NCBI RefSeq assembly: GCF_057098645.1
Contig: NZ_CM169472.1
Reading direction: 5' to 3' (one strand)
DNA: 64,000 nucleotides
Part shown: one piece after another, positions 1 to 64,000 of the stretch
How the letters are laid out: every line of letters begins with the position of its first letter
Position numbering within the stretch: the stretch's first letter is position 1
Made by a program: the position numbers and the translations under genes
Notes under the pieces: generated by a model
The model's input: the letters and a program-made list of their open reading frames with translations, nothing else
Database searches by the model: none
What the model was told of the DNA's origin: nothing

Positions 1-1014
1 AAATGCCCTGGCACCGAAGTGCGTGAAGAGTACAAACGTGGATTCGGCGTACCGACGCTGATTGCCGTTCACCCGGAAAACGATCCGAAAGGCGAAGGTA
101 TGGCGATCGCTAAAGCATGGGCGGCAGCAACCGGTGGTCACCGTGCGGGCGTGCTGGAATCGTCCTTCGTTGCGGAAGTGAAATCTGACCTGATGGGCGA
201 GCAAACCATTCTGTGCGGTATGTTGCAGGCTGGCTCGCTGCTGTGCTTCGACAAGCTGGTGGAAGAAGGCACCGACCCGGCATATGCAGAAAAACTGATT
301 CAGTTCGGCTGGGAAACCATCACCGAAGCGCTGAAACAGGGCGGCATCACCCTGATGATGGACCGTCTCTCTAACCCGGCGAAACTGCGTGCTTACGCGC
401 TGTCAGAACAGCTGAAAGAGATCATGGCGCCGCTGTTCCAGAAACATATGGACGACATCATCTCCGGCGAATTCTCCTCCGGTATGATGGCGGACTGGGC
501 CAACGATGATAAGAAACTGCTGACCTGGCGTGAAGAGACCGGCAAAACCGCGTTTGAAACCGCGCCGCAGTATGAAGGCAAAATCGGCGAGCAGGAGTAC
601 TTCGATAAAGGCGTACTGATGATCGCGATGGTGAAAGCGGGCGTTGAGCTGGCATTTGAAACCATGGTTGATTCCGGCATCATCGAAGAATCTGCTTACT
701 ATGAATCACTGCACGAACTGCCGCTGATTGCCAACACCATCGCCCGTAAGCGTCTGTACGAAATGAACGTGGTTATCTCTGATACCGCCGAGTACGGTAA
801 CTATCTGTTCTCTTACGCTTGTGTGCCGTTGCTGAAACCGTTTATGGCAGAGCTGCAACCGGGCGACCTGGGTAAAGCTATTCCGGAAGGTGCGGTAGAT
901 AACGCGCAACTGCGTGATGTGAACGAAGCGATTCGCAGCCATGCAATTGAGCAGGTAGGTAAGAAACTGCGCGGCTATATGACAGATATGAAACGCATTG
1001 CTGTTGCGGGTTAA
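1..1014 (+). CDS. ilvC: ketol-acid reductoisomerase, 3' portion; gene begins upstream of the window (ORF-track start at 19 is an artefact)
   Basis: 331-aa in-frame translation ending at stop 1012-1014 matches the C-terminal domain of KARI; convergent with ppiC across a shared hairpin. Confidence 0.9.
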
Positions 1015-1030
1015 TAGCGATTCAGAGTTC

Positions 1031-1055
1031 AAGGCCTTCTCCCGGAGAAGGCCTT
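1031..1055. terminator. bidirectional hairpin between convergent ilvC and ppiC
   Basis: inverted repeat aaggccttc / gaaggcctt immediately after both stop codons. Confidence 0.6.
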
Positions 1056-1059
1056 ACTG

Positions 1060-1365
<306 letters not shown>

Positions 1366-1539
1366 TCAGGCGGCGATTTTAGCATGATCCGCAGATGCTA
1401 ACGTAATTGTCAGTCAGGGAGGGGCTGGTACATATATGGCAAAAGCCCGGAAAATCCGGGCTTCGCAGGTCCCTCAAGGGGAGAAAACTTAGGGCCTCTA
1501 TGGGCTACAAAGTCATTATCGGGGATGGTGATTTTATTG

Positions 1540-2043
1540 TCAATTTATGAGCGATATGGCATTGATTGACTTGATGACCGCCCTCTGTATGTCTGCAACC
1601 AACTCATGTGGCAAACATTGATTAAGATACCCTCTGTAAGTTCTTGCTCTGTTTAATCTGTTTCGACTGACTTGTTGTACCAGGTCGGCTTTGGCCCAAC
1701 GAATCTGCTGATCAAAGAATTGCAGGTCATTGATAATATTACTGGCTATTTCAACATGCATTCCACGATTTAACTTGTCATGGTCGCGAGTGGTTGATAA
1801 TGGAACGACGATACATGCGTTGCCATTAATTTTTCCGTTGAGCACGACAACTAACCTGTTTTTTATCATTTCAGGAGGAATGCGGCCATCGTAATACGTG
1901 GTGCTGAACGGTCCATTTTGGCTAACAGGATAGTTACCAAAGTTGCATTCCAGTATTTCACCAACCTTAGGGCTGAAATTAATCGCCACGAGTAAACCTC
2001 TCCTTAGTAAACTCTGAAAAAGTAATAACACAACGTTACGACC
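1540..2043 (-). pseudogene. yifN: orphan PemK/MazF-family toxin-like ORF (yifN-like); 5' region abutted by IS2, no antitoxin partner visible; an intact reading frame from GTG at 2031 is possible
   Basis: translation contains MazF/PemK-like motifs (GEILECNFG..., PPEMIKNRLVVVLNG, ACIVVPLSTT); the ORF-track N-terminus (2044-2178) lies inside IS2 and is fortuitous. Confidence 0.5.
2039..2043. repeat. IS2 target-site duplication, left copy (CGACC)
   Basis: identical 5-mer directly flanks both IS2 termini (2039-2043 and 3375-3379). Confidence 0.8.
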
Positions 2044-2134
2044 TAGACTGGCCCCCTGAATCTCCAGACAACCAGTATCACTTAAATAAGTGATAGTCTT
2101 AATACTAGTTTTTAGACTAGTCATTGGAGAACAG

Positions 2135-2500
2135 ATGATTGATGTCTTAGGGCCGGAGAAACGCAGACGGCGTACCACACAGGAAAAGATCGCAATTGTT
2201 CAGCAGAGCTTTGAACCGGGGATGACGGTCTCCCTCGTTGCCCGGCAACATGGTGTAGCAGCCAGCCAGTTATTTCTCTGGCGTAAGCAATACCAGGAAG
2301 GAAGTCTTACTGCTGTGGCCGCCGGAGAACAGGTTGTTCCTGCCTCTGAACTTGCTGCCGCCATGAAGCAGATTAAAGAACTCCAGCGCCTGCTCGGCAA
2401 GAAAACGATGGAAAATGAACTCCTCAAAGAAGCCGTTGAATATGGACGGGCAAAAAAGTGGATAGCGCACGCGCCCTTATTGCCCGGGGATGGGGAGTAA
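2135..2500 (+). CDS. insC: IS2 OrfA (InsC), helix-turn-helix regulator/transposase N-terminal part
   Basis: 121-aa product [56 protein letters not shown]... Confidence 0.93.
2452..2458 (+). promoter_or_regulatory. programmed -1 ribosomal frameshift heptamer AAAAAAG joining insC to insD
   Basis: A6G motif sits in the orfA/orfB overlap, as in IS3-family elements. Confidence 0.7.
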
Positions 2501-3363
2501 GCTTAGTCAGCCGTTGTCTCCGGGTGTCGCGTGCGCAGTTGCACGTCATTCTCAGACGAACCGATGACTGGATGGATGGCCGCCGCAGTCGTCACACTGA
2601 TGATACGGATGTGCTTCTCCGTATACACCATGTTATCGGAGAGCTGCCCACGTATGGTTATCGTCGGGTATGGGCGCTGCTTCGCAGACAGGCAGAACTT
2701 GATGGTATGCCTGCGATCAATGCCAAACGTGTTTACCGGATCATGCGCCAGAATGCGCTGTTGCTTGAGCGAAAACCTGCTGTACCGCCATCGAAACGGG
2801 CACATACAGGCAGAGTGGCCGTGAAAGAAAGCAATCAGCGATGGTGCTCTGACGGGTTCGAGTTCTGCTGTGATAACGGAGAGAGACTGCGTGTCACGTT
2901 CGCGCTGGACTGCTGTGATCGTGAGGCACTGCACTGGGCGGTGACTACCGGCGGCTTCAACAGTGAAACAGTACAGGACGTCATGCTGGGAGCGGTGGAA
3001 CGCCGCTTCGGCAACGATCTTCCGTCGTCTCCAGTGGAGTGGCTGACGGATAATGGTTCATGCTACCGGGCTAATGAAACACGCCAGTTCGCCCGGATGT
3101 TGGGACTTGAACCGAAGAACACGGCGGTGCGGAGTCCGGAGAGTAACGGAATAGCAGAGAGCTTCGTGAAAACGATAAAGCGTGACTACATCAGTATCAT
3201 GCCCAAACCAGACGGGTTAACGGCAGCAAAGAACCTTGCAGAGGCGTTCGAGCATTATAACGAATGGCATCCGCATAGTGCGCTGGGTTATCGCTCGCCA
3301 CGGGAATATCTGCGGCAGCGGGCTTGTAATGGGTTAAGTGATAACAGATGTCTGGAAATATAG
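2458..3363 (+). CDS. insD: IS2 OrfB (InsD), DDE transposase catalytic part; normally expressed as an InsCD fusion
   Basis: 301-aa ORF with integrase-core (DDE) motifs, in the -1 frame relative to insC. Confidence 0.93.
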
Positions 3364-3374
3364 GGGCAAATCCA

Positions 3375-3379
3375 CGACC
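3375..3379. repeat. IS2 target-site duplication, right copy (CGACC)
   Basis: matches 2039-2043. Confidence 0.8.
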
Positions 3380-3541
3380 CGATATTTTCTAAGTCTAATG
3401 GATTCACGATGAACTCCGATTTCGGTCTTCTCTCTCTGATTTAAACATCCGCAGCCAACCGGTTAGCGGCTTACACGCGGTCACATTCAAATGCGATTCT
3501 GCTACAATCCTCCCCCCGTTCGAAGATTGAGCAATACACCT

Positions 3542-5563
3542 ATGCGTCTAAACCCCGGCCAACAACAAGCTGTCGAATTCGTTACCGGCCCCTGCCTGGT
3601 GCTGGCGGGCGCGGGTTCCGGTAAAACTCGCGTGATCACCAATAAAATCGCCCATCTGATCCGCGGTTGCGGTTATCAGGCGCGACATATCGCGGCGGTG
3701 ACCTTTACCAATAAGGCGGCGCGCGAGATGAAAGAGCGTGTAGGGCAGACGCTGGGGCGCAAAGAGGCGCGTGGGCTGATGATCTCCACTTTCCATACGT
3801 TGGGGCTGGATATCATCAAACGCGAGTATGCGGCGCTTGGGATGAAAGCGAACTTCTCGTTGTTTGACGATACCGATCAGCTTGCTTTGCTTAAAGAGTT
3901 GACCGAGGGGCTGATTGAAGATGACAAAGTTCTCCTGCAACAACTGATTTCGACCATCTCTAACTGGAAGAACGATCTCAAAACTCCGGCGCAGGCGGCG
4001 GCAGAGGCAAAGGGCGAGCGGGATCGTATTTTTGCCCATTGTTATGGGCTGTATGATGCACACCTGAAAGCCTGTAACGTTCTCGACTTCGATGACCTGA
4101 TTTTATTGCCGACGTTGCTGCTGCAACGCAATGAAGAAGTACGCGAACGCTGGCAGAACAAAATTCGCTACCTGCTGGTGGATGAGTATCAGGACACCAA
4201 CACCAGCCAGTATGAACTGGTGAAACTGCTGGTGGGCAGCCGCGCGCGCTTTACCGTGGTGGGTGACGATGACCAGTCGATCTACTCCTGGCGCGGTGCA
4301 CGTCCGCAAAACCTGGTGCTGCTGAGTCAGGATTTTCCGGCGCTGAAGGTGATTAAGCTTGAGCAGAACTATCGCTCTTCCGGGCGTATTCTGAAAGCGG
4401 CGAACATCCTGATCGCCAATAACCCGCACGTCTTTGAAAAGCGTCTGTTCTCCGAACTGGGTTACGGCACAGAGCTAAAAGTTTTAAGCGCGAATAACGA
4501 GGAACATGAAGCCGAGCGCGTTACTGGCGAGCTGATCGCCCATCACTTCGTCAATAAAACGCAGTACAAAGATTACGCCATTCTTTATCGCGGCAACCAT
4601 CAGTCGCGGGTATTTGAAAAATTCCTGATGCAAAACCGCATCCCGTACAAAATATCCGGTGGTACGTCGTTTTTCTCTCGTCCTGAAATCAAGGACTTGC
4701 TGGCTTATCTGCGCGTGCTGACTAACCCGGACGATGACAGCGCATTTCTGCGTATCGTTAACACGCCGAAGCGAGAGATTGGCCCGGCGACGCTGAAAAA
4801 GTTGGGTGAATGGGCGATGACGCGCAATAAAAGCATGTTTACCGCCAGCTTTGATATGGGCCTGAGTCAGACGCTTAGCGGACGTGGTTATGAAGCATTG
4901 ACCCGCTTCACTCACTGGTTGGCAGAAATCCAGCGTCTGGCGGAGCGGGAGCCGATTGCCGCGGTGCGTGATCTGATCCATGGCATGGATTATGAATCCT
5001 GGCTGTACGAAACATCGCCCAGCCCGAAAGCCGCCGAAATGCGCATGAAGAACGTCAACCAACTGTTTAGCTGGATGACGGAGATGCTGGAAGGCAGTGA
5101 ACTGGATGAGCCGATGACGCTCACCCAGGTGGTGACGCGCTTTACTTTGCGCGACATGATGGAGCGTGGTGAGAGTGAAGAAGAGCTGGATCAGGTGCAA
5201 CTGATGACTCTCCACGCGTCAAAAGGACTGGAGTTTCCTTATGTCTACATGGTCGGTATGGAAGAAGGGTTTTTGCCGCACCAGAGCAGTATCGATGAAG
5301 ATAATATCGATGAGGAGCGGCGGCTGGCCTATGTCGGCATTACCCGCGCCCAGAAGGAATTGACCTTTACGCTGTGTAAAGAACGCCGTCAGTACGGCGA
5401 ACTGGTGCGCCCGGAGCCGAGCCGCTTTTTGCTGGAGCTGCCGCAGGATGATCTGATTTGGGAACAGGAGCGCAAAGTGGTCAGCGCCGAAGAACGGATG
5501 CAGAAAGGGCAAAGCCATCTGGCGAATCTGAAAGCGATGATGGCGGCAAAACGAGGGAAATAA
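3542..5563 (+). CDS. rep: ATP-dependent DNA helicase Rep (SF1)
   Basis: 673-aa product from ATG 3542 ([29 protein letters not shown]...), Walker A and UvrD/Rep helicase motifs; the ORF-track start at 3491 is an upstream extension. Confidence 0.95.
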
Positions 5564-5567
5564 TCAA

Positions 5568-5601
5568 GGCCGGAAAAGATGCGTCAGCATCGCATCCGGC
5601 A
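5568..5601. repeat. REP-like palindromic element / terminator between convergent rep and gppA
   Basis: gccggaaaagatgcgtcagcatcgcatccggc inverted repeat. Confidence 0.6.
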
Positions 5602-5609
5602 CTTACTCA

Positions 5610-7094
5610 TTAATGCACTTCCAGCGGCCAGTGGACATAGCTCTGCCACTGGCTTTCCTGAGCAATAATCTCTTTACCCAGCGGATGTTGGGTTAGCCAA
5701 CCTTGCGGAAGCGTCAAGGTCAACAGTTCATGGTTAGCCTGTAATGTCATCTCTGGCACGAGATCGTCACGGCGACGGCTGGCAAAAATGATGGCCAGGC
5801 GTAGTAAACGGCAGAGTTGTTCTGCGACGCGCGGCGGTACGGCATTTTGCTGATGCAGCGATGAGAGATCGATCGGATTAGTCTGGTTGAGCAGTAGTGT
5901 CGCCAGCAATTTTTTCTGTGCGGGGGTAAAACCGGGAAGATCCAGATTACGCACCAGATAAGCAGCGTGTTGCGGCGCTTGTTTGAAGTCAACGCTCAGG
6001 CCGATTTCATGAAGCTGACAGGCGCTGATGAGCAAATCGCGGCTTATTGCTTCAAGATGCCATTCGTTTTCCACCTGATCGAAGAAGTTAGCCGCAACTT
6101 TGGCTACGCGCTGTGCCTGATCAATATCGATCATAAAGCGGCGTTGAATATTACGCAGCGTACGGCTGCGAATATCCTGCTCGACGGCCAGATGCAACAT
6201 GCCGTAGACCAGGCCTTCACGCAGCGCACCGCCCGCCAGGGTCATACACTGAATATTCAGTTCGGTAAAAATGGCGATCAGGATCGCCAGACCACTCGGG
6301 AACACTAACGCACGTTCCAGCGTCAGCCCGTCAATCTCTAGCTCTTCCAGCCGACCGCAATGAATGGCGCGTTGTTTCAGTTGCTGCAACTTTTCCAGGG
6401 TAATGCGTTCATCCATCCCCTGTGCCATCATGATTTCCTGTAACGCCTGCACGGTGCCGGAAGCACCAACGCACACTTTCCAGCCGTGATACCGTAATTC
6501 ATCGGCAACCGGACGTAACACTTCGCGTGCCGCTTTTTCTGCAGCATCAAAATTTTCCTGCCCCAGATTACGATCGGCAAAATAGCGTTCCAGCCAGGTG
6601 ACGCAGCCCATCGACAGGCTGAACAACGAGGTGGTTTGTGCACCCGTGCCGGTTACCAGTTCAGTACTGGCTCCGCCTATATCCACCACCAGGCGCTGAT
6701 CGGCACCACCAGTGGTGTGAGCAACGCCCTGATAAATCAGACGTGCTTCCTCTTCACCGCTGATCACCTGTACCGGACAACCGAGAATTTCCTGCGCTTT
6801 GGCAATAAAATCACCCGCATTGACGGCAAGGCGTAACGTCGCCGTAGCGACAACGCGAATTTGCGAGGGAGGAATATCTTGCAGACGTTCAGCAAACAGG
6901 CGCAGACATTGCCAACCGCGCTCCATTGCTTCATTGGAGAGGGCATTTTCGCTATTCAGGCCAGCAGCCAGACGCACTTTGCGTTTTATTCGCGTCAGCG
7001 TCTGGATGCTTCCAGCCACCTCGCGCACAACCAGCATATGAAAACTATTCGAACCGAGATCAATGGCTGCATACAGCGACGAGGTGGAACCCAT
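5610..7094 (-). CDS. gppA: guanosine pentaphosphate phosphohydrolase / exopolyphosphatase
   Basis: Ppx/GppA-family [26 protein letters not shown]... N-terminus. Confidence 0.93.
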
Positions 7095-7139
7095 ACTCTT
7101 CATCCTTCAATCTGTCTCTGTGTTGGCTGCATTCTTTCA

Positions 7140-7171
7140 CCTGAATCACTTACTACAGTAAGTGATTCAGG
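7140..7171. terminator. perfect 15-bp-arm inverted repeat (2-nt spacer) between the rhlB 3' end and gppA 5' end
   Basis: cctgaatcacttact-ac-agtaagtgattcagg. Confidence 0.5.
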
Positions 7172-7227
7172 ATTCATTCTCTTGCCATCTTGATACAGTT
7201 TGAATGATTTTGAGTATGACATTTTAT

Positions 7228-8493
7228 TTAACCTGAACGACGACGATTACGCGGAGCGCCAGTACGACGCGGACCATTGCCTGTACGTGGGCGCGTGAGG
7301 CGCAGCGGTTTTGGCAGATCGGTCATCAATGTGTCCGGATTGTATTTGCTTACCGGAATTGAGTGACCAATATAGGTTTCAATAGCAGGCAAATTCAATG
7401 CATACTCTTCACACGCCAGGCTGATAGAGTGACCGCTTGCGCCTGCGCGACCTGTACGACCAATACGGTGAACGTAATCTTCACAGTCATCGGGTAAATC
7501 GTAGTTAAAGACGTGCGTCACTGCCGGAATATGCAAACCACGCGCGGCAACGTCGGTGGCAACCAGAATATCCAGATCGCCACGGGTAAATTCATCAAGA
7601 ATACGCAGACGTTTTTTCTGCGCGACATCGCCTGTCAACAAACCGACACGATGACCATCTGCCGCCAGGTGGCCCCAGATCTCTTCACAACGGTGTTTGG
7701 TATTGGCGAAAATAATCGCTCTGTCTGGCCACTCTTCTTCGATCAGCGTTTGCAGCAAACGCATTTTTTCTTCGTTAGAAGGGTAGAAAAGCTCTTCTTT
7801 AATACGGTGGCCCGTTTTCTGTTCCGGTTCCACTTCAATATATTCGGCATTGTTCATCTGCTCGAACGCCAGTTCACGTACCCGGTACGAAAGCGTGGCG
7901 GAGAACAGCATGTTGAGGCGCTGGTTTGCAGGCGGCATACGGCGGAACAGCCAGCGGATATCTTTAATAAAGCCCAGATCGTACATGCGATCGGCTTCGT
8001 CCAGTACCACTACCTGAATGGCACCGAGGTTAATGTGGTTCTGCTTGGCGTAGTCAATTAAACGACCCGTGGTGCCAATCAGAATGTCAACGCCGCTTTC
8101 CAGCACTTTCAGCTGTTTGTCGTAACCATCACCACCGTAAGCCAGACCCAGCTTCAGGCCGGTAGCTTCCGCCAGCGGTTCCGCATCGGCATGGATCTGC
8201 ACGGCAAGTTCACGCGTCGGTGCCATAATTAAGGCACGCGGCTGATTCACCTTGCGATCGGCAATCGCAGGATGAGAGAGAAGATAATGAAACGTTGACG
8301 TAAGAAACGCCATCGTTTTCCCGGTACCGGTTTGCGCCTGCCCGGCTACGTCACGACCCGCCAGCGTCAGCGGAAGGGCCAGTGCCTGAATGGGCGTACA
8401 GTTATGAAACCCTTTTTTTTCAAGGGCTTCTACAACCTTCGGATGCAGGGCGAAGTCGGAAAACTTCTGTTCTGTTAAATGTGTTTTGCTCAT
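7228..8493 (-). CDS. rhlB: ATP-dependent RNA helicase RhlB (degradosome DEAD-box helicase)
   Basis: 421-aa ORF with DEAD-box motifs ([12 protein letters not shown]), Arg-rich C-terminus. Confidence 0.95.
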
Positions 8494-8623
8494 AGTGTGG
8501 TAGAATATCAGCTTACTATTGCTTTACGAAAGCGTATCCGGTGAAATAAAGTCAACCTTTAGTTGGTTAATGTTACACCAACAACGAAACCAACACGCCA
8601 GGCTTATTCCTGTGGAGTTATAT

Positions 8624-8953
8624 ATGAGCGATAAAATTATTCACCTGACTGACGACAGTTTTGACACGGATGTACTCAAAGCGGACGGGGCGATCCTCGT
8701 CGATTTCTGGGCAGAGTGGTGCGGTCCGTGCAAAATGATCGCCCCGATTCTGGATGAAATCGCTGACGAATATCAGGGCAAACTGACCGTTGCAAAACTG
8801 AACATCGATCAAAACCCTGGCACTGCGCCGAAATATGGCATCCGTGGTATCCCGACTCTGCTGCTGTTCAAAAACGGTGAAGTGGCGGCAACCAAAGTGG
8901 GCGCACTGTCTAAAGGTCAGTTGAAAGAGTTCCTCGACGCTAACCTGGCGTAA
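8624..8953 (+). CDS. trxA: thioredoxin 1
   Basis: [50 protein letters not shown]..., WCGPC active site; start ATG 8624 inside the longer track ORF. Confidence 0.96.
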
Positions 8954-9093
8954 GGGAATTTCATGTTCGGGTGCCCCGTCGCTAAAAACTGGACGCCCGG
9001 CGTGAGTCATGCTAACTTAGTGTTGACTTCGTATTAAACATACCTTATTAAGTTTGAATCTTGTAATTTCCAACGCTTCCCATTTTATCTTAA

Positions 9094-9195
9094 ATGCGAA
9101 GTGAACAGATTTCTGGCTCGTCGCTCAATCCGTCTTGTCGTTTCAGTTCTGCGTACTCTCCTGTGACCAGGCAGCGAAAAGACATGAGTCGATGA
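9094..9195 (+). CDS. rhoL: rho operon leader peptide (attenuation region upstream of rho)
   Basis: 33-codon ORF MRSEQISGSSLNPSCRFSSAYSPVTRQRKDMSR in the long rho leader. Confidence 0.75.
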   Translation: MRSEQISGSSLNPSCRFSSAYSPVTRQRKDMSR

Positions 9196-9279
9196 CCGTA
9201 AACAGGCATGGATGATCCTGCCATACCATTCACAACATTAAGTTCGAGATTTACCCCAAGTTTAAGAACTCACACCACT

Positions 9280-10539
9280 ATGAATCTTACCGAATTAAAG
9301 AATACGCCGGTTTCTGAGCTGATCACTCTCGGCGAAAATATGGGGCTGGAAAACCTGGCTCGTATGCGTAAGCAGGACATTATTTTTGCCATCCTGAAGC
9401 AGCACGCAAAGAGTGGCGAAGATATCTTTGGTGATGGCGTACTGGAGATATTGCAGGATGGATTTGGTTTCCTCCGTTCCGCAGACAGCTCCTACCTCGC
9501 CGGTCCTGATGACATCTACGTTTCCCCTAGCCAAATCCGCCGTTTCAACCTCCGCACTGGTGATACCATCTCTGGTAAGATTCGCCCGCCGAAAGAAGGT
9601 GAACGCTATTTTGCGCTGCTGAAAGTTAACGAAGTTAACTTCGACAAACCTGAAAACGCCCGCAACAAAATCCTCTTTGAGAACTTAACCCCGCTGCACG
9701 CAAACTCTCGTCTGCGTATGGAACGTGGTAACGGTTCTACTGAAGATTTAACTGCTCGCGTACTGGATCTGGCATCACCTATCGGTCGTGGTCAGCGTGG
9801 TCTGATTGTGGCACCGCCGAAAGCCGGTAAAACCATGCTGCTGCAGAACATTGCTCAGAGCATTGCTTACAACCACCCGGATTGTGTGCTGATGGTTCTG
9901 CTGATCGACGAACGTCCGGAAGAAGTAACCGAGATGCAGCGTCTGGTAAAAGGTGAAGTTGTTGCTTCTACCTTTGACGAACCCGCATCTCGCCACGTTC
10001 AGGTTGCGGAAATGGTGATCGAGAAGGCGAAACGCCTGGTTGAGCACAAGAAAGACGTTATCATTCTGCTCGACTCCATCACTCGTCTGGCGCGCGCTTA
10101 CAACACCGTTGTTCCGGCGTCAGGTAAAGTGTTGACCGGTGGTGTGGATGCCAACGCCCTGCATCGTCCGAAACGCTTCTTCGGTGCGGCGCGTAACGTG
10201 GAAGAGGGCGGCAGCCTGACCATTATCGCGACGGCGCTTATCGATACCGGTTCTAAAATGGACGAAGTTATTTACGAAGAGTTTAAAGGTACAGGCAACA
10301 TGGAACTGCACCTCTCTCGTAAGATCGCTGAAAAACGCGTCTTCCCGGCTATCGACTACAACCGTTCCGGTACCCGTAAAGAAGAGCTGCTCACGACTCA
10401 GGAAGAACTGCAGAAAATGTGGATCCTGCGCAAAATCATTCACCCGATGGGCGAAATCGATGCAATGGAATTCCTCATTAATAAACTGGCAATGACCAAG
10501 ACCAATGACGATTTCTTCGAAATGATGAAACGCTCATAA
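9280..10539 (+). CDS. rho: transcription termination factor Rho
   Basis: 419-aa product from ATG 9280 ([40 protein letters not shown]...). Confidence 0.97.
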
Positions 10540-10556
10540 ATTTGTCTTATGCCAAA

Positions 10557-10588
10557 AACGCCACGTGTTTACGTGGCGTTTTGCTTTT
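10557..10588 (+). terminator. intrinsic terminator after rho
   Basis: aacgccacgt-gttt-acgtggcgtt hairpin followed by a T-run. Confidence 0.8.
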
Positions 10589-10778
10589 ATATCTGTAATC
10601 TTAATGCCGCGCTGGCGATGTTAGGAAAATTCCTGGAATTTGCTGGCATGTTATGCAATTTGCATATCAAATGGTTAATTTTTGCACAGGGCTGGTGGAT
10701 TCGGAACGGACTTTCCCTTCTGAATAAAGGTCTTCGAGGTTATACTTCTGCTAATAATTTTCTCTGAGAGCATGCATT

Positions 10779-11882
10779 GTGAATTTACTGACAGTGAGTA
10801 CTGATCTCATCAGTATTTTTTTATTCACGACACTGTTTCTGTTTTTTGCCCGTAAGGTGGCAAAAAAAGTCGGTTTAGTGGATAAACCAAACTTCCGCAA
10901 ACGTCACCAGGGATTGATACCTCTCGTTGGGGGGATTTCGGTTTACGCAGGGATTTGCTTCACGTTCGGAATTGTCGATTACTATATTCCGCATGCATCT
11001 CTCTATCTCGCTTGTGCCGGTGTGCTTGTTTTCATTGGCGCGCTGGATGACCGTTTTGATATCAGCGTAAAAATCCGTGCCACCATACAGGCCGCTGTTG
11101 GCATTGTTATGATGGTGTTCGGCAAACTTTATCTCAGTAGCCTGGGTTATATCTTTGGCTCCTGGGAGATGGTGCTCGGACCGTTTGGTTACTTCCTGAC
11201 GCTATTTGCCGTCTGGGCGGCCATTAATGCGTTCAACATGGTTGATGGCATTGATGGCTTGCTGGGCGGGTTGTCCTGCGTCTCGTTTGCAGCAATCGGT
11301 ATGATTTTGTGGTTCGACGGGCAAACCAGCCTCGCAATCTGGTGCTTTGCGATGATCGCCGCCATCCTGCCATACATCATGCTTAACCTTGGTATCCTGG
11401 GTCGCCGCTACAAAGTCTTTATGGGTGATGCGGGCAGTACGCTGATTGGTTTTACCGTGATCTGGATCCTGCTCGAAACGACCCAGGGCAAAACCCATCC
11501 CATCAGCCCGGTTACCGCTTTGTGGATAATCGCCATTCCGCTAATGGATATGGTGGCGATTATGTACCGTCGCCTGCGTAAAGGCATGAGCCCATTCTCT
11601 CCTGACCGTCAGCATATTCACCATTTGATCATGCGTGCCGGGTTTACTTCCCGCCAGGCGTTTGTGCTGATTACCCTTGCCGCAGCACTGCTCGCTTCCA
11701 TTGGCGTGCTGGCAGAATATTCTCATTTTGTCCCGGAGTGGGTCATGCTGGTGCTCTTTTTGCTAGCATTCTTCCTCTATGGATATTGCATTAAGCGTGC
11801 CTGGAAAGTTGCTCGCTTTATTAAGCGCGTAAAACGCAGACTGCGTAGAAATCGTGGTGGCAGCCCCAATTTAACCAAATAA
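10779..11882 (+). CDS. wecA: UDP-GlcNAc:undecaprenyl-phosphate GlcNAc-1-phosphate transferase
   Basis: 367-aa polytopic membrane protein (MraY/WecA family), GTG start, first gene of the ECA cluster. Confidence 0.93.
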   Translation: MNLLTVSTDLISIFLFTTLFLFFARKVAKKVGLVDKPNFRKRHQGLIPLVGGISVYAGICFTFGIVDYYIPHASLYLACAGVLVFIGALDDRFDISVKIRATIQAAVGIVMMVFGKLYLSSLGYIFGSWEMVLGPFGYFLTLFAVWAAINAFNMVDGIDGLLGGLSCVSFAAIGMILWFDGQTSLAIWCFAMIAAILPYIMLNLGILGRRYKVFMGDAGSTLIGFTVIWILLETTQGKTHPISPVTALWIIAIPLMDMVAIMYRRLRKGMSPFSPDRQHIHHLIMRAGFTSRQAFVLITLAAALLASIGVLAEYSHFVPEWVMLVLFLLAFFLYGYCIKRAWKVARFIKRVKRRLRRNRGGSPNLTK

Positions 11883-11893
11883 ATGAGGATGTG

Positions 11894-12940
11894 ATGACAC
11901 AACCAATGCCTGGGAAACCGGCCGAAGACGCTGAAAATGAACTGGATATTCGTGGGTTGTTTCGTACCTTGTGGGCTGGGAAGCTATGGATTATTGGCAT
12001 GGGGCTGGCGTTTGCGTTAATCGCGCTGGCGTATACGTTTTTTGCTCGTCAGGAGTGGAGCTCGACGGCGATTACCGATCGTCCAACGGTGAATATGCTG
12101 GGGGGATATTACTCGCAGCAGCAATTTTTGCGTAACCTGGATGTCCGTTCAAACATGGCTTCTGCCGACCAACCATCGGTCATGGACGAAGCCTATAAAG
12201 AGTTTGTTATGCAACTGGCCTCGTGGGATACCCGCAGAGAGTTCTGGCTGCAAACCGACTATTACAAGCAGCGGATGGTGGGCAACAGCAAAGCCGATGC
12301 GGCGTTGCTGGATGAAATGATTAACAACATCCAGTTTATCCCCGGAGACTTTACCCGCGCGGTCAATGACAGCGTGAAGCTTATTGCCGAAACCGCGCCT
12401 GACGCTAATAACCTGTTACGTCAGTATGTTGCTTTTGCCAGCCAGCGTGCAGCCAGCCATCTGAATGATGAGCTGAAAGGCGCATGGGCGGCACGCACCA
12501 TCCAGATGAAAGCTCAGGTGAAGCGTCAGGAAGAGGTGGCGAAAGCCATCTACGACCGCCGGATGAACAGCATTGAGCAGGCGCTGAAAATTGCTGAGCA
12601 GCATAATATTTCGCGCAGTGCGACAGATGTGCCTGCCGAGGAATTACCTGATTCAGAAATGTTCCTGCTTGGGCGTCCAATGCTCCAGGCTCGACTGGAA
12701 AATTTACAGGCCGTCGGTCCGGCCTTTGATCTCGACTATGATCAGAATCGGGCCATGTTAAACACCCTGAATGTTGGTCCAACCCTGGATCCGCGTTTTC
12801 AGACCTATCGCTATTTGCGTACGCCGGAAGAACCGGTAAAACGCGATAGCCCACGTCGTGCCTTCCTGATGATTATGTGGGGCATTGTCGGGGGGCTGAT
12901 CGGGGCTGGTGTCGCATTAACCCGCCGTTGCTCGAAATAG
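11894..12940 (+). CDS. wzzE: ECA polysaccharide chain-length modulation protein
   Basis: 348-aa Wzz-family protein with N- and C-terminal TM segments. Confidence 0.92.
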
Positions 12941-12995
12941 CAACACTGCTGCGGTGAGCGCAAAGGTGCTCGCCGCTTATTCGAAGAGAATCGAT

Positions 12996-14126
12996 GTGAA
13001 AGTACTGACTGTATTTGGTACGCGCCCGGAAGCCATCAAGATGGCTCCGTTGGTGCATGCGTTGGCAAAAGATCCTTTTTTTGAGGCTAAAGTTTGCGTC
13101 ACTGCGCAGCATCGGGAGATGCTCGATCAGGTGCTGAAACTCTTTTCCATTGTACCTGACTACGATCTCAACATAATGCAGCCAGGACAGGGCCTGACAG
13201 AGATAACCTGTCGGATTCTGGAAGGGCTAAAACCTATTCTTGCCGAGTTCAAACCAGACGTCGTGCTGGTTCACGGCGATACGACGACGACGCTGGCAAC
13301 CAGCCTGGCGGCGTTTTATCAGCGTATTCCTGTTGGTCACGTTGAGGCTGGTTTACGCACGGGCGATCTCTATTCGCCGTGGCCGGAAGAGGCTAACCGT
13401 ACATTGACCGGGCATCTGGCGATGTATCATTTCTCCCCAACCGAAACTTCCCGGCAAAACTTGCTGCGTGAAAACGTTGCGGATAGCCGAATCTTCATTA
13501 CCGGTAATACAGTCATTGATGCACTGTTATGGGTGCGTGACCAGGTGATGAGCAGCGACACGCTGCGTTCAGAACTGGCGGCAAATTACCCGTTTATCGA
13601 CCCCGATAAAAAGATAATTCTGGTGACCGGTCATAGGCGTGAGAGTTTCGGTCGTGGCTTTGAAGAAATCTGCCACGCGCTGGCAGACATCGCCACCACG
13701 CACCAGGACATCCAGATTGTCTATCCGGTGCATCTCAACCCGAACGTCAGAGAGCCGGTCAATCGCATTCTGGGGCATGTGAAAAATGTCATTCTGATCG
13801 ATCCCCAGGAGTATTTACCGTTTGTCTGGCTGATGAACCACGCCTGGCTGATTTTGACCGACTCAGGCGGCATTCAGGAAGAAGCGCCTTCGCTGGGGAA
13901 ACCGGTGCTGGTGATGCGCGATACCACTGAGCGTCCGGAAGCGGTGACGGCGGGTACGGTGCGTCTGGTAGGCACGGATAAGCAGCGAATTGTCGAGGAA
14001 GTGACGCGTCTTTTAAAAGACGAAAACGAATATCAAACTATGAGCCGCGCCCATAACCCGTATGGTGATGGTCAGGCATGCTCTCGCATTCTGGAAGCGT
14101 TAAAAAATAATCGGATATCACTATGA
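12996..14126 (+). CDS. wecB: UDP-N-acetylglucosamine 2-epimerase
   Basis: GTG start; [19 protein letters not shown]... epimerase motifs. Confidence 0.93.
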
Positions 14127-15385
14127 GTTTTGCGACCATTTCTGTTATCGGACTGGGTTACATCGGGCTGCCTACAGCAGCAGCGTTTGCCTCACGGCAA
14201 AAACAGGTGATTGGTGTCGATATCAACCAACACGCGGTTGATACCATCAATCGTGGCGAAATCCATATCGTCGAGCCTGATTTGGCGAGCGTAGTAAAAA
14301 CTGCCGTAGAAGGCGGTTTTTTACGAGCGAGCACGACGCCAGTTGAAGCGGATGCCTGGCTGATTGCTGTACCCACGCCGTTTAAAGGCGATCATGAGCC
14401 AGATATGACCTACGTTGAATCGGCTGCTCGCTCCATTGCGCCAGTGCTGAAAAAAGGCGCGCTGGTGATCCTTGAATCCACCTCGCCGGTGGGGTCAACC
14501 GAGAAGATGGCAGAATGGTTAGCAGAGATGCGTCCGGATCTCACTTTCCCACAGCAGGTGGGCGAGCAGGCGGACGTCAACATTGCTTACTGCCCGGAAC
14601 GCGTGTTACCGGGCCAGGTTATGGTCGAGCTGATTAAAAACGATCGCGTGATTGGTGGTATGACGCCGGTTTGTTCGGCCCGCGCCAGCGAACTGTACAA
14701 AATTTTCCTCGAAGGTGAGTGTGTCGTCACTAACTCGCGGACGGCGGAAATGTGTAAGCTCACCGAAAACAGCTTCCGCGATGTGAATATCGCTTTTGCT
14801 AATGAATTGTCGCTGATTTGTGCCGATCAGGGGATTAACGTCTGGGAACTGATTCGCCTGGCGAATCGTCACCCTCGCGTTAATATTCTTCAGCCCGGCC
14901 CTGGCGTGGGCGGTCACTGCATTGCTGTTGATCCGTGGTTTATCGTGGCACAGAACCCCCAGCAGGCGCGGCTTATCCGTACCGCGCGCGAAGTGAACGA
15001 TCACAAACCGTTCTGGGTTATCGATCAGGTGAAAGCGGCGGTGGCTGATTGCCTGGCGGCTACCGATAAACGCGCCAGTGAACTGAAAATCGCCTGCTTT
15101 GGTCTGGCGTTTAAACCGAATATTGATGACCTGCGCGAAAGCCCGGCGATGGAAATCGCTGAACTGATCGCCCAGTGGCATAGCGGCGAAACTCTGGTTG
15201 TTGAGCCTAACATCCACCAGTTGCCGAAAAAACTGACCGGGCTTTGTACTCTGGCGCAGCTTGACGAGGCGCTGGCAACGGCAGACGTGCTGGTGATGCT
15301 GGTCGATCATAGTCAGTTCAAAGTTATCAATGGCGACAATGTCCATCAGCAGTATGTCGTCGATGCCAAAGGAGTCTGGCGCTGA
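14123..15385 (+). CDS. wecC: UDP-N-acetyl-D-mannosamine dehydrogenase
   Basis: 420-aa UDP-sugar dehydrogenase with N-terminal Rossmann motif GLGYIGLP; 4-bp overlap with wecB. Confidence 0.93.
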
Positions 15386-16452
15386 TGAGAAAAATTCTGA
15401 TAACAGGTGGTGCCGGGTTTATTGGCTCGGCGCTGGTGCGTTATATCATCAACGAAACGAGCGACGCGGTGGTAGTGGTCGATAAGCTGACCTACGCCGG
15501 AAACCTGATGTCGCTGGCACCGGTCGCGCAAAGCGAGCGCTTTTCCTTTGAGAAAGTTGATATCTGCGATCGGGCAGAACTGGCGCGCGTATTCACTGAG
15601 CATCAGCCAGACTGTGTCATGCATCTGGCAGCCGAAAGCCATGTTGACCGTTCTATTGACGGCCCGGCAGCGTTTATTGAAACCAACATTGTCGGGACTT
15701 ATACATTGCTTGAAGCGGCGCGGGCTTACTGGAATGCGCTGACGGAAGATAAAAAATCAGCGTTCCGTTTTCATCATATCTCCACTGACGAAGTATATGG
15801 TGACCTGCACTCGACGGATGATTTCTTCACTGAAACCACGCCGTATGCGCCGAGCAGCCCTTATTCCGCGTCAAAAGCCAGCAGCGACCATCTGGTGCGC
15901 GCCTGGCTGCGAACCTATGGTATGCCAACGCTTATCACCAACTGCTCGAATAACTACGGTCCTTACCACTTTCCGGAAAAACTGATCCCGCTGATGATCC
16001 TCAACGCGCTGGCGGGTAAATCGCTGCCGGTATATGGCAACGGGCAGCAAATCCGTGACTGGCTGTATGTGGAAGATCACGCCCGCGCGCTGTATTGCGT
16101 GGCGACCACCGGGAAAGTCGGTGAAACCTATAATATTGGTGGTCACAACGAGCGTAAGAATCTCGATGTTGTGGAAACCATTTGCGAGCTGCTGGAAGAA
16201 CTGGCTCCGAACAAGCCGCACGGCGTGGCGCACTATCGTGACCTGATCACCTTTGTCGCTGACCGTCCGGGGCATGATCTGCGTTATGCCATTGATGCTT
16301 CGAAAATTGCCCGTGAACTTGGCTGGCTGCCGCAGGAAACCTTTGAAAGTGGAATGCGTAAAACGGTTCAGTGGTATCTGGCTAATGAAAGCTGGTGGAA
16401 GCAGGTGCAGGACGGCAGCTATCAGGGCGAGCGTTTAGGTCTGAAAGGCTAA
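15385..16452 (+). CDS. rffG: dTDP-glucose 4,6-dehydratase
   Basis: 355-aa SDR-family dehydratase (TGGAGFIGS...YSASK). Confidence 0.93.
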
Positions 16453-16470
16453 TTTTCAGCGGAGGCAAAC

Positions 16471-17352
16471 ATGAAAGGTATTATCCTGGCGGGCGGTTCC
16501 GGCACCCGATTGCATCCGATTACGCGCGGCGTATCGAAGCAACTGTTGCCGATTTACGATAAACCAATGATTTACTATCCGCTGTCGGTGCTGATGCTGG
16601 CCGGTATCCGCGAAATTCTCATCATCACTACGCCGGAAGATAAAGGTTATTTCCAGCGCCTGCTGGGCGATGGTAGTGAGTTCGGTATCCAGCTGGAATA
16701 TGCCGAACAGCCCAGCCCGGACGGTCTGGCGCAGGCCTTTATCATCGGTGAAACCTTCCTTAATGGTGAACCTTCTTGTCTGGTGCTGGGCGATAACATC
16801 TTCTTCGGTCAGGGCTTCAGTCCGAAGCTGCGTCATGTTGCGGCGCGCACGGAAGGGGCGACGGTTTTTGGCTATCAGGTGATGGACCCGGAACGCTTTG
16901 GCGTGGTGGAGTTTGACGACAATTTCCGCGCTATCTCGCTGGAAGAAAAGCCAAAACAGCCGAAGTCAAACTGGGCGGTGACCGGGCTTTATTTCTACGA
17001 CAGTAAAGTCGTGGAGTACGCAAAGCAGGTGAAGCCGTCGGAGCGTGGTGAACTGGAGATTACCTCCATCAACCAGATGTACCTCGAGGCGGGCAACCTG
17101 ACCGTTGAACTGCTCGGGCGCGGATTTGCCTGGCTGGACACTGGCACTCACGACAGCCTGATTGAAGCCAGCACCTTTGTACAGACGGTGGAAAAACGAC
17201 AGGGCTTTAAGATTGCCTGCCTGGAAGAGATCGCCTGGCGTAACGGCTGGCTCGATGACGAGGGTGTGAAGCGTGCTGCCAGTTCATTAGCGAAAACTGG
17301 CTACGGCCAATATCTGCTGGAGTTACTTCGTGCCCGTCCGCGCCAGTATTGA
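16471..17352 (+). CDS. rffH: glucose-1-phosphate thymidylyltransferase
   Basis: [18 protein letters not shown]... nucleotidyltransferase signature. Confidence 0.93.
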
Positions 17353-18004
17353 GCCACTAACCTGGGAAAACGCCTTCTTTGGTGTTAACAGCGCCATCGT
17401 GCGCATTACGTCTGAAGCACCGCTCCTGACGCCAGACGCGTTAGCGCCGTGGTCACGGGTGCAGGCCAAAATTGCGGCATCAAATACGGGTGAACTGGAT
17501 GCCCTGCAACAGCTGGGATTCTCCCTGGTAGAAGGTGAAGTTGATTTGGCGCTACCCGTGAACAATGCCAGTGATAGCGGTGCTGTAGTGGCACAAGAGA
17601 CCGATATTCCCGCATTACGTCAGTTAGCCAGCGCCGCATTTGCGCAAAGCCGTTTTCGTGCGCCGTGGTATGCGCCTGACGCCAGCAGTCGCTTTTATGC
17701 ACAGTGGATTGAAAATGCCGTGCGCGGCACCTTTGATCATCAATGTCTGATTTTACGTGCGGCGTCCGGCGATATTCGCGGCTATGTCTCTTTACGGGAA
17801 CTCAATGCGACAGATGCGCGAATTGGCCTGCTGGCTGGACGCGGTGCAGGTGCTGAGCTGATGCAAACGGCGCTAAACTGGGCGTATGCTCGCGGTAAAA
17901 CAACTTTGCGGGTGGCGACCCAAATGGGCAACACCGCCGCGCTTAAACGATACATACAAAGTGGTGCGAATGTAGAAAGCACCGCGTACTGGTTATACAG
18001 GTGA
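17330..18004 (+). CDS. wecD: dTDP-fucosamine acetyltransferase (GNAT)
   Basis: 224-aa ORF with GTG start, overlaps rffH 3' end by 23 bp. Confidence 0.88.
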
Positions 18005-18008
18005 TCAC

Positions 18009-19139
18009 ATGATTCCATTTAACGCACCGCCGGTGGTGGGAACCGAACTCGACTATATGCAGTCGGCAATGGGTAGCGGCAAACTGTGTGGCGATGGCGG
18101 TTTTACCCGTCGCTGCCAGCAGTGGCTGGAGCAACGTTTTGGCAGCGCCAAAGTGTTACTGACGCCGTCCTGCACCGCTTCGCTGGAGATGGCGGCGCTG
18201 CTGCTCGATATCCAGCCTGGCGATGAAGTGATCATGCCGAGCTACACCTTTGTCTCCACCGCCAATGCCTTTGTGCTGCGTGGCGCAAAAATCGTTTTTG
18301 TGGATGTTCGCCCGGACACCATGAACATCGACGAAACGCTGATTGAAGCGGCGATCACCGACAAAACGCGCGTTATCGTGCCGGTCCATTACGCGGGTGT
18401 GGCCTGCGAAATGGACACCATTATGGCGTTGGCAAAAAAGCATAATTTGTTTGTGGTAGAAGATGCCGCTCAGGGCGTGATGTCCACTTACAAAGGGCGT
18501 GCACTGGGAACCATTGGTCATATTGGCTGCTTTAGCTTCCATGAAACCAAAAACTACACGGCGGGTGGTGAAGGCGGCGCGACGCTGATTAACGATAAAG
18601 CGTTAATCGAACGAGCCGAGATCATCCGTGAAAAGGGCACTAACCGCAGCCAGTTCTTCCGTGGTCAGGTCGATAAATATACCTGGCGCGATATTGGCTC
18701 CAGCTATTTGATGTCCGATCTGCAAGCTGCGTACCTGTGGGCGCAACTGGAAGCAGCGGATCGTATCAACCAGCAACGTCTGGCGCTGTGGCAAAACTAC
18801 TACGATGCGTTAGCACCTCTGGCGAAAGCCGGGCGTATCGAGCTGCCGTCGATTCCCGATGGCTGCGTGCAGAACGCGCATATGTTCTACATTAAACTGC
18901 GGGATATTGATGACCGGAGCGCGTTGATTAACTTTCTGAAAGAAGCGGAAATTATGGCGGTGTTCCATTACATTCCGCTGCACGGTTGCCCTGCGGGGGA
19001 ACGCTTTGGTGAGTTCCACGGTGAAGATCGCTACACCACCAAAGAGAGCGAGCGCCTGCTGCGCCTGCCGCTGTTCTACAACCTGTCGCCCGTCAATCAG
19101 CGTACGGTAATTGCGACTTTGTTGAACTACTTCTCCTGA
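18009..19139 (+). CDS. wecE: dTDP-4-amino-4,6-dideoxygalactose transaminase (DegT/PLP-dependent)
   Basis: 376-aa DegT/DnrJ/EryC1-family aminotransferase. Confidence 0.93.
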   Translation: MIPFNAPPVVGTELDYMQSAMGSGKLCGDGGFTRRCQQWLEQRFGSAKVLLTPSCTASLEMAALLLDIQPGDEVIMPSYTFVSTANAFVLRGAKIVFVDVRPDTMNIDETLIEAAITDKTRVIVPVHYAGVACEMDTIMALAKKHNLFVVEDAAQGVMSTYKGRALGTIGHIGCFSFHETKNYTAGGEGGATLINDKALIERAEIIREKGTNRSQFFRGQVDKYTWRDIGSSYLMSDLQAAYLWAQLEAADRINQQRLALWQNYYDALAPLAKAGRIELPSIPDGCVQNAHMFYIKLRDIDDRSALINFLKEAEIMAVFHYIPLHGCPAGERFGEFHGEDRYTTKESERLLRLPLFYNLSPVNQRTVIATLLNYFS

Positions 19140-19140
19140 T

Positions 19141-20391
19141 ATGTCGTTGGCGAAAGCGTCCTTGTGGACGGCGGCCAGTACACTGGTCAAGATTGGGGCC
19201 GGGTTACTGGTCGGTAAGTTGCTGGCGGTGTCATTTGGTCCTGCGGGGCTTGGGCTGGCGGCAAATTTCCGCCAGTTGATTACCGTGCTCGGCGTGCTTG
19301 CCGGGGCTGGCATCTTTAACGGTGTAACCAAATACGTTGCCCAGTACCATGATAATCCGCAACAGCTGCGCCGCGTGGTCGGCACTTCATCAGCGATGGT
19401 ACTTGGTTTCTCTACGCTGATGGCGCTGGTTTTTGTGCTGGCAGCAGCGCCAATCAGCCAGGGATTGTTTGGTAATACCGACTATCAGGGGCTGGTACGT
19501 TTAGTGGCGTTGGTGCAAATGGGGATTGCCTGGGGCAACCTGTTACTGGCGTTGATGAAAGGCTTTCGCGATGCCGCAGGTAATGCGTTATCTCTGATTG
19601 TTGGCAGCTTGATTGGCGTTCTTGCGTACTACGTCAGTTACCGTTTGGGCGGTTATGAAGGGGCGTTGCTGGGTCTGGCGCTGATTCCCGCGCTGGTGGT
19701 AATTCCTGCCGCCATCATGTTGATCAAACGTGGTGTCATCCCGTTAAGCTATCTGAAACCCAGCTGGGATAACGGTCTGGCAGGGCAGTTGAGCAAATTT
19801 ACGCTCATGGCGTTGATTACGTCGGTGACCTTGCCTGTTGCTTACATCATGATGCGTAAACTGCTGGCGGCGCAGTATAGCTGGGATGAAGTGGGGATCT
19901 GGCAAGGGGTGAGCAGTATTTCCGATGCCTACCTGCAATTTATTACGGCATCGTTCAGCGTATATTTACTGCCCACGTTGTCGCGGCTAACGGAAAAGCG
20001 CGATATCACCCGGGAAGTGGTTAAATCGCTGAAATTCGTCTTACCGGCAGTGGCGGCGGCGAGTTTTACCGTCTGGTTGCTGCGTGATTTTGCTATCTGG
20101 CTGCTGTTGTCGAATAAATTTACCGCTATGCGCGATCTCTTTGCCTGGCAGTTGGTGGGTGATGTGTTAAAAGTGGGCGCTTATGTCTTTGGTTATCTGG
20201 TGATCGCCAAAGCTTCACTGCGGTTTTATATTCTGGCGGAAGTCAGCCAGTTCACTTTATTGATGGTATTTGCCCACTGGCTAATCCCTGCGCATGGTGC
20301 ACTGGGCGCGGCGCAGGCCTATATGGCAACCTATATCGTCTATTTTTCTCTTTGTTGTGGCGTGTTTTTACTCTGGCGTAGGCGGGCATGA
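19141..20391 (+). CDS. wzxE: ECA lipid III flippase (Wzx family)
   Basis: 416-aa multi-TM protein. Confidence 0.92.
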
Positions 20392-21467
20392 CTGTACTGA
20401 TTCACGTACTGGGATCGGATATCCCTCACCATAACCGAACCGTTTTGCGGTTTTTCAATGACGCGCTGGCCGCGACGAGCGAGCACGCGCGCGAGTTTAT
20501 GGTTGTTGGCAAGGACGACGGCTTAAGTGATAGCTGTCCGGCGCTTTCTGTGCAATTTTTCCCTGGGAAAAAATCGCTGGCGGAAGCGGTCATCGCGAAA
20601 GCAAAAGCTAACCGTCAGCAGCGTTTTTTCTTCCACGGTCAGTTCAATCCCACACTGTGGCTGGCTTTGCTGAGTGGTGGCATTAAGTCCCGCCAGTTTT
20701 TCTGGCATATCTGGGGGGCAGATCTGTATGAGCTTTCCAGTGGCTTGAGATATAAGCTTTTTTACCCGCTACGTCGCCTGGCGCAAAAGCGAGTCGGCTG
20801 TGTATTTGCCACCCGCGGTGATTTGAGCTTTTTTGCCAAAACGCATCCAAAGGTGCGGGGCGAACTGCTGTACTTCCCGACGCGGATGGATCCTTCTCTC
20901 AATACGATGGCGAACGATCGGCAACGTGAAGGGAAAATGACCATTCTGGTGGGGAACTCCGGCGACCGCAGCAATGAGCATATTGCTGCCTTGCGCGCCG
21001 TTCATCAGCAATTTGGCGATACGGTAAAAGTGGTGGTGCCGATGGGATATCCGCCTAATAACGAAGCGTACATCGAGGAAGTTCGTCAGGCGGGGCTGGA
21101 GTTATTCAGCGAAGAAAATCTGCAAGTTCTGAGCGAAAAACTGGAATTTGACGCCTATCTGACGCTACTTCGTCAGTGCGATCTCGGTTACTTTATTTTT
21201 GCCCGCCAGCAGGGCATCGGCACGCTGTGCTTGTTGATTCAGGCGGGCATTCCTTGTGTGCTTAACCGGGAAAATCCGTTCTGGCAGGATATGACGGAAC
21301 AGCATTTGCCGGTGCTGTTTACTACCGACGATCTCAACGAGGATATTGTGCGTGAAGCGCAGCGCCAGTTGGCGTCGGTGGATAAAAACACCATTGCCTT
21401 CTTTAGCCCGAACTATCTGCAAGGCTGGCAGCGGGCGCTGGCTATTGCCGCCGGGGAGGTTGCATGA
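20388..21467 (+). CDS. wecF: TDP-Fuc4NAc:lipid II Fuc4NAc transferase
   Basis: 359-aa ORF, position and overlap pattern within the ECA operon. Confidence 0.9.
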
Positions 21468-22816
21468 GTCTGCTGCAATTCAGTGGCCTGTTTGTTGTCT
21501 GGCTGCTCTGCACGCTGTTTATTGCCACGCTGACCTGGTTTGAGTTTCGCCGTGTGCGCTTTAACTTCAATGTCTTCTTTTCATTGCTGTTTTTGCTCAC
21601 CTTTTTCTTCGGCTTCCCGCTGACCAGCGTGCTGGTATTTCGCTTTGATGTTGGTGTCGCGCCGCCAGAAATCTTGTTGCAGGCGTTGCTTTCTGCGGGC
21701 TGCTTCTACGCGGTTTACTATGTCACCTACAAAACCCGCCTACGCAAACGCGTTGCTGATGTACCGCGCCGTCCGCTGTTTACCATGAACCGCGTGGAGA
21801 CCAATCTTACGTGGGTGATCCTGATGGGTATCGCGCTGGTAAGCGTCGGCATCTTCTTCATGCACAACGGCTTTTTGCTGTTCCGGCTTAACTCCTACAG
21901 TCAGATCTTTTCCAGTGAAGTCTCCGGCGTGGCGTTAAAACGCTTCTTTTACTTTTTCATCCCGGCGATGCTGGTGGTCTACTTTCTGCGCCAGGACAGC
22001 AAAGCGTGGCTGTTTTTCCTCGTCAGCACGGTCGCCTTTGGCCTGCTGACTTACATGATTGTCGGCGGTACTCGCGCCAATATCATCATCGCATTCGCTA
22101 TCTTCCTGTTTATCGGCATTATTCGCGGCTGGATTTCACTGTGGATGCTGGCGGCGGCGGGCGTGCTGGGGATTGTTGGCATGTTCTGGCTGGCGCTAAA
22201 ACGCTACGGAATGAACGTGAGCGGCGATGAGGCGTTCTATACATTTCTCTATCTCACTCGCGACACCTTCTCGCCGTGGGAGAATCTGGCGTTGCTGTTG
22301 CAGAACTACGACAACATCGACTTCCAGGGACTGGCGCCAATTGTCCGCGATTTCTATGTCTTTATCCCTTCCTGGCTGTGGCCGGGGCGCCCGAGTCTGG
22401 TGCTGAACTCCGCCAACTACTTTACCTGGGAAGTGCTGAATAACCACTCCGGTCTGGCGATCTCGCCTACGCTTATTGGTTCACTGGTTGTTATGGGCGG
22501 CGTGCTGTTTATTCCTCTGGGGGCGATTGTGGTTGGTCTGATCATCAAATGGTTCGACTGGCTGTATGAGCTGGGCAACCGCGAAACTAATCGCTATAAG
22601 GCTGCGATATTGCACAGTTTCTGCTTCGGGGCAATCTTCAATATGATCGTGCTGGCGCGTGAAGGGCTGGATTCGTTTGTCTCACGCGTAGTCTTTTTTA
22701 TCGTGGTCTTCGGCGCATGTCTGATGATCGCAAAACTGTTGTACTGGCTTTTTGAAAGCGCCGGACTCATTCATAAACGTACAAAATCATCGCTCCGGAC
22801 GCAGGTTGAAGGATAA
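21464..22816 (+). CDS. wzyE: ECA polymerase (Wzy family)
   Basis: 450-aa highly hydrophobic multi-TM protein. Confidence 0.9.
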
Positions 22817-22818
22817 CA

Positions 22819-23559
22819 ATGAATAACAACACCACGGCACCGACCTATACGCTGCGTGGCTTACAGTTGATTGGTTGGCGTGATATGCAGCACGCCCTCG
22901 ATTATCTGTTTGCTGACGGGCAGCTTAAGCAGGGAACGCTGGTTGCCATTAATGCTGAAAAAATGCTGACCATTGAAGATAACGCCGAGGTCAGGGAGTT
23001 AATTAACGCTGCCGAATTTAAATATGCGGATGGCATCAGCGTTGTACGTTCAGTACGTAAAAAGTACCCGCAGGCGCAGGTTTCCCGCGTTGCCGGTGCC
23101 GATCTCTGGGAAGAGCTGATGGCGCGCGCAGGCAAAGAAGGGACGCCAGTATTTCTTGTGGGCGGTAAACCTGAAGTGCTGGCGCAAACTGAAGCTAAAC
23201 TGCGCAACCAATGGAATGTGAATATCGTTGGCAGTCAGGATGGTTATTTTAAACCCGAGCAGCGTCAGGCGCTGTTTGAACGCATTCATGCCAGCGGAGC
23301 GCAAATCGTCACCGTTGCGATGGGATCGCCAAAGCAGGAGATCTTCATGCGCGACTGCCGTCTGGTGCATCCAGATGCGCTGTATATGGGCGTTGGCGGG
23401 ACTTACGATGTTTTCACCGGTCACGTAAAACGCGCACCGAAAATCTGGCAAACGCTGGGACTGGAGTGGCTCTACCGCCTGCTTTCGCAGCCGAGCCGCA
23501 TTAAGCGTCAGCTTCGTTTGCTGCGTTATTTACGCTGGCACTACACCGGCAACCTCTGA
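22819..23559 (+). CDS. wecG: UDP-ManNAcA:lipid I transferase (WecG/TagA glycosyltransferase)
   Basis: 246-aa ORF, last gene of the ECA cluster. Confidence 0.92.
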
Positions 23560-23575
23560 TTTTCCTCTCTTTGTA

Positions 23576-23616
23576 AAGCGACGGAGTGGTCACTTCGTCG
23601 CCTGTCTGCTTTTTTA
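23576..23616 (+). terminator. probable intrinsic terminator after wecG
   Basis: GC-rich imperfect hairpin followed by ctgcttttttatt. Confidence 0.45.
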
Positions 23617-23749
23617 TTACACAAAGCATTCAAATTTTTAATGCTTTATTTGCCATTTCTCCTGAATTACGAAAACATTCGCAACACTCGATGTACCCAT
23701 AACGATAACCGGTAACACCGGAAAGCATGCAAACACAACACGAGGATTT

Positions 23750-25135
23750 ATGGCAGATAACAAACCAGAGCTACAGCGTGGGCTGGAAGCTCGACATATC
23801 GAACTCATCGCCCTGGGGGGCACCATTGGCGTCGGCCTGTTTATGGGGGCCGCCAGTACCCTGAAATGGGCCGGGCCATCCGTATTGTTGGCCTATATCA
23901 TCGCCGGGCTGTTCGTCTTTTTCATCATGCGTTCAATGGGCGAAATGTTGTTCCTCGAACCGGTTACCGGTTCGTTCGCAGTTTATGCGCATCGTTATAT
24001 GAGCCCGTTCTTTGGCTATCTCACCGCCTGGTCTTACTGGTTTATGTGGATGGCGGTGGGGATCTCTGAAATCACCGCCATTGGCGTTTATGTCCAGTTC
24101 TGGTTCCCGGAGATGGCGCAGTGGATACCCGCATTGATCGCAGTGGCGCTGGTGGCGTTGGCGAATCTGGCGGCGGTGCGGTTGTACGGCGAAATCGAGT
24201 TCTGGTTCGCGATGATCAAAGTCACCACGATTATCGTGATGATTGTCATTGGCCTGGGCGTGATTTTCTTTGGCTTTGGCAATGGCGGGCAGTCGATTGG
24301 TTTTAGCAATCTCACAGAGCATGGCGGTTTCTTTGCGGGTGGCTGGAAAGGGTTCCTGACCGCACTGTGTATTGTGGTGGCGTCCTACCAGGGCGTGGAG
24401 CTGATTGGCATTACTGCCGGTGAAGCGAAGAATCCGCAGGTGACGCTGCGCAGTGCCGTAGGCAAGGTGCTGTGGCGGATCCTGATTTTCTACGTAGGCG
24501 CGATTTTCGTTATCGTCACCATCTTCCCGTGGAATGAAATAGGCAGCAACGGCAGCCCGTTCGTACTGACTTTTGCCAAAATCGGTATTACCGCAGCAGC
24601 GGGCATTATCAACTTTGTGGTGCTGACGGCTGCGCTCTCTGGCTGTAACAGCGGCATGTACAGTTGCGGACGTATGCTCTACGCACTGGCGAAAAACCGT
24701 CAGTTACCGGCGGCGATGGCGAAAGTTTCCCGTCACGGCGTACCAGTTGCGGGTGTGGCAGTATCTATTGCTATTCTGCTAATTGGCTCATGCCTGAACT
24801 ACATCATTCCCAATCCGCAGCGTGTGTTTGTCTACGTCTACAGTGCCAGCGTGCTTCCGGGGATGGTGCCATGGTTTGTGATATTGATAAGCCAGCTGCG
24901 TTTTCGGCGTGCACATAAAGCGGCGATTGCCAGCCATCCGTTCCGCTCAATCCTGTTCCCGTGGGCCAACTACGTAACGATGGCATTCCTGATTTGCGTT
25001 TTGATCGGCATGTACTTTAATGAAGATACGCGTATGTCGCTGTTTGTTGGCATCATCTTTATGCTGGCGGTGACGGCGATTTATAAAGTTTTTGGCCTTA
25101 ATCGCCACGGGAAAGCGCATAAACTGGAGGAATAA
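23750..25135 (+). CDS. yifK: APC-family amino-acid permease
   Basis: 461-aa 12-TM amino-acid transporter. Confidence 0.9.
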
Positions 25136-25187
25136 GCAGCAAAACGCACAAACCGTAACCAAATGCGCAATTTATTTAAAAAGGGAC

Positions 25188-25216
25188 TAGACAGAGGGGT
25201 GGGAAGTCCGTATTAT
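25188..25216 (+). promoter_or_regulatory. sigma70 promoter of the tRNA operon with GC-rich discriminator
   Basis: TAGACA-17bp-TATTAT followed by ccaccccc, about 20 bp upstream of the first tRNA. Confidence 0.6.
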
Positions 25217-25237
25217 CCACCCCCGCAACGGCGCTAA

Positions 25238-25314
<77 letters not shown>

Positions 25315-25371
25315 TTTAGTCCCGGCGCTTGAGCTGCGGTGGTAGTAATACCGCGTAACAAGATTTGTAGT

Positions 25372-25448
25372 GGTGGCTATAGCTCAGTTGGTAGAGCCCT
25401 GGATTGTGATTCCAGTTGTCGTGGGTTCGAATCCCATTAGCCACCCCA
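25372..25448 (+). tRNA. hisR: tRNA-His (anticodon GTG)
   Basis: canonical tRNA-His with extra 5' G, ...GATTGTGATTC... anticodon loop, CCA end. Confidence 0.95.
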
Positions 25449-25468
25449 TTATTAGAAGTTGTGACAAT

Positions 25469-25555
25469 GCGAAGGTGGCGGAATTGGTAGACGCGCTAGC
25501 TTCAGGTGTTAGTGTCCTTACGGACGTGGGGGTTCAAGTCCCCCCCCTCGCACCA
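25469..25555 (+). tRNA. leuT: tRNA-Leu (anticodon CAG), long variable arm
   Basis: 87-nt class II tRNA, anticodon loop cttCAGgtg, CCA end. Confidence 0.95.
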
Positions 25556-25597
25556 CGACTTTAAAGAATTGAACTAAAAATTCAAAAAGCAGTATTT

Positions 25598-25674
25598 CGG
25601 CGAGTAGCGCAGCTTGGTAGCGCAACTGGTTTGGGACCAGTGGGTCGGAGGTTCGAATCCTCTCTCGCCGACCA
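25598..25674 (+). tRNA. proM: tRNA-Pro (anticodon TGG)
   Basis: CGGCGAGTAGCGCAGCTTGGTAGCGCAACTGGTTTGGGACCAG... CCA end. Confidence 0.95.
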
Positions 25675-25680
25675 ATTTTG

Positions 25681-25709
25681 AACCCCGCTTCGGCGGGGTT
25701 TTTTGTTTT
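25681..25709 (+). terminator. intrinsic terminator of the tRNA operon
   Basis: aaccccgc-ttcg-gcggggtt followed by ttttttgtttt. Confidence 0.85.
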
Positions 25710-25820
25710 CTGTGCATTTCGTCACCCTCCCTTCGCAATAAACGCCCGTAATAACTCATTGCCCCACGGTATGATTTCGCCCTTAACGTATTGAAGGATG
25801 ACTTCAGGCAAGGAGCGACC

Positions 25821-27056
25821 ATGCTGCAACAGGTTCCAACGCGTGCTTTTCATGTGATGGCGAAACCGAGCGGTTCCGATTGTAATCTGAACTGTGACTA
25901 CTGTTTTTATCTCGAAAAACAATCCCTTTACCGCGAAAAGCCAGTCACGCATATGGACGATGACACGCTGGAAGCGTATGTCCGTCACTATATCGCTGCC
26001 AGCGAAACCCAAAACGAAGTGGCTTTTACCTGGCAGGGCGGCGAACCAACGTTACTCGGGCTGGATTTTTACCGCCGTGCCGTGGCTCTACAGGCGAAAT
26101 ATGGTGCTGGCAGGAAGATAAGTAACAGCTTCCAGACTAACGGCGTACTGCTCGATGATGAATGGTGTGCATTTCTGGCAGAAAATCATTTTCTTGTTGG
26201 GTTATCGCTGGATGGTCCGGCTGAGATCCACAATCAATATCGCGTGACCAAAGGTGGCAGACCAACGCATAAGCTGGTGATGCGTGCCCTGACGCTGCTG
26301 CAAAAACATCATGTCGACTATAACGTGCTGGTCTGCGTCAACCGCACCAGCGCGCAGCAACCGTTGCAGGTTTATGATTTTTTGTGCGATGCGGGAGTGG
26401 AATTCATCCAGTTTATTCCGGTGGTCGAGCGCCTGGCTGATGAAACAGCTGCCCGCGATGGACTGAAACTACATGCGCCTGGTGATATTCAGGGGGAACT
26501 GACGGAATGGTCGGTGCGCCCCGATGAATTTGGTGAATTTCTGGTGGCGATATTCGACCACTGGATCAAACGCGACGTCGGCAAGATTTTCGTGATGAAT
26601 ATCGAATGGGCGTTTGCCAATTTTGTCGGTGCGCCGGGTGCGGTTTGCCATCATCAGCCAACCTGTGGGCGCTCGGTGATTGTTGAGCACAACGGCGACG
26701 TTTACGCCTGCGATCACTATGTTTATCCGCAATATCGGTTGGGGAATATGCACCAGCAAACAATTGCAGAAATGGTAGATTCTCCGCAGCAGCAGGCTTT
26801 TGGTGAAGATAAATTTAAGCAGTTACCGGCGCAGTGTCGCAGTTGCAACGTGTTAAAAGCGTGCTGGGGAGGCTGCCCGAAACACCGCTTCATGCTCAAT
26901 GCCAGCGGTAAACCGGGGCTGAATTATTTGTGTGCCGGGTATCAGCGTTATTTCCGCCATCTACCGCCATATCTTAAAGCAATGGCTGATTTGCTGGCGC
27001 ACGGTCGCCCGGCCAGTGACATTATGCAGGCACATTTGCTGGTGGTGAGTAAGTAG
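25821..27056 (+). CDS. aslB: anaerobic sulfatase-maturating enzyme (radical SAM)
   Basis: CNLNCDYCFY radical-SAM cysteine motif plus C-terminal Cys clusters; start ATG 25821 (MLQQVPTRAF...). Confidence 0.9.
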   Translation: MLQQVPTRAFHVMAKPSGSDCNLNCDYCFYLEKQSLYREKPVTHMDDDTLEAYVRHYIAASETQNEVAFTWQGGEPTLLGLDFYRRAVALQAKYGAGRKISNSFQTNGVLLDDEWCAFLAENHFLVGLSLDGPAEIHNQYRVTKGGRPTHKLVMRALTLLQKHHVDYNVLVCVNRTSAQQPLQVYDFLCDAGVEFIQFIPVVERLADETAARDGLKLHAPGDIQGELTEWSVRPDEFGEFLVAIFDHWIKRDVGKIFVMNIEWAFANFVGAPGAVCHHQPTCGRSVIVEHNGDVYACDHYVYPQYRLGNMHQQTIAEMVDSPQQQAFGEDKFKQLPAQCRSCNVLKACWGGCPKHRFMLNASGKPGLNYLCAGYQRYFRHLPPYLKAMADLLAHGRPASDIMQAHLLVVSK

Positions 27057-27082
27057 AAATCGGCGGCCGCCTGCGGTTGATT

Positions 27083-27190
27083 GCCGGATGCGATGCTGAC
27101 CGCATCTTATCCGGCCTACAGAACGCTACAATTTATTGAATTTGCAAGGCTTGTAGGCCGGATAAGGCGTTCACGCCGCATCCGGCAAGG
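27083..27190. repeat. BIME: two REP elements in inverted orientation between convergent aslB and aslA
   Basis: gccggatgcgatgctgaccgcatcttatccggcctaca ... tgtaggccggataaggcgttcacgccgcatccggca. Confidence 0.8.
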
Positions 27191-27222
27191 TCAGTGTGGC
27201 CCGATGTAGCGATATCGCCGGC

Positions 27223-28878
27223 TTAATCAGATTTAATCTGCGCGCGTGGTGGATATTTTTTCAGGATCTCCATATACGCGTGCATTTCGGTCTGTAGCGG
27301 TACACCCATCGGAATATGGCGCACGCCGATAGAGTCGCTCTCCTGCGGATCGGTGTACAGGTTAAACACCGACGATCCGGCTGTTTGCATTACTGTGCCG
27401 GTGAATCCACCCTGATATCCGCTCTGGGTATAAGCGTAAGGTTGCTGAATCAGGACGTGATACTTGAATTCATCCATACGCACAGCAGCGAGTTTACCGT
27501 TGAGGAAGTAGTGCTCGGCCTTACGGTTAGACTGACCATTTGTTCCCAGGAAGAAAGATGTCTGGTCCACACCATCGATAAAGGTGGTTTTCGGCACTAA
27601 ATTCGCCACTTTCGCGCCAGGATGCCCTGCCAGATCCAGCGCGGTAGGGAAGAGATCTGCCAGATCGACAATACCGTCAGATTTACGCGGTTGGATCATC
27701 CCTTTCCAGTACACGAAAGTCGGAACGCGAACGCCGCCTTCCCAGGTCGAACCTTTCGCACCACGGAACGGTGTGCGTCCGTGCGGCGGTACTTCGGCTT
27801 CCGGTCCGTTATCGGAGGTAAAGACAATCAGCGTGTTATCAAGCTGACCGTTTTTTTCCAGTGCTTTATACAGATTAGCGAACACATCGTTCATTTCCAC
27901 CATGCAGTCGCCATACGAGGTGCGTGCCGGAGAGCTACCCGCATATTTGGCGTTCGGGTAGTTATCGAAGTGACAGCCGCGAGTGCCGTAATAGAGGAAG
28001 AAAGGCTTATCACTCTTCGCCATCTTGTCGAGGAACTTAACGCCATATTCCATCCAGCGTTGATCCAGATCTTCCATATATTTCGGCGTAATGTCGGCAA
28101 TGGCCTGTTGTTCGCCGCCGCGCACCGCATGAACGTCATCTTTGCTAAATGGTAATTGCTTGATGTATTCAGAACGGTCCGGACTCAGGGCCACTTCCGG
28201 GTTTACGTGAACGTCGCGCCATTCGGTGTACATATCAGACACCGAGTTAAAGCCACGGAAATCATCAAAGCCAACGTTCTGCGGCTGCGACTCTTTGTTT
28301 TCCCCCATATGCCATTTCCCGATGGCCTGAGTGACGTAGCCCTGATCGTGCAGCAACTGCGGCAGCGTGGTTAACCCTTGCAGCCCGCCCGGTTGCCCAT
28401 ACATTGGCGGCATCAGAATGCCGTGGTGGATGGAGTATTGTCCGGTGAGAATAGTGGCGCGGGTTGGGGAAGAGCTTGGTTGAGAATACGCCGAAGTTAA
28501 AATCAGCCCCTGGCTGGCAACGGCGTCGATATCTGGTGTATGGTTACCCACTGCCACGCCGCCACCGTTAAAACCGACGTCCATCCAGCCCACATCGTCC
28601 AGCAAGAAAACAACCACATTCGGTTTCTTACCGGTTTTTTTCTCAAGTTCTGCCAGCTTCTGCTGGGTTTCTTTATCCTGCGCCGGATGCTGCATTACTG
28701 GCATCATGTTGTCGGCAATAGTGGTCGCCGGTTTAACCAGATACTGGTTTGGGTGATCGTATCCGGCAAAGCCTTTGCGTGCGGTGGCAGTTGACGGGGT
28801 ATCTGCTGCGCTGGCCATGAGAGGAAGAGCGGCGGCGACAGCAACAACAAGACGTTTGGGTGAAAACGAAAATTCCAT
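27223..28878 (-). CDS. aslA: arylsulfatase (sulfatase family, signal peptide)
   Basis: 551-aa ORF with N-terminal signal and the sulfatase CxPxR-type motif region (SSPTRAT). Confidence 0.9.
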
Positions 28879-29302
28879 GCAAAATGCTCCGGTTTCATGT
28901 CATCAAAATGATGACGTAATTAAGCATTGATAATTGAGATCCCTCTCCCTGACAGGATGATTACATAAATAATAGTGATAAAAATAAATTATTTATTTAT
29001 CCAAGAAATGAATTTAAAAATCAGGAGAGCGTTTTCAATCCTACCTCTGGCACAGTTGATATGTAAGGCAGGTTTATTATATCGCGTTGATTATTGATGC
29101 TGTTTTTAGTTTTAACGGCAATTAATATATGTGTTATTAATTGAATGAATTTTATCATTCATAATAAGTATGTGTAGAATCAAGCTCAGGGTAAATATTC
29201 ACTCAGAAAGTTATTACTCAGGAAGCCAAGAGGATTACAGAATTATCTCATAACAAGTGTTAAGGGATGTTATTTCCCGATTCTCTGTGGCATAATAAAC
29301 GA

Positions 29303-29499
29303 GTAGATGCTCATTCCATCTCTTATGTTCGCCTTAGTGCCTCATAAACTCCGGAATGACGCAGAGCCGTTTACGGTGCTTATCGTCCACTGACAGATGT
29401 CGCTTATGCCTCATCAGACACCATGGACACAACGTTGAGTGAAGCACCCACTTGTTGTCATACAGACCTGTTTTAACGCCTGCTCCGTAATAAGAGCAG
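29303..29499 (+). ncRNA. glmZ: small RNA GlmZ (glmS activator) with its intrinsic terminator
   Basis: recognised sequence GTAGATGCTCATTCCATCTCTTATGTTCGCC...; -10 CATAAT at 29291-29296; terminal hairpin ctgctc-cgtaataa-gagcag followed by T7 at 29493-29499. Confidence 0.8.
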
Positions 29500-29556
29500 G
29501 CGTTTTTTTATGTGTCAGGAAGGCCCCGGAGGTGCTTGCCTCCGGGTGAGAAGGAA

Positions 29557-30753
29557 CTACTGTGGTGGGTTGTTCTGCAACGTTAACATCAAACCGTCGC
29601 GACGCATCGCTGCAGCTTCTTCCGGCTTGTGCAGTCTGTCCAGCGCGTCGGCAAGCCATGCGTAATCGTAGGCGTCCGGACGTTGTTTCAGCGCTGCGCG
29701 GAAGGCGAGCGATGCTTCCTGCCATTCTCCGTGCTTCATCAGTGACTGGCCCAGTGTGCTCCACAACAGCGGGCGATCGCCGACGTTTTTGATTTGCTGG
29801 CGCAGCACTTTTTCCAGCTGTTCCGGATTGTTTGTTTTCAGTCGAGGAATCGGCAGCAGTAGGCGATCGTCGTACTGGCGTTTCAGGCCATCGATGATAA
29901 TTTGCTGGGCAGTATCATGATCGTCACATTCAATAAGATGTTCCGCCATTGCCACCTGCAACGCTACCTGATGACGCGTTTTCCGGCTTTGGTTTTTCCA
30001 CCAGTTACGCAAACCTTCGCTACCGTTATCGGCACGCGCCTGATCCATCAGGCCAATCCATGCCTGTTGTTCCAGCATTGCACGATGTTCTTCATCACCA
30101 ACATGGGCTTTCGCCATTGATGGGATAATATCCAGCAGCGAACTCCATGCTCCTGTGCGGATATACGCCTGTTCCGCCAGACGTAATACTTCCGGATGGC
30201 GTGGCGTAACTTCCAGCAGCTTATCCACGCCGTGGCGTGCAGCATGGTTTTCATTACGGGCCAGTTGCAGACGTACACGGGTGATTTCTACCGGAATGGT
30301 GTCATTGCCGGCCAGCTCCGCTGCGCGTTCCAGATGTTGGTTGGCGCGCGCTTCATCACCACGTTGTTGCGCGGCTTCGGCAGCCAGTAGATAGTTCACC
30401 ACCGGTTGTTCAGCGTGATCGGCATTTTTCGCCATCAGCTTTTCAACTTGCTGATAATCGCCTTCCGCCAGTTTCAGCAGCGCCTGTTCGGTCTGCTTAC
30501 GTGCACGGCGACGCTTACGCCCGACAAACCACCCACGGGTGTGCGCGCCAGTGCGGAAGATCCGCCGCAGTAGCCACTCAATGGCAAACAGCACTACCAT
30601 CGCCAGAATCAATATGATCGCCAGGCCCGTGACGCTGGTTTCGATATTGTAGTTGTCGGTCTGGATCAGCACATAACCCTGATGATCGGCAATCATCGGG
30701 CCAACCACGATCCCCGCAATCAGCAACACAAAGAGCAATAACACTTTTAGCAT
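29557..30753 (-). CDS. hemY: HemY protein (TPR-containing inner-membrane protein, heme operon)
   Basis: 398-aa ORF, N-terminal TM segments, position downstream of hemX. Confidence 0.9.
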   Translation of the reverse strand: MLKVLLLFVLLIAGIVVGPMIADHQGYVLIQTDNYNIETSVTGLAIILILAMVVLFAIEWLLRRIFRTGAHTRGWFVGRKRRRARKQTEQALLKLAEGDYQQVEKLMAKNADHAEQPVVNYLLAAEAAQQRGDEARANQHLERAAELAGNDTIPVEITRVRLQLARNENHAARHGVDKLLEVTPRHPEVLRLAEQAYIRTGAWSSLLDIIPSMAKAHVGDEEHRAMLEQQAWIGLMDQARADNGSEGLRNWWKNQSRKTRHQVALQVAMAEHLIECDDHDTAQQIIIDGLKRQYDDRLLLPIPRLKTNNPEQLEKVLRQQIKNVGDRPLLWSTLGQSLMKHGEWQEASLAFRAALKQRPDAYDYAWLADALDRLHKPEEAAAMRRDGLMLTLQNNPPQ

Positions 30754-30755
30754 GG

Positions 30756-31943
30756 TTATTCTCCTTGCGGCGCGGCTGCCGGAGTATCAGCTTGCGGTGC
30801 AGGTGCAGGTGCAGGTTTGGCTTCCGTTGCCCCCGCTGCCGGTTGTGCCAGCAGGTTACGCACGCGAGTCTGCATCAGTTTTTCTAGCATCGTCTGGCTT
30901 TGCAGTGTTTCCGGGAGATCCATCGAAATACTTTGCTGACTTAACTGGTCCACCTCGTCGAGGAATGCTTTGGTCGTTGCATCTTCAGTATCGTAATAAG
31001 CACGAACCCAGGTGGAGACATTCTCCAGTGCCTGGCGGTAAGTCTCTTCCTGATGACGCGGCACAGCTTGTGCGGCGACCAGCAGACGGGAACGAATATT
31101 TTCGCGCAGATAGATATCCTGATTTGGCGCTAACAGCGGTACGGCGGTGTCATCACGACGGCGAATCGTAATGAAGTTGTCCATAAAGTTCTGCCAGCTT
31201 TTTTGCAGATTGATACGCCATTCGCTGATGGAACTGGAAAGCTCTTCACCGTCGGAATCCATCGGCGAACCATCGCTGTCATTATCGGCCAGACGCAGGT
31301 TATCTACCTGATTTGAAAGCTGATTAAGCTTAAGGATGATGCCGTCATAATCCACCTGCGATACTGCAGAAAGGCTGGCGATATCATCGGTAATTGCCCG
31401 ACGAACGGTAATCAGACTTGGGTCATTCATATCCGCCAGGCTGGCGTCTGCACTTTTCAGCAACGCTGCAGCGGTCGTGACGTCCTGATCGCTCCACAGC
31501 TTCCGTCCGGCGAGTTTCACCAGAAAATCGGCCTGAGCCAGCAGCCAGGTTTTAGCATCGCTGCCGGAAATGGTGGCGACCTTTTGTTGGACTTCATCCA
31601 ACTGTTTTGCCAGCGTTTCTTGCTGACGATTCGCCTGTTCAAGCTGTGCAGCTTGTTGCTTGATAATGCCTTCCAGCTCGGCTTTTTGGCTCTCCTGGGC
31701 TTTTTGCAGCGCCGTGAGTTGGCTTGCCAGGGCATCGCTGGTGGCAGTCTGACTGACGGCCTGTTGTTTACCCCAGCCATACAACCCGACGCCTGCTGCC
31801 AGAGCAATGGCGATAGCCACCGCACTGAGAATCAGAGCGGTACTGTTCTTACTCTTCTTTTCTGCAACGACAGGTTGTGGCGTGGTGTCCACGGCCTCCC
31901 TGGTATCTTCAACCACGGCGGAGGTTTTTTCTTGTTCCGTCAT
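30756..31943 (-). CDS. hemX: HemX protein (membrane-anchored, coiled-coil rich)
   Basis: 395-aa ORF with Ala/Gln-rich repeats and one TM segment. Confidence 0.88.
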
Positions 31944-31967
31944 TATGGCTTCCTGTTATGAGAGTTA

Positions 31968-32705
31968 TTATAATGCCCGTAATAGCGCATCGTTGTCAGC
32001 GTTATCGGCGACCTTAATGTCATTCCAGCCCAGTTCCCGGGCGAGTTTCGCCAAACGCTCACTGACGACCAAAAGCCGACAGCGTAGTAACCAGTGCTCA
32101 CGATACCATTGTGGGATCAATGACCAGAGTTGATGCAACATTTCACCGCTGGTAACAACGACGGTAGTCACCTCGCGAGATTGCCAACGCATCGCCTCTT
32201 CTGCACCGTCATAATGAATGGCGCACCGTTGATAACATTCACAAAAAGCGACTTCAGCACCGCGTGCTGTCAGAGTTTCTCCAATCAGCTCACGACCGCC
32301 GTTGCCACGTAATATCAGCGCACGTTTGCCAGCAATATTTTGTAATTCAGGTAATTGTAGCAAGACTTCACTAATTTCCCGATCCTGCGGATAACGAACC
32401 TGGTGTCCACTCACGGTATGCAGCGCCAGCGCAGTGGTGCGGCCGATAGCGAAATAACCAGCAAGTAATGGCCACTTAAGAGCTTGCTGATGCAGTTGCG
32501 ATTGGGCATAAGCAACGGCGTGTTGCGAAAGGGCAAACAACAGATCGCCTTCACCAAGTGCTGATAGCAGGTCGGCAAGTTGTGGTAATTGCCGACCTGG
32601 GGAAAACTCTATCAGTGGAAAATGCCAGGCCACCTGCCCCAGTGTGCGCAGACGGCTCACTAACTCTTCTCCAGCGGGAGACGGGCGGGTGACCAGGATA
32701 CTCAT
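31968..32705 (-). CDS. hemD: uroporphyrinogen-III synthase
   Basis: 245-aa HemD-family ORF overlapping hemC by 4 bp. Confidence 0.92.
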
Positions 32706-33643
32706 GCCGGGGCGTCTCCGTTATAGACTTCAGCGAGGATCTCGCGCGCGCCGTTATTCAGTAGCTCTTCTGCCAGCGAAATGCCCATTTGTTCGGCATC
32801 CTGCGGCGCACCGCGGCGTTCACCGCGAATAATTTGCGAACCGTCCGGCGCGCCGACCAGCGCACGCAGCCAGATTTCGCCATCAATAAGCTCGGCGTAG
32901 CTACCAATTGGCACCTGACATCCGCCTTCGAGACGGGTATTCATGGCGCGTTCTGCGGTAACGCGCAGTGCAGTTTCGTGGTGATTCAGCGCGGCAAGCA
33001 GCTCGCGAGTGCGTGTATCATCAAGGCGGCATTCAATACCGACTGCACCTTGTCCTACCGCCGGAAGAGAAATCTCGGGTGGCAACGCGGCGCGAATGCG
33101 GGACTCCAGACCTAAACGTTTTAGTCCGGCTACGGCAAGAATGATGGCATCGTATTCGCCGTTATCCAGTTTGCTCAGGCGAGTGCCGACGTTGCCGCGC
33201 AGGGAGCGGATAATCAGATCCGGGCGGCGTTCAGCCAGTTGGCACTGGCGACGTAAACTGGACGTCCCGACGATACTGCCTGCCGGTAACGCATCCAGAC
33301 TGTCATAGTTATTGGACACAAAGGCATCGCGAGGATCTTCACGCTCGCAAATAGTGACCAGCCCCAGACCTTGCGGGAATTCAACCGGCACATCTTTCAT
33401 TGAATGTACGGCGATATCGGCGCGATTTTTGAGGAGCGCGACTTCCAGCTCTTTTACAAATAAGCCTTTTCCGCCGACTTTCGCCAGCGGCGTATCAAGA
33501 ATCACATCGCCGCGCGTCACCATCGGTACCAGTTCAACGACCAGGCCCGGATGGCTCGCCATCAACTTGTCTTTGACATAGTGTGCCTGCCAGAGTGCAA
33601 GTGGGCTTTGGCGTGTGGCAATTCTTAAAACATTGTCTAACAT
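32702..33643 (-). CDS. hemC: porphobilinogen deaminase (hydroxymethylbilane synthase)
   Basis: [23 protein letters not shown]... 313 aa from the internal ATG at 33643. Confidence 0.93.
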
Positions 33644-34029
33644 GCTTGTTACCGTCATTATCATCCGTGGTCCATCCTAACATCCTTGCCAGAGTGATGT
33701 CAGTGTTGTGGTGAAACGTAGACGCCTGCGCAAACCGTAAAATGAGGTCTGGCAGTGGATCCTGACAGGCGTTTCACGCCGTCGTAATAAGGAATTTACA
33801 GAGAATAAACGGTGCTACACTTGTATGTAGCGCATCTTTCTTTACGGTCAATCAGCAAGGTGTTAAATTGATCACGTTTTAGACCATTTTTTCGTCGTGA
33901 AACTAAAAAAACCAGGCGCGAAAAGTGGTAACGGTTACCTTTGACATACGAAATATCCCGAATGCCGCGTGTTACCGTTGATGTTGGCGGAATCACAGTC
34001 ATGACGGGTAGCAAATCAGGCGATACGTC

Positions 34030-36576
34030 TTGTACCTCTATATTGAGACTCTGAAACAGAGACTGGATGCCATAAATCAATTGCGTGTGGATCGCGCGCT
34101 TGCTGCTATGGGGCCTGCATTCCAACAGGTCTACAGTCTACTGCCGACATTGTTGCACTATCACCATCCGCTAATGCCGGGTTACCTTGATGGTAACGTT
34201 CCCAAAGGCATTTGCCTTTACACGCCTGATGAAACTCAACGCCACTACCTGAACGAGCTTGAACTGTATCGTGGAATGTCAGTACAGGACCCGCCGAAAG
34301 GTGAGCTTCCAATTACTGGTGTATACACCATGGGCAGCACCTCGTCCGTAGGGCAAAGTTGTTCCTCTGACCTGGATATCTGGGTCTGTCATCAATCCTG
34401 GCTCGATAGCGAAGAGCGCCAGTTGCTACAACGTAAATGCAGCCTGCTGGAAAGCTGGGCCGCCTCGCTGGGTGTGGAAGTTAGCTTCTTCCTGATTGAT
34501 GAAAACCGTTTTCGCCACAACGAGAGTGGCAGTCTGGGGGGCGAAGATTGTGGCTCCACCCAGCATATACTGCTGCTTGATGAATTTTATCGTACCGCCG
34601 TGCGTCTCGCCGGTAAGCGTATTCTGTGGAATATGGTGCCGTGCGACGAAGAAGAGCATTACGATGACTACGTAATGACGCTCTACGCACAAGGCGTGCT
34701 GACGCCAAATGAATGGCTGGATCTCGGTGGCTTAAGCTCGCTTTCTGCTGAAGAGTACTTTGGTGCCAGCCTTTGGCAGCTCTACAAGAGTATCGATTCC
34801 CCATACAAAGCGGTACTGAAAACACTGCTGCTGGAAGCCTATTCCTGGGAATACCCGAACCCACGTCTGCTGGCGAAAGATATCAAACAGCGTTTGCACG
34901 ACGGCGAGATTGTATCGTTTGGTCTCGATCCATACTGCATGATGCTGGAGCGTGTTACTGAATACCTGACGGCGATTGAAGATTTTACCCGTCTGGATTT
35001 AGTACGTCGCTGCTTCTATTTAAAAGTGTGCGAAAAGCTCAGCCGTGAACGCGCCTGCGTAGGCTGGCGTCGCGCAGTGTTGAGCCAGTTAGTGAGCGAG
35101 TGGGGTTGGGACGAAGCTCGTCTGGCAATGCTCGATAACCGTGCTAACTGGAAGATTGATCAGGTGCGTGAGGCGCACAACGAGCTGCTCGACGCGATGA
35201 TGCAGAGCTACCGTAATCTGATCCGCTTTGCGCGTCGCAATAACCTTAGCGTCTCCGCCAGTCCGCAGGATATCGGCGTGCTGACGCGTAAGCTGTATGC
35301 CGCGTTTGAAGCATTACCAGGTAAAGTGACGCTGGTAAACCCGCAGATTTCGCCCGATCTCTCGGAACCGAATCTGACCTTTATTTATGTGCCGCCGGGC
35401 CGGGCTAACCGTTCAGGTTGGTATCTGTATAACCGCGCGCCAAATATTGAGTCGATCATCAGCCATCAGCCGCTGGAATATAACCGTTACCTGAATAAAC
35501 TGGTGGCGTGGGCATGGTTTAACGGCCTGCTGACCTCGCGCACCCGCTTGTATATTAAAGGTAACGGCATTGTCGATTTGCCTAAGTTGCAGGAGATGGT
35601 CGCCGACGTGTCGCACCATTTCCCGCTGCGCTTACCTGCACCGACACCGAAGGCGCTCTACAGTCCGTGTGAGATCCGCCATCTGGCGATTATCGTTAAC
35701 CTGGAATATGACCCGACAGCTGCGTTCCGCAATCAGGTGGTGCATTTCGATTTCCGTAAGCTGGATGTCTTCAGCTTTGGCGAGAATCAAAATTGCCTGG
35801 TAGGTAGCGTTGACCTGCTGTACCGCAACTCGTGGAACGAAGTGCGTACGCTGCACTTCAACGGCGAGCAATCGATGATCGAAGCCCTGAAAACTATTCT
35901 CGGCAAAATGCATCAGGACGCCGCACCGCCAGATAGCGTGGAAGTCTTCTGTTATAGTCAGCATCTGCGCGGCTTAATCCGTACTCGCGTGCAGCAACTG
36001 GTTTCTGAGTGTATTGAACTGCGTCTTTCCAGCACCCGCCAGGAAACCGGACGCTTCAAGGCGCTGCGCGTTTCTGGTCAAACCTGGGGGTTGTTCTTCG
36101 AACGCCTGAATGTATCGGTACAGAAACTGGAAAACGCCATCGAGTTTTATGGCGCGATTTCGCATAACAAACTGCACGGCCTGTCAGTGCAGGTTGAAAC
36201 CAATCACGTCAAATTACCGGCGGTGGTGGACGGCTTTGCCAGCGAAGGGATCATCCAGTTCTTTTTCGAAGAAACGCAAGACGAGAATGGCTTTAATATC
36301 TACATTCTCGACGAAAGCAACCGGGTTGAGGTGTATCACCACTGCGAAGGCAGCAAAGAGGAGCTGGTACGTGACGTCAGTCGCTTCTACTCGTCATCGC
36401 ATGACCGTTTTACCTACGGCTCAAGCTTCATCAACTTCAACCTGCCGCAGTTCTATCAGATTGTGAAGGTTGATGGTCGTGAACAGGTGATTCCGTTCCG
36501 CACAAAATCTATCGGTAACATGCCGCCTGCCAATCAGGATCACGATACGCCGCTATTACAGCAGTATTTTTCGTGA
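34030..36576 (+). CDS. cyaA: adenylate cyclase (class I), TTG start
   Basis: 848-aa [50 protein letters not shown]... Confidence 0.95.
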
Positions 36577-36615
36577 TGAACGTGCCGGAAAGCGAGGCTT
36601 ATCCGGCATGCAATC

Positions 36616-36936
36616 TTAGCGGAAACTGACTGTTTCACCCGCCTGCTGCGTCGCCGCCTGTTCCAGCAAATCCCAGAAGGTTTCGCCGCTGCGATCGCAA
36701 ATCCACTCATCGCCTTTCAGATCAAAATGGTAGCCGCCTTGTTTGGTTGCCAGCCATACCTGGTGCAGCGGTTCCTGGCGGTTGATAATGATTTTGCTGC
36801 CATTCTCAAAGGTAATGGTCAGCACGCCGCCGTTGATTTCGCAGTCGATATCGCTGTCGCCATCCCAGTCGTCCAGACGCTCTTCAATGGTCAGCCACAG
36901 TTGATCAGCCAGGCGATGAAATTCACTGTCGTTCAT
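36616..36936 (-). CDS. cyaY: frataxin homolog CyaY (iron-sulfur cluster assembly)
   Basis: 106-aa [36 protein letters not shown]... Confidence 0.93.
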
Positions 36937-36983
36937 TGTTGTATCCTGTTTTTAAGTGATGGCGGCAGTATAGCGGCATGGGG

Positions 36984-38309
36984 TCAGGGCTTCAAAGTTT
37001 GCACCTCTGCGGCTGCGTTACGGCATGATTCATCCGTCAACGGAATAATAATGTCTCTGTTGTGAAGTTCGCGCACATTCTCTTCTCTGACGCGTGTTTT
37101 CGCCGGGCAGGGGGAGGGTGTAATCCTTACCTCTGTATCGGTCCATGTATAAACATTGCGATCGTCATAAGCGAAGCGATCGTTTTTAGTTAGCGGACCG
37201 TTAACTGGAATAATTTGCACGCTCTTTGACCGTAATTGGCGGATAAAATAAGCATGCTGTTTGCCGCTATTAAATGAGTGATCAATGACCAGGTCTGGCG
37301 TATCCAGCGGGATTATCTCAAGCTGGTCTTCACCAAATGTCGATAATTTTGTTACATACAACCGATCTTTATATTGCGCAATATTGCCAGTAATCAGATG
37401 AAATTGTTCAGGTTCAATACCTGGTAGGTCTATCCACTTGCTCCACTGACGGTCGGGCGTGAGCTGTTTACGCCAGCGAACGCGACTTTCCCCTACTTCA
37501 AAAGAGACGTCATCATCTACGGGTATCGCTTTGCCAGACAATTGCCCAAAGGGATAACGATGCAGACCCTTATTGTCGCGAAAAACCAGCAGTGAATGAG
37601 GTATCCAGCGAATTATCTCAAATGAGTCTGCATTCGCTGTAAGGTGAACGGCATTTAAATAAATATTCTGCCCACTGCGGATAAGCAGATCATTGGAATA
37701 CAAATTTCTGTTTACACTCATAAGACGTGGATTAATACCCCACCATCTTTTTTCTAATACAGTAACATTATTGCTGCTCCCCTGACGTCGACCGGACAAA
37801 TAGAGATTTTTACTATCCACCAGCGTGGTAGAGTTACCTTCGATAGCTTTTAGTGTCGCCAGATCAACACGTGACGCGCCGCTATTACTTTCGGTGCGCT
37901 GTCCATCAAAATAGAGGCTATATTTATCGACCGCGAAGCGGCCCATAGCCTGAAAGCTGGCAATATCGACAGTGGGTGTTCCCGGTGGATTGCTAACGAT
38001 TTTGCCACGCCAGAGAATAACGCGGCCGTCTGTCACCCAGTGGTATTCCTCATTTTTTATGCTTATTTCATCAGTGGGTATATAGCCTTCCACTAACTCC
38101 CGCTCCCCGGATATATTTGTCACAAGGCGCAAATCGGCTCTGTTCATCTTCGGAAATTGGGCAATGATTTTCTCATCCTCCCCATAACCTTTACCGTAAG
38201 ACATAACACCGTGATCATTGTAATAGTCGAACCCTATGGCCTGTGCAGCAGGTGTCAGAAATGTGTGCCCCAACAGGATGAGTGCAACTGTGATTATTTG
38301 ACCCTTCAT
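36984..38309 (-). CDS. secreted repeat protein with DKNYY-like motifs (paralog A), Sec signal peptide, function unknown
   Basis: 441-aa ORF; N-terminus MKGQIITVALILLGHTFLTPAAQA; repeated D-x-N-x-VY-type motifs (DDRNVYTWTD, DKYSLYFDGQRT); clear paralogy with the upstream ORF; ATGA start/stop overlap at 38306-38309. Confidence 0.7.
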   Translation of the reverse strand: MKGQIITVALILLGHTFLTPAAQAIGFDYYNDHGVMSYGKGYGEDEKIIAQFPKMNRADLRLVTNISGERELVEGYIPTDEISIKNEEYHWVTDGRVILWRGKIVSNPPGTPTVDIASFQAMGRFAVDKYSLYFDGQRTESNSGASRVDLATLKAIEGNSTTLVDSKNLYLSGRRQGSSNNVTVLEKRWWGINPRLMSVNRNLYSNDLLIRSGQNIYLNAVHLTANADSFEIIRWIPHSLLVFRDNKGLHRYPFGQLSGKAIPVDDDVSFEVGESRVRWRKQLTPDRQWSKWIDLPGIEPEQFHLITGNIAQYKDRLYVTKLSTFGEDQLEIIPLDTPDLVIDHSFNSGKQHAYFIRQLRSKSVQIIPVNGPLTKNDRFAYDDRNVYTWTDTEVRITPSPCPAKTRVREENVRELHNRDIIIPLTDESCRNAAAEVQTLKP

Positions 38310-39814
38310 TTTGTCGCCTCATTGCGCGGGGCAGGAATAAATTCGCCGTCATCGGTAATTTTTCCGTCCAGATATCCCGTTTTGTAATTTACCCCGTAGC
38401 CATATCCCGAATGTTGTTCCTTCCAGATTAAGCGAACTTGTTTCGGATCAGCGGTGCGGTATCGCCAGAGCTGCGCGCCATCAAAGCTGTAAACGTAGCG
38501 GTTATCGCGGGCATACCATCTGCGCAAAAAGGGATGGTCATTAAGATGGGCTTCGCGTTCATCCGGAGAACGGTTATCCAGTAAGAGCAGCGGTCCGTCA
38601 GATTCAAACACGTGTAAACCGGAATGGTATGGCCACCCTTCGGCACGCGTAAGTAAATAGCCGTGGCGTTTCCCGGCGTTGAAACGTTTGTTGATAATAA
38701 GATTGGGATCATCAAGTTTCACGATCTCCAGCTTGCGGTCACCAGACTCTGTTTCGATGATGGTATAAAGCGAGTCCTGATACTGTGCGACAGCATCACT
38801 GATGGGGTGAAACTGTTCCGGATCGAGTCCCGGTAATTCTTCCTGTTTACAGTCAGGCCCCTGACGCCAGAACACTTTCTTTTCCAGCAGAGAAAAATCC
38901 AGACAGTGCTTTGTTAAATCCTCATCCCACGCCAGATTTTCCTTGTCGAGGACTTTACGCTGTAGCCCGTTTTTATCACGCCAGGTCAAGAGTGAGCCGG
39001 GCATCCAGCGCACGACGGAAAAGGTGTCCGGGTCGGCAACAAGCTGTTCACCGTTGATCAGGATTTTGGTCCGTGTACGAGCCAGGGTATCCCAGGGGCC
39101 GAATGGTACGGCAACGCAGGGGTTAAACGTGGTGGAAAACTTTCCTCGCTGATCCCAGGACTTCTGCGCCAGCACACGGAAACTCTCGGGGTCAGCGAGG
39201 CGATGCCCATTGATATACAAGAAATTAGCGTCACGTAATATCAGCCCCAGTAAGTCAGGAGCCCAGGGAGGCCGGAATTCCACCTGATGCAGCGTTTTGA
39301 TATCTAAGCTATTTCTCCCACCATTGTCATCGGTGCGCTTGCCTTCAAAATAGAGACTGTGTTTATCTGCAGCAAAATCACCCCATGCCTTGAACGAGGC
39401 GACATCGACGGGAGGTGTGCCGGGAGGGTTTTGCACAACTTCACCCGCGTAGAGGATATTGCGACCATCGCTATACCAGGAATAATGAGGATACCAGGCC
39501 TGTGCGCCCTCATAGAGGTAGTCGGTTGTCAAATCAGTCTGAGGCGGTTCTTTATCCCATTCGTCTAGTGTTGTCGGGTCTATTAATAAATTGGGTAACC
39601 GACGCAAACTCTTGTAATTCACGTCAGGTAGAGAAAGATTTGTTTCTTTATAAGGGCGCAGGTACACCACGCCTTTTCCCTGTTTCTGGTAAATATTATG
39701 TTCAGGTGCGGAAAGCCGACATCCCCATGCCGATGATAAGACCAATGAACAAGCCAACAAACAAACCACATTGCGATAGTGCATAAAGCCATCCTGGCGC
39801 GAGGTGCCGATCAC
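38306..39814 (-). CDS. secreted or lipoprotein repeat protein with DKNYY-like motifs (paralog B), function unknown; true start may be the internal ATG at 39784
   Basis: 502-aa ORF; hydrophobic N-terminus VVCLLACSLVLSSAWGC; shares NPPGTPxVDxASFxAxGxFAxDKxSLYFxGxRT and LPGxxPEQFH blocks with paralog A. Confidence 0.7.
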   Translation of the reverse strand: MIGTSRQDGFMHYRNVVCLLACSLVLSSAWGCRLSAPEHNIYQKQGKGVVYLRPYKETNLSLPDVNYKSLRRLPNLLIDPTTLDEWDKEPPQTDLTTDYLYEGAQAWYPHYSWYSDGRNILYAGEVVQNPPGTPPVDVASFKAWGDFAADKHSLYFEGKRTDDNGGRNSLDIKTLHQVEFRPPWAPDLLGLILRDANFLYINGHRLADPESFRVLAQKSWDQRGKFSTTFNPCVAVPFGPWDTLARTRTKILINGEQLVADPDTFSVVRWMPGSLLTWRDKNGLQRKVLDKENLAWDEDLTKHCLDFSLLEKKVFWRQGPDCKQEELPGLDPEQFHPISDAVAQYQDSLYTIIETESGDRKLEIVKLDDPNLIINKRFNAGKRHGYLLTRAEGWPYHSGLHVFESDGPLLLLDNRSPDEREAHLNDHPFLRRWYARDNRYVYSFDGAQLWRYRTADPKQVRLIWKEQHSGYGYGVNYKTGYLDGKITDDGEFIPAPRNEATK

Positions 39815-39972
39815 GAAACTATCAGCAAAACATAAATCCCTACGAGTAAGCGTTATACTCGCAGCATTTCCTCACTTTTCAGACTTCATAAAGAGTCGCT
39901 AAACGCTTGCTTTTACGCCTTCTCCTGCGATGATAGAAAGCAGAAAGCGATGAACTTTACAGGCAATCCATA

Positions 39973-40176
39973 ATGAAAAACGTGTTTAAGGCACTCACTG
40001 TATTACTTACTCTCTTCAGCCTGACGGGCTGCGGTCTGAAAGGTCCGCTCTATTTCCCGCCTGCAGATAAAAACGCACCGCCGCCGACCAAACCGGTAGA
40101 GACGCAAACGCAATCCACGGTGCCGGATAAAAACGACCGCGCCACTGGCGATGGTCCATCCCAGGTGAATTACTAA
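39973..40176 (+). CDS. yifL: small lipoprotein
   Basis: 67-aa ORF MKNVFKALTVLLTLFSLTGCGLKGPLYFPP... with lipobox LTGC, immediately upstream of dapF. Confidence 0.88.
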   Translation: MKNVFKALTVLLTLFSLTGCGLKGPLYFPPADKNAPPPTKPVETQTQSTVPDKNDRATGDGPSQVNY

Positions 40177-40212
40177 AAGTCAGTTTCTGTACCCGCGTGA
40201 TTGGAGTAAATG

Positions 40213-41037
40213 ATGCAGTTCTCGAAAATGCATGGCCTTGGCAACGATTTTATGGTCGTCGACGCGGTAACGCAGAATGTCTTTTTTTCACCGGAGCTGA
40301 TTCGTCGCCTGGCGGATCGGCACCTGGGGGTAGGGTTTGACCAACTGCTGGTGGTTGAGCCGCCGTATGATCCTGAACTGGATTTTCACTATCGCATTTT
40401 CAATGCTGATGGCAGTGAAGTGGCGCAGTGCGGCAACGGTGCGCGCTGCTTTGCCCGTTTTGTGCGCCTGAAAGGGCTGACCAATAAGCGCGATATCCGC
40501 GTCAGCACCGCCAACGGGCGGATGGTTCTGACCGTCACCGATGATGATCTGGTCCGCGTAAATATGGGCGAACCCAACTTCGAACCTTCCGCTGTGCCGT
40601 TTCGCGCTAACAAAGCGGAAAAGACCTACATTATGCGCGCCGCCGAGCAGACAATCTTATGCGGCGTGGTGTCGATGGGAAATCCGCATTGCGTGATTCA
40701 GGTCGATGATGTCGATACCGCGGCGGTAGAAACGCTTGGTCCTGTTCTGGAAAGCCACGAGCGTTTTCCGGAGCGAGCCAATATCGGTTTTATGCAAGTG
40801 GTTAAGCGCGAGCATATTCGTTTACGCGTTTATGAGCGTGGGGCAGGAGAAACCCAGGCCTGCGGCAGCGGCGCATGTGCGGCGGTGGCGGTAGGGATTC
40901 AGCAAGGTTTGCTGGCCGAAGAAGTACGCGTGGAACTCCCCGGCGGTCGTCTTGATATCGCCTGGAAAGGTCCGGGTCACCCGTTATATATGACTGGCCC
41001 GGCGGTACATGTCTACGACGGATTTATTCATCTATGA
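40213..41037 (+). CDS. dapF: diaminopimelate epimerase
   Basis: 274-aa [20 protein letters not shown]... with both catalytic Cys regions. Confidence 0.95.
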
Positions 41038-41741
41038 AGCAACCAGGGGAAGAACTGCAGGAAACACTCACGGAGCTTGATGACCGGGCGGTTGTCGATT
41101 ATCTGATTAAAAATCCTGAGTTTTTTATCCGCAATGCGCGCGCAGTAGAAGCGATACGTGTGCCGCATCCGGTACGCGGCACCGTTTCGTTGGTCGAGTG
41201 GCACATGGCCCGCGCACGTAATCATATTCATGTTCTGGAAGAGAACATGGCGCTGTTGATGGAACAGGCTATCGCCAACGAAGGCCTGTTTTATCGCCTA
41301 CTCTACCTGCAGCGCAGTCTCACCGCCGCCAGCAGTCTCGACGATATGCTGATGCGCTTTCACCGCTGGGCGCGCGATCTCGGCCTGGCAGGTGCGAGTC
41401 TGCGCCTGTTTCCGGATCGCTGGCGCTTAGGTGCGCCGTCGAACCACACTCATCTGGCATTAAGCCGTCAGTCTTTCGAACCGCTGCGTATTCAGCGTTT
41501 GGGGCAGGAACAGCACTATCTTGGGCCGCTTAACGGACCAGAGCTGCTGGTGGTGCTACCGGAAGCGAAAGCGGTGGGATCGGTGGCGATGTCGATGCTG
41601 GGAAGCGATGCTGATTTGGGTGTCGTGCTGTTTACCAGTCGCGATGCCAGTCACTATCAACAAGGGCAGGGAACGCAGTTACTTCATGAAATTGCGCTGA
41701 TGTTGCCGGAGCTTCTGGAGCGTTGGATTGAACGCGTATGA
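41034..41741 (+). CDS. yigA: DUF484-family protein
   Basis: 235-aa ORF overlapping the dapF stop and xerC start, conserved dapF-yigA-xerC-yigB operon. Confidence 0.88.
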
Positions 41742-42634
41742 CCGATTTACACACCGATGTAGAACGCTACCTACGTTATCTGAGCGTGGAGCGTCAGCTT
41801 AGCCCGATAACCCTACTTAACTACCAGCGTCAGCTTGAGGCGATCATCAATTTTGCCAGCGAAAACGGCCTGCAAAGCTGGCAACAATGCGATGCAGCGA
41901 TGGTACGCAATTTTGCTGTACGCAGTCGCCGTAAAGGGCTGGGAGCAGCAAGCCTCGCGTTACGGCTTTCTGCGCTACGTAGCTTTTTTGACTGGCTGGT
42001 CAGCCAGAACGAACTCAAAGCTAACCCGGCGAAAGGTGTTTCGGCACCGAAAGCGCCGCGTCATCTGCCGAAAAACATCGACGTCGACGATATGAATCGG
42101 CTGCTGGATATTGATATCAACGATCCCCTCGCTGTACGCGACCGTGCAATGCTGGAAGTGATGTACGGCGCGGGTCTGCGTCTTTCCGAGCTGGTGGGGC
42201 TGGATATCAAACACCTCGACCTGGAGTCTGGTGAAGTGTGGGTAATGGGGAAAGGCAGCAAAGAGCGCCGCCTGCCGATTGGTCGCAACGCTGTGGCGTG
42301 GATTGAGCACTGGCTTGATTTGCGCGACCTGTTTGGTAGCGAAGACGACGCGCTTTTTCTGTCGAAACTGGGCAAGCGTATCTCCGCGCGTAATGTGCAG
42401 AAACGCTTTGCCGAATGGGGCATAAAACAAGGGCTGAATAATCACGTTCACCCGCATAAATTACGTCACTCGTTCGCTACGCATATGCTGGAGTCGAGCG
42501 GCGATCTTCGTGGTGTGCAGGAGCTGCTGGGTCATGCCAACCTCTCCACCACGCAAATCTATACTCATCTTGATTTTCAACACCTTGCCTCGGTGTACGA
42601 TGCGGCGCATCCACGCGCCAAACGGGGGAAATAA
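41738..42634 (+). CDS. xerC: tyrosine site-specific recombinase XerC
   Basis: 298-aa ORF with R..H..R..Y catalytic residues ([27 protein letters not shown]). Confidence 0.95.
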
Positions 42635-43350
42635 TGCGTTTTTACCGGCCTTTGGGGCGCATCTCGGCGCTCACCTTTGACCTGGATGATACCCTTTACG
42701 ATAACCGTCCGGTGATTTTGCGCACCGAGCGAGAGGCGCTTACCTTTGTGCAAAATTATCATCCGGCGCTGCGCAGCTTCCAGAATGAAGATCTGCAACG
42801 CCTGCGCCAGGCGGTACGGGAAGCGGAACCCGAGATTTATCACGACGTGACGCGTTGGCGTTTTCGTTCGATTGAACAAGCGATGCTCGACGCCGGGCTG
42901 AGTGCCGAAGAAGCCAGTGCAGGCGCACACGCAGCAATGATTAACTTTGCCAAATGGCGCAGCCGAATCGACGTCCCGCAGCAAACTCACGACACCTTAA
43001 AACAGCTGGCGAAGAAATGGCCGCTGGTGGCGATCACCAACGGTAACGCCCAGCCGGAACTGTTTGGTTTGGGGGATTATTTTGAGTTTGTGCTGCGCGC
43101 TGGCCCGCACGGGCGCTCAAAACCGTTCAGCGATATGTACTTTCTGGCTGCGGAAAAACTCAACGTGCCGATCGGCGAGATCTTACATGTTGGGGACGAT
43201 CTCACCACTGACGTGGGTGGGGCAATTCGCAGCGGAATGCAGGCCTGTTGGATCAGACCGGAAAATGGCGATCTGATGCAAACCTGGGACAGCCGTTTAC
43301 TGCCGCATCTGGAAATTTCCCGGTTGGCATCTCTGACCTCGCTGATATAA
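42634..43350 (+). CDS. yigB: HAD-family phosphatase (5-amino-6-(5-phospho-D-ribitylamino)uracil phosphatase)
   Basis: 238-aa ORF with N-terminal DxDxT HAD motif (FDLDDTL). Confidence 0.9.
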
Positions 43351-43359
43351 TCAGCAAAT

Positions 43360-43375
43360 CTGTATATATACCCAG
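43360..43375 (+). promoter_or_regulatory. LexA (SOS) box in the uvrD promoter
   Basis: CTGTATATATACCCAG matches CTGT-N8-ACAG-type consensus, about 60 bp upstream of the uvrD ATG. Confidence 0.8.
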
Positions 43376-43433
43376 CTTTTTGGCGGAGGGCGTTGCGCTT
43401 CTCCGCCCAACCTATTTTTACGCGGCGGTGCCA

Positions 43434-45596
43434 ATGGACGTTTCTTACCTGCTCGACAGCCTTAATGACAAACAGCGCGAAGCGGTGGCCGCGCCACGCA
43501 GCAACCTTCTGGTGCTGGCGGGCGCGGGCAGTGGTAAGACGCGCGTACTGGTGCATCGTATCGCCTGGCTGATGAGCGTGGAAAACTGCTCGCCATACTC
43601 GATTATGGCGGTGACGTTTACCAACAAAGCGGCGGCGGAGATGCGTCATCGTATCGGGCAACTGATGGGCACCAGCCAGGGCGGCATGTGGGTCGGCACC
43701 TTCCACGGGCTGGCGCACCGTTTGCTGCGTGCGCACCATATGGACGCCAATCTGCCGCAGGATTTCCAGATCCTCGACAGTGAAGACCAGCTACGCCTGC
43801 TTAAGCGTCTGATCAAAGCCATGAACCTCGACGAGAAGCAGTGGCCGCCGCGCCAGGCAATGTGGTACATCAACAGCCAGAAAGATGAAGGCCTGCGTCC
43901 GCATCATATTCAAAGCTACGGTAATCCGGTGGAGCAGACCTGGCAGAAGGTGTATCAGGCGTATCAGGAAGCGTGTGACCGCGCGGGTCTGGTGGACTTC
44001 GCCGAGCTGCTGCTGCGCGCCCACGAACTGTGGCTTAACAAGCCGCATATCCTGCAACACTACCGCGAACGTTTTACCAACATCCTGGTGGACGAATTCC
44101 AGGATACCAACAACATTCAGTACGCGTGGATCCGCCTGCTGGCGGGCGATACCGGCAAAGTGATGATCGTTGGCGATGACGACCAGTCAATCTACGGCTG
44201 GCGCGGGGCGCAGGTGGAGAATATTCAGCGTTTCCTTAATGATTTCCCCGGTGCTGAAACTATCCGTCTGGAGCAGAACTACCGCTCTACCAGCAATATT
44301 CTGAGCGCCGCGAACGCCCTGATTGAAAACAACAACGGGCGTCTGGGTAAAAAACTGTGGACCGATGGCGCGGACGGTGAGCCGATTTCCCTCTATTGCG
44401 CTTTTAACGAACTCGACGAAGCGCGTTTTGTGGTTAATCGCATCAAAACCTGGCAGGACAACGGCGGGGCGCTTGCCGAGTGCGCCATTCTCTACCGCAG
44501 CAACGCCCAGTCGCGTGTACTGGAAGAGGCCTTATTACAGGCGAGTATGCCGTACCGTATTTACGGCGGGATGCGATTCTTCGAACGCCAGGAAATCAAA
44601 GATGCGCTCTCGTATCTGCGCCTGATTGCCAACCGCAACGACGACGCGGCCTTTGAGCGTGTGGTGAATACGCCAACGCGGGGTATTGGTGACCGGACGC
44701 TGGACGTGGTACGTCAGACATCGCGCGATCGCCAGTTAACACTCTGGCAGGCATGTCGTGAGCTGTTGCAGGAAAAAGCGCTCGCCGGGCGTGCTGCCAG
44801 CGCCTTACAGAGGTTTATGGAATTAATCGACGCCTTAGCGCAAGAAACTGCCGATATGCCGCTGCATGTACAGACTGACCGGGTAATTAAAGACTCCGGC
44901 CTGCGCACCATGTACGAGCAGGAGAAGGGTGAAAAAGGCCAGACGCGTATCGAAAACTTAGAGGAACTGGTGACGGCAACGCGCCAGTTCAGCTACAACG
45001 AAGAAGATGAAGATTTAATGCCGCTGCAGGCGTTCCTCTCCCATGCGGCACTGGAAGCGGGCGAGGGACAGGCGGATACCTGGCAGGACGCGGTGCAGTT
45101 GATGACGCTACACTCGGCGAAAGGGCTGGAGTTCCCGCAGGTGTTTATCGTCGGTATGGAAGAGGGCATGTTCCCAAGCCAGATGTCGCTGGATGAAGGC
45201 GGTCGTCTGGAAGAAGAACGCCGTCTGGCCTACGTTGGCGTAACCCGTGCGATGCAGAAACTGACGCTGACCTACGCGGAAACTCGCCGTCTGTATGGCA
45301 AAGAGGTTTACCATCGCCCGTCGCGCTTTATCGGTGAGTTGCCGGAAGAGTGTGTGGAAGAGGTGCGCCTACGCGCCACGGTAAGCCGCCCGGTCAGCCA
45401 TCAGCGTATGGGTACGCCGATGGTCGAGAACGACAGCGGCTACAAGCTCGGCCAGCGTGTACGCCACGCTAAGTTTGGTGAAGGCACTATCGTCAATATG
45501 GAAGGCAGCGGCGAGCATAGCCGTTTGCAGGTGGCATTCCAGGGCCAGGGAATCAAATGGCTGGTGGCGGCTTACGCCCGGCTGGAGACGGTATAA
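43434..45596 (+). CDS. uvrD: DNA helicase II (UvrD)
   Basis: 720-aa product from ATG 43434 ([36 protein letters not shown]...); the track ORF is a 5' extension. Confidence 0.96.
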   Translation: MDVSYLLDSLNDKQREAVAAPRSNLLVLAGAGSGKTRVLVHRIAWLMSVENCSPYSIMAVTFTNKAAAEMRHRIGQLMGTSQGGMWVGTFHGLAHRLLRAHHMDANLPQDFQILDSEDQLRLLKRLIKAMNLDEKQWPPRQAMWYINSQKDEGLRPHHIQSYGNPVEQTWQKVYQAYQEACDRAGLVDFAELLLRAHELWLNKPHILQHYRERFTNILVDEFQDTNNIQYAWIRLLAGDTGKVMIVGDDDQSIYGWRGAQVENIQRFLNDFPGAETIRLEQNYRSTSNILSAANALIENNNGRLGKKLWTDGADGEPISLYCAFNELDEARFVVNRIKTWQDNGGALAECAILYRSNAQSRVLEEALLQASMPYRIYGGMRFFERQEIKDALSYLRLIANRNDDAAFERVVNTPTRGIGDRTLDVVRQTSRDRQLTLWQACRELLQEKALAGRAASALQRFMELIDALAQETADMPLHVQTDRVIKDSGLRTMYEQEKGEKGQTRIENLEELVTATRQFSYNEEDEDLMPLQAFLSHAALEAGEGQADTWQDAVQLMTLHSAKGLEFPQVFIVGMEEGMFPSQMSLDEGGRLEEERRLAYVGVTRAMQKLTLTYAETRRLYGKEVYHRPSRFIGELPEECVEEVRLRATVSRPVSHQRMGTPMVENDSGYKLGQRVRHAKFGEGTIVNMEGSGEHSRLQVAFQGQGIKWLVAAYARLETV

Positions 45597-45600
45597 CGTT

Positions 45601-45631
45601 GCGGGATGCGGTGCGCCACACCGCATCCGGC
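45601..45631. repeat. REP-like palindrome / terminator between convergent uvrD and the DUF62 gene
   Basis: gcgggatgcggtgcgccacaccgcatccggc. Confidence 0.6.
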
Positions 45632-45640
45632 ATCAGCACC

Positions 45641-46543
45641 TTACTTATCACATTTCTTCACATCAATATTCCAGTCAGCACCAGACGCAACCTGATGTTT
45701 CTGCGCGAAATTATCCATATTCAGCGCCACGGAAACATTCAATAAGCTGTTCAGATACACCATCGGCTGTCCTTCCGGCACATCGCCGAAGCTGGCGACA
45801 TACGGCATTTTCCCTTCGTATTTTTTCTCGGAACCTTCGGAAATGGTCACACATAACGTATCGTTGAGTTTGATTCCTGCCTGATTCAGCAACTCGTCGC
45901 TGATATTGCTCCAGACGTTACCGTACTGAATATCGAGAATCGGGATATTGCCCTTCACTTCACCTTTTGTCGCTTTCGCTTTCTGATAAGGCAGTTCGAC
46001 AACTTTTGCCGGAAGCTCTGGCCCCACCTGTTCGAACGTGATCGCTCCGGAAGCCAGGCGTGCACCGGTGTAGGCATATACATCGCGACCGTGGAAGGTA
46101 TATGACTTTTCGGAACCTTTCAGGCGGTTGGTTTTTTCATCGATTTGCCGGACGCTCTCAATACCCAGCGATTCCGCCACCAAAGTGAGCGTACCGTTAT
46201 CTGGTGAAACGAAGTATTGACCGTTTTTGGTTTTCAGCACTACCGATTTACGGTCTGTACCAACACCAGGATCGACCACACTGACAAATACCGAACCTTG
46301 CGGCCAGTAACTGGCGGTCTGATACAGGCGGTAAGCGCCTTCCCAGATGTTATACGGTGGAATTTCGTGTGTTAAATCAAATATTTTAAGATTATGGTCA
46401 ACACCGAATGCGACCCCTTTCATCGCCGAGACGGCACCATCTTTCAGGCTAAAATCAGTTTGTAAAATCAAAGCGTTATCCGCATAAGCGGATGATGATC
46501 CCAGACACGTTAATAAAAATAACGTTGCGAGCGTTTTTTTCAT
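45641..46543 (-). CDS. SAM hydroxide adenosyltransferase-family (DUF62, chlorinase/fluorinase-like fold) protein with a predicted N-terminal signal peptide
   Basis: 300-aa ORF; N-terminus MKKTLATLFLLTCLGSSSAYA; DUF62 hallmark blocks TDF, DLTHEIP, VVDPGVGT, PDNG. Confidence 0.7.
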   Translation of the reverse strand: MKKTLATLFLLTCLGSSSAYADNALILQTDFSLKDGAVSAMKGVAFGVDHNLKIFDLTHEIPPYNIWEGAYRLYQTASYWPQGSVFVSVVDPGVGTDRKSVVLKTKNGQYFVSPDNGTLTLVAESLGIESVRQIDEKTNRLKGSEKSYTFHGRDVYAYTGARLASGAITFEQVGPELPAKVVELPYQKAKATKGEVKGNIPILDIQYGNVWSNISDELLNQAGIKLNDTLCVTISEGSEKKYEGKMPYVASFGDVPEGQPMVYLNSLLNVSVALNMDNFAQKHQVASGADWNIDVKKCDK

Positions 46544-46625
46544 TTTTGTTTCCCTTCATTTATCTGATGATTTTCCAGCTGTGTAGCCAGCCCCAGTTTG
46601 TCTGGCCTCCTCGAGTGTACAATGC

Positions 46626-47390
46626 TTAACCTTTCCGCTCGACGGAAATCATGGTGACAAAAGGATAGCGTTGCCACGGGATTGCCCCGCCTTTCATATA
46701 CATATGTGAAATCGTGCCATCAAGATAAAGCAGCTGCTCAACGTTCAGTTTCGCTTTGGCATAACAGGCAAAATCATAAAAATTTGTCGCCTGCTGGCTC
46801 AACAAAAACACGGCATTCCCATGTTTATTAATCCCAACACCGTTACGAATTTTACGTGAGGCGACGTTGGGATGAATACGCGGATTAATTACACTGTTTT
46901 CCATCAACATTGGCCCTGACTGCACCGCAAACTGAATCTCTTTACTGGTTTTGAAGGCATCCAGACGAACGATGCCGACTTTATCTCCCGCGACATAAAA
47001 CACGCCGCCAGGACGGATAAAGAAATTCCCTTCACCTGAAGCGAGATTTAACGCCACCTTCTGCTGACCGTTTTCGATGTACAAACCGAGCGGCGCATAG
47101 CTTTCATCATAGATGCCGCCGTTCATCGCCATCTGCACCTGACCCTGACTATTCATATCCGCCAGCAGAGCATGTAAAGTTCCCCACGCTTCGCCATTGG
47201 CTTTTTGCCAGTACATTTTCACCCGCTCTGTTTGAGGATTAACGGTATACGCCTGTACGGTCAGCGTCGGATCTGAGAGTGCGCAATCATCAGCGGCAAC
47301 AGCAAACAAGGGAAGTAAGGTGAGGGTGAGAAAAATCCGTTTGAGATTCAAGGTGATCATTCCTTTACCAATGAGTAGCCGATGCGCCAT
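46626..47390 (-). CDS. yigE: DUF2233-family exported protein
   Basis: 254-aa ORF with signal peptide (LKRIFLTLTLLPLFAVAA), upstream of corA. Confidence 0.8.
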   Translation of the reverse strand: MAHRLLIGKGMITLNLKRIFLTLTLLPLFAVAADDCALSDPTLTVQAYTVNPQTERVKMYWQKANGEAWGTLHALLADMNSQGQVQMAMNGGIYDESYAPLGLYIENGQQKVALNLASGEGNFFIRPGGVFYVAGDKVGIVRLDAFKTSKEIQFAVQSGPMLMENSVINPRIHPNVASRKIRNGVGINKHGNAVFLLSQQATNFYDFACYAKAKLNVEQLLYLDGTISHMYMKGGAIPWQRYPFVTMISVERKG

Positions 47391-47604
47391 TATAGGTCCT
47401 GGATGTGGGATTTTTTTATCCTGTTAGCGACCTTGACGAGTACCAAAAAGCGCGAAGTTCAACTATTGTTCTGTGGTGTTCTGTTGCGTGTTGACGGCAA
47501 AATTTTGCTGGCGTAACATGCGCGCACGATCACTCTAAGAGGACATTCGCCTTGGACACACCCAGTAGATACTGGCTCACTATCCTGTCATCCAGGATCA
47601 ACTC

Positions 47605-47636
47605 CTAAGGCTATCCCTTTTTGCTGATAGCCTTAG
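47605..47636 (+). promoter_or_regulatory. perfect 11-bp stem-loop in the corA 5' leader (candidate attenuator structure)
   Basis: ctaaggctatc-cctttttgct-gatagccttag; a second hairpin lies at about 47583-47598. Confidence 0.45.
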
Positions 47637-47759
47637 CGGTTGTCAGCGACCTCAATTTTTCCCGTCGCGCTGAGTCAGGCTGTTTAATGGTCTGAAACCC
47701 AATTTGTTTCTGTGTGCCCACCGAACTGTCCGATATTTTAAGCATTGGGAGTCCCGGTC

Positions 47760-48710
47760 ATGCTGAGCGCATTTCAACTGGAAAATAACCGACTGACCCG
47801 GCTGGAAGTCGAAGAGTCACAACCCCTTGTAAATGCAGTATGGATTGATCTTGTCGAACCGGACGACGACGAGCGACTGCGCGTACAATCTGAACTTGGC
47901 CAGAGCCTGGCAACCCGCCCGGAACTGGAAGACATCGAAGCATCGGCACGTTTCTTTGAAGACGACGACGGCCTGCATATTCACTCCTTCTTCTTCTTTG
48001 AAGATGCGGAAGATCACGCCGGTAACTCCACTGTGGCATTTACCATCCGTGATGGTCGTCTGTTTACTCTGCGTGAGCGTGAACTGCCCGCTTTTCGTCT
48101 GTATCGTATGCGTGCCCGTAGCCAGTCGATGGTAGACGGTAACGCCTACGAGTTGCTGCTGGATTTGTTCGAAACCAAAATCGAACAGTTGGCAGATGAA
48201 ATTGAAAATATCTATAGCGACCTGGAGCAATTGAGCCGGGTGATTATGGAAGGGCATCAGGGCGATGAGTACGACGAGGCGCTCTCCACTCTGGCGGAAC
48301 TGGAAGATATCGGCTGGAAAGTTCGCCTGTGTCTGATGGATACCCAGCGCGCTCTCAACTTCCTGGTACGTAAAGCACGCTTACCGGGTGGGCAACTGGA
48401 GCAGGCGCGTGAAATCCTGCGAGATATCGAATCCCTGCTGCCGCATAACGAATCCCTGTTCCAGAAGGTGAACTTCCTGATGCAGGCGGCAATGGGTTTT
48501 ATCAACATCGAGCAGAACCGCATCATCAAAATTTTCTCGGTGGTATCCGTCGTGTTCCTGCCGCCAACGCTGGTTGCTTCCAGCTACGGGATGAACTTTG
48601 AGTTTATGCCAGAACTGAAGTGGAGTTTCGGCTACCCAGGCGCGATTATCTTTATGATCCTCGCGGGCCTGGCACCGTATCTGTACTTTAAGCGGAAGAA
48701 CTGGTTGTAA
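47760..48710 (+). CDS. corA: magnesium/cobalt transport protein CorA
   Basis: 316-aa product [31 protein letters not shown]... ending ...[41 protein letters not shown] (GMN motif). Confidence 0.96.
48574..48710 (+). repeat. direct repeat copy 1: corA 3' terminus (about 94-95% identical to 50277-50413)
   Basis: base-by-base alignment of the two stretches shows the same length, no indels and a handful of substitutions. Confidence 0.85.
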
Positions 48711-48717
48711 TATGAGT

Positions 48718-48745
48718 GCCGGATAAAGCTATTTTTTTATCCGGC
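48718..48745. terminator. hairpin terminator after corA, shared with the convergent islet gene
   Basis: gccggataaa-gctatttt-tttatccggc followed by a T-rich tract. Confidence 0.7.
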
Positions 48746-48751
48746 TTATTT

Positions 48752-49243
48752 CTAAAAATTGTCTTTTTTAAAGTCATGCGGATTGAAAACTCGCTCTATT
48801 TTATTTTCTTGTGTTAATTGATACTCAGTAAAATCGTTAATACCAATATGAGTGTTACGATAAGGGTATTCATTAATAACCATTAAGTAATTTTTCACGA
48901 TGCAATTATCATTGCTCTTAATTGTCGGGAAACAGTAGAGATCTTCATACGGCCCTTCGATATATTTTTTATAGTCAGTGAAGCCATTACCGATATCAAT
49001 GACATACCAGATATGCCAACTACCTTCTGGTAGGGGATGTTGATTTTTAATTTCATTCTGATGCTTCAGATACCAATTTATTTTATCGCTGTCAGTCCAT
49101 GGCAGATGATCAACGACCAGAAAGACTGAATTGCCAGCATCAGAGTATGTATACAAAATCTGTACAGGACGCAATGTCCATAAATTATAGATACAGCATA
49201 GAAGAAATAAACATAATATAATTTTCTGGCGTTTGCTTTTCAT
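48752..49243 (-). CDS. hypothetical membrane-anchored protein (N-terminal TM helix, extracytoplasmic domain); candidate partner of the upstream gene
   Basis: 163-aa ORF MKSKRQKIILCLFLLCCIYNLWTL...; very AT-rich codon usage; starts 27 bp after the upstream gene's stop. Confidence 0.6.
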   Translation of the reverse strand: MKSKRQKIILCLFLLCCIYNLWTLRPVQILYTYSDAGNSVFLVVDHLPWTDSDKINWYLKHQNEIKNQHPLPEGSWHIWYVIDIGNGFTDYKKYIEGPYEDLYCFPTIKSNDNCIVKNYLMVINEYPYRNTHIGINDFTEYQLTQENKIERVFNPHDFKKDNF

Positions 49244-49270
49244 AGATAATTTTCGATTCTTTCGATAGTG

Positions 49271-50084
49271 TTAAAATTGGTGAAAAAAGGTTTGAAAGCA
49301 AAGCCTTTATGCCGTTGTAAAAAGAACCATATGCGAAAAAATCTATATTTGCTGTAAGTCTTGTTTTTGATATCAGTTACATCAAGACCGAAGTGGTCCT
49401 GTGCTACAAAATGAATTGTCGCACTCCACCCTATAGCGTATTTTTGAAAGCTTAAAAGAGATATTTTTTGAGCTGAAATATCATGAACACTGATTCCTAA
49501 GCCATTAAAACTGTCCTCGAAGTCATTAAATTTATTTAGTCTTGATGAAAGTAATTTGGTTTTAATGCTTTGCAGGATAAGAGGTTGGTATCCTGTCGAG
49601 GGAGTTGAATTAATGCCATTTTCGATACATTCTTTGATTATTCGTATTGGACTATTATAACCATATTTATTTTTTCATGAAAAGATAAATTTAATTGTTG
49701 GCTATGAAAATTGCTGCCATTTCCATATCTAAAATGTTCAATCAGATCTTCGATAAGTGTTTTATATTGTCCAAAAAAGGAAAAAATTTTTGCTAGTTCT
49801 TTCATTTCTGCAAATAAAATATCAGTGCATTCACGTTGTGATATTTTTGTTCCGGAACTTGAGGCACTAAAAGCAACATTAATAGAACCTGGGCCAGGGA
49901 AATGGTATTTAATAAGTCTGTAAGGATCAACTTTTGCTGAGATATCGCTTAGGCCGAGTGAGAGAAAATCTTGTTCTACCATATCACCATATTGCATATC
50001 ATCAGCAGAATAATCATCAAATAAACTAATAGTTTCGAAAAGTGTACAGGGAATATTAATTGATGGAAGTAATGTGTTATTCAT
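49271..50084 (-). pseudogene. hypothetical protein of about 270 aa interrupted by a -1 frameshift at an A6 run (148-aa N-terminal ORF plus about 125 in-frame codons lacking any start codon)
   Basis: ORF 49638-50084 ends ...SFHEKINMVIIVQYE*; the next frame stays open from the overlap catgAAAAAAtaaatatgg down to the stop at 49271 and contains no ATG/GTG/TTG. Confidence 0.6.
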
Positions 50085-50209
50085 TTACATTTTCCTTGGT
50101 TATATTTAAGCTCAATATCAATTTGAGAACAAATGCTAGGGTAAAAAAAATTTAAAAAAGAAGTACACTTCACATTTTTATTACATTCCGAAGGGAATCT
50201 CGTTATTGA

Positions 50210-50413
50210 TTGGTTTTGCCCATTGTTAATAACAATATGTTGAATTTACCGATTAGGAAACTTTTTCCTACGCGGATTGCCTCCAGCTATGGGATGAACT
50301 TTGAGTTTATGCCAGAACTGAAGTGGAGTTTCGGCTACCCTGGCGCGATTATCTTTATGATCCTCGCGGGCCTGGCACCGCATCTGTACTTTAAGCGTAA
50401 GAACTGGCTGTAA
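50210..50413 (+). pseudogene. displaced corA 3' fragment (last ~46 codons, [11 protein letters not shown] end); not an independent gene
   Basis: 67-aa ORF whose C-terminal 45 residues equal the CorA C-terminus with one Y to H change; no corA N-terminal region upstream. Confidence 0.8.
50277..50413 (+). repeat. direct repeat copy 2 of the corA 3' terminus
   Basis: offset of exactly 1703 bp from copy 1. Confidence 0.85.
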
Positions 50414-50419
50414 CTATAC

Positions 50420-50462
50420 GATGTCGCTGTGAGTAAGTTAGTGTGCTGACAGCGACATTTTA
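50420..50462. terminator. hairpin terminator after the displaced corA 3' end, shared with the convergent DUF805 gene
   Basis: gatgtcgctgt...acagcgacat inverted repeat followed by tttag. Confidence 0.6.
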
Positions 50463-50824
50463 GCCGAGGGAATCGCAGATAACATAATTGTTGTGAATAA
50501 TATCCATGCCACGTTGAGTTGGACGCTTAATGACTCACATCTCACCCCTTCAATTGCTGCAGAGATAATAGAAAAAAGTGTTAAACCCAATGAAATCAAT
50601 ACAAAGTAGATTGCCTTACATCCAGTATCTCTTATTCTTTTTGCTCCAATATTGATATTTACATAGGTATTATTAATAACCAGAATAAAACTCAAAGCCA
50701 GGTTGATATCATTCAAAGTTATTAATATTGACCATGATGTTAATGTATAGATTATGAACTGAAAGCGTGATAAACGCTCAAGCCTGGATGGGTAGAATAT
50801 ATTTCTGATGGATGATTTGAACAT
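50438..50824 (-). CDS. DUF805-family small inner-membrane protein (yigF-like position)
   Basis: 128-aa ORF with 3-4 TM segments and a KRIRDTG motif resembling the DUF805 RRxHD signature; AT-rich. Confidence 0.6.
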   Translation of the reverse strand: MFKSSIRNIFYPSRLERLSRFQFIIYTLTSWSILITLNDINLALSFILVINNTYVNINIGAKRIRDTGCKAIYFVLISLGLTLFSIISAAIEGVRCESLSVQLNVAWILFTTIMLSAIPSAKMSLSAH

Positions 50825-50883
50825 TTTTTACATTGTTTTATATATATAATTGTTTTGAATATATATTACCTGAATTATGTGGT

Positions 50884-50901
50884 TTGCATATATATATGCA
50901 A
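50884..50901. promoter_or_regulatory. perfect 18-bp palindrome in the AT-rich divergent promoter region
   Basis: TTGCATATATATATGCAA reads identically on both strands. Confidence 0.5.
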
Positions 50902-51063
50902 TATAGCAGTCTTTGCATTGATAACTACACAGTAGTAATTTAGAGTGTGTAAGTTTTTATTGATAGGGTATATTTTAATTAAATATAATTGGAATGTATT
51001 TTTATTCTATAAACAATATATTGGGTGAATGGATTCTATATGGGAAATGGTAACTTTTGGTAG

Positions 51064-51339
51064 TTGTTCTTGGGTAAAGAACCTTACAGCAAAAAATCTG
51101 ATTTTGTTAAGGCATGGTTATTGTGGTGGGCTATTACCATCCTTGTTCTATTTATTTTAAGCCTGACTACGACATTAAATTTAAGAAGTATAGGTATAGG
51201 GTTAAGTTTTGGGTTTTGTCAAATCCTTGGTAGATATACGATGTCTCTAGGATGGAGTAAGTACTGGGGAGTTTTGGGGGTATTTCCTGTAACAAATATT
51301 GTTCTTTTTCTTATCTTAATTTTTTTCAAAAAAAGATAA
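51064..51339 (+). CDS. small hydrophobic inner-membrane protein (yigG-like position), TTG start
   Basis: 91-aa ORF with two or three TM segments, convergent with rarD and sharing a hairpin. Confidence 0.5.
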   Translation: MFLGKEPYSKKSDFVKAWLLWWAITILVLFILSLTTTLNLRSIGIGLSFGFCQILGRYTMSLGWSKYWGVLGVFPVTNIVLFLILIFFKKR

Positions 51340-51348
51340 ATAAGTCAG

Positions 51349-51376
51349 TGGGTAGGCTCTTTAAACGGCCTACCCA
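51349..51376. terminator. bidirectional hairpin between the small membrane gene and rarD
   Basis: gggtaggc-tctttaaacg-gcctaccc. Confidence 0.65.
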
Positions 51377-51385
51377 TGTTAATTC

Positions 51386-52273
51386 TTAACTTTTTCTACG
51401 CTGCGTATAAATCGCATCCATCACAAAAATTGCCAGCGCCACCCAAATAAAGGCGAAAGTCACCATCTTATCGGCACCCGGTTTTTCACCATAAAACGTC
51501 ACAGCCAGCAGGAACATCAGCGTCGGGCCAATGTACTGGAAAAAGCCTAACGTTGAGAGACGCAAGCGCGTGGCAGCGGCAGTAAAACACAACAGCGGTA
51601 CGGTAGTGACAATACCGGCGGCGATCAGCAGTAAATTCAGCGACATCGGGTTTTGCCCCATATGGCTGGTTGAGCTGTCGGCAATAGCAAACAGGTAAAT
51701 CGCCGCCACGGGCAGCAGCCACATGGTTTCAATTAACATGCCGGTTTGTGCTTCTACCGCAATCTTCTTGCGCACCAGGCCGTAGAAGGCAAAACTAAAT
51801 GCCAGCCCCAGCGCGATAATAGGTAGCGAACCAAAAGTCCACAGCTGGACCAACACGCCACATATCGCCAGAATCACCGCCAGCCATTGCATCCGGCGGA
51901 ATCGCTCGCCGAGGAAAATCATCCCCAGCACAATGTTCACCAGCGGGTTAATAAAGTAACCAAGGCTCGCTTCCAGCATATGGTGATTGTTCACAGCCCA
52001 GATAAACAGTAGCCAGTTGCCACCAATCAGCACGGCAGAGACTGCCAGCATAAAAATTTTCTGTGGCGTCTGAATCAGCGTTTTTAAATAGGACCACTGG
52101 CGGCAAATGCTCATCAGCACCACCATAAAGAAAAACGACCAGATCACGCGATGCGTCAGGATTTCATCGGCGGGCACGTAGTAAATCAACTTGAAGTACG
52201 CTGGGGCTATACCCCAAATAAAATAAGCGGCAAGAGCGAGTAATACGCCCTGCCGCGTTTGTTTTGCATCCAT
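51386..52273 (-). CDS. rarD: EamA/DMT-family transporter RarD
   Basis: 295-aa 10-TM protein MDAKQTRQGVLLALAAYFIWGIAPAYFKLIYYVPADEILTHRV... Confidence 0.92.
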   Translation of the reverse strand: MDAKQTRQGVLLALAAYFIWGIAPAYFKLIYYVPADEILTHRVIWSFFFMVVLMSICRQWSYLKTLIQTPQKIFMLAVSAVLIGGNWLLFIWAVNNHHMLEASLGYFINPLVNIVLGMIFLGERFRRMQWLAVILAICGVLVQLWTFGSLPIIALGLAFSFAFYGLVRKKIAVEAQTGMLIETMWLLPVAAIYLFAIADSSTSHMGQNPMSLNLLLIAAGIVTTVPLLCFTAAATRLRLSTLGFFQYIGPTLMFLLAVTFYGEKPGADKMVTFAFIWVALAIFVMDAIYTQRRKS

Positions 52274-52324
52274 CGGGAATACTCATTTTTAATTGGTAAC
52301 AGCAGTTTACCTGCTTTTATGTCT

Positions 52325-52792
52325 TCAACCTACCATATAGGTGGCGGTGGCACTGGCAATATAAAGCTGTTCTTCATTGTGTAATTCAACGCGGGCGACG
52401 GCGACTTTATTGCCTGCACGCAACAGGCTACTGGTTGCAGTAAAACGCTCGCCCCTGCCTGGGCGCAGATAATCAACGCGAAGATCAATGGTCCCCATCC
52501 GCGATAGCCGCTGGCGTAGTTCATCTTCACTGATGGTTTCGTGGCGGGTTAAGGTACTTCCCACGCACACCAGACCTGCGGCGACATCCAGCGCCGACGC
52601 AATGACCCCGCCGTGCAAAATGCTTTGCGCCCAGTTACCCACCATCATCGGCTGATTTTTAAAGGCCAGCTGTGCGAACTCTTTTTCGTAACGCTCCAGT
52701 TCCATCCCCAATGCGCGGTTAAATGGCATGTGATAAACAAACATCTCACCCACTAATTTCAGGGCTTGTTCAGCGGTCAGTACGGCAGACAT
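52325..52792 (-). CDS. yigI: hotdog-fold (PaaI-type) thioesterase
   Basis: 155-aa product from the internal ATG ([32 protein letters not shown]...). Confidence 0.88.
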
Positions 52793-52956
52793 ATCATCCT
52801 TACACTTCATTGGTTAATGAAATGTTGATTTTATGCTTCTTTGTTGTTGGTTTCTACTTTAGGAAGGGATAACTAACGGCAATGGAGTTAAGTATGTAAA
52901 ATAGCCCGCAGAAAAACATTCACCTTATCAATAATTCGTTACGGAGAACACGACCG

Positions 52957-53826
52957 ATGCGGACTCTGCAGGGCTGGTTGTTGCCGGTGTTTATGTTGCC
53001 TATGGCAGTATATGCACAAGAGGCAACGGTGAAAGAGGTGCATGACGCGCCAGCGGTGCGTGGCAGTATTATCGCCAATATGCTGCAGGAGCATGACAAT
53101 CCGTTCACGCTCTATCCTTATGACACCAACTACCTCATCTACACCCAAACCAGCGATCTGAATAAAGAAGCGATTGCCAGTTACGACTGGGCGGAAAATG
53201 CGCGTAAGGATGAAGTAAAGTTTCAGTTGAGCCTGGCATTTCCGCTGTGGCGTGGGATTTTAGGCCCGAACTCGGTGTTGGGTGCGTCTTATACGCAAAA
53301 ATCCTGGTGGCAACTGTCCAATAGCGAAGAGTCTTCACCGTTTCGTGAAACCAACTACGAACCGCAATTGTTCCTCGGTTTTGCCACCGATTACCGTTTT
53401 GCAGGTTGGACGCTGCGCGATGTGGAGATGGGGTATAACCATGACTCTAACGGGCGTTCAGACCCGACCTCCCGCAGCTGGAACCGCCTTTATACTCGCC
53501 TGATGGCAGAAAACGGTAACTGGCTGGTAGAAGTGAAGCCGTGGTATGTAGTGGGTAATACTGACGATAACCCGGATATCACCAAATATATGGGTTACTA
53601 CCAGCTTAAAATCGGCTATCACCTCGGTGATGCGGTGCTCAGTGCGAAAGGACAGTACAACTGGAACACCGGCTACGGCGGCGCGGAATTAGGCTTAAGT
53701 TACCCGATCACCAAACATGTGCGCCTTTATACTCAGGTTTACAGCGGCTATGGCGAATCGCTCATCGACTATAACTTCAACCAGACCCGTGTCGGTGTGG
53801 GGGTTATGCTAAACGATTTGTTTTGA
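52957..53826 (+). CDS. pldA: outer-membrane phospholipase A
   Basis: 289-aa ORF with signal peptide and the conserved YTQ...HDSNG catalytic region. Confidence 0.95.
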   Translation: MRTLQGWLLPVFMLPMAVYAQEATVKEVHDAPAVRGSIIANMLQEHDNPFTLYPYDTNYLIYTQTSDLNKEAIASYDWAENARKDEVKFQLSLAFPLWRGILGPNSVLGASYTQKSWWQLSNSEESSPFRETNYEPQLFLGFATDYRFAGWTLRDVEMGYNHDSNGRSDPTSRSWNRLYTRLMAENGNWLVEVKPWYVVGNTDDNPDITKYMGYYQLKIGYHLGDAVLSAKGQYNWNTGYGGAELGLSYPITKHVRLYTQVYSGYGESLIDYNFNQTRVGVGVMLNDLF

Positions 53827-53906
53827 TGAACGGTTGAGTGGTTGGCAAATCTGGAATCCAGCATCCAGGATTACCCTCTCAGAGACTAAAAGCATTGCAG
53901 TTTCTC

Positions 53907-53937
53907 GCGCAGGCGCTGAAAATAGCGCCTGTTTTTA
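53907..53937 (+). terminator. intrinsic terminator after pldA
   Basis: aggcgct-gaaaat-agcgcct followed by gttttta. Confidence 0.7.
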
Positions 53938-53958
53938 TTTCAGGCAATCGGGGTGAAT

Positions 53959-55788
53959 GTGGCGCAGGCGGAAGTGTTGAATCTGGAGTCCGGAGCTAAA
54001 CAGGTTTTACAAGAAACCTTTGGCTACCAACAGTTTCGCCCCGGCCAGGAAGAAATTATCGACACTGTGCTTTCCGGTCGCGATTGCCTGGTCGTCATGC
54101 CCACCGGTGGCGGAAAATCCCTTTGCTATCAAATTCCTGCCTTATTGCTAAACGGCCTTACCGTGGTTGTTTCACCGCTGATTTCGTTGATGAAAGATCA
54201 GGTGGATCAACTGCAAGCCAACGGCGTGGCGGCGGCGTGCCTTAACTCGACGCAAACCCGCGAACAGCAACTTGAAGTGATGACAGGCTGCCGCACCGGG
54301 CAAATTCGTCTGCTTTATATCGCCCCGGAACGCCTGATGCTGGATAACTTTCTTGAGCATCTGGCGCACTGGAATCCGGTGTTATTAGCCGTTGATGAAG
54401 CGCACTGTATCTCCCAATGGGGCCACGATTTCCGCCCGGAATATGCCGCGCTCGGTCAGTTGCGCCAGCGGTTCCCGACGCTGCCATTTATGGCGCTGAC
54501 CGCCACAGCCGACGACACCACGCGCCAGGATATCGTGCGCCTGCTGGGGCTGAACGATCCGCTGATTCAAATCAGCAGTTTTGACCGTCCGAATATTCGC
54601 TACATGCTGATGGAGAAATTCAAACCGCTCGATCAGTTGATGCGCTACGTGCAGGAACAGCGCGGTAAGTCCGGCATTATCTACTGCAACAGCCGGGCGA
54701 AAGTAGAAGACACCGCTGCGCGCCTGCAAAGCAAGGGTATTAGCGCGGCGGCCTATCATGCCGGGCTGGAAAATAATGTCCGCGCCGACGTGCAGGAGAA
54801 ATTCCAGCGCGATGACCTGCAAATTGTGGTGGCGACGGTGGCGTTCGGCATGGGCATCAATAAACCAAACGTTCGCTTCGTGGTCCACTTTGATATTCCG
54901 CGCAATATCGAATCCTATTATCAGGAAACCGGTCGCGCCGGGCGTGATGGCCTGCCTGCGGAAGCGATGCTGTTTTACGATCCGGCTGATATGGCGTGGC
55001 TGCGCCGTTGTCTGGAAGAGAAGCCGCAGGGGCAGTTGCAGGATATCGAGCGCCACAAACTCAATGCGATGGGCGCGTTTGCCGAAGCGCAAACTTGCCG
55101 TCGTCTGGTATTGCTGAACTATTTTGGCGAAGGGCGTCAGGAGCCGTGCGGGAACTGCGATATCTGCCTCGATCCGCCGAAACAGTACGACGGTTCAACC
55201 GATGCTCAGATTGCCCTTTCCACCATTGGACGTGTGAATCAGCGGTTTGGGATGGGTTATGTGGTGGAAGTGATTCGTGGTGCTAATAACCAGCGTATCC
55301 GCGACTATGGTCATGACAAACTGAAAGTCTATGGCATGGGCCGTGATAAAAGCCATGAACATTGGGTGAGCGTGATCCGCCAGCTGATTCACCTCGGCCT
55401 GGTGACGCAAAATATTGCCCAGCATTCTGCCCTACAACTGACAGAGGCCGCGCGCCCGGTGCTGCGCGGCGAATCCTCTTTGCAACTTGCCGTGCCGCGT
55501 ATCGTGGCGCTCAAACCGAAAGCGATGCAGAAATCGTTCGGCGGCAACTATGATCGCAAACTGTTCGCCAAATTACGCAAACTGCGTAAATCGATTGCCG
55601 ATGAAAGTAATGTCCCGCCGTACGTGGTGTTTAACGACGCAACCTTGATTGAGATGGCTGAACAGATGCCGATCACCGCCAGCGAAATGCTCAGCGTTAA
55701 CGGCGTTGGGATGCGCAAGCTGGAACGCTTTGGTAAACCGTTTATGGCGCTGATTCGTGCGCATGTCGATGGCGACGACGAAGAGTAG
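53959..55788 (+). CDS. recQ: ATP-dependent DNA helicase RecQ
   Basis: 609-aa product ([34 protein letters not shown]...), DEAH box, zinc-binding and HRDC regions. Confidence 0.95.
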
Positions 55789-55851
55789 TCAGCAGCATAA
55801 AAAAGTGCCAGGATGAAGACTCCGTAAACGTTTCCCCCGCGAGTCAAATGT

Positions 55852-56472
55852 ATGTTGATGTTATTTCTCACCGTCGCCATGGTGCACATTGTGGCGCTTA
55901 TGAGTCCCGGTCCCGATTTCTTTTTTGTCTCTCAGACCGCTGTCAGTCGTTCCCGTAAAGAAGCGATGATGGGCGTGCTGGGTATTACCTGCGGCGTTAT
56001 GGTTTGGGCAGGGATTGCGTTGCTTGGCCTGCATTTGATTATCGAAAAAATGGCCTGGCTGCATACGCTGATTATGGTTGGCGGTGGCCTGTATCTCTGC
56101 TGGATGGGTTACCAGATGCTGCGCGGCGCGCTGAAAAAAGAGGCGGTTTCTGCACCTGCGCCACAGGTCGAGCTGGCGAAAAGTGGGCGCAGTTTCCTGA
56201 AAGGTTTACTGACCAATCTCGCTAATCCGAAAGCGATTATCTACTTTGGCTCGGTGTTCTCATTGTTTGTCGGTGATAACGTTGGCACTACCGCGCGCTG
56301 GGGCATTTTTGCGCTGATCATTGTCGAAACACTGGCGTGGTTTACCGTCGTTGCCAGCCTGTTTGCCCTGCCGCAAATGCGCCGTGGTTATCAACGTCTG
56401 GCGAAGTGGATTGATGGTTTTGCCGGGGCGTTATTTGCCGGATTTGGCATTCATTTGATTATTTCGCGGTGA
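55852..56472 (+). CDS. rhtC: threonine efflux protein (LysE/RhtB family)
   Basis: 206-aa 6-TM ORF. Confidence 0.92.
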   Translation: MLMLFLTVAMVHIVALMSPGPDFFFVSQTAVSRSRKEAMMGVLGITCGVMVWAGIALLGLHLIIEKMAWLHTLIMVGGGLYLCWMGYQMLRGALKKEAVSAPAPQVELAKSGRSFLKGLLTNLANPKAIIYFGSVFSLFVGDNVGTTARWGIFALIIVETLAWFTVVASLFALPQMRRGYQRLAKWIDGFAGALFAGFGIHLIISR

Positions 56473-56495
56473 TGCCAGACGCGTCTTCAGAGTAA

Positions 56496-56527
56496 GTCGG
56501 ATAAGGCGTTTACGCCGCATCCGACAT
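56496..56527. repeat. REP element between convergent rhtC and rhtB
   Basis: gtcggataaggcgtttacgccgcatccgac. Confidence 0.75.
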
Positions 56528-56533
56528 TATTTT

Positions 56534-57154
56534 TCACGCATGCCTCGCCGATGCTAACAGTGCTCCCACCAGCATAAACAACGAGCCGAAAATCTTATTC
56601 AGCGCCTTCATCTGCTTTGGTCCTTTAATCCATAGAGCAATCCGTTGAGCAAGGGTGGCGTAACCGATCATCACAATAATATCGACCACAATAGTGGTGA
56701 CGCCGAGCACGATATACTGCATCAGTTGCGGCTGTTGCGGCATGATGAATTGCGGAAATAGCGCCGCCAGAAACACAATACTTTTGGGATTGGTGAGATT
56801 CACAAAAACTGCGCGCTGGAACAAATGTCGACGCGATTGAGTAGAGGCCAGCGATTTAAGATCAATTGCGCCAGCGGCGCGCCATTGCTGTATTCCCAGC
56901 CAAATCAAGTAAGCCGCGCCTGCCCACTTCAACACTTCAAACGCAATCACTGAGCGGGAAAATAGCGTCCCCAACCCCACGCCAACCAGCACAATATGAA
57001 TCGCCAGTCCGGTCTGAAGCCCAGCAATAGACGCCACCGCGCCGCGATAACCGTGGTTGAGCGAGGTGGTCATAGTGTTGATTGCACCAGAGCCTGGCGA
57101 CAGGCTTAAAATGATCGATGTCAGCAGGTAGGCAAACCACCATTCTAAGGTCAT
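56534..57154 (-). CDS. rhtB: homoserine/homoserine-lactone efflux protein (LysE/RhtB family)
   Basis: 206-aa 6-[35 protein letters not shown]... Confidence 0.92.
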
Positions 57155-57264
57155 GATGAACTCCCGGTGTGTCTATTTTTGTGCCACAATACGCTACTGT
57201 CGCAGCGTTGTGTCAGGCACGCTAAAAAAAACGATTTTACGTGGTTTAAGAGGCAGATTACCCG

Positions 57265-58287
57265 ATGTTTCAGCAGCAAAAAGACTGGGAAACAAGAGAA
57301 AACGCGTTTGCTGCTTTTACCATGGGACCGCTGACTGATTTCTGGCGTCAGCGTGATGAAGCAGAGTTTACTGGTGTGGATGACATTCCGGTGCGCTTTG
57401 TCCGTTTTCGCGCACAGCACCATGACCGGGTGGTAGTCATCTGCCCGGGGCGTATTGAGAGCTACGTAAAATATGCGGAACTGGCCTACGATTTGTTCCA
57501 TTTGGGGTTTGATGTCTTAATCATCGACCATCGCGGGCAGGGACGTTCCGGTCGCCTGTTAGCCGATCCGCATCTCGGGCATGTTAATCGCTTTAATGAT
57601 TATGTTGATGATCTGGCGGCATTCTGGCAACAGGAGGTCCAGCCCGGTCCGTGGCGTAAACGCTACATACTGGCACATTCGATGGGCGGTGCGATCTCCA
57701 CATTATTTCTGCAACGCCATCCAGGTGTATGTGACGCCATTGCGCTAACTGCGCCAATGTTTGGGATCGTGATTCGTATGCCGTCATTTATGGCACGGCA
57801 GATCCTCAACTGGGCCGAAGCGCATCCACGTTTCCGTGATGGCTATGCAATAGGCACCGGGCGCTGGCGCGCGTTGCCGTTTGCTATCAACGTACTGACC
57901 CACAGCAGACAGCGATATCGACGTAACTTACGCTTCTATGCTGATGACCCAACGATTCGCGTCGGTGGGCCGACCTACCATTGGGTACGCGAAAGTATTC
58001 TGGCTGGCGAACAGGTGTTAGCCGGTGCGGGTGATGACGCCACGCCAACGCTTCTCTTGCAGGCTGAAGAGGAACGCGTGGTGGATAACCGCATGCATGA
58101 CCGTTTTTGTGAACTCCGCACCGCCGCGGGCCATCCTGTCGAAGGAGGACGGCCGTTGGTAATTAAAGGTGCTTACCATGAGATCCTTTTTGAAAAGGAC
58201 GCAATGCGCTCAGTCGCGCTCCACGCCATCGTTGATTTTTTCAACAGGCATAACTCACCCAGCGGAAACCGCTCTACAGAGGTTTAA
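57265..58287 (+). CDS. pldB: lysophospholipase L2
   Basis: 340-aa alpha/beta-hydrolase ORF with GHSMGG nucleophile elbow. Confidence 0.93.
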   Translation: MFQQQKDWETRENAFAAFTMGPLTDFWRQRDEAEFTGVDDIPVRFVRFRAQHHDRVVVICPGRIESYVKYAELAYDLFHLGFDVLIIDHRGQGRSGRLLADPHLGHVNRFNDYVDDLAAFWQQEVQPGPWRKRYILAHSMGGAISTLFLQRHPGVCDAIALTAPMFGIVIRMPSFMARQILNWAEAHPRFRDGYAIGTGRWRALPFAINVLTHSRQRYRRNLRFYADDPTIRVGGPTYHWVRESILAGEQVLAGAGDDATPTLLLQAEEERVVDNRMHDRFCELRTAAGHPVEGGRPLVIKGAYHEILFEKDAMRSVALHAIVDFFNRHNSPSGNRSTEV

Positions 58288-58294
58288 ATTTCTT

Positions 58295-59095
58295 ATGTAC
58301 CAGGTTGTTGCGTCTGATTTAGATGGCACGTTACTTTCTCCCGACCATACGTTATCCCCTTACGCCAAAGAAACTCTGAAGCTGCTCACCGCGCGCGGCA
58401 TCAACTTTGTGTTTGCGACCGGTCGTCACCACGTTGATGTGGGGCAAATTCGCGATAATCTGGAGATTAAGTCTTACATGATTACCTCCAATGGTGCGCG
58501 CGTTCACGATCTGGATGGTAATCTGATTTTTGCTCATAACCTGGATCGCGACATTGCCAGCGATCTGTTTGGCGTAGTCAACGACAATCCGGACATCATT
58601 ACTAACGTTTATCGCGACGACGAATGGTTTATGAATCGCCATCGCCCGGAAGAGATGCGCTTTTTTAAAGAAGCGGTGTTCAAATATGCGCTGTATGAGC
58701 CTGGATTACTGGAGCCGGAAGGCGTCAGCAAAGTGTTCTTTACCTGCGATTCCCATGAACAACTGCTGCCGCTGGAGCAGGCGATTAACGCTCGCTGGGG
58801 CGATCGCGTCAACGTCAGTTTCTCTACCTTAACTTGTCTGGAAGTGATGGCGGGCGGCGTGTCGAAAGGCCATGCGCTGGAAGCGGTGGTGAAGAAACTG
58901 GGCTACAGCCTGAAGGATTGTATTGCGTTTGGTGACGGGATGAACGACGCCGAAATGCTGTCGATGGCGGGGAAAGGCTGCATTATGGGCAGTGCGCACC
59001 AGCGTCTGAAAGATCTGCATTCGGAGCTGGAAGTGATTGGTACTAATGCCGAAGACGCGGTACCGCATTATCTGCGTAAACTCTATTTATCGTAA
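58295..59095 (+). CDS. yigL: HAD-family sugar phosphatase (Cof subfamily)
   Basis: 266-aa product from ATG 58295 (MYQVVASDLDGTLL...). Confidence 0.9.
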   Translation: MYQVVASDLDGTLLSPDHTLSPYAKETLKLLTARGINFVFATGRHHVDVGQIRDNLEIKSYMITSNGARVHDLDGNLIFAHNLDRDIASDLFGVVNDNPDIITNVYRDDEWFMNRHRPEEMRFFKEAVFKYALYEPGLLEPEGVSKVFFTCDSHEQLLPLEQAINARWGDRVNVSFSTLTCLEVMAGGVSKGHALEAVVKKLGYSLKDCIAFGDGMNDAEMLSMAGKGCIMGSAHQRLKDLHSELEVIGTNAEDAVPHYLRKLYLS

Positions 59096-59170
59096 TCGTT
59101 CTTTATTTGGTCAGTTGTCAACCTGATACTTCGCTACAATGGATACTCGTTAATCAAAGAGTTTTCCATT

Positions 59171-60070
59171 GTGGCGCTACTTATCATCACCACGATTCTG
59201 TGGGCCTTCTCCTTTAGCTTTTATGGCGAGTACCTTGCGGGGCACGTCGATAGCTATTTTGCGGTGCTGGTGCGCGTTGGCCTGGCGGCACTCGTTTTTC
59301 TGCCGTTTCTGCGTACCCGTGGCAATAGCCTGAAAACAGTCGGCCTGTATATGCTGGTGGGCGCGATGCAGCTCGGCGTGATGTATATGCTGAGTTTCCG
59401 CGCTTATCTCTACCTGACGGTTTCCGAACTGCTGCTGTTCACCGTACTGACGCCGCTCTACATCACGCTGATTTATGACATCATGAGTAAGCGCCGTCTG
59501 CGCTGGGGATATGCTTTTAGTGCCTTGTTGGCGGTGATTGGTGCCGGGATTATTCGCTATGATCAGGTCACCGACCATTTCTGGACTGGCTTGTTGCTGG
59601 TGCAACTCTCCAATATCACTTTTGCCATCGGCATGGTGGGTTACAAACGCCTGATGGAAACTCGCCCGATGCCGCAGCATAACGCCTTTGCGTGGTTCTA
59701 TCTTGGCGCGTTCCTGGTGGCGGTAATTGCATGTTTCTTGCTGGGAAATGCGCAGAAAATGCCGCAAACCACGTTGCAATGGGGCATTCTGGTGTTTCTT
59801 GGCGTGGTGGCTTCCGGGATTGGCTACTTTATGTGGAACTACGGCGCAACCCAAGTAGACGCCGGAACGCTGGGCATTATGAATAATATGCACGTTCCGG
59901 CAGGGCTGCTGGTTAACCTGGCTATCTGGCACCAACAGCCGCACTGGCCAACGTTTATTACAGGCGCGCTGGTGATCCTGGCCTCACTGTGGGTGCATCG
60001 TAAGTGGGTCGCTCCGCGCTCTTCACAAACGGCAGATGATCGCAGGCGTGATTGCGCGCTGAGCGAATAA
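59171..60070 (+). CDS. yigM: EamA-family transporter (biotin uptake)
   Basis: 299-aa 10-TM ORF; 3' end overlaps the convergent metR 3' end. Confidence 0.85.
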
Positions 60071-60911
60071 ATGCTTCTGTAATCGGCTGACGCTGCTCGC
60101 CATCGCGCACGGCGGCGTACAGCCGGCTCCACAAGCCTTCGCCCAGGGTTTTGGTCGCCACCAGATCCTGGCGCTCAAAACTCTCTACTACCCAATGTGG
60201 TAGCGCGGCAATACCCATCCGCGCGGCAACCATCTGAATCAACAATAAGGTGTTATCGATGCTTTTCAGTGACGGGCTGACGCCTGCCGGCTGAAGAAAA
60301 TGCCGCCAGACATCCAGTCGACTACGCTGCACCGGATAAATTAATAGCGTCTCGCTGGCGAGATCTTCCGGTGTAATACGCGTTTTTGCCGCCAGTGGAT
60401 GGTCAGGTGCTAACACCAGGCGTACTTCATAATCGAACATCGGCGAATAATGCAGGCCACTGCGCGGCAGGATATCGGAGGTCATCACCAGATCCAGCTC
60501 GCCCTGTTGCAACGCGGGCTGCGGGTCAAACGTCACGCCCGATTTAAAATCCATCTCTACCTGCGGCCAGTTCTTATGGAAATTTTCTAACGCGGGTGTC
60601 AGCCACTGAATACAGCTATGGCACTCAATGGCAATGCGCAGACGCGTCTGCTGCGGTTCATTGCAGGCTTGCAGTGCCTGGCTGATTTGCGGCAGCACCT
60701 GGTTTGCCAGTTGCAACAGGATTTCTCCCTGCGGTGTAAAGCGTAGCGGCTGGCTCTTACGCACAAATAGCCGGAAGCCAAGGCGTTGTTCCAGATCGCT
60801 AAACTGGTGAGACAGGGCGGATTGCGTCTGATGCAACGTCGCCGCAGCGGCTGCGAGAGAGCCGCAGTTCCGCAACGCTTGTAGCGTTTTCAGGTGTTTT
60901 ACTTCGATCAT
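59958..60911 (-). CDS. metR: LysR-family transcriptional activator MetR
   Basis: 317-aa [57 protein letters not shown]... Confidence 0.95.
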
Positions 60912-61146
60912 GAAAGTCCTTCACTTCGGCATGAATAATTTGCGCTTGAGGAATATACAGTAACCGCCAATTATGGATGTGTAAACATCTGGACGGCTAA
61001 AATCATTCGTCTTTTAAATTTATGGTGCGTTGGCTGCGTTTCTCCACCCCGGTCACTTACTTCAGTAAGCTCCCGGGGATGAATAAACTTGCCGCCTTCC
61101 CTAAATTCAAAATCCATAGGATTTACATATAATTAGAGGAAGAAAA

Positions 61147-63408
61147 ATGACAATATTGAATCACACCCTCGGTTTCCCTCGCGTTGGCCTGCGTCGCGAG
61201 CTGAAAAAAGCGCAAGAGAGTTATTGGGCGGGGAACTCCACGCGTGAAGAACTGCTGGCGGTAGGGCGTGAATTGCGTGCTCGTCACTGGGATCAACAAA
61301 AGCAAGCGGGTATCGACCTGCTGCCGGTGGGCGATTTTGCCTGGTACGATCATGTACTGACCACCAGTCTGCTGCTGGGTAACGTTCCAGCGCGTCATCA
61401 GAACAAAGATGGTTCGGTAGATATCGACACCCTGTTCCGTATTGGTCGTGGACGTGCGCCGACTGGCGAACCTGCGGCGGCAGCGGAAATGACCAAATGG
61501 TTTAACACCAACTATCACTACATGGTGCCGGAATTCGTTAAAGGCCAACAGTTCAAACTGACCTGGACGCAGCTGCTGGAGGAAGTGGACGAGGCGCTGG
61601 CGCTGGGCCACAACGTTAAGCCTGTGCTGCTGGGGCCGGTTACCTGGCTGTGGCTGGGGAAAGTGAAAGGTGAACAGTTTGACCGCCTTAGCCTGCTGAA
61701 CGCCATTCTGCCGGTTTATCAGCAAGTGCTGGCAGAACTGGCGAAACGCGGCATCGAGTGGGTACAGATTGATGAACCCGCGCTGGTACTGGAACTACCA
61801 CAGGCGTGGCTGGACGCATACAAACCCGCTTACGACGCGCTCCAGGGACAGGTGAAACTGCTGCTGACCACCTATTTTGAAGGCGTAACGCCAAATCTCG
61901 ACACGATTACTGCGCTGCCTGTTCAGGGGCTACATGTGGACCTTGTACATGGTAAAGATGACGTTGTTGAACTGCACAAGCGCCTGCCTTCTGACTGGCT
62001 GCTGTCTGCGGGTCTGATCAATGGTCGTAACGTCTGGCGCGCCGATCTTACCGAGAAATATGCGCAAATTAAGGACATTGTCGGCAAACGTGATTTGTGG
62101 GTGGCATCTTCCTGCTCGTTGCTGCACAGCCCCATCGACCTGAGCGTGGAAACGCGTCTTGATGCAGAAGTGAAAAGCTGGTTTGCCTTCGCCCTACAAA
62201 AATGCCATGAACTGGCACTGCTGCGCGATGCGCTGAACAGTGGTGACACGGCAGCTCTGGCAGAGTGGAGCGCCCCAATTCAGGCGCGTCGTCACTCTAC
62301 TCGTGTACATAATCCGGCGGTAGAAAAGCGTCTGGCGGCGATCACCGCCCAGGACAGCCAGCGTGCGAATGTCTATGAAGTGCGTGCTGAAGCCCAGCGT
62401 GCGCGTTTTAAACTGCCAGCGTGGCCGACCACCACGATTGGTTCCTTCCCGCAAACCACGGAAATTCGTACCCTGCGTCTGGATTTCAAAAAGGGCAATC
62501 TCGACGCCAATAACTACCGCACGGGCATTGCGGAACATATCAGGCAGGCCATTGTTGAACAGGAACGTTTGGGACTGGATGTGCTGGTACATGGCGAGGC
62601 CGAGCGTAATGACATGGTGGAATACTTTGGCGAGCACCTCGACGGGTTTGTCTTTACGCAAAACGGTTGGGTACAGAGCTACGGTTCCCGCTGCGTGAAG
62701 CCACCGATTGTTATTGGTGACGTTAGTCGCCCGGCACCGATTACCGTGGAGTGGGCGAAGTATGCGCAATCTCTGACTGATAAACCGGTGAAAGGGATGC
62801 TGACTGGCCCGGTGACCATTCTCTGCTGGTCGTTCCCGCGTGAAGATGTCAGCCGTGAAACCATCGCCAAACAAATTGCGCTGGCGCTGCGTGATGAAGT
62901 GGCGGACCTGGAAGCCGCAGGAATTGGCATCATCCAGATTGATGAACCGGCGCTGCGCGAAGGTTTACCGCTGCGTCGTAGCGACTGGGATGCATATCTC
63001 CAGTGGGGCGTGGAGGCCTTCCGTATCAACGCCGCCGTGGCGAAAGATGACACACAAATCCACACTCACATGTGTTATTGCGAGTTCAACGACATCATGG
63101 ATTCGATTGCGGCACTGGACGCAGACGTCATCACCATCGAAACCTCGCGTTCTGACATGGAGTTGCTGGAGTCGTTCGAAGAGTTTGATTATCCGAATGA
63201 AATCGGTCCAGGCGTCTATGACATTCACTCGCCAAACGTACCGAGCGTGGAATGGATTGAAGCCTTGCTGAAGAAAGCGGCAAAACGCATTCCGGCAGAG
63301 CGCCTGTGGGTCAACCCGGACTGTGGCCTGAAAACGCGCGGCTGGCCAGAAACCCGCGCGGCACTGGCGAACATGGTGCAGGCGGCGCAGAACTTGCGTC
63401 GGGGATGA
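61147..63408 (+). CDS. metE: cobalamin-independent methionine synthase
   Basis: 753-aa [33 protein letters not shown]... Confidence 0.96.
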
Positions 63409-63518
63409 TGAATATTAACGAGTCACTGTAAATTGCAGTACGATGAAAGAGGCAAAACTGCCTGATACCAGGCCTACATAATTTATGCAATTTATTGAAT
63501 TTTAGGGTTTTGTTGGCT

Positions 63519-63548
63519 GGACAAGGCGTTCACGCCGCATCCGGCATG
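63519..63548. repeat. REP element downstream of metE
   Basis: ggacaaggcgttcacgccgcatccggcatg. Confidence 0.7.
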
Positions 63549-63692
63549 AACAACGCGCACTTTGCCAATAATCTGATGGCTTCCATCACCGGAAGCCATT
63601 TTGCTATCTGCGCCCGTTCAGATACAGAAATAACCGAATCATTTTTACGCAAAATATAATCCTGAGCGATTTGTTCAGTAATCAACGCTACG

Positions 63693-63968
63693 TTATTTAT
63701 TCTCACTTTTCACGAAATTGTATCCCTTTTCAGTAACGTGGTAGTGAGGCATAGACTTATGTCCGCTATCCTCAATAATAACCAAACCCTCGTTAGCTAA
63801 TTTGTTAACAATGTTAACAACATTACCGAATCCTGGAATTTGCCTTATGGATAGTGTGCGATCGAGATTCATCCAGTTCCAGTTTATATCTTTCTCAGCC
63901 ATAACTTTCAGTACGTTAATTTCAGTTTCAGTTATCATAGTCAAGTGCATCCTGGTGGTATAAGTCAT
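63693..63968 (-). CDS. small winged-helix (MarR/PadR-like) DNA-binding protein, hypothetical; AT-rich accessory ORF
   Basis: 91-aa ORF with strong RBS (aagggagaa) 8 bp before ATG 63968; abrupt drop in GC relative to metE. Confidence 0.55.
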   Translation of the reverse strand: MTYTTRMHLTMITETEINVLKVMAEKDINWNWMNLDRTLSIRQIPGFGNVVNIVNKLANEGLVIIEDSGHKSMPHYHVTEKGYNFVKSENK

Positions 63969-64000
63969 TAAGTTCTCCCTTAAGTTTATAATCTTCTAGA

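Follow-up and report, generated by a model that had tools for sequence, protein, structure and literature searches.

A convergent 113-bp overlap of bioP and metR and a stem-loop embedded in metR

Genes and coordinates at the bioP/metR locus

The bioP gene (yigM) occupies positions 59171–60070 of the + strand, starts with GTG, and encodes a protein of 299 aa, and metR, which encodes a LysR-type methionine regulator of 317 aa, occupies positions 59958–60911 of the − strand; both coding sequences (CDSs) are found in the open reading frame (ORF) listing and in the RefSeq annotation. As the original prediction held, the two genes overlap tail to tail by 113 bp (positions 59958–60070), and this arrangement is borne out by the ORFs, by cross-species comparison, and by RefSeq both here and in the K-12 MG1655 record, where bioP is located at 4011076..4011975 and metR at 4011863..4012816. 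The same two CDSs are present in the PGAP annotation of a 100%-identical O145 chromosome. In the overlap, codon positions 1, 2, and 3 of bioP pair with positions 1, 3, and 2 of metR, respectively. The window (i.e., the whole 64-kb stretch of DNA that was analyzed) contains nine other convergent CDS pairs with spacers of 39–166 bp, and bioP/metR is the only pair that overlaps. The overlap was remarked on by Côté et al. (2016; PMC5120140) and is already documented in both literature and annotation, so that the arrangement itself is not new. The sole new detail at this locus is an RNA hairpin within metR that apparently replaces the missing terminator.

Both ORFs are real genes as judged by their assigned families (EamA/TIGR00950 and PRK15421) and by the RefSeq names bioP and metR. 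YigM/BioP is a 10-helix biotin transporter of the EamA/DMT family in which the Pfam EamA match extends to residue 275 and TIGR00950 spans residues 11–273. In its AlphaFold model (mean pLDDT 92.9), the last transmembrane helix comprises residues 259–284 and the final 19 residues have pLDDT values of 65–67, and alignments with distant YigM homologs stop at about residues 275–285. For MetR, the NCBIfam model PRK15421 spans residues 1–317 and HTH_1 is matched; the Pfam LysR_substrate match ends at residue 288, and residues 87–296 align with the solved regulatory domain of MetR (4ab5).

The stop codon of bioP (TAA, 60068–60070, + strand) is invariant in all 78 aligned species and is the complement of positions 2 and 3 of the MetR Phe281 codon and position 1 of the Ile282 codon. 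Because any TTT or TTC followed by ATx in metR necessarily reads as a stop codon on the bioP strand, the end of bioP is fixed by this Phe-Ile junction. On the − strand, metR ends in tandem stops (TAA TAA, 59955–59960) that are the complement of the YigM Phe262-Ile263-Thr264 codon junctions; the first of these occurs in 76 of the 78 species, and the second serves the two species with a MetR of 318 aa. Both ORFs were thus found to end where the original prediction had placed their stops, and these stop positions are conserved across 80 Enterobacteriaceae species.

Among the Enterobacteriaceae sampled, the overlap is present in 80 of 80 species with a range of 68–116 bp: it measures 113 bp in 76 species, 116 bp in two, 98 bp in one, and 68 bp in one. 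No indels were found; MetR and YigM are 317 aa and 299 aa long, respectively, in the 76 species with the 113-bp overlap, and within the family a 284-aa YigM and a 312-aa MetR are each found in one species. Outside the Enterobacteriaceae, overlaps in the same register are found in Yersinia (113 bp), Rahnella (95 bp), Pectobacterium (95 bp), and Dickeya (98 bp). The genes are separated in Serratia, Mixta, and Pantoea, which encode shorter forms of both proteins (YigM 282–287 aa; MetR 307–316 aa), and clusters of 284/285-aa YigM also exist. Un-overlapping in Serratia through duplication of the shared segment was considered and rejected, as the DNA similarity did not exceed a shuffled null and the protein resemblance was weak. 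Distant YigM homologs (identity of 51% or less) are not adjacent to metR and were uninformative about the origin of the overlap. We also dropped statistical rarity as an argument for the overlap because open antisense frames are not improbable here: with stop frequencies of 0.061 and 0.025 in the antisense frames, the probabilities of 37 stop-free codons are 0.10 and 0.39. The overlap is established, rather, by conservation and annotation.

A stem-loop inside metR and transcription across the overlap

The original prediction stated that the overlap leaves no room for terminators. This holds in that there is zero intergenic space and that the canonical combination of hairpin and U-tract is absent on both strands. 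A consensus scan of positions 58900–61200 returned no intrinsic terminator, a relaxed scan for hairpins followed by T-runs returned weak candidates only, and an Rfam scan of positions 58000–62000 gave two sub-threshold matches in the metR-metE intergenic region and none in the overlap. The prediction overlooked a stem-loop inside the metR CDS, however, as well as published Rho termination on the + strand (Adams 2021). The stem-loop (60083–60126, + strand; K-12 coordinates 4011988–4012031) consists of 18 pairs without a U-tract, lies in metR codons 262–277, and begins 13 nt past the bioP stop; we propose it as the 3'-end hairpin of the bioP mRNA. The sequence that follows it, CTCCACAAGCC, is not U-rich, and the next 120 nt have a C/G ratio of 1.86.

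The free energy of this hairpin is −28.0 kcal/mol here, −24.9 kcal/mol in K-12, and −25.3 kcal/mol on average over 78 species. No other conserved 44-nt window of the 1.74-kb region is as stable (−25.8 vs. −10.4 ± 2.8), and resampling of synonymous metR codons gave −14.4 ± 3.6 with a probability of 0.005 of reaching −25.3 or lower. In the alignment, 94.7% of cells are paired and double-sided changes occur at three pairs. Overlapping genera retain the hairpin, whereas non-overlapping genera with the same MetR peptide lack it, a contrast in which the non-overlapping side comprises just two independent lineages, Serratia and Erwiniaceae. These comparisons demonstrate that the hairpin is kept by selection on metR synonymous sites. 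We also looked for a matching hairpin at the 3' end of metR; the best candidate (59899–59942, − strand) was rejected because its stability does not exceed that of the synonymous null (−16.8 vs. −16.4, p = 0.44).

Published data place a Rho termination region on the + strand with a peak at 59799 (K-12 4011704), a position that is approximate because 800-nt windows were used (Adams et al. 2021, supplementary file 2). In that study, 98 reads upstream and 21 downstream were counted in the absence of bicyclomycin, and 300 and 326, respectively, in its presence (Rho score 5.07, p = 1.3e-12), and read-through on the + strand thus rises under Rho inhibition at a resolution of about 800 nt. The peak is inside bioP, approximately 330 nt upstream of the hairpin, and premature intragenic termination is a possible alternative source of this signal. 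The Term-seq tables of Adams et al. list no 3' end near K-12 4012031 or anywhere in bioP/metR, which low expression could explain, and the TERMITe supplements contain no mapped 3' ends at bioP/metR. Downstream of the stem-loop, a C-rich and G-poor tract (60127–60246, + strand) is a candidate rut-like Rho-loading region, with a C/G ratio of 1.86 across Enterobacteriaceae compared with 0.94 in the rest of the metR antisense strand. We rejected this tract as evidence of rut-site selection because non-overlapping genera have a similar C/G skew, which reflects the amino acid composition of MetR; the tract is compatible with Rho loading. Rho-terminated mRNAs generally end just past stable stem-loops that lack U-tracts, some of them inside downstream coding regions, and these stem-loops are followed by sequence in which C exceeds G (Dar and Sorek 2018; PMC6061677).

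Most likely, the hairpin defines the 3' end of the bioP mRNA and protects it against exonucleases. Alternatively, it could act in the metR mRNA, or, as a two-sided stem-loop, it could set the place where polymerases collide head-on and thereby act as a bidirectional terminator element without U-tracts. Both strands form stable folds, and in its 91-nt context in this strain the metR-sense strand is at least equal (−41.2 vs. −38.0 kcal/mol); moreover, Wang et al. (bioRxiv 10.1101/2022.10.23.513370) report that collisions between convergent polymerases occur at defined positions only if the nascent RNA forms a stem-loop. Because the metR-sense strand also folds well, the assignment of the hairpin to a strand rests on the cross-species average, in which the + strand is the more stable one (mean −25.3 vs. 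−21.8 kcal/mol; + strand more stable in 67 of 78 species, p = 2e-11) and contains many G-U pairs, which are A-C mismatches on the opposite strand. In the metR mRNA, on the other hand, the stem of E. coli is located 41 codons before the stop codon and is therefore unable to serve as the productive terminator of metR, as ending there would leave a non-stop mRNA. The start of the hairpin only 13 nt past the bioP stop also speaks against a role other than at the bioP 3' end, and the spacer hairpins of non-overlapping genera likewise lie roughly close behind that stop. We therefore regard a role in metR or in collisions as unlikely and the role at the bioP mRNA 3' end as the better reading.

As originally predicted, transcription of each gene runs antisense through the 3' end of the other: given the geometry, neither polymerase can avoid transcribing 113 nt or more in antisense to the other gene, and RNA-seq analyzed with ExcludonFinder catalogs the overlap of the bioP and metR transcripts (PMC12288877). 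The overlap might thus constitute a regulatory excludon in which polymerase collisions or double-stranded RNA cleaved by RNase III couple or mutually exclude metR and bioP expression, possibly linking biotin uptake to methionine/SAM metabolism. Antisense transcription is unavoidable in this arrangement, the architecture is conserved in three enterobacterial families, and bioP-metR is one of 165 convergent excludons of MG1655, its transcripts overlapping in half or more of the 58 RNA-seq data sets considered (PMC12288877). Listing, however, is automatic for any expressed pair of overlapping CDSs, and anticorrelated expression is no part of the criterion. Serratia, Mixta, and Pantoea keep the genes apart with terminator hairpins between them, apparently without harm, and the selected hairpin together with Rho activity resembles devices that limit read-through rather than exploit it. 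Read counts on the + strand are low (98 per 800 nt), and collisions would then be rare. We found no published report of bioP-metR coupling, and the sole documented cross-talk is physical, in that the Keio deletion of metR also damages yigM (Côté 2016; PMC5120140). The suggestion in the original prediction that expression of the biotin-transporter gene may be coupled to metR is thus unsupported. An excludon is, in our judgment, quite unlikely, and the read-through-limiting arrangement of Rho and hairpin remains the reading that we prefer.

Coding constraint within the overlap

We compared codon-position entropy column by column in 78 aligned Enterobacteriaceae species and found that the overlap is divided into three parts. 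In the part proximal to the metR stop (sub-region B, 59958–60004), YigM helix 10 (residues 263–278) is constrained and the MetR tail (residues 303–317) evolves like out-of-frame sequence: the second-position entropy of MetR is 0.977 here compared with 0.075 in the rest of metR and 0.950 past the metR stop, and the wobble entropy of YigM is 1.046 compared with 1.086 elsewhere (p = 0.60). In the part proximal to the bioP stop (sub-region A, 60023–60070), MetR residues 282–297 are nearly invariant and the YigM tail (residues 285–299) evolves almost like out-of-frame sequence, with a second-position entropy of 0.701 in YigM compared with 0.115 in the rest of yigM and 0.842 past the yigM stop; here, the wobble entropy of MetR is 0.657 compared with 0.949 (p = 0.012), a weak extra constraint. 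Between them is a core of approximately 18 bp (60005–60022), in which YigM W279–S284 is encoded opposite MetR S298–N303 and both frames are constrained. From approximately 1.0 elsewhere, wobble entropy drops in this core to 0.25 (YigM frame) and 0.21 (MetR frame) (Mann–Whitney p = 5e-4 and 3e-4, respectively). Dual-frame purifying selection is therefore clear only for these ~18 bp (60005–60022), and one frame dominates elsewhere. As judged from the aligned codons, the tails of approximately 15 residues in MetR and YigM appear to be mostly unconstrained passengers, and only ~18 bp are clearly dual-coding. The passenger reading also draws on the family domain models and the solved MetR fold, which end short of the C-termini, on the low pLDDT of the YigM tail, on the early end of alignments with distant YigM homologs, and on the shorter natural forms of both proteins.

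Some observations hint weakly that the tails are not wholly free, namely the lowered MetR wobble entropy in sub-region A (p = 0.012), the frozen wobble positions of YigM Val268, Leu270, and His276, and the rarity of premature stops.

These observations would fit a model in which both C-terminal tails are functional and dual-coding selection keeps the whole 113 bp, as would the nearly invariant tail lengths (76 of 80 species). A premature stop occurs in each tail in just 1 of 78 species, where free synonymous resampling predicts about 40%; some YigM wobbles are frozen opposite MetR Asp305, Pro311, and Ser313, and MetR wobble variability is lowered opposite the YigM tail. Against this, second-position variability in the tails matches that of out-of-frame sequence (0.98 vs. 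0.95 for MetR and 0.70 vs. 0.84 for YigM), and YigM wobble rates are normal under the MetR tail. Furthermore, Serratia, Mixta, Pantoea, Pectobacterium, and Dickeya lack these tails or have shorter or unrelated ones, and the invariance of the tail lengths may be explained by the intolerance of the partner gene to indels. When the synonymous codons of the partner are resampled, the tail frames stay open in 57% and 62% of trials, which fits passenger tails. Selection for function along both tails is accordingly improbable in our estimation, and we retain the passenger reading.

Although misannotation is common among long overlaps (Pallejà et al., PMC2478687), the proposition that one ORF ends earlier because of a miscalled stop, so that there is no overlap, is effectively refuted already, given that the stops are read straight from the sequence free of start-codon ambiguity, are conserved across three enterobacterial families, and are annotated identically in the curated K-12 record, and that the Keio metR deletion impairs yigM function (Côté 2016; PMC5120140). 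At the bioP/metR locus, two functional genes truly overlap in convergent orientation, and the arrangement is ancient; no result marks it as a regulatory device.

Proposed explanation and comparison with known systems

We favor, with a probability of roughly 0.6, a joint explanation that combines a genuine ancient overlap, passenger tails, and Rho-ended bioP transcripts that carry the metR-embedded hairpin at their 3' end. Without an intergenic spacer, each ORF continues antisense to its partner as far as the first stop codon, which in both genes is set by the Phe-Ile codon junction of the partner protein described earlier, and the constraint on the partner gene would bar indels and thereby freeze the geometry. 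With no spacer to hold an intrinsic terminator, Rho would end bioP transcripts within the metR antisense region, the strand and region being taken from the published data, and the stem-loop at 60083–60126, encoded in metR synonymous sites, would set and shield the 3' end of the bioP mRNA. On a weaker reading, the metR CDS could have been recruited as a 3'-end element of its neighbor and co-evolved with the loss of the intergenic terminator. It is very unlikely, in our view, that the overlap and the embedded hairpin form a regulatory module in which metR transcription, high when methionine/SAM is short, interferes with or destabilizes the bioP mRNA, or the reverse; such a module, if true, would tie biotin uptake to the state of methionine metabolism, as biotin synthesis consumes SAM.

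The joint explanation does not overturn current understanding, and it has consequences for annotation, genetics, and evolution. In annotation, bioP/metR is a clean positive control, as one of its genes would be trimmed in error by filters that discard overlaps above 60 bp. In genetics, a deletion or tag placed at the 3' end of one gene also harms its neighbor, and such damage has already caused a misleading synthetic-lethal signal between metR and bioA (Côté 2016; PMC5120140); likewise, "synonymous" recoding of metR codons 262–277 may disturb bioP. In evolution, the locus provides a natural series, from overlapping genes with a hairpin embedded in one of them to a bidirectional terminator of 32 bp and to a wide spacer, that shows how the job of a terminator may shift into the coding sequence of a neighbor.

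Conserved long convergent gene overlaps in prokaryotes were reportedly described by Rogozin et al. in 2002. Like these, bioP/metR exceeds 60 bp, is arranged tail to tail, comprises two well-characterized genes, and probably arose via 3' extension into the neighbor. In a later analysis, long true overlaps were accepted in convergent orientation only, and most putative true cases were shared only by very closely related species (Pallejà et al. 2008; PMC2478687). Unlike the latter cases, bioP/metR keeps its register across the Enterobacteriaceae, the Pectobacteriaceae, and part of the Yersiniaceae, and unlike the known long overlaps in general, it has been dissected into two passenger tails and an 18-bp dual-frame core.

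As in excludons, the convergent bioP and metR transcripts overlap, and the pair is part of the MG1655 core excludome (PMC12288877). Classical excludons, however, involve overlaps of long UTRs and mutually exclusive expression, whereas the overlap of bioP/metR is in the CDSs themselves and any antagonistic expression of the two genes is hypothetical.

The bioP hairpin resembles the stem-loops of Dar and Sorek (PMC6061677) in that it is stable, lacks a U-tract, is directly followed by sequence in which C exceeds G, and is located in the coding region of a downstream gene, on a strand for which a Rho termination region has been measured; it differs from them in being without a mapped 3' end in the Term-seq tables of Adams et al. 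It also differs in that the downstream gene is a convergent ORF whose synonymous sites keep the hairpin, and in that the hairpin is absent in relatives that have terminator-type spacer hairpins after bioP.

Bidirectional intrinsic terminators are said to occur between convergent genes, as described by Ju et al. in 2019. The 32-bp spacer at the orthologous locus of Serratia has exactly such an element, in which A- and T-tracts border a GC-rich stem. In Mixta, both genes are followed by a terminator-type hairpin of their own; in Pantoea, bioP is followed by such a hairpin and metR by a weaker-looking one. The E. coli hairpin is likewise palindromic and can form in both transcripts, but it differs from these terminators in having neither a spacer nor flanking A/U tracts and in that its stem lies wholly inside metR.

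Extent and phylogenetic depth of the overlap

The bioP gene (yigM), which encodes the biotin transporter YigM, extends over 59171..60070 on the + strand (GTG start, 299 aa), and metR, which encodes the LysR-type regulator MetR, over 59958..60911 on the - strand (317 aa). The 113-bp tail-to-tail overlap at 59958..60070 (both strands) claimed in the original prediction is confirmed by the ORF list, by PGAP, which calls exactly the same two CDSs on the identical O145 chromosome, by the curated K-12 record (bioP 4011076..4011975, metR 4011863..4012816; K-12 coordinate = window coordinate + 3,951,905), and by cross-species conservation. The window is E. coli DNA: its region 59100-61000 is 100% identical to that of O145 strain RM9872, and 5,425 of the 5,426 complete genomes of the species match it. 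As such, the overlap is not new; it is present in the RefSeq and K-12 annotation, was discussed in 2016, and was catalogued in 2025. Côté et al. 2016 (PMC5120140) described yigM as a gene that "overlaps substantially" with metR, and put the synthetic lethality of metR and bioA down to the damage that the metR deletion of the Keio collection also does to yigM. The present analysis adds the depth of conservation of the overlap, its division into passenger tails and an 18-bp core constrained in both frames, and a selected stem-loop within metR.

We did not retain the rarity of open antisense frames as an argument for the overlap, because the stop frequency of 0.061 in the MetR frame antisense to yigM gives P = 0.10 for 37 stop-free codons, that of 0.025 in the YigM frame antisense to metR gives P = 0.39, and the same two frames contain open stretches of 74 and 65 codons outside the overlap. 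The case therefore rests on conservation. In a scan using one genome per species, all 80 Enterobacteriaceae species have the overlap (113 bp in 76, 116 in 2, 98 in 1, and 68 in 1), and no indels were found in the region among them, although YigM identity drops to about 80%. The same register is found beyond this family in Yersinia (113 bp), Rahnella (95 bp), Pectobacterium (95 bp), and Dickeya (98 bp), with the yigM stop 841 nt after the metR start in each. At one compared Dickeya locus from a Logan assembly (L083, 556-1455), about 45 internal YigM residues read like another frame (GGTGVSWRGG...), which accounts for a YigM identity of only 57% and probably reflects a pair of compensating assembly frameshifts and not real divergence. 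YigM homologs at 51% identity or less lie in unrelated gene contexts.

Three of the genera compared lack the overlap. Serratia has a YigM of 287 aa and a MetR of 316 aa with 32 bp between the genes, and this spacer is a textbook bidirectional intrinsic terminator (AAATATCA-GGGCAGC...GCTGCCC-GTTTATTT). Mixta encodes YigM (282 aa, ending ...WVLR*) and MetR (307 aa) with 476 bp between the two genes, each of which is followed by a terminator-type hairpin, and in Pantoea (287 and 313 aa) a DUF1456 gene lies in between and hairpins follow both genes, the one after metR being weaker looking. These genera show the usual content of a spacer, and their natural truncations mark the ends of the functional proteins, at about YigM residue 282 and MetR residue 302. 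That three families share one register speaks for the overlap having arisen once, in which case, on the presumed family tree, Serratia and the Erwiniaceae would be secondary separations; we looked for a sequence trace of an un-overlapping duplication and found none.

The other nine convergent CDS pairs in the 64-kb window are all spaced, by 39-166 bp. Elsewhere in the window, two adjacent "hypothetical protein" genes (36980-39780, - strand; about 441 and 492 aa) between cyaY and lptM of this O145 strain may be strain-specific cargo, possibly a defence-type pair. The stretch downstream of corA (48748-50413) holds a DUF943 gene and a YPO3983-family gene, followed by a 147-bp pseudogene fragment annotated "CorA family, missing N-terminus"; the arrangement resembles an insertion with duplication of the 3' end of corA. 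A PemK/MazF-family toxin gene (2872-3321, - strand) adjoins ppiC with no antitoxin annotated beside it. In the yigL-bioP spacer (59096-59170), some 50 nt ahead of the GTG start of bioP, TTGTCAACC resembles one half-site of the BirA operator (TTGTAAACC); this spacer has no properly spaced second BirA-like half-site and no good sigma-70 match in a promoter scan. The metR-metE intergenic region (60952-61132, - strand) gives matches to the Rfam families Ysr49 (24.7 bits, E = 0.09) and Vibrio AS5 (22.4 bits, E = 0.2) that are far below the gathering scores and probably represent chance matches or a conserved regulatory region.

Passenger tails and a doubly constrained core

Codon positions 1, 2, and 3 of bioP pair with positions 1, 3, and 2 of metR, which leaves no site that is synonymous for both proteins. 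By the entropy of each column in an alignment of 77-78 species, the 113 bp fall into three parts. In region B (59958-60004, both frames), which encodes YigM helix 10, YigM wobble entropy is similar to that of the rest of the gene (1.046 vs. 1.086 bits, p = 0.60). MetR second-position entropy here is 0.977, compared with 0.075 in the rest of metR and 0.950 beyond the metR stop; because second positions are as variable as in the out-of-frame continuation, MetR residues 303-317 are essentially passengers. Region A (60023-60070, both frames) shows the reverse: MetR residues 282-297 hardly vary, with mildly lowered wobble variability (0.657 vs. 0.949, p = 0.012), and YigM residues 285-299 shift along with the synonymous sites of MetR, at a second-position entropy of 0.701, where the remainder of yigM has 0.115 and the sequence past its stop 0.842. 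Between them lies the core (60005-60022, both frames), where YigM W279-S284 is opposite MetR S298-N303 and wobble positions are frozen in both frames (0.25 and 0.21 bits, p about 4e-4). This partition agrees with the Pfam and TIGRFAM models, which stop at YigM residues 273-275 and MetR residue 288, with the solved MetR regulatory domain, whose alignment reaches residue 296, with distant YigM homologs, whose alignment ends at residues 275-285, and with the AlphaFold model of YigM (pLDDT 92.9), in which the last membrane helix ends at residue 284 and the tail has a pLDDT of 65-67.

In bioP and metR alike, the amino acid sequence of the partner fixes the stop. On the bioP strand, TAA (60068-60070, +) is complementary to MetR Phe281 positions 2-3 and Ile282 position 1, where TTT or TTC followed by ATx always produces a stop; on the metR strand, TAA TAA (59955-59960, -) is complementary to the codon junctions of YigM Phe262-Ile263-Thr264. 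Given the partner amino acid sequence, an earlier stop is possible at only one or two sites per tail, and the tails stay open in 57% and 62% of trials when partner synonymous codons are resampled. Natural early stops give a 284-aa YigM in one species and a 312-aa MetR in another; the shortened YigM proteins P0075, P0076, and P0087 comprise clusters of 284 and of 285 aa, of which one includes Salmonella serovar Gaminara, and a 269-aa form from Shigella flexneri, and at one compared locus (L062) the stop at YigM codon 285 comes from a synonymous change in MetR Val296. Early stops are rarer than expected under free resampling, and some wobble positions do not vary; the tails may therefore be under slight selection.

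A stem-loop embedded in metR

The original prediction left no room for terminators, and there is indeed no spacer and no canonical terminator on either strand around the overlap; however, a stem-loop at 60083-60126 (+), which starts 13 nt beyond the bioP stop and lies within metR codons 262-277, exceeds every other local structure of the area in stability. Its folding energy is -28.0 kcal/mol here and -24.9 in K-12, which differs at three positions that all keep pairing as G-U, and the mean for 78 species is -25.3 kcal/mol. Among conserved 44-nt windows across the two genes (1.74 kb), none comes close to it (-25.8 vs. -10.4 +/- 2.8). When the invariant MetR peptide at the hairpin is recoded with metR's own codon usage, the resulting synonymous null is -14.4 +/- 3.6 kcal/mol, and the family mean is reached by 0.5% and the E. 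coli value by 0.07% of resamples. The four overlapping genera outside the Enterobacteriaceae keep the hairpin (Yersinia -26.7, Rahnella -22.6, Pectobacterium -30.7, Dickeya -29.2) with compensatory C-G to U-A changes, whereas nonoverlapping genera with the same MetR peptide are at the null (Serratia -15.1, Mixta -12.9, Pantoea -12.0). Across 85 sequences, 94.7% of cells are paired compared with 21-46% in slid registers, and double-sided changes occur at three pairs (11 cells), a count reached by 0 of 500 shuffles. Together, conserved stability, the synonymous null, the lineage contrast, and the pair counts point to selection for the hairpin structure.

G-U pairs are frequent, and in 67 of 78 species the bioP-sense strand folds more stably than its complement (p = 2e-11); in a 91-nt context from the present strain both strands fold well. 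Downstream of the metR stop, no selected hairpin beyond the synonymous null was found (-16.8 vs. -16.4, p = 0.44). The 91-nt context adds outer pairs, GCGAA (60063-60067) with UUCGC (60138-60142) and GCUU (60073-60076) with AAGC (60133-60136), so that the last bioP sense codons before the stop enter the stem base; this extended hairpin (about 60061-60145) has -38 kcal/mol and a z-score of -2.35.

Transcript ends and comparison with known systems

The best-supported reading is that Rho would end bioP transcription in the region antisense to metR, where the embedded stem-loop, in a function that we infer, would set and protect the 3' end of the bioP mRNA. The hairpin lacks a U-tract, and the 120 nt behind it are rich in C and poor in G (C/G 1.86); the same skew occurs in nonoverlapping genera and is thus compatible with Rho loading without being evidence for it. 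A Rho termination region has been mapped on the bioP strand (Rho score 5.07, p = 1.3e-12), with upstream/downstream reads of 98/21 without and 300/326 with bicyclomycin (Adams et al. 2021). Its Rho-score peak at 59799 (K-12 4011704, +) is inside bioP, about 270 nt before the stop and about 330 nt upstream of the hairpin; if accurate, this position would mean premature intragenic termination of bioP and not termination after the gene, but the 800-nt resolution is too low to decide. No 3' end at the hairpin position is listed in the Adams et al. 2021 Term-seq tables or the TERMITe supplements.

The geometry also bears out the claim of antisense transcription, since without a spacer read-through of at least 113 nt is unavoidable. 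A coupling of bioP and metR expression, which had been suggested as possible, is improbable. The pair is among 165 convergent "excludons" of MG1655 reported by ExcludonFinder (PMC12288877), but any two overlapping CDSs that are both expressed enter this list automatically, and the entry is no demonstration of coupling. An important regulatory role is opposed by three points: the genes are apart in Serratia, Mixta, and Pantoea, the hairpin and Rho look like containment devices, and read counts on the bioP strand are low. The locus is chiefly a caution for gene deletion, tagging, and recoding and is otherwise of low general interest.

Long true overlaps are restricted to the convergent orientation and are mostly found among close relatives (Pallejà et al. 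2008, PMC2478687); the bioP/metR pair is of the same kind but unusually deeply conserved, its register being kept beyond the Enterobacteriaceae. In E. coli, mRNAs terminated by Rho have exact 3' ends just behind stable stem-loops that lack a U-tract; such stem-loops also occur inside downstream coding regions, are followed by sequence with C>G, and shield the transcript from PNPase and RNase II (Dar and Sorek 2018, PMC6061677). Like these, the bioP hairpin is stable, lacks a U-tract, lies in the coding region of the neighboring gene, and is followed by C>G sequence, and it appears to be a new member of this known class of protective 3' hairpins.

Follow-up and report, generated by a model that had tools for sequence, protein, structure and literature searches.

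The cobalamin-independent methionine synthase MetE is among the most abundant enzymes of methionine-starved cells. In Escherichia coli the promoters of metE and of the divergent metR gene overlap, and phylogenetic footprinting has placed the sites of the MetR regulator at -63 and -41 from the metE start, the proximal one (IR2) being the weaker of the two (PMC5002191); the MetR motif itself is ATGAA-N5-TTCAT (PMC4239095). The MetJ operator of the same locus is listed as a 24-bp metbox site of 21.08 bits, with the same sequence in K-12 and O157:H7, its distance to the metE ATG being 149 bp in K-12, 148 bp in O157:H7 EDL933 and Sakai, 30 bp in CFT073 and 161 bp, hence also long, in S. Typhimurium LT2 (PMC3228920, Table S1). 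ERIC (enterobacterial repetitive intergenic consensus, also IRU) sequences are described in reviews as miniature transposons of about 127 bp bounded by terminal inverted repeats, with TA, the target duplication, at their termini (PMC3184786). When co-transcribed, ERIC and Correia elements alter mRNA stability via RNase E or RNase III (reviews, including PMC3184786).

We analysed a stretch of 64,000 nucleotides, referred to here as the window, in which positions 60912-61146 correspond exactly to the 235-bp metR-metE intergenic region. To its left the minus strand encodes the LysR-type activator MetR (317 aa; 59958-60911) and to its right the plus strand encodes MetE (753 aa; 61147-63408), both genes being delimited by their open reading frames and by RefSeq annotation, in the case of metR that of the identical sequence of E. 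coli O145 RM9872. A Shine-Dalgarno sequence, GAGGAAG, can be read off at 61136-61142 (+), 4 nt 5' of the metE ATG. The intergenic region is 100% identical in E. coli O145:H28 strains and about 99% identical in O157:H7 and K-12. For the comparison across species, one genome per species was scanned for MetR relatives, which yielded 80 loci; in the 79 species of Enterobacteriaceae compared the 88-bp block adjoining metR is conserved and aligns without gaps. The first-pass annotation of this DNA had taken the region for a metR-metE divergent control region, and this description stands, the coordinates being those of the gap between both genes, and the MetR sites and the architecture being intact and conserved in the 79 species. 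We consider very probable, as a whole, an explanation in two layers, in which the metR-proximal 88 bp would be the classical shared control region for MetJ and MetR and would be followed by an ERIC element placed in the metE leader. Both components are known kinds of feature; the control-region layer is intact and the same as the published E. coli site, so that the operator is already known as such. In the neighbourhood, bioP (yigM, 59171-60070, +) and metR (59958-60911, -) are convergent and overlap by 113 bp at their 3' ends, as they do in RefSeq. Downstream of metE, homology to an E. coli strain with the short leader described below ends in 63409-64000 (identity 0.44), and in the matching O145 genome (L090, 3554-6923) the space between metE and ysgA contains three hypothetical genes, a transposase of the IS3 family and a truncated copy of tssD, which encodes the tube protein of type VI secretion; this region looks like a small strain-specific island.

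The MetJ operator was scored with the published information matrix and thresholds (PMC3228920, Table 3; Augustus & Spicer 2011), under which every box must score no less than one quarter of the consensus and the site as a whole more than 12.58 bits. Positions 60975-60998, about -5 to +19 of metE and common to metR, hold three tandem boxes: GGATGTGT at 60975-60982 (4.47 bits, in phase and passing), AAACATCT at 60983-60990 (9.34 bits) and GGACGGCT at 60991-60998 (7.25 bits), the last two each matching AGACGTCT at 6 of 8 positions. Their total of 21.06 bits makes this the top-scoring site of the window; 300 first-order Markov simulations of the window gave a mean of 0.62 passing sites, and a score of 21.06 bits or more was reached once (1/300). 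A consensus search for two met boxes with up to three mismatches returned no match, the actual site having 4 mismatches in 16 positions, and the weight matrix was used because consensus matching is too strict for such an operator. The earlier annotation had pointed to two adjacent met-box-like octamers as a MetJ operator and had proposed a weight-matrix scan as the check. The scan gives a score above background and the 24-mer is the same as the published K-12 and O157:H7 site; both octamers are real boxes, the operator consisting, however, of three boxes in tandem rather than two, with the weak first box having been missed. The distance from the metbox to the ATG is 148 bp, as in O157:H7. Across the 79 species the boxes lie at intergenic positions 64-87, with all three passing in 69 species and only boxes 2 and 3 passing in the other 10. 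As the literature on the identical K-12 sequence has it, MetJ with S-adenosylmethionine would bind the three tandem 8-bp boxes over the metE start and the overlapping metR promoter, and both genes would thereby be repressed and shut off. The only other passing site of the window, AGCCATCAAGATGGCT at 13031-13046, is borderline: it consists of two boxes, lies within a 390-aa open reading frame and, at 12.7 bits, barely exceeds the thresholds. It is probably not a real MetJ site, because about 0.6 such sites per window are expected by chance.

The two MetR sites, both 15-bp repeats whose centres are 21 bp apart, occupy the metR-proximal end of the control region. IR1 (ATGAAAGTCCTTCAC, 60910-60924), whose centre lies about -63 from the metE start, agrees with the motif in 9 of 10 positions and overlaps the start codon of metR; IR2 (ATGAATAATTTGCGC, 60931-60945), centred at about -41, was read off the sequence and has the left half-site only. 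IR1 is at least 90% conserved in the 79 species, where the ATGAA...TTGCGC of IR2 is conserved as well. The MetR motif by itself is not enriched across the window (2 matches against 2.7 expected), a count at chance level, so that the support for both sites comes from their position, their conservation and the literature. MetR binding at IR1 and IR2, as well as the transcription start, are putative assignments based on the published work and on position: MetR on the two inverted repeats would activate metE and repress its own gene. From the published IR1 and IR2 distances we infer a metE start at about 60979-60980, within met box 1, and a promoter at 60946-60974 (+) with TTGAGG as -35 (60946-60951), a 17-bp spacer and AATTAT as -10 (60969-60974). 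TTGAGG is conserved across the 79 species. A consensus promoter scan of 60850-61200 did not report this promoter, as expected for one that depends on an activator. The metE promoter must lie at or upstream of the boxes, since the roughly 30 bp that separate met box 3 from the ATG in short alleles are too little to accommodate it. Beside these observations, the MetR proteins of Pseudocitrobacter (L014, L015) are 96-97% identical to that of E. coli, compared with 90-94% for those of Salmonella and Citrobacter, and the Pseudocitrobacter operator is 99% identical, which hints at a transfer of the locus between genera.

Between the operator and metE the first-pass annotation had also noticed a GC-clamped hairpin, which is real: ccccggtcacttacttcagtaagctcccgggg at 61047-61078 has arms of 15 nt that are 80% complementary, and a 32-nt stretch shifted by one base (61048-61079) has a folding energy of -13.5 kcal/mol (z = -2.9), a stability reached by only 3 of 200 shuffled sequences. 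It does not stand alone but forms the middle of an imperfect palindrome of 125 bp at 61000-61124 which we identify as an ERIC/IRU element, that is, a non-autonomous miniature inverted-repeat transposable element. The element begins two bases past the third met box and is flanked by TA on both sides (60998-60999 and 61124-61125). Its terminal inverted repeats (61000-61025 and 61099-61124, 26 nt each) are 73% complementary and their pairs covary across species, while its conserved central inverted repeat, the hairpin just described, is matched in both arms by the ERIC primer cores. With the ERIC-PCR primer sequences of PMC3696847, the 18-mer core of ERIC2 matches 61045-61062 on the minus strand and the 16-mer core of ERIC1R matches 61065-61080 on the plus strand, each with 1 mismatch; both matches point outward, and 0-0.03 such matches are expected by chance. 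The family to which the segment belongs is found at 39,926 places in 5417 E. coli genomes (median 8 and up to 15 per genome), the other copies being 70-75% identical to the one at metE, which aligns full-length with four of them. All of the six loci examined, representing four distinct sites, are intergenic, examples being btsT-hpaC, ydiK-ydiJ, ardC-mobH and a position among tRNA-Gly genes. Presumably, the metE-metR copy is one of those already listed in the original ERIC/IRU descriptions; text searches of the accessible literature for a link between ERIC and metE retrieved nothing relevant. Lying downstream of the start site, the element would be transcribed in the metE leader, where it would extend from +21 to +145 of about 167 nt, as judged from the published positions.

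The hairpin is the core of a mobile element inserted in the mRNA leader and not a component of the repressor or activator system, and the earlier proposal that it takes part in MetJ/MetR regulation is not borne out; in the model favoured here ERIC would take no part in MetJ or MetR binding. That it might nonetheless belong to this design, as an attenuator, a terminator or a methionine-responsive protein-binding palindrome, is suggested by the position of a stable local hairpin between the operator and metE, and we regard it as most improbable. The scan of 60850-61200 found no terminator-like site, the hairpin being followed by ATGAATAAAC instead of a U-tract, and the reading as an intrinsic terminator or attenuator was rejected for want of that U-run. 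No met box within the hairpin passes the matrix, and the sequence recurs as a dispersed repeat beside genes as unrelated as btsT, ydiJ, mobH and those for tRNA-Gly. In Rfam no family reaches its gathering score, be it of riboswitches or of leaders, and no riboswitch matches even at a permissive threshold; the two sub-threshold matches reach 24.7 and 22.4 bits, where the gathering scores are 95 and 96, and are, on the minus strand in either case, to small-RNA families with ERIC-like sequence in their consensus. Moreover, the hairpin is absent from about 61% of E. coli genomes, in which the operator is identical.

The long, ERIC-containing form is present in 2099 of 5425 complete E. coli genomes. 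In E. coli strains of the ERIC-minus form the intergenic region measures 117 bp; it is the same up to the end of met box 3 and lacks about 119 bp thereafter. Between long and short strains the divergence is about 3-4% all along and peaks in the leader alone, for which reason a large recombination import was rejected as the source of the long allele of E. coli. The same dimorphism extends across genera, the intergenic region falling into two length classes of 114-123 bp (39 of 79 species) and 186-262 bp (40 of 79). All 40 long alleles carry ERIC directly after box 3 plus AAA, at the same junction. They comprise at least two subtypes, connected by intermediates: type A (about 235 bp), found in E. 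coli, many Citrobacter, Enterobacter soli, Kluyvera and Phytobacter, and type B (about 248 bp), nearer to the family consensus and with the left TA changed to CA, found in Salmonella arizonae and diarizonae, C. werkmanii and some Kosakonia. One long allele, the 186-bp intergenic region of Enterobacteriaceae bacterium UBA5654 (L054), has an ERIC from which nothing but the central core hairpin (about 48 bp) has been lost, and shows that the palindrome can undergo internal deletion. In turn, the short leader of about 30 nt (e.g. AAATCCTGAAAATTCCATAAGGGGCATATC; L001 462-479, L010, L047 and others) resembles two ERIC ends joined together, AAATCCT being the left and AAAATCCATAGG the right one, and short alleles keep AAAT(A/C)CT and AAAATTCCATAAGG, like the two ends of the element. 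The short allele may thus be what a deletion has left of an ancient ERIC, and not an unoccupied site, in a stretch that is too short for statistics.

Where present, the element equals the operator in its degree of conservation. Folded to a consensus, 39 long alleles give one extended hairpin with 28 pairs; 97.2% of cells are paired, and at 10 of the pairs both sides have changed. Covariation scores 0.236, compared with 0.095 in shuffles (0/500 reaching it) and at most 0.059 when the partners are slid. Among the 22 type-A alleles, compared over 211 species pairs with near-saturated synonymous sites, identity amounts to 95.9% in paired columns of ERIC, 87.4% in its unpaired columns and 92.5% in the operator, the third codon positions of metR and metE being 63.7% and 59.7% identical. 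Gene conversion from other ERIC copies is excluded as the cause, since those are only 70-75% identical and the type-A arms are unique to this locus. On a tree of MetR plus MetE, however, no fewer than 12 changes between the long and the short state are required, types A and B are interleaved among sister Citrobacter species, and third-position identity in the Citrobacter loci is raised (about 0.8) only in the first 30 metE codons. Taken together, these patterns point to an exchange of leader alleles among species through recombination of short tracts, a process that could likewise account for the high similarity. Either the structure of the ERIC is under selection or the allele spreads horizontally.

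It is well conceivable, if short of probable, that the metE ERIC is a passive selfish insertion without a role. On that view, its copies would be so similar among species because the leader allele as a whole has recently been passed on horizontally, through short recombination tracts running from the conserved operator to the conserved beginning of metE. Besides the state changes, the interleaved subtypes and the locally raised identity just mentioned, this would fit the intergenic region of Citrobacter sp. wls619, which is 98-99% identical to the long allele of E. coli even though synonymous sites are saturated, and the dispensability of the element, missing as it is from most E. coli genomes and from 39 of the 79 species. 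Recent spread accounts less well for an ERIC identity that drops roughly with taxonomic distance, from 0.98-0.99 in Escherichia to 0.94-0.99 in the Citrobacter freundii group and 0.87-0.93 in other genera, or for species (L028, L068 and L085) that remain 91-92% identical with flanks of no raised identity. The excess of identity in paired over unpaired columns, the pairs changed on both sides and the intermediates between subtypes argue against it as well. Another reading, which we put forward as rather doubtful, is that the element has been domesticated and its hairpin kept by selection, being one of three old leader alleles that species of Enterobacteriaceae exchange through recombination and that set metE control; these may be the short (about 116 bp), type A (about 235 bp) and type B (about 248 bp) alleles. 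Such control might be exerted through processing by RNases, through the CUUCC tract of ERIC covering the ribosome-binding site, or through the strength of FnrS pairing. We think it improbable that the constrained molecule is instead the opposite strand, as an antisense RNA toward metR, or the DNA itself, as a cruciform or a palindrome recognized by a protein. It is true that the minus-strand fold of the element is far more stable (-48 kcal/mol, z = -6.8) than that of the mRNA strand, and that this holds in 38 of the 39 ERIC-bearing species (means of -53.1 and -38.5 kcal/mol); wobble states at the variable pairs number 48 on the minus strand and 11 on the other, and the weak Rfam matches to small RNAs containing ERIC are also on the minus strand. 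Nevertheless, the promoter scan of 60850-61200 found no promoter-like site on the minus strand reading into ERIC, the asymmetry could be a trait that this copy has inherited from the ERIC family, and the wobble counts derive from very few evolutionary events, with one fixed wobble on each strand. Still, under simple selection on the metE mRNA a weaker hairpin on the mRNA strand would not be expected.

Our best guess for a function, and a tentative one, is that ERIC may tune the metE mRNA post-transcriptionally: within the leader RNA it would fold as an extended imperfect hairpin and could act through mRNA processing, mRNA stability or access to the ribosome-binding site. The element alone folds on the mRNA strand at -31.4 kcal/mol (z = -2.7 relative to shuffled sequence). 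The whole 5' leader is not more stable than its shuffles (z = -0.85), a level at which we make no claim of a globally structured leader. Both the minimum free energy and the centroid folds join CUUCCCUAA within ERIC (61096-61104, +) to UUAG-AGGAAG of the Shine-Dalgarno region (61133-61142), a predicted pairing that is not conserved in all long alleles. A Shine-Dalgarno sequence of the GGAA type occurs in 27 of the 40 long alleles and in 0 of the 39 short ones. We take metE to be a target of the anaerobic small RNA FnrS, and its single-stranded region, with the sequence taken from the K-12 record, was the part used to model pairing with the initiation region of metE; duplex prediction with full-length FnrS was rejected, as it returned unrealistically long duplexes. 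The predicted energies are -17.6 kcal/mol for the long allele (shuffles -8.5 ± 2.6) and -12.3 kcal/mol for the short one (shuffles -6.2 ± 2.1), with AGAGGAAG and GACAAUAU being the stretches tied to the predicted FnrS-metE pairing. The remainder of the leader, in its type of Shine-Dalgarno and its predicted pairing with FnrS, also differs between ERIC-plus and ERIC-minus alleles. As for other sequences within the element, ATGAATAAACTTGCC at 61080-61094 resembles the IR2 site of MetR, ATGAATAATTTGCGC. This segment differs among long alleles (ATGAGCAAAC, ATTCATAAAC); because of that variability it was rejected as a MetR site, the resemblance being probably fortuitous. A promoter-like match, TTCAAA-16 bp-TATAAT (10/12), lies over the right end of ERIC and its flank (61106-61133, +). 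It is kept only in the type-A alleles of Escherichia and Citrobacter, a start from it would fall inside the Shine-Dalgarno sequence, and it is probably not productive.

One implication of these results is that the leader of K-12 and O157 should not be regarded as "the" E. coli control region, since most E. coli have a leader about 118 nt shorter with another ribosome-binding site. It is also a useful correction that a conspicuous hairpin beside a well-studied operator is a mobile repeat outside its regulatory logic. If the domestication reading were true, the allele carried by a strain would set its post-transcriptional control of metE, and if the conservation reflects selection the locus would lend itself well to studying how a miniature transposon came to be recruited to the leader of a major biosynthetic gene, and natural ERIC-plus and ERIC-minus alleles allow a direct comparison. 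The dimorphism across genera and the conservation at the level of the operator are of modest interest only, and worth a note.

Compared with the common metE-metR operator of E. coli and Salmonella, the locus shows no difference of substance: the 24-bp metbox, its score and its distance to the ATG are the same as in O157:H7 (within 1 bp in K-12), and so are the positions of IR1 and IR2. A long structured 5' leader upstream of metE is also what this locus has in common with the metE leaders of other bacteria that are controlled by cobalamin or SAM riboswitches, with the difference that the structure here is a repeat element, optional within the species and without a riboswitch match in Rfam. With ERIC/IRU elements in general, the metE copy shares the length of about 125 bp, the central repeat matching ERIC1R and ERIC2, the terminal repeats and the TA flanks, along with the existence of multiple intergenic copies per genome and the polymorphism of presence and absence between strains. 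It departs from the typical element in being kept at one orthologous site across many genera, and from the other E. coli copies in that its lineage has arms of its own, TTTTAAATTTATGG and CCTAAATTCAAAA, not seen in those copies. A parallel for a function is given by the Yersinia ERIC and Neisseria Correia transcripts, in which, as here, a co-transcribed palindromic miniature transposon adjoins a highly expressed gene, and whose processing is, according to reviews, the only documented effect of such elements on expression. In those cases the element lies mostly 3' of the gene (Yersinia) or its cleavage has been shown experimentally, whereas the metE copy, known from sequence, is located in a 5' leader and presents on the mRNA strand the weaker of its two hairpin orientations.

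What the first reader, a model, noticed from the sequence alone, without database searches (positions are those of the whole stretch)
63560..64000. AT-rich small winged-helix ORF after metE at the window edge, probably the start of another accessory insertion
After the REP element downstream of metE the composition switches to AT-rich. A 91-aa minus-strand ORF with a strong RBS encodes a wHTH-like protein (VLKVMAEK...IRQIPGFGNVVNIVNKLANEGLVIIED). From my recollection of the K-12 gene order, a hydrolase gene is expected here, so this looks like a strain-specific replacement. Small wHTH proteins at island borders are often regulators or antitoxin-like components. The window ends 32 bp beyond its start codon, so any partner genes are out of view.
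Basis: partly seen in the sequence, partly recalled or inferred. Interest (0 to 1): 0.4.

Follow-up and report, generated by a model that had tools for sequence, protein, structure and literature searches.

The report
Immunity gene of an Hcp-fused toxin
The small AT-rich gene after metE is most likely the self-protection (immunity) gene for a type VI secretion toxin fused to an Hcp tube protein, whose gene starts just past the window edge. This is a known kind of module, but this toxin/immunity family is uncharacterised and databases label the immunity protein a MarR regulator.

Summary
The ORF is real (63693..63968, minus strand) and the switch to AT-rich sequence is real. An AlphaFold model (pLDDT 93) is a winged helix. 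Family conservation starts at the internal ATG at 63938, so the conserved product is 81 aa, not 91.

Extending the sequence in identical E. coli O145:H28 genomes shows a 2.07-kb, 40% GC island inserted between metE and ysgA. ysgA is retained, so this is an insertion and not a replacement.

The island encodes a 382-aa Hcp protein with a C-terminal toxin domain. Its stop overlaps the small ORF's start by 11 nt. Homologues of the small ORF follow the same toxin domain on four different carriers: Hcp, a DUF8093 protein, a 4193-aa Rhs protein and an unknown protein. They also persist as orphan copies beside Imm35 genes, or after the toxin has been inactivated.

I conclude it is the cognate immunity protein, not a MarR regulator. 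The toxin domain is all-alpha, has no Pfam or PDB relative, and is not an HNH nuclease.

This is a new member of a known kind, of moderate interest.

The parts
63693..63938 (-). Immunity gene, conserved 81-aa form (PGAP WP_000627421.1). Winged-helix protein, the predicted inhibitor of the C-terminal toxin domain of the upstream Hcp fusion.
   Evidence: ORF. PGAP call in identical genomes. Start conserved in 8 loci. AF2 pLDDT 93 winged helix. Linked to the toxin domain on four carriers.
63939..63968 (-). Optional 5' extension (10 codons, MTYTTRMHLT) that gives the 91-aa ORF. It is preceded by GGGAG at 63975-63979 and lies inside the toxin coding sequence.
   Evidence: This ATG is present only in O145 and Citrobacter L009. 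It is absent in Atlantibacter, UTI89 and the orphan copies.
63928..64000 (-). Last 24 codons and the stop of the Hcp-ET toxin gene (382 aa in RM12761). The gene runs on to about 65076 in extended coordinates, and its stop overlaps the immunity start by 11 nt.
   Evidence: L002 8529-9677 maps to window 63928-65076. Hcp domain: TIGR03344 at 1.6e-36 and PF05638 at 6.8e-14.
63405..64000 (.). Left part of a 2,075-bp, 40% GC island (extended coordinates 63405-65479) inserted between the convergent metE and ysgA genes. It replaces the 55-bp K-12 spacer.
   Evidence: blastn of K-12 against O145 gives breakpoints at L002 8005 and 10081. GC is 0.399 in the island against 0.559 and 0.546 in the flanks.
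63523..63545 (-). REP element copy inside the island's metE-proximal end.
   Evidence: Three copies in the window, 0 expected by chance. The 601-bp query hit a median of 9 places per genome.
63530..63652 (-). 40-aa 'hypothetical protein' of PGAP (WP_001230617.1). Probably not a gene, because its 3' part is REP sequence and it has no family hit.
   Evidence: (no hits for the 58-aa ORF that contains it). This stretch is absent from the UTI89 version of the locus.
63576..63599 (.). Perfect 9-bp hairpin (ATGGCTTCC-N6-GGAAGCCAT), about 95 nt downstream of the immunity stop. Possibly a transcript end; not established.
   Evidence: The terminator scan was at chance level.

Best explanation
The ORF encodes the cognate immunity protein of an 'evolved' Hcp effector (Hcp-ET type). 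It is carried on a 2-kb orphan island between metE and ysgA.

The upstream gene has three parts:
- an Hcp tube domain (residues 1-147);
- a shared linker (about 150-235) that contains a Gly/Ala-rich hydrophobic segment;
- a 134-aa all-alpha toxin domain (249-382) of unknown activity.

The 81-aa winged-helix protein is translated from a start that overlaps the toxin's stop. I infer that it binds the toxin domain 1:1 and blocks it, protecting the producer and its kin.

Published comparisons report no complete T6SS in O145:H28, and many O145:H28 genomes have an IS3 element in the toxin gene. In this lineage the gene therefore probably acts only defensively. It would neutralise residual endogenous toxin, or the same toxin injected by neighbouring Enterobacteriaceae, which is the role of an orphan immunity gene.

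Shown: the gene order, the overlap, the fold, the linkage to the toxin domain across carriers, the orphan copies, and the covariation.
Inferred: the binding and neutralisation, the toxicity of the domain, and the defensive role.
For: 1. In identical O145:H28 genomes the ORF is the gene directly downstream of a 382-aa tssD with a 235-aa C-terminal extension. They share a strand and overlap by 11 nt.

2. The same toxin domain sits on a non-Hcp carrier in Atlantibacter (DUF8093 per precomputed Pfam) at 75% identity over residues 172-382. It is followed by a 67%-identical homologue of the ORF with the same 11-nt overlap.

3. Distant family members P0164 and P0170 (38-39% identity) lie 4 nt overlapped after a 4193-aa RHS-repeat protein and after a >=518-aa protein. 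The extreme C-termini of both are this toxin domain (hhalign E 5e-60 and 4.8e-57).

4. The C. koseri Hcp shares residues 1-235 but carries a different C-terminal tip, and a different small ORF follows it. The family member in that locus is an orphan copy lying after an Imm35 gene.

5. Orphan and retained copies occur elsewhere:
- UTI89 and ATCC 11775 have the toxin inactivated (W98*), followed by a cognate paralogue (59% identity) and an orphan copy (88% identity) next to metE.
- In IS3-disrupted O145 genomes the immunity gene is unchanged.

6. Toxin and immunity identities co-vary over 15 pairs (Spearman 0.84), and the immunity protein diverges faster.

7. The family is small: 75 representatives among 1.84 billion proteins, nearly all about 80 aa and single-domain.

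8. The Hcp-ET concept, with downstream immunity genes, was shown experimentally by Ma et al. 2017, as summarised in PMC6730261 and PMC6099711.
Against:
- I could find no precedent for a winged-helix immunity protein, and its closest solved structures are all DNA-binding regulators.
- The protein is near neutral (pI 6.3) and the toxin domain is acidic (pI 5.0), so there is no obvious charge complementarity.
- The same toxin domain at 50% identity in a Pantoea S-type pyocin is followed by an unrelated 86-aa ORF.
- In Microcoleus a standalone copy of the toxin domain is followed by a HicB-like protein.
- One homologue (P0161) sits alone on a plasmid with no adjacent toxin.
- O145:H28 is reported to lack a complete T6SS (PMC9144400, PMC5567499), so the module may simply be decaying.
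Confidence: 0.85

Rival explanations
1. It is a small MarR/PadR-like winged-helix transcription factor, as NCBI names it, that regulates the island or neighbouring genes by binding DNA.
For: The high-confidence winged-helix model superposes on the DNA-binding proteins RosR, MepR, MexR and ZitR with TM 0.7-0.82. Source names read 'MarR family transcriptional regulator'. There are weak sub-threshold hits to HTH_45, EarA and Lrs14.
Against: - All profile hits are far below the curated cut-offs (14 bits against 25.5; 14.7 against 90).
- At 81 aa it has no MarR N- or C-terminal dimerisation helices.
- Across 63 members the recognition helix (40-49) and the wing (57-63) are variable, and at most 22% of residues are basic. 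The conserved motif, WxW(Y/M)xLDRxL, lies in strand 1 and helix 2.
- Gene position and linkage follow a toxin domain and not a regulon.
Confidence: 0.06
2. It has a dual function. It is the immunity protein and also uses its winged helix to auto-repress the hcp-ET/immunity operon, as type II antitoxins do.
For: The fold is that of a DNA binder. The toxin domain also occurs as a standalone 136-aa protein followed by a HicB-like antitoxin-type protein in Microcoleus, so this toxin lineage does mix with toxin-antitoxin-style partners. 21 of 63 family members have pI above 8.
Against: - There are no conserved basic residues where a winged helix contacts DNA.
- The gene is downstream of the toxin, not upstream.
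- Orphan copies sit behind unrelated genes such as Imm35, with no shared promoter region beyond about 20 nt.
- Promoter-like sites in the island are at chance level.
Confidence: 0.12
3. The pair works as a chromosomal toxin-antitoxin or addiction module, independently of any secretion system. The Hcp domain would then be a relic.
For: O145:H28 is reported to lack a complete T6SS, yet some strains keep an intact 382-aa gene. A standalone toxin with a HicB-like partner exists in cyanobacteria.
Against: - The toxin is always at the extreme C-terminus of secretion or delivery carriers in proteobacteria: Hcp, Rhs and S-type pyocin.
- The Hcp domain is well conserved (67-79% identity to other Hcp-ETs).
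- The toxin gene is repeatedly inactivated by IS3 or by W98* while the immunity gene persists. This is the opposite of addiction.
Confidence: 0.05
4. The ORF is a chance open frame in AT-rich DNA.
For: It is short, AT-rich and has no curated family hit.
Against: It is conserved at 38-89% identity in Escherichia, Shigella, Citrobacter, Atlantibacter, Mangrovibacter and metagenomes. The AF2 model has pLDDT 93. The start codon is conserved.
Confidence: 0.01

Closest known systems
Hcp-ET / ETI effector-immunity modules of Enterobacteriaceae (Ma et al. 2017, Virulence 8:1189, as summarised in PMC6730261, PMC6099711 and PMC9990079)
   Same: An Hcp tube domain is fused to a C-terminal toxin, and a small immunity gene lies immediately downstream. 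The module is an orphan island outside T6SS clusters. Immunity copies can be duplicated or orphaned. The Hcp domain is 67% identical to that of UTI89 Hcp-ET3-4.
   Different: - The toxin tip matches none of the five named clans: no HNH, DUF2235, Pyocin_S, colicin-DNase or peptidase domain. hhalign against UTI89 Hcp-ET3-4 gives probability 0.1%.
- The immunity protein is a winged helix and not a Colicin_Pyocin (PF01320) protein.
- The host lineage reportedly lacks a complete T6SS.
- The primary paper was not available to me, so I cannot exclude that it lists this tip among its unclassified Hcp-ETs.
Rhs-CT/RhsI and CdiA-CT/CdiI polymorphic toxin-immunity cassettes with orphan immunity arrays
   Same: One C-terminal toxin domain is swapped between unrelated delivery scaffolds together with its immunity gene. 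The reading frames overlap. Displaced orphan immunity genes accumulate at the 3' end of the locus. The immunity protein evolves faster than the toxin.
   Different: Here the carrier is Hcp. Neither the toxin domain nor the immunity family is in Pfam or NCBIfam.
S-type pyocin / colicin nuclease-immunity pairs
   Same: The toxin domain is 50% identical to the C-terminal killing-domain position of a 745-aa Pantoea S-type pyocin (Pyocin_S, PF06958), which is followed by a small ORF.
   Different: That small ORF is unrelated to the winged-helix family. The toxin is an all-alpha domain with no match to solved HNH or colicin DNase, rRNase or tRNase structures, despite the 'HNH endonuclease' and 'colicin' labels in some RefSeq records.
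MarR / PadR / RosR winged-helix regulators
   Same: Same core fold, H1-b1-H2-H3-b2-wing-b3 plus one C-terminal helix, with TM up to 0.82.
   Different: Sequence identity is 12-22%. It has about half the length of a MarR protein and no dimerisation helices. The recognition surface is not conserved, and the genomic context is toxin-linked.

Membership tests
Hcp-ET effector / ETI immunity module | The upstream protein has an N-terminal Hcp (TssD) domain and a C-terminal extension of more than 60 aa. | tested here: met
   PF05638 at 6.8e-14 over residues 6-135; TIGR03344 at 1.6e-36 over 1-147; total length 382 aa. Matches PDB Hcp 6a2v at 1e-14.
Hcp-ET effector / ETI immunity module | A small ORF lies immediately downstream on the same strand, as the immunity candidate. 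| tested here: met
   11-nt overlap of stop and start in O145, Citrobacter and Atlantibacter; 4-nt overlap in UTI89, L022 and L024.
Hcp-ET effector / ETI immunity module | The C-terminal tip belongs to one of the five described clans: HNH-DNase, DUF2235, Pyocin S, colicin-DNase or papain-like peptidase. | tested here: not met
   No Pfam or NCBIfam hit at E<=1 for residues 188-382 or 236-382. Unrelated to UTI89 Hcp-ET3-4. The model is all-alpha, not a beta-beta-alpha-Me fold.
Hcp-ET effector / ETI immunity module | The toxin is delivered by a T6SS, and its toxicity is neutralised by the downstream protein. | not testable with these tools
   This needs competition and co-expression assays. The literature reports no complete T6SS in O145:H28 (PMC9144400, PMC5567499).
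Polymorphic-toxin immunity protein (generic) | It co-occurs with one toxin domain whatever the N-terminal carrier. | tested here: met
   Seen with Hcp, DUF8093, 4193-aa RHS and an unknown >=518-aa carrier.
Polymorphic-toxin immunity protein (generic) | Orphan copies occur in immunity arrays, or are retained after the toxin is lost. | tested here: met
   Citrobacter copies lie after Imm35 genes. UTI89 and ATCC 11775 carry an orphan copy next to metE. IS3-split toxin genes keep an intact immunity gene.
Polymorphic-toxin immunity protein (generic) | The immunity protein co-varies with the toxin and diverges faster. | tested here: met
   Spearman 0.84 over 15 pairs. Toxin identity is 59-81% against 29-79% for the immunity protein. 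The pairs are not phylogenetically independent.
Polymorphic-toxin immunity protein (generic) | It binds and inhibits the toxin domain directly. | not testable with these tools
MarR family transcriptional regulator (the database name) | It scores above the curated threshold for a MarR or related HTH profile. | tested here: not met
   The best Pfam hit is HTH_45 at E 0.04, 14.4 bits against a 25.5 cut-off. There is no MarR hit. The best NCBIfam hit is Lrs14 at 14.7 bits against 90. The PDB profile search gives a MarR at E 0.14.
MarR family transcriptional regulator (the database name) | It has a roughly 140-aa architecture with N- and C-terminal dimerisation helices flanking the winged helix. 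| tested here: not met
   It is 81 aa, with only H1-b-H2-H3-wing-H4. Foldseek target coverage is TMt 0.4-0.6.
MarR family transcriptional regulator (the database name) | [quoted passage not shown] | tested here: met
   pLDDT 93; TM 0.82 to RosR and 0.77 to MepR.
MarR family transcriptional regulator (the database name) | It has a conserved, basic DNA-contacting recognition helix and wing. | tested here: not met
   Positions 40-49 and 57-63 show top-residue frequency of at most 0.5 (apart from the buried L47) and a basic fraction of at most 0.22 in 63 members. This does not by itself exclude DNA binding.
HNH / colicin DNase toxin (RefSeq names for the partner's C-terminal fragment) | It has a beta-beta-alpha-metal fold or an HNH / Col-Pyo_DNase profile match. 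| tested here: not met

The most novel reading that the evidence does not exclude
The partner toxin domain, with its conserved SGR...H..RF...D..FYTHE.RE..RY...W..HTATLE motif set, may be a new fold with a new biochemical activity. It is shared by T6SS Hcp and Rhs effectors, S-type pyocins and a cyanobacterial toxin-antitoxin-like pair. The 81-aa protein would then be the first described winged-helix-type immunity family. It would use a DNA-binding scaffold to plug an enzyme, possibly by mimicking a nucleic-acid-binding partner, or by doubling as a regulator.
Probability: 0.3. Interest if true: 0.55.

Novelty: new member of a known kind. Interest (0 to 1): 0.35.

Why it matters
- It corrects a widespread annotation. 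A protein seen on at least 1000 contigs is named 'MarR family transcriptional regulator', and its partner's C-terminal fragment is named 'HNH endonuclease' or 'colicin'.
- It defines a compact toxin/immunity pair that is easy to test. The toxin domain has no structural or profile relative, yet it is used by at least four delivery systems.
- It gives a clean natural example of an immunity gene kept in a lineage that has reportedly lost the secretion machine and often the toxin as well. This bears on how orphan immunity genes shape competition among gut Enterobacteriaceae, including STEC O145:H28.
- The general principle, an Hcp-fused effector with a downstream immunity gene, is already established, so the advance is incremental.

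Tried and rejected
- **Family libraries.** Pfam and NCBIfam scans of the ORF, the 58-aa neighbouring ORF and the toxin tip gave only sub-threshold hits or none.
- **PDB sequence/profile searches.** Searches with the immunity and toxin alignments found nothing significant.
- **Primary paper.** Ma et al. 2017 could not be read by DOI or by PMC id, so the clan comparison rests on reviews and on my own test against UTI89 Hcp-ET3-4.
- **Pantoea pyocin.** I asked whether the small ORFs next to the Pantoea pyocin belong to the winged-helix family. They do not.
- **C. koseri alternative immunity ORF.** It is also unrelated.
- **Promoter and terminator scan of the island.** Counts were at chance level.
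- **Literature searches.** No paper describes a winged-helix immunity protein or mentions the RefSeq accessions.
- **Context of the Pseudomonas indica toxin homologue.** It is not on record.
- **Identifying the source strain, to learn whether its toxin gene is intact.**
  - The last 25 kb match RM12761 and RM13516 (both with an intact toxin) marginally best: 46132 bits against 46126 or less.
  - All complete genomes differ from the window by a 4-nt length difference.
  - The window also has an IS2 near 2.0-3.4 kb that none of the O145 genomes shows.
  - The strain is therefore not in the collection, and the question stays open.

Full report
**Observation**

The window ends with metE (61147..63408, plus strand). 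After it come a REP copy at 63523-63545 and a fall in GC from 0.52-0.60 to 0.35-0.45.

A GGGAG sequence lies 6 nt upstream of its ATG.

**Identity of the window and extension**

The last 601 bases are 100% identical to many E. coli O145:H28 chromosomes. In those genomes (L001 = RM9872, L002 = RM12761; window coordinate = L002 coordinate + 55399) the gene order is:

- metE
- REP
- a 40-aa 'hypothetical' ORF
- the small ORF, which PGAP calls at 81 aa (63693..63938)
- a tssD gene of 382 aa whose stop overlaps the small ORF's start by 11 nt
- ysgA
- udp

.

Alignment with K-12 puts the breakpoints at L002 8005 and 10081. This defines a 2,075-bp island (window 63405 to extended coordinate 65479) that replaces the 55-bp metE/ysgA spacer. 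The island is 0.399 GC against 0.559 and 0.546 for its flanks.

ysgA, the 'expected hydrolase', is retained. This is an insertion, not a replacement. The window holds only the last 73 nt of the toxin gene.

**Which start codon**

Homologues in Escherichia, Shigella, Citrobacter, Atlantibacter, Mangrovibacter and metagenomes align from 'MITETE(L/I)NVLKVMAEK', which begins at M11 of the 91-aa ORF.

In eight loci the ATG (GTG in one) at that position is always present. The ATG 30 nt upstream exists only in O145 and in one Citrobacter locus.

The conserved product is therefore 81 aa. In O145 the longer form is possible and has the better Shine-Dalgarno sequence, but it would only add a 10-residue tail that is encoded inside the toxin gene.

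**Fold**

An AF2 model built from a 15-sequence alignment has mean pLDDT 93. Its elements are H4-15, a short strand, H22-31, H40-49, hairpin 53-56/65-68 and H70-80.

The top Foldseek PDB hits are RosR (TM 0.82), MepR, MexR, ZitR and PadR proteins, at 12-22% identity. The winged-helix guess is right.

Three things argue against a regulator:

- Profile hits to HTH families are all far below threshold.
- The protein has none of the MarR dimerisation helices.
- In 63 family members the conserved positions are L10, W20, W22, L25, D26, R27, L29, L47, G51, Y66 and G72, which form a core plus a WxWxxLDRxL motif. The recognition helix and the wing are variable and poor in basic residues.

The protein's pI is 6.3.

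**The partner**

The 382-aa protein has three regions:

- An Hcp domain at residues 1-147 (PF05638 at 6.8e-14; TIGR03344 at 1.6e-36; PDB Hcp 6a2v at 1e-14).
- A linker at about 150-235, which includes the hydrophobic stretch GLLIAGASIVAGAVLG.
- A C-terminal domain at about 249-382.

It is therefore not an HNH or colicin DNase fold, although some RefSeq records give those names to the fragment left by an IS3 insertion.

It is also unrelated to the characterised UTI89 Hcp-ET3-4 (Hcp + Pyocin_S + Col-Pyo_DNase, with PF01320 immunity genes). That protein shares only the Hcp domain, at 67% identity.

Conserved polar residues suggest an enzyme: SGR, H53, R56, R69, D84, H90-E91, R93-E94, R97 and H121...E126. 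Its activity is unknown.

**Why the small ORF is the immunity gene**

- (a) In Atlantibacter the same C-terminal region (75% identity over residues 172-382) sits on a different N-terminal carrier (DUF8093 by precomputed Pfam). It is followed by a 67%-identical homologue of the ORF with the same 11-nt overlap.
- (b) In Citrobacter a 79%-identical Hcp-ET is followed by a 79%-identical homologue.
- (c) An exhaustive profile search found only 75 representatives among 1.84 billion proteins.
  - Two distant ones (38-39% identity) lie, with a 4-nt overlap, after a 4193-aa RHS-repeat protein and after a >=518-aa protein.
  - The C-termini of both are this toxin domain (hhalign E 5e-60 and 4.8e-57).
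- (d) A C. koseri Hcp shares residues 1-235 but has another tip. It is followed by an unrelated small ORF, and the family member in that locus is an orphan behind an Imm35 gene.
- (e) In UTI89 and ATCC 11775 the metE locus has a homologous Hcp-ET with a premature stop (W98*), then an 85-aa paralogue (59% identity), then an 81-aa orphan copy (88% identity) next to metE.
- (f) Toxin and immunity identities co-vary (Spearman 0.84 over 15 non-independent pairs), and the small protein diverges faster.

This is the behaviour of polymorphic toxin-immunity cassettes. It also fits the Hcp-ET/ETI arrangement shown experimentally by Ma et al. 2017, as summarised in PMC6730261, PMC6099711 and PMC9990079.

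**Distribution and state in this lineage**

- 113 of 5,426 complete E. coli genomes carry this exact arrangement next to metE.
- 848 genomes carry a related hcp-ET/immunity locus.
- metE..ysgA is a listed variable region (GR29) in B2 strains (PMC12928451).
- Most O145:H28 genomes have an IS3 inside the toxin gene. RM12761 and RM13516 have it intact.
- Published comparisons find only 5 of 22 T6SS-2 genes, and no T6SS-1 or T6SS-3 genes, in O145:H28. They also find that OI-7 is absent (PMC9144400, PMC5567499).

I infer that the toxin cannot be delivered here. The immunity gene would then serve against residual self-toxin or against attack by neighbours that carry the same effector.

Whether the window's own strain has an intact toxin gene cannot be read from the window. 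Its last 25 kb match the intact-toxin strains marginally best. The strain is not in the collection, because it has an IS2 insertion near 2-3.4 kb that the O145 genomes lack.

**Wider relatives of the toxin domain**

- It forms the C-terminal end of a 745-aa Pantoea S-type pyocin (50% identity), which is followed by an unrelated small ORF.
- It occurs as a standalone 136-aa protein in Microcoleus, followed by a HicB-like protein.

One toxin lineage is therefore paired with at least three different inhibitor families.

**Verdict**

The finding is real. It is explained as the immunity gene of an orphan Hcp-fused T6SS effector island, which is a known kind of system. This particular toxin domain and the winged-helix immunity family are undescribed in the libraries and papers I could search, and both are misnamed in public annotation.

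- Confidence that it is an immunity protein: 0.85.
- The mechanism, direct occlusion of the toxin, is inferred and not shown.

Noticed in passing
L002 8529-8972 (extended window coordinates 63928-64371); only 63928-64000 is inside the window: The toxin domain of the Hcp fusion is all-alpha (AF2 pLDDT 90) and has no Pfam, NCBIfam or PDB relative. It also appears on RHS, DUF8093 and S-type pyocin carriers, and as a standalone 136-aa protein next to a HicB-like gene in Microcoleus. Its activity is unknown.
   Followed up: partly
L001 13053-14266 (RM9872); not in the window: An IS3-family element splits the hcp-ET gene in most O145:H28 complete genomes. RM12761 and RM13516 keep it intact, and the immunity gene is identical in all of them.
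   Followed up: partly
L017 2515-4222 (UTI89) and L018 (ATCC 11775): B2 strains carry, at the same metE locus, a homologous Hcp-ET with a premature stop (W98*) followed by two tandem winged-helix paralogues (85 aa cognate, 81 aa orphan). On the other side, accessory genes (hxlB, ptsG-like) follow the hcp-ET gene within the stretch fetched, and ysgA is not in that stretch.
   Followed up: partly
L002 residues 172-235 of the Hcp-ET (DNA about 8973-9164): A linker with a Gly/Ala-rich hydrophobic stretch (GLLIAGASIVAGAVLG) is shared by Hcp-ETs with different toxin tips and by the Atlantibacter DUF8093 carrier. It could be a pre-toxin or membrane-entry module.
   Followed up: no
window 63530-63652 (-): PGAP annotates a 40-aa hypothetical protein whose 3' part is REP sequence. 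It has no family hits and is probably not a gene.
   Followed up: partly
P0185 (522 aa) and P0202 (352 aa): Two proteins contain 7 and 4 tandem copies of the winged-helix immunity-like domain. They may be fused immunity arrays.
   Followed up: no
L020 3501-3746 (plasmid CP023526.1): A family member (P0161, 81 aa) sits alone on a Rep3-type plasmid with no adjacent toxin gene. It may be a mobile orphan immunity gene.
   Followed up: no
window 1540-1989 (-): A solitary PemK/MazF-family toxin gene (149 aa, PF02452 at 9.4e-11) lies between ppiC and rep. No antitoxin is annotated beside it in RM12761.
   Followed up: partly
window about 2050-3400: An IS2 (IS3-family) element with a 301-aa transposase ORF at 2458..3363 is inserted between the PemK-like gene and rep. 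RM12761 lacks it at this site, and no O145 genome was among the best matches to window 1-8000. The source strain is therefore not in the collection.
   Followed up: partly
window 36984-39814 (-): Two adjacent large hypothetical proteins (441 aa and about 492-502 aa) lie between cyaY and lptM. They give only weak DKNYY-family hits (E about 4e-5, just below the cut-off). This is an accessory insertion of unknown function.
   Followed up: partly
window about 48752-50470 (-): A DUF943 protein and a YPO3983-family protein follow corA, according to the RM12761 annotation. This is another small accessory pair.
   Followed up: no
L006 3175-4595 (Atlantibacter): A second DUF8093 protein (377 aa), followed by a 97-aa ORF, lies directly upstream of the first pair. 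It looks like a tandem toxin/immunity cassette on an uncharacterised carrier domain.
   Followed up: no
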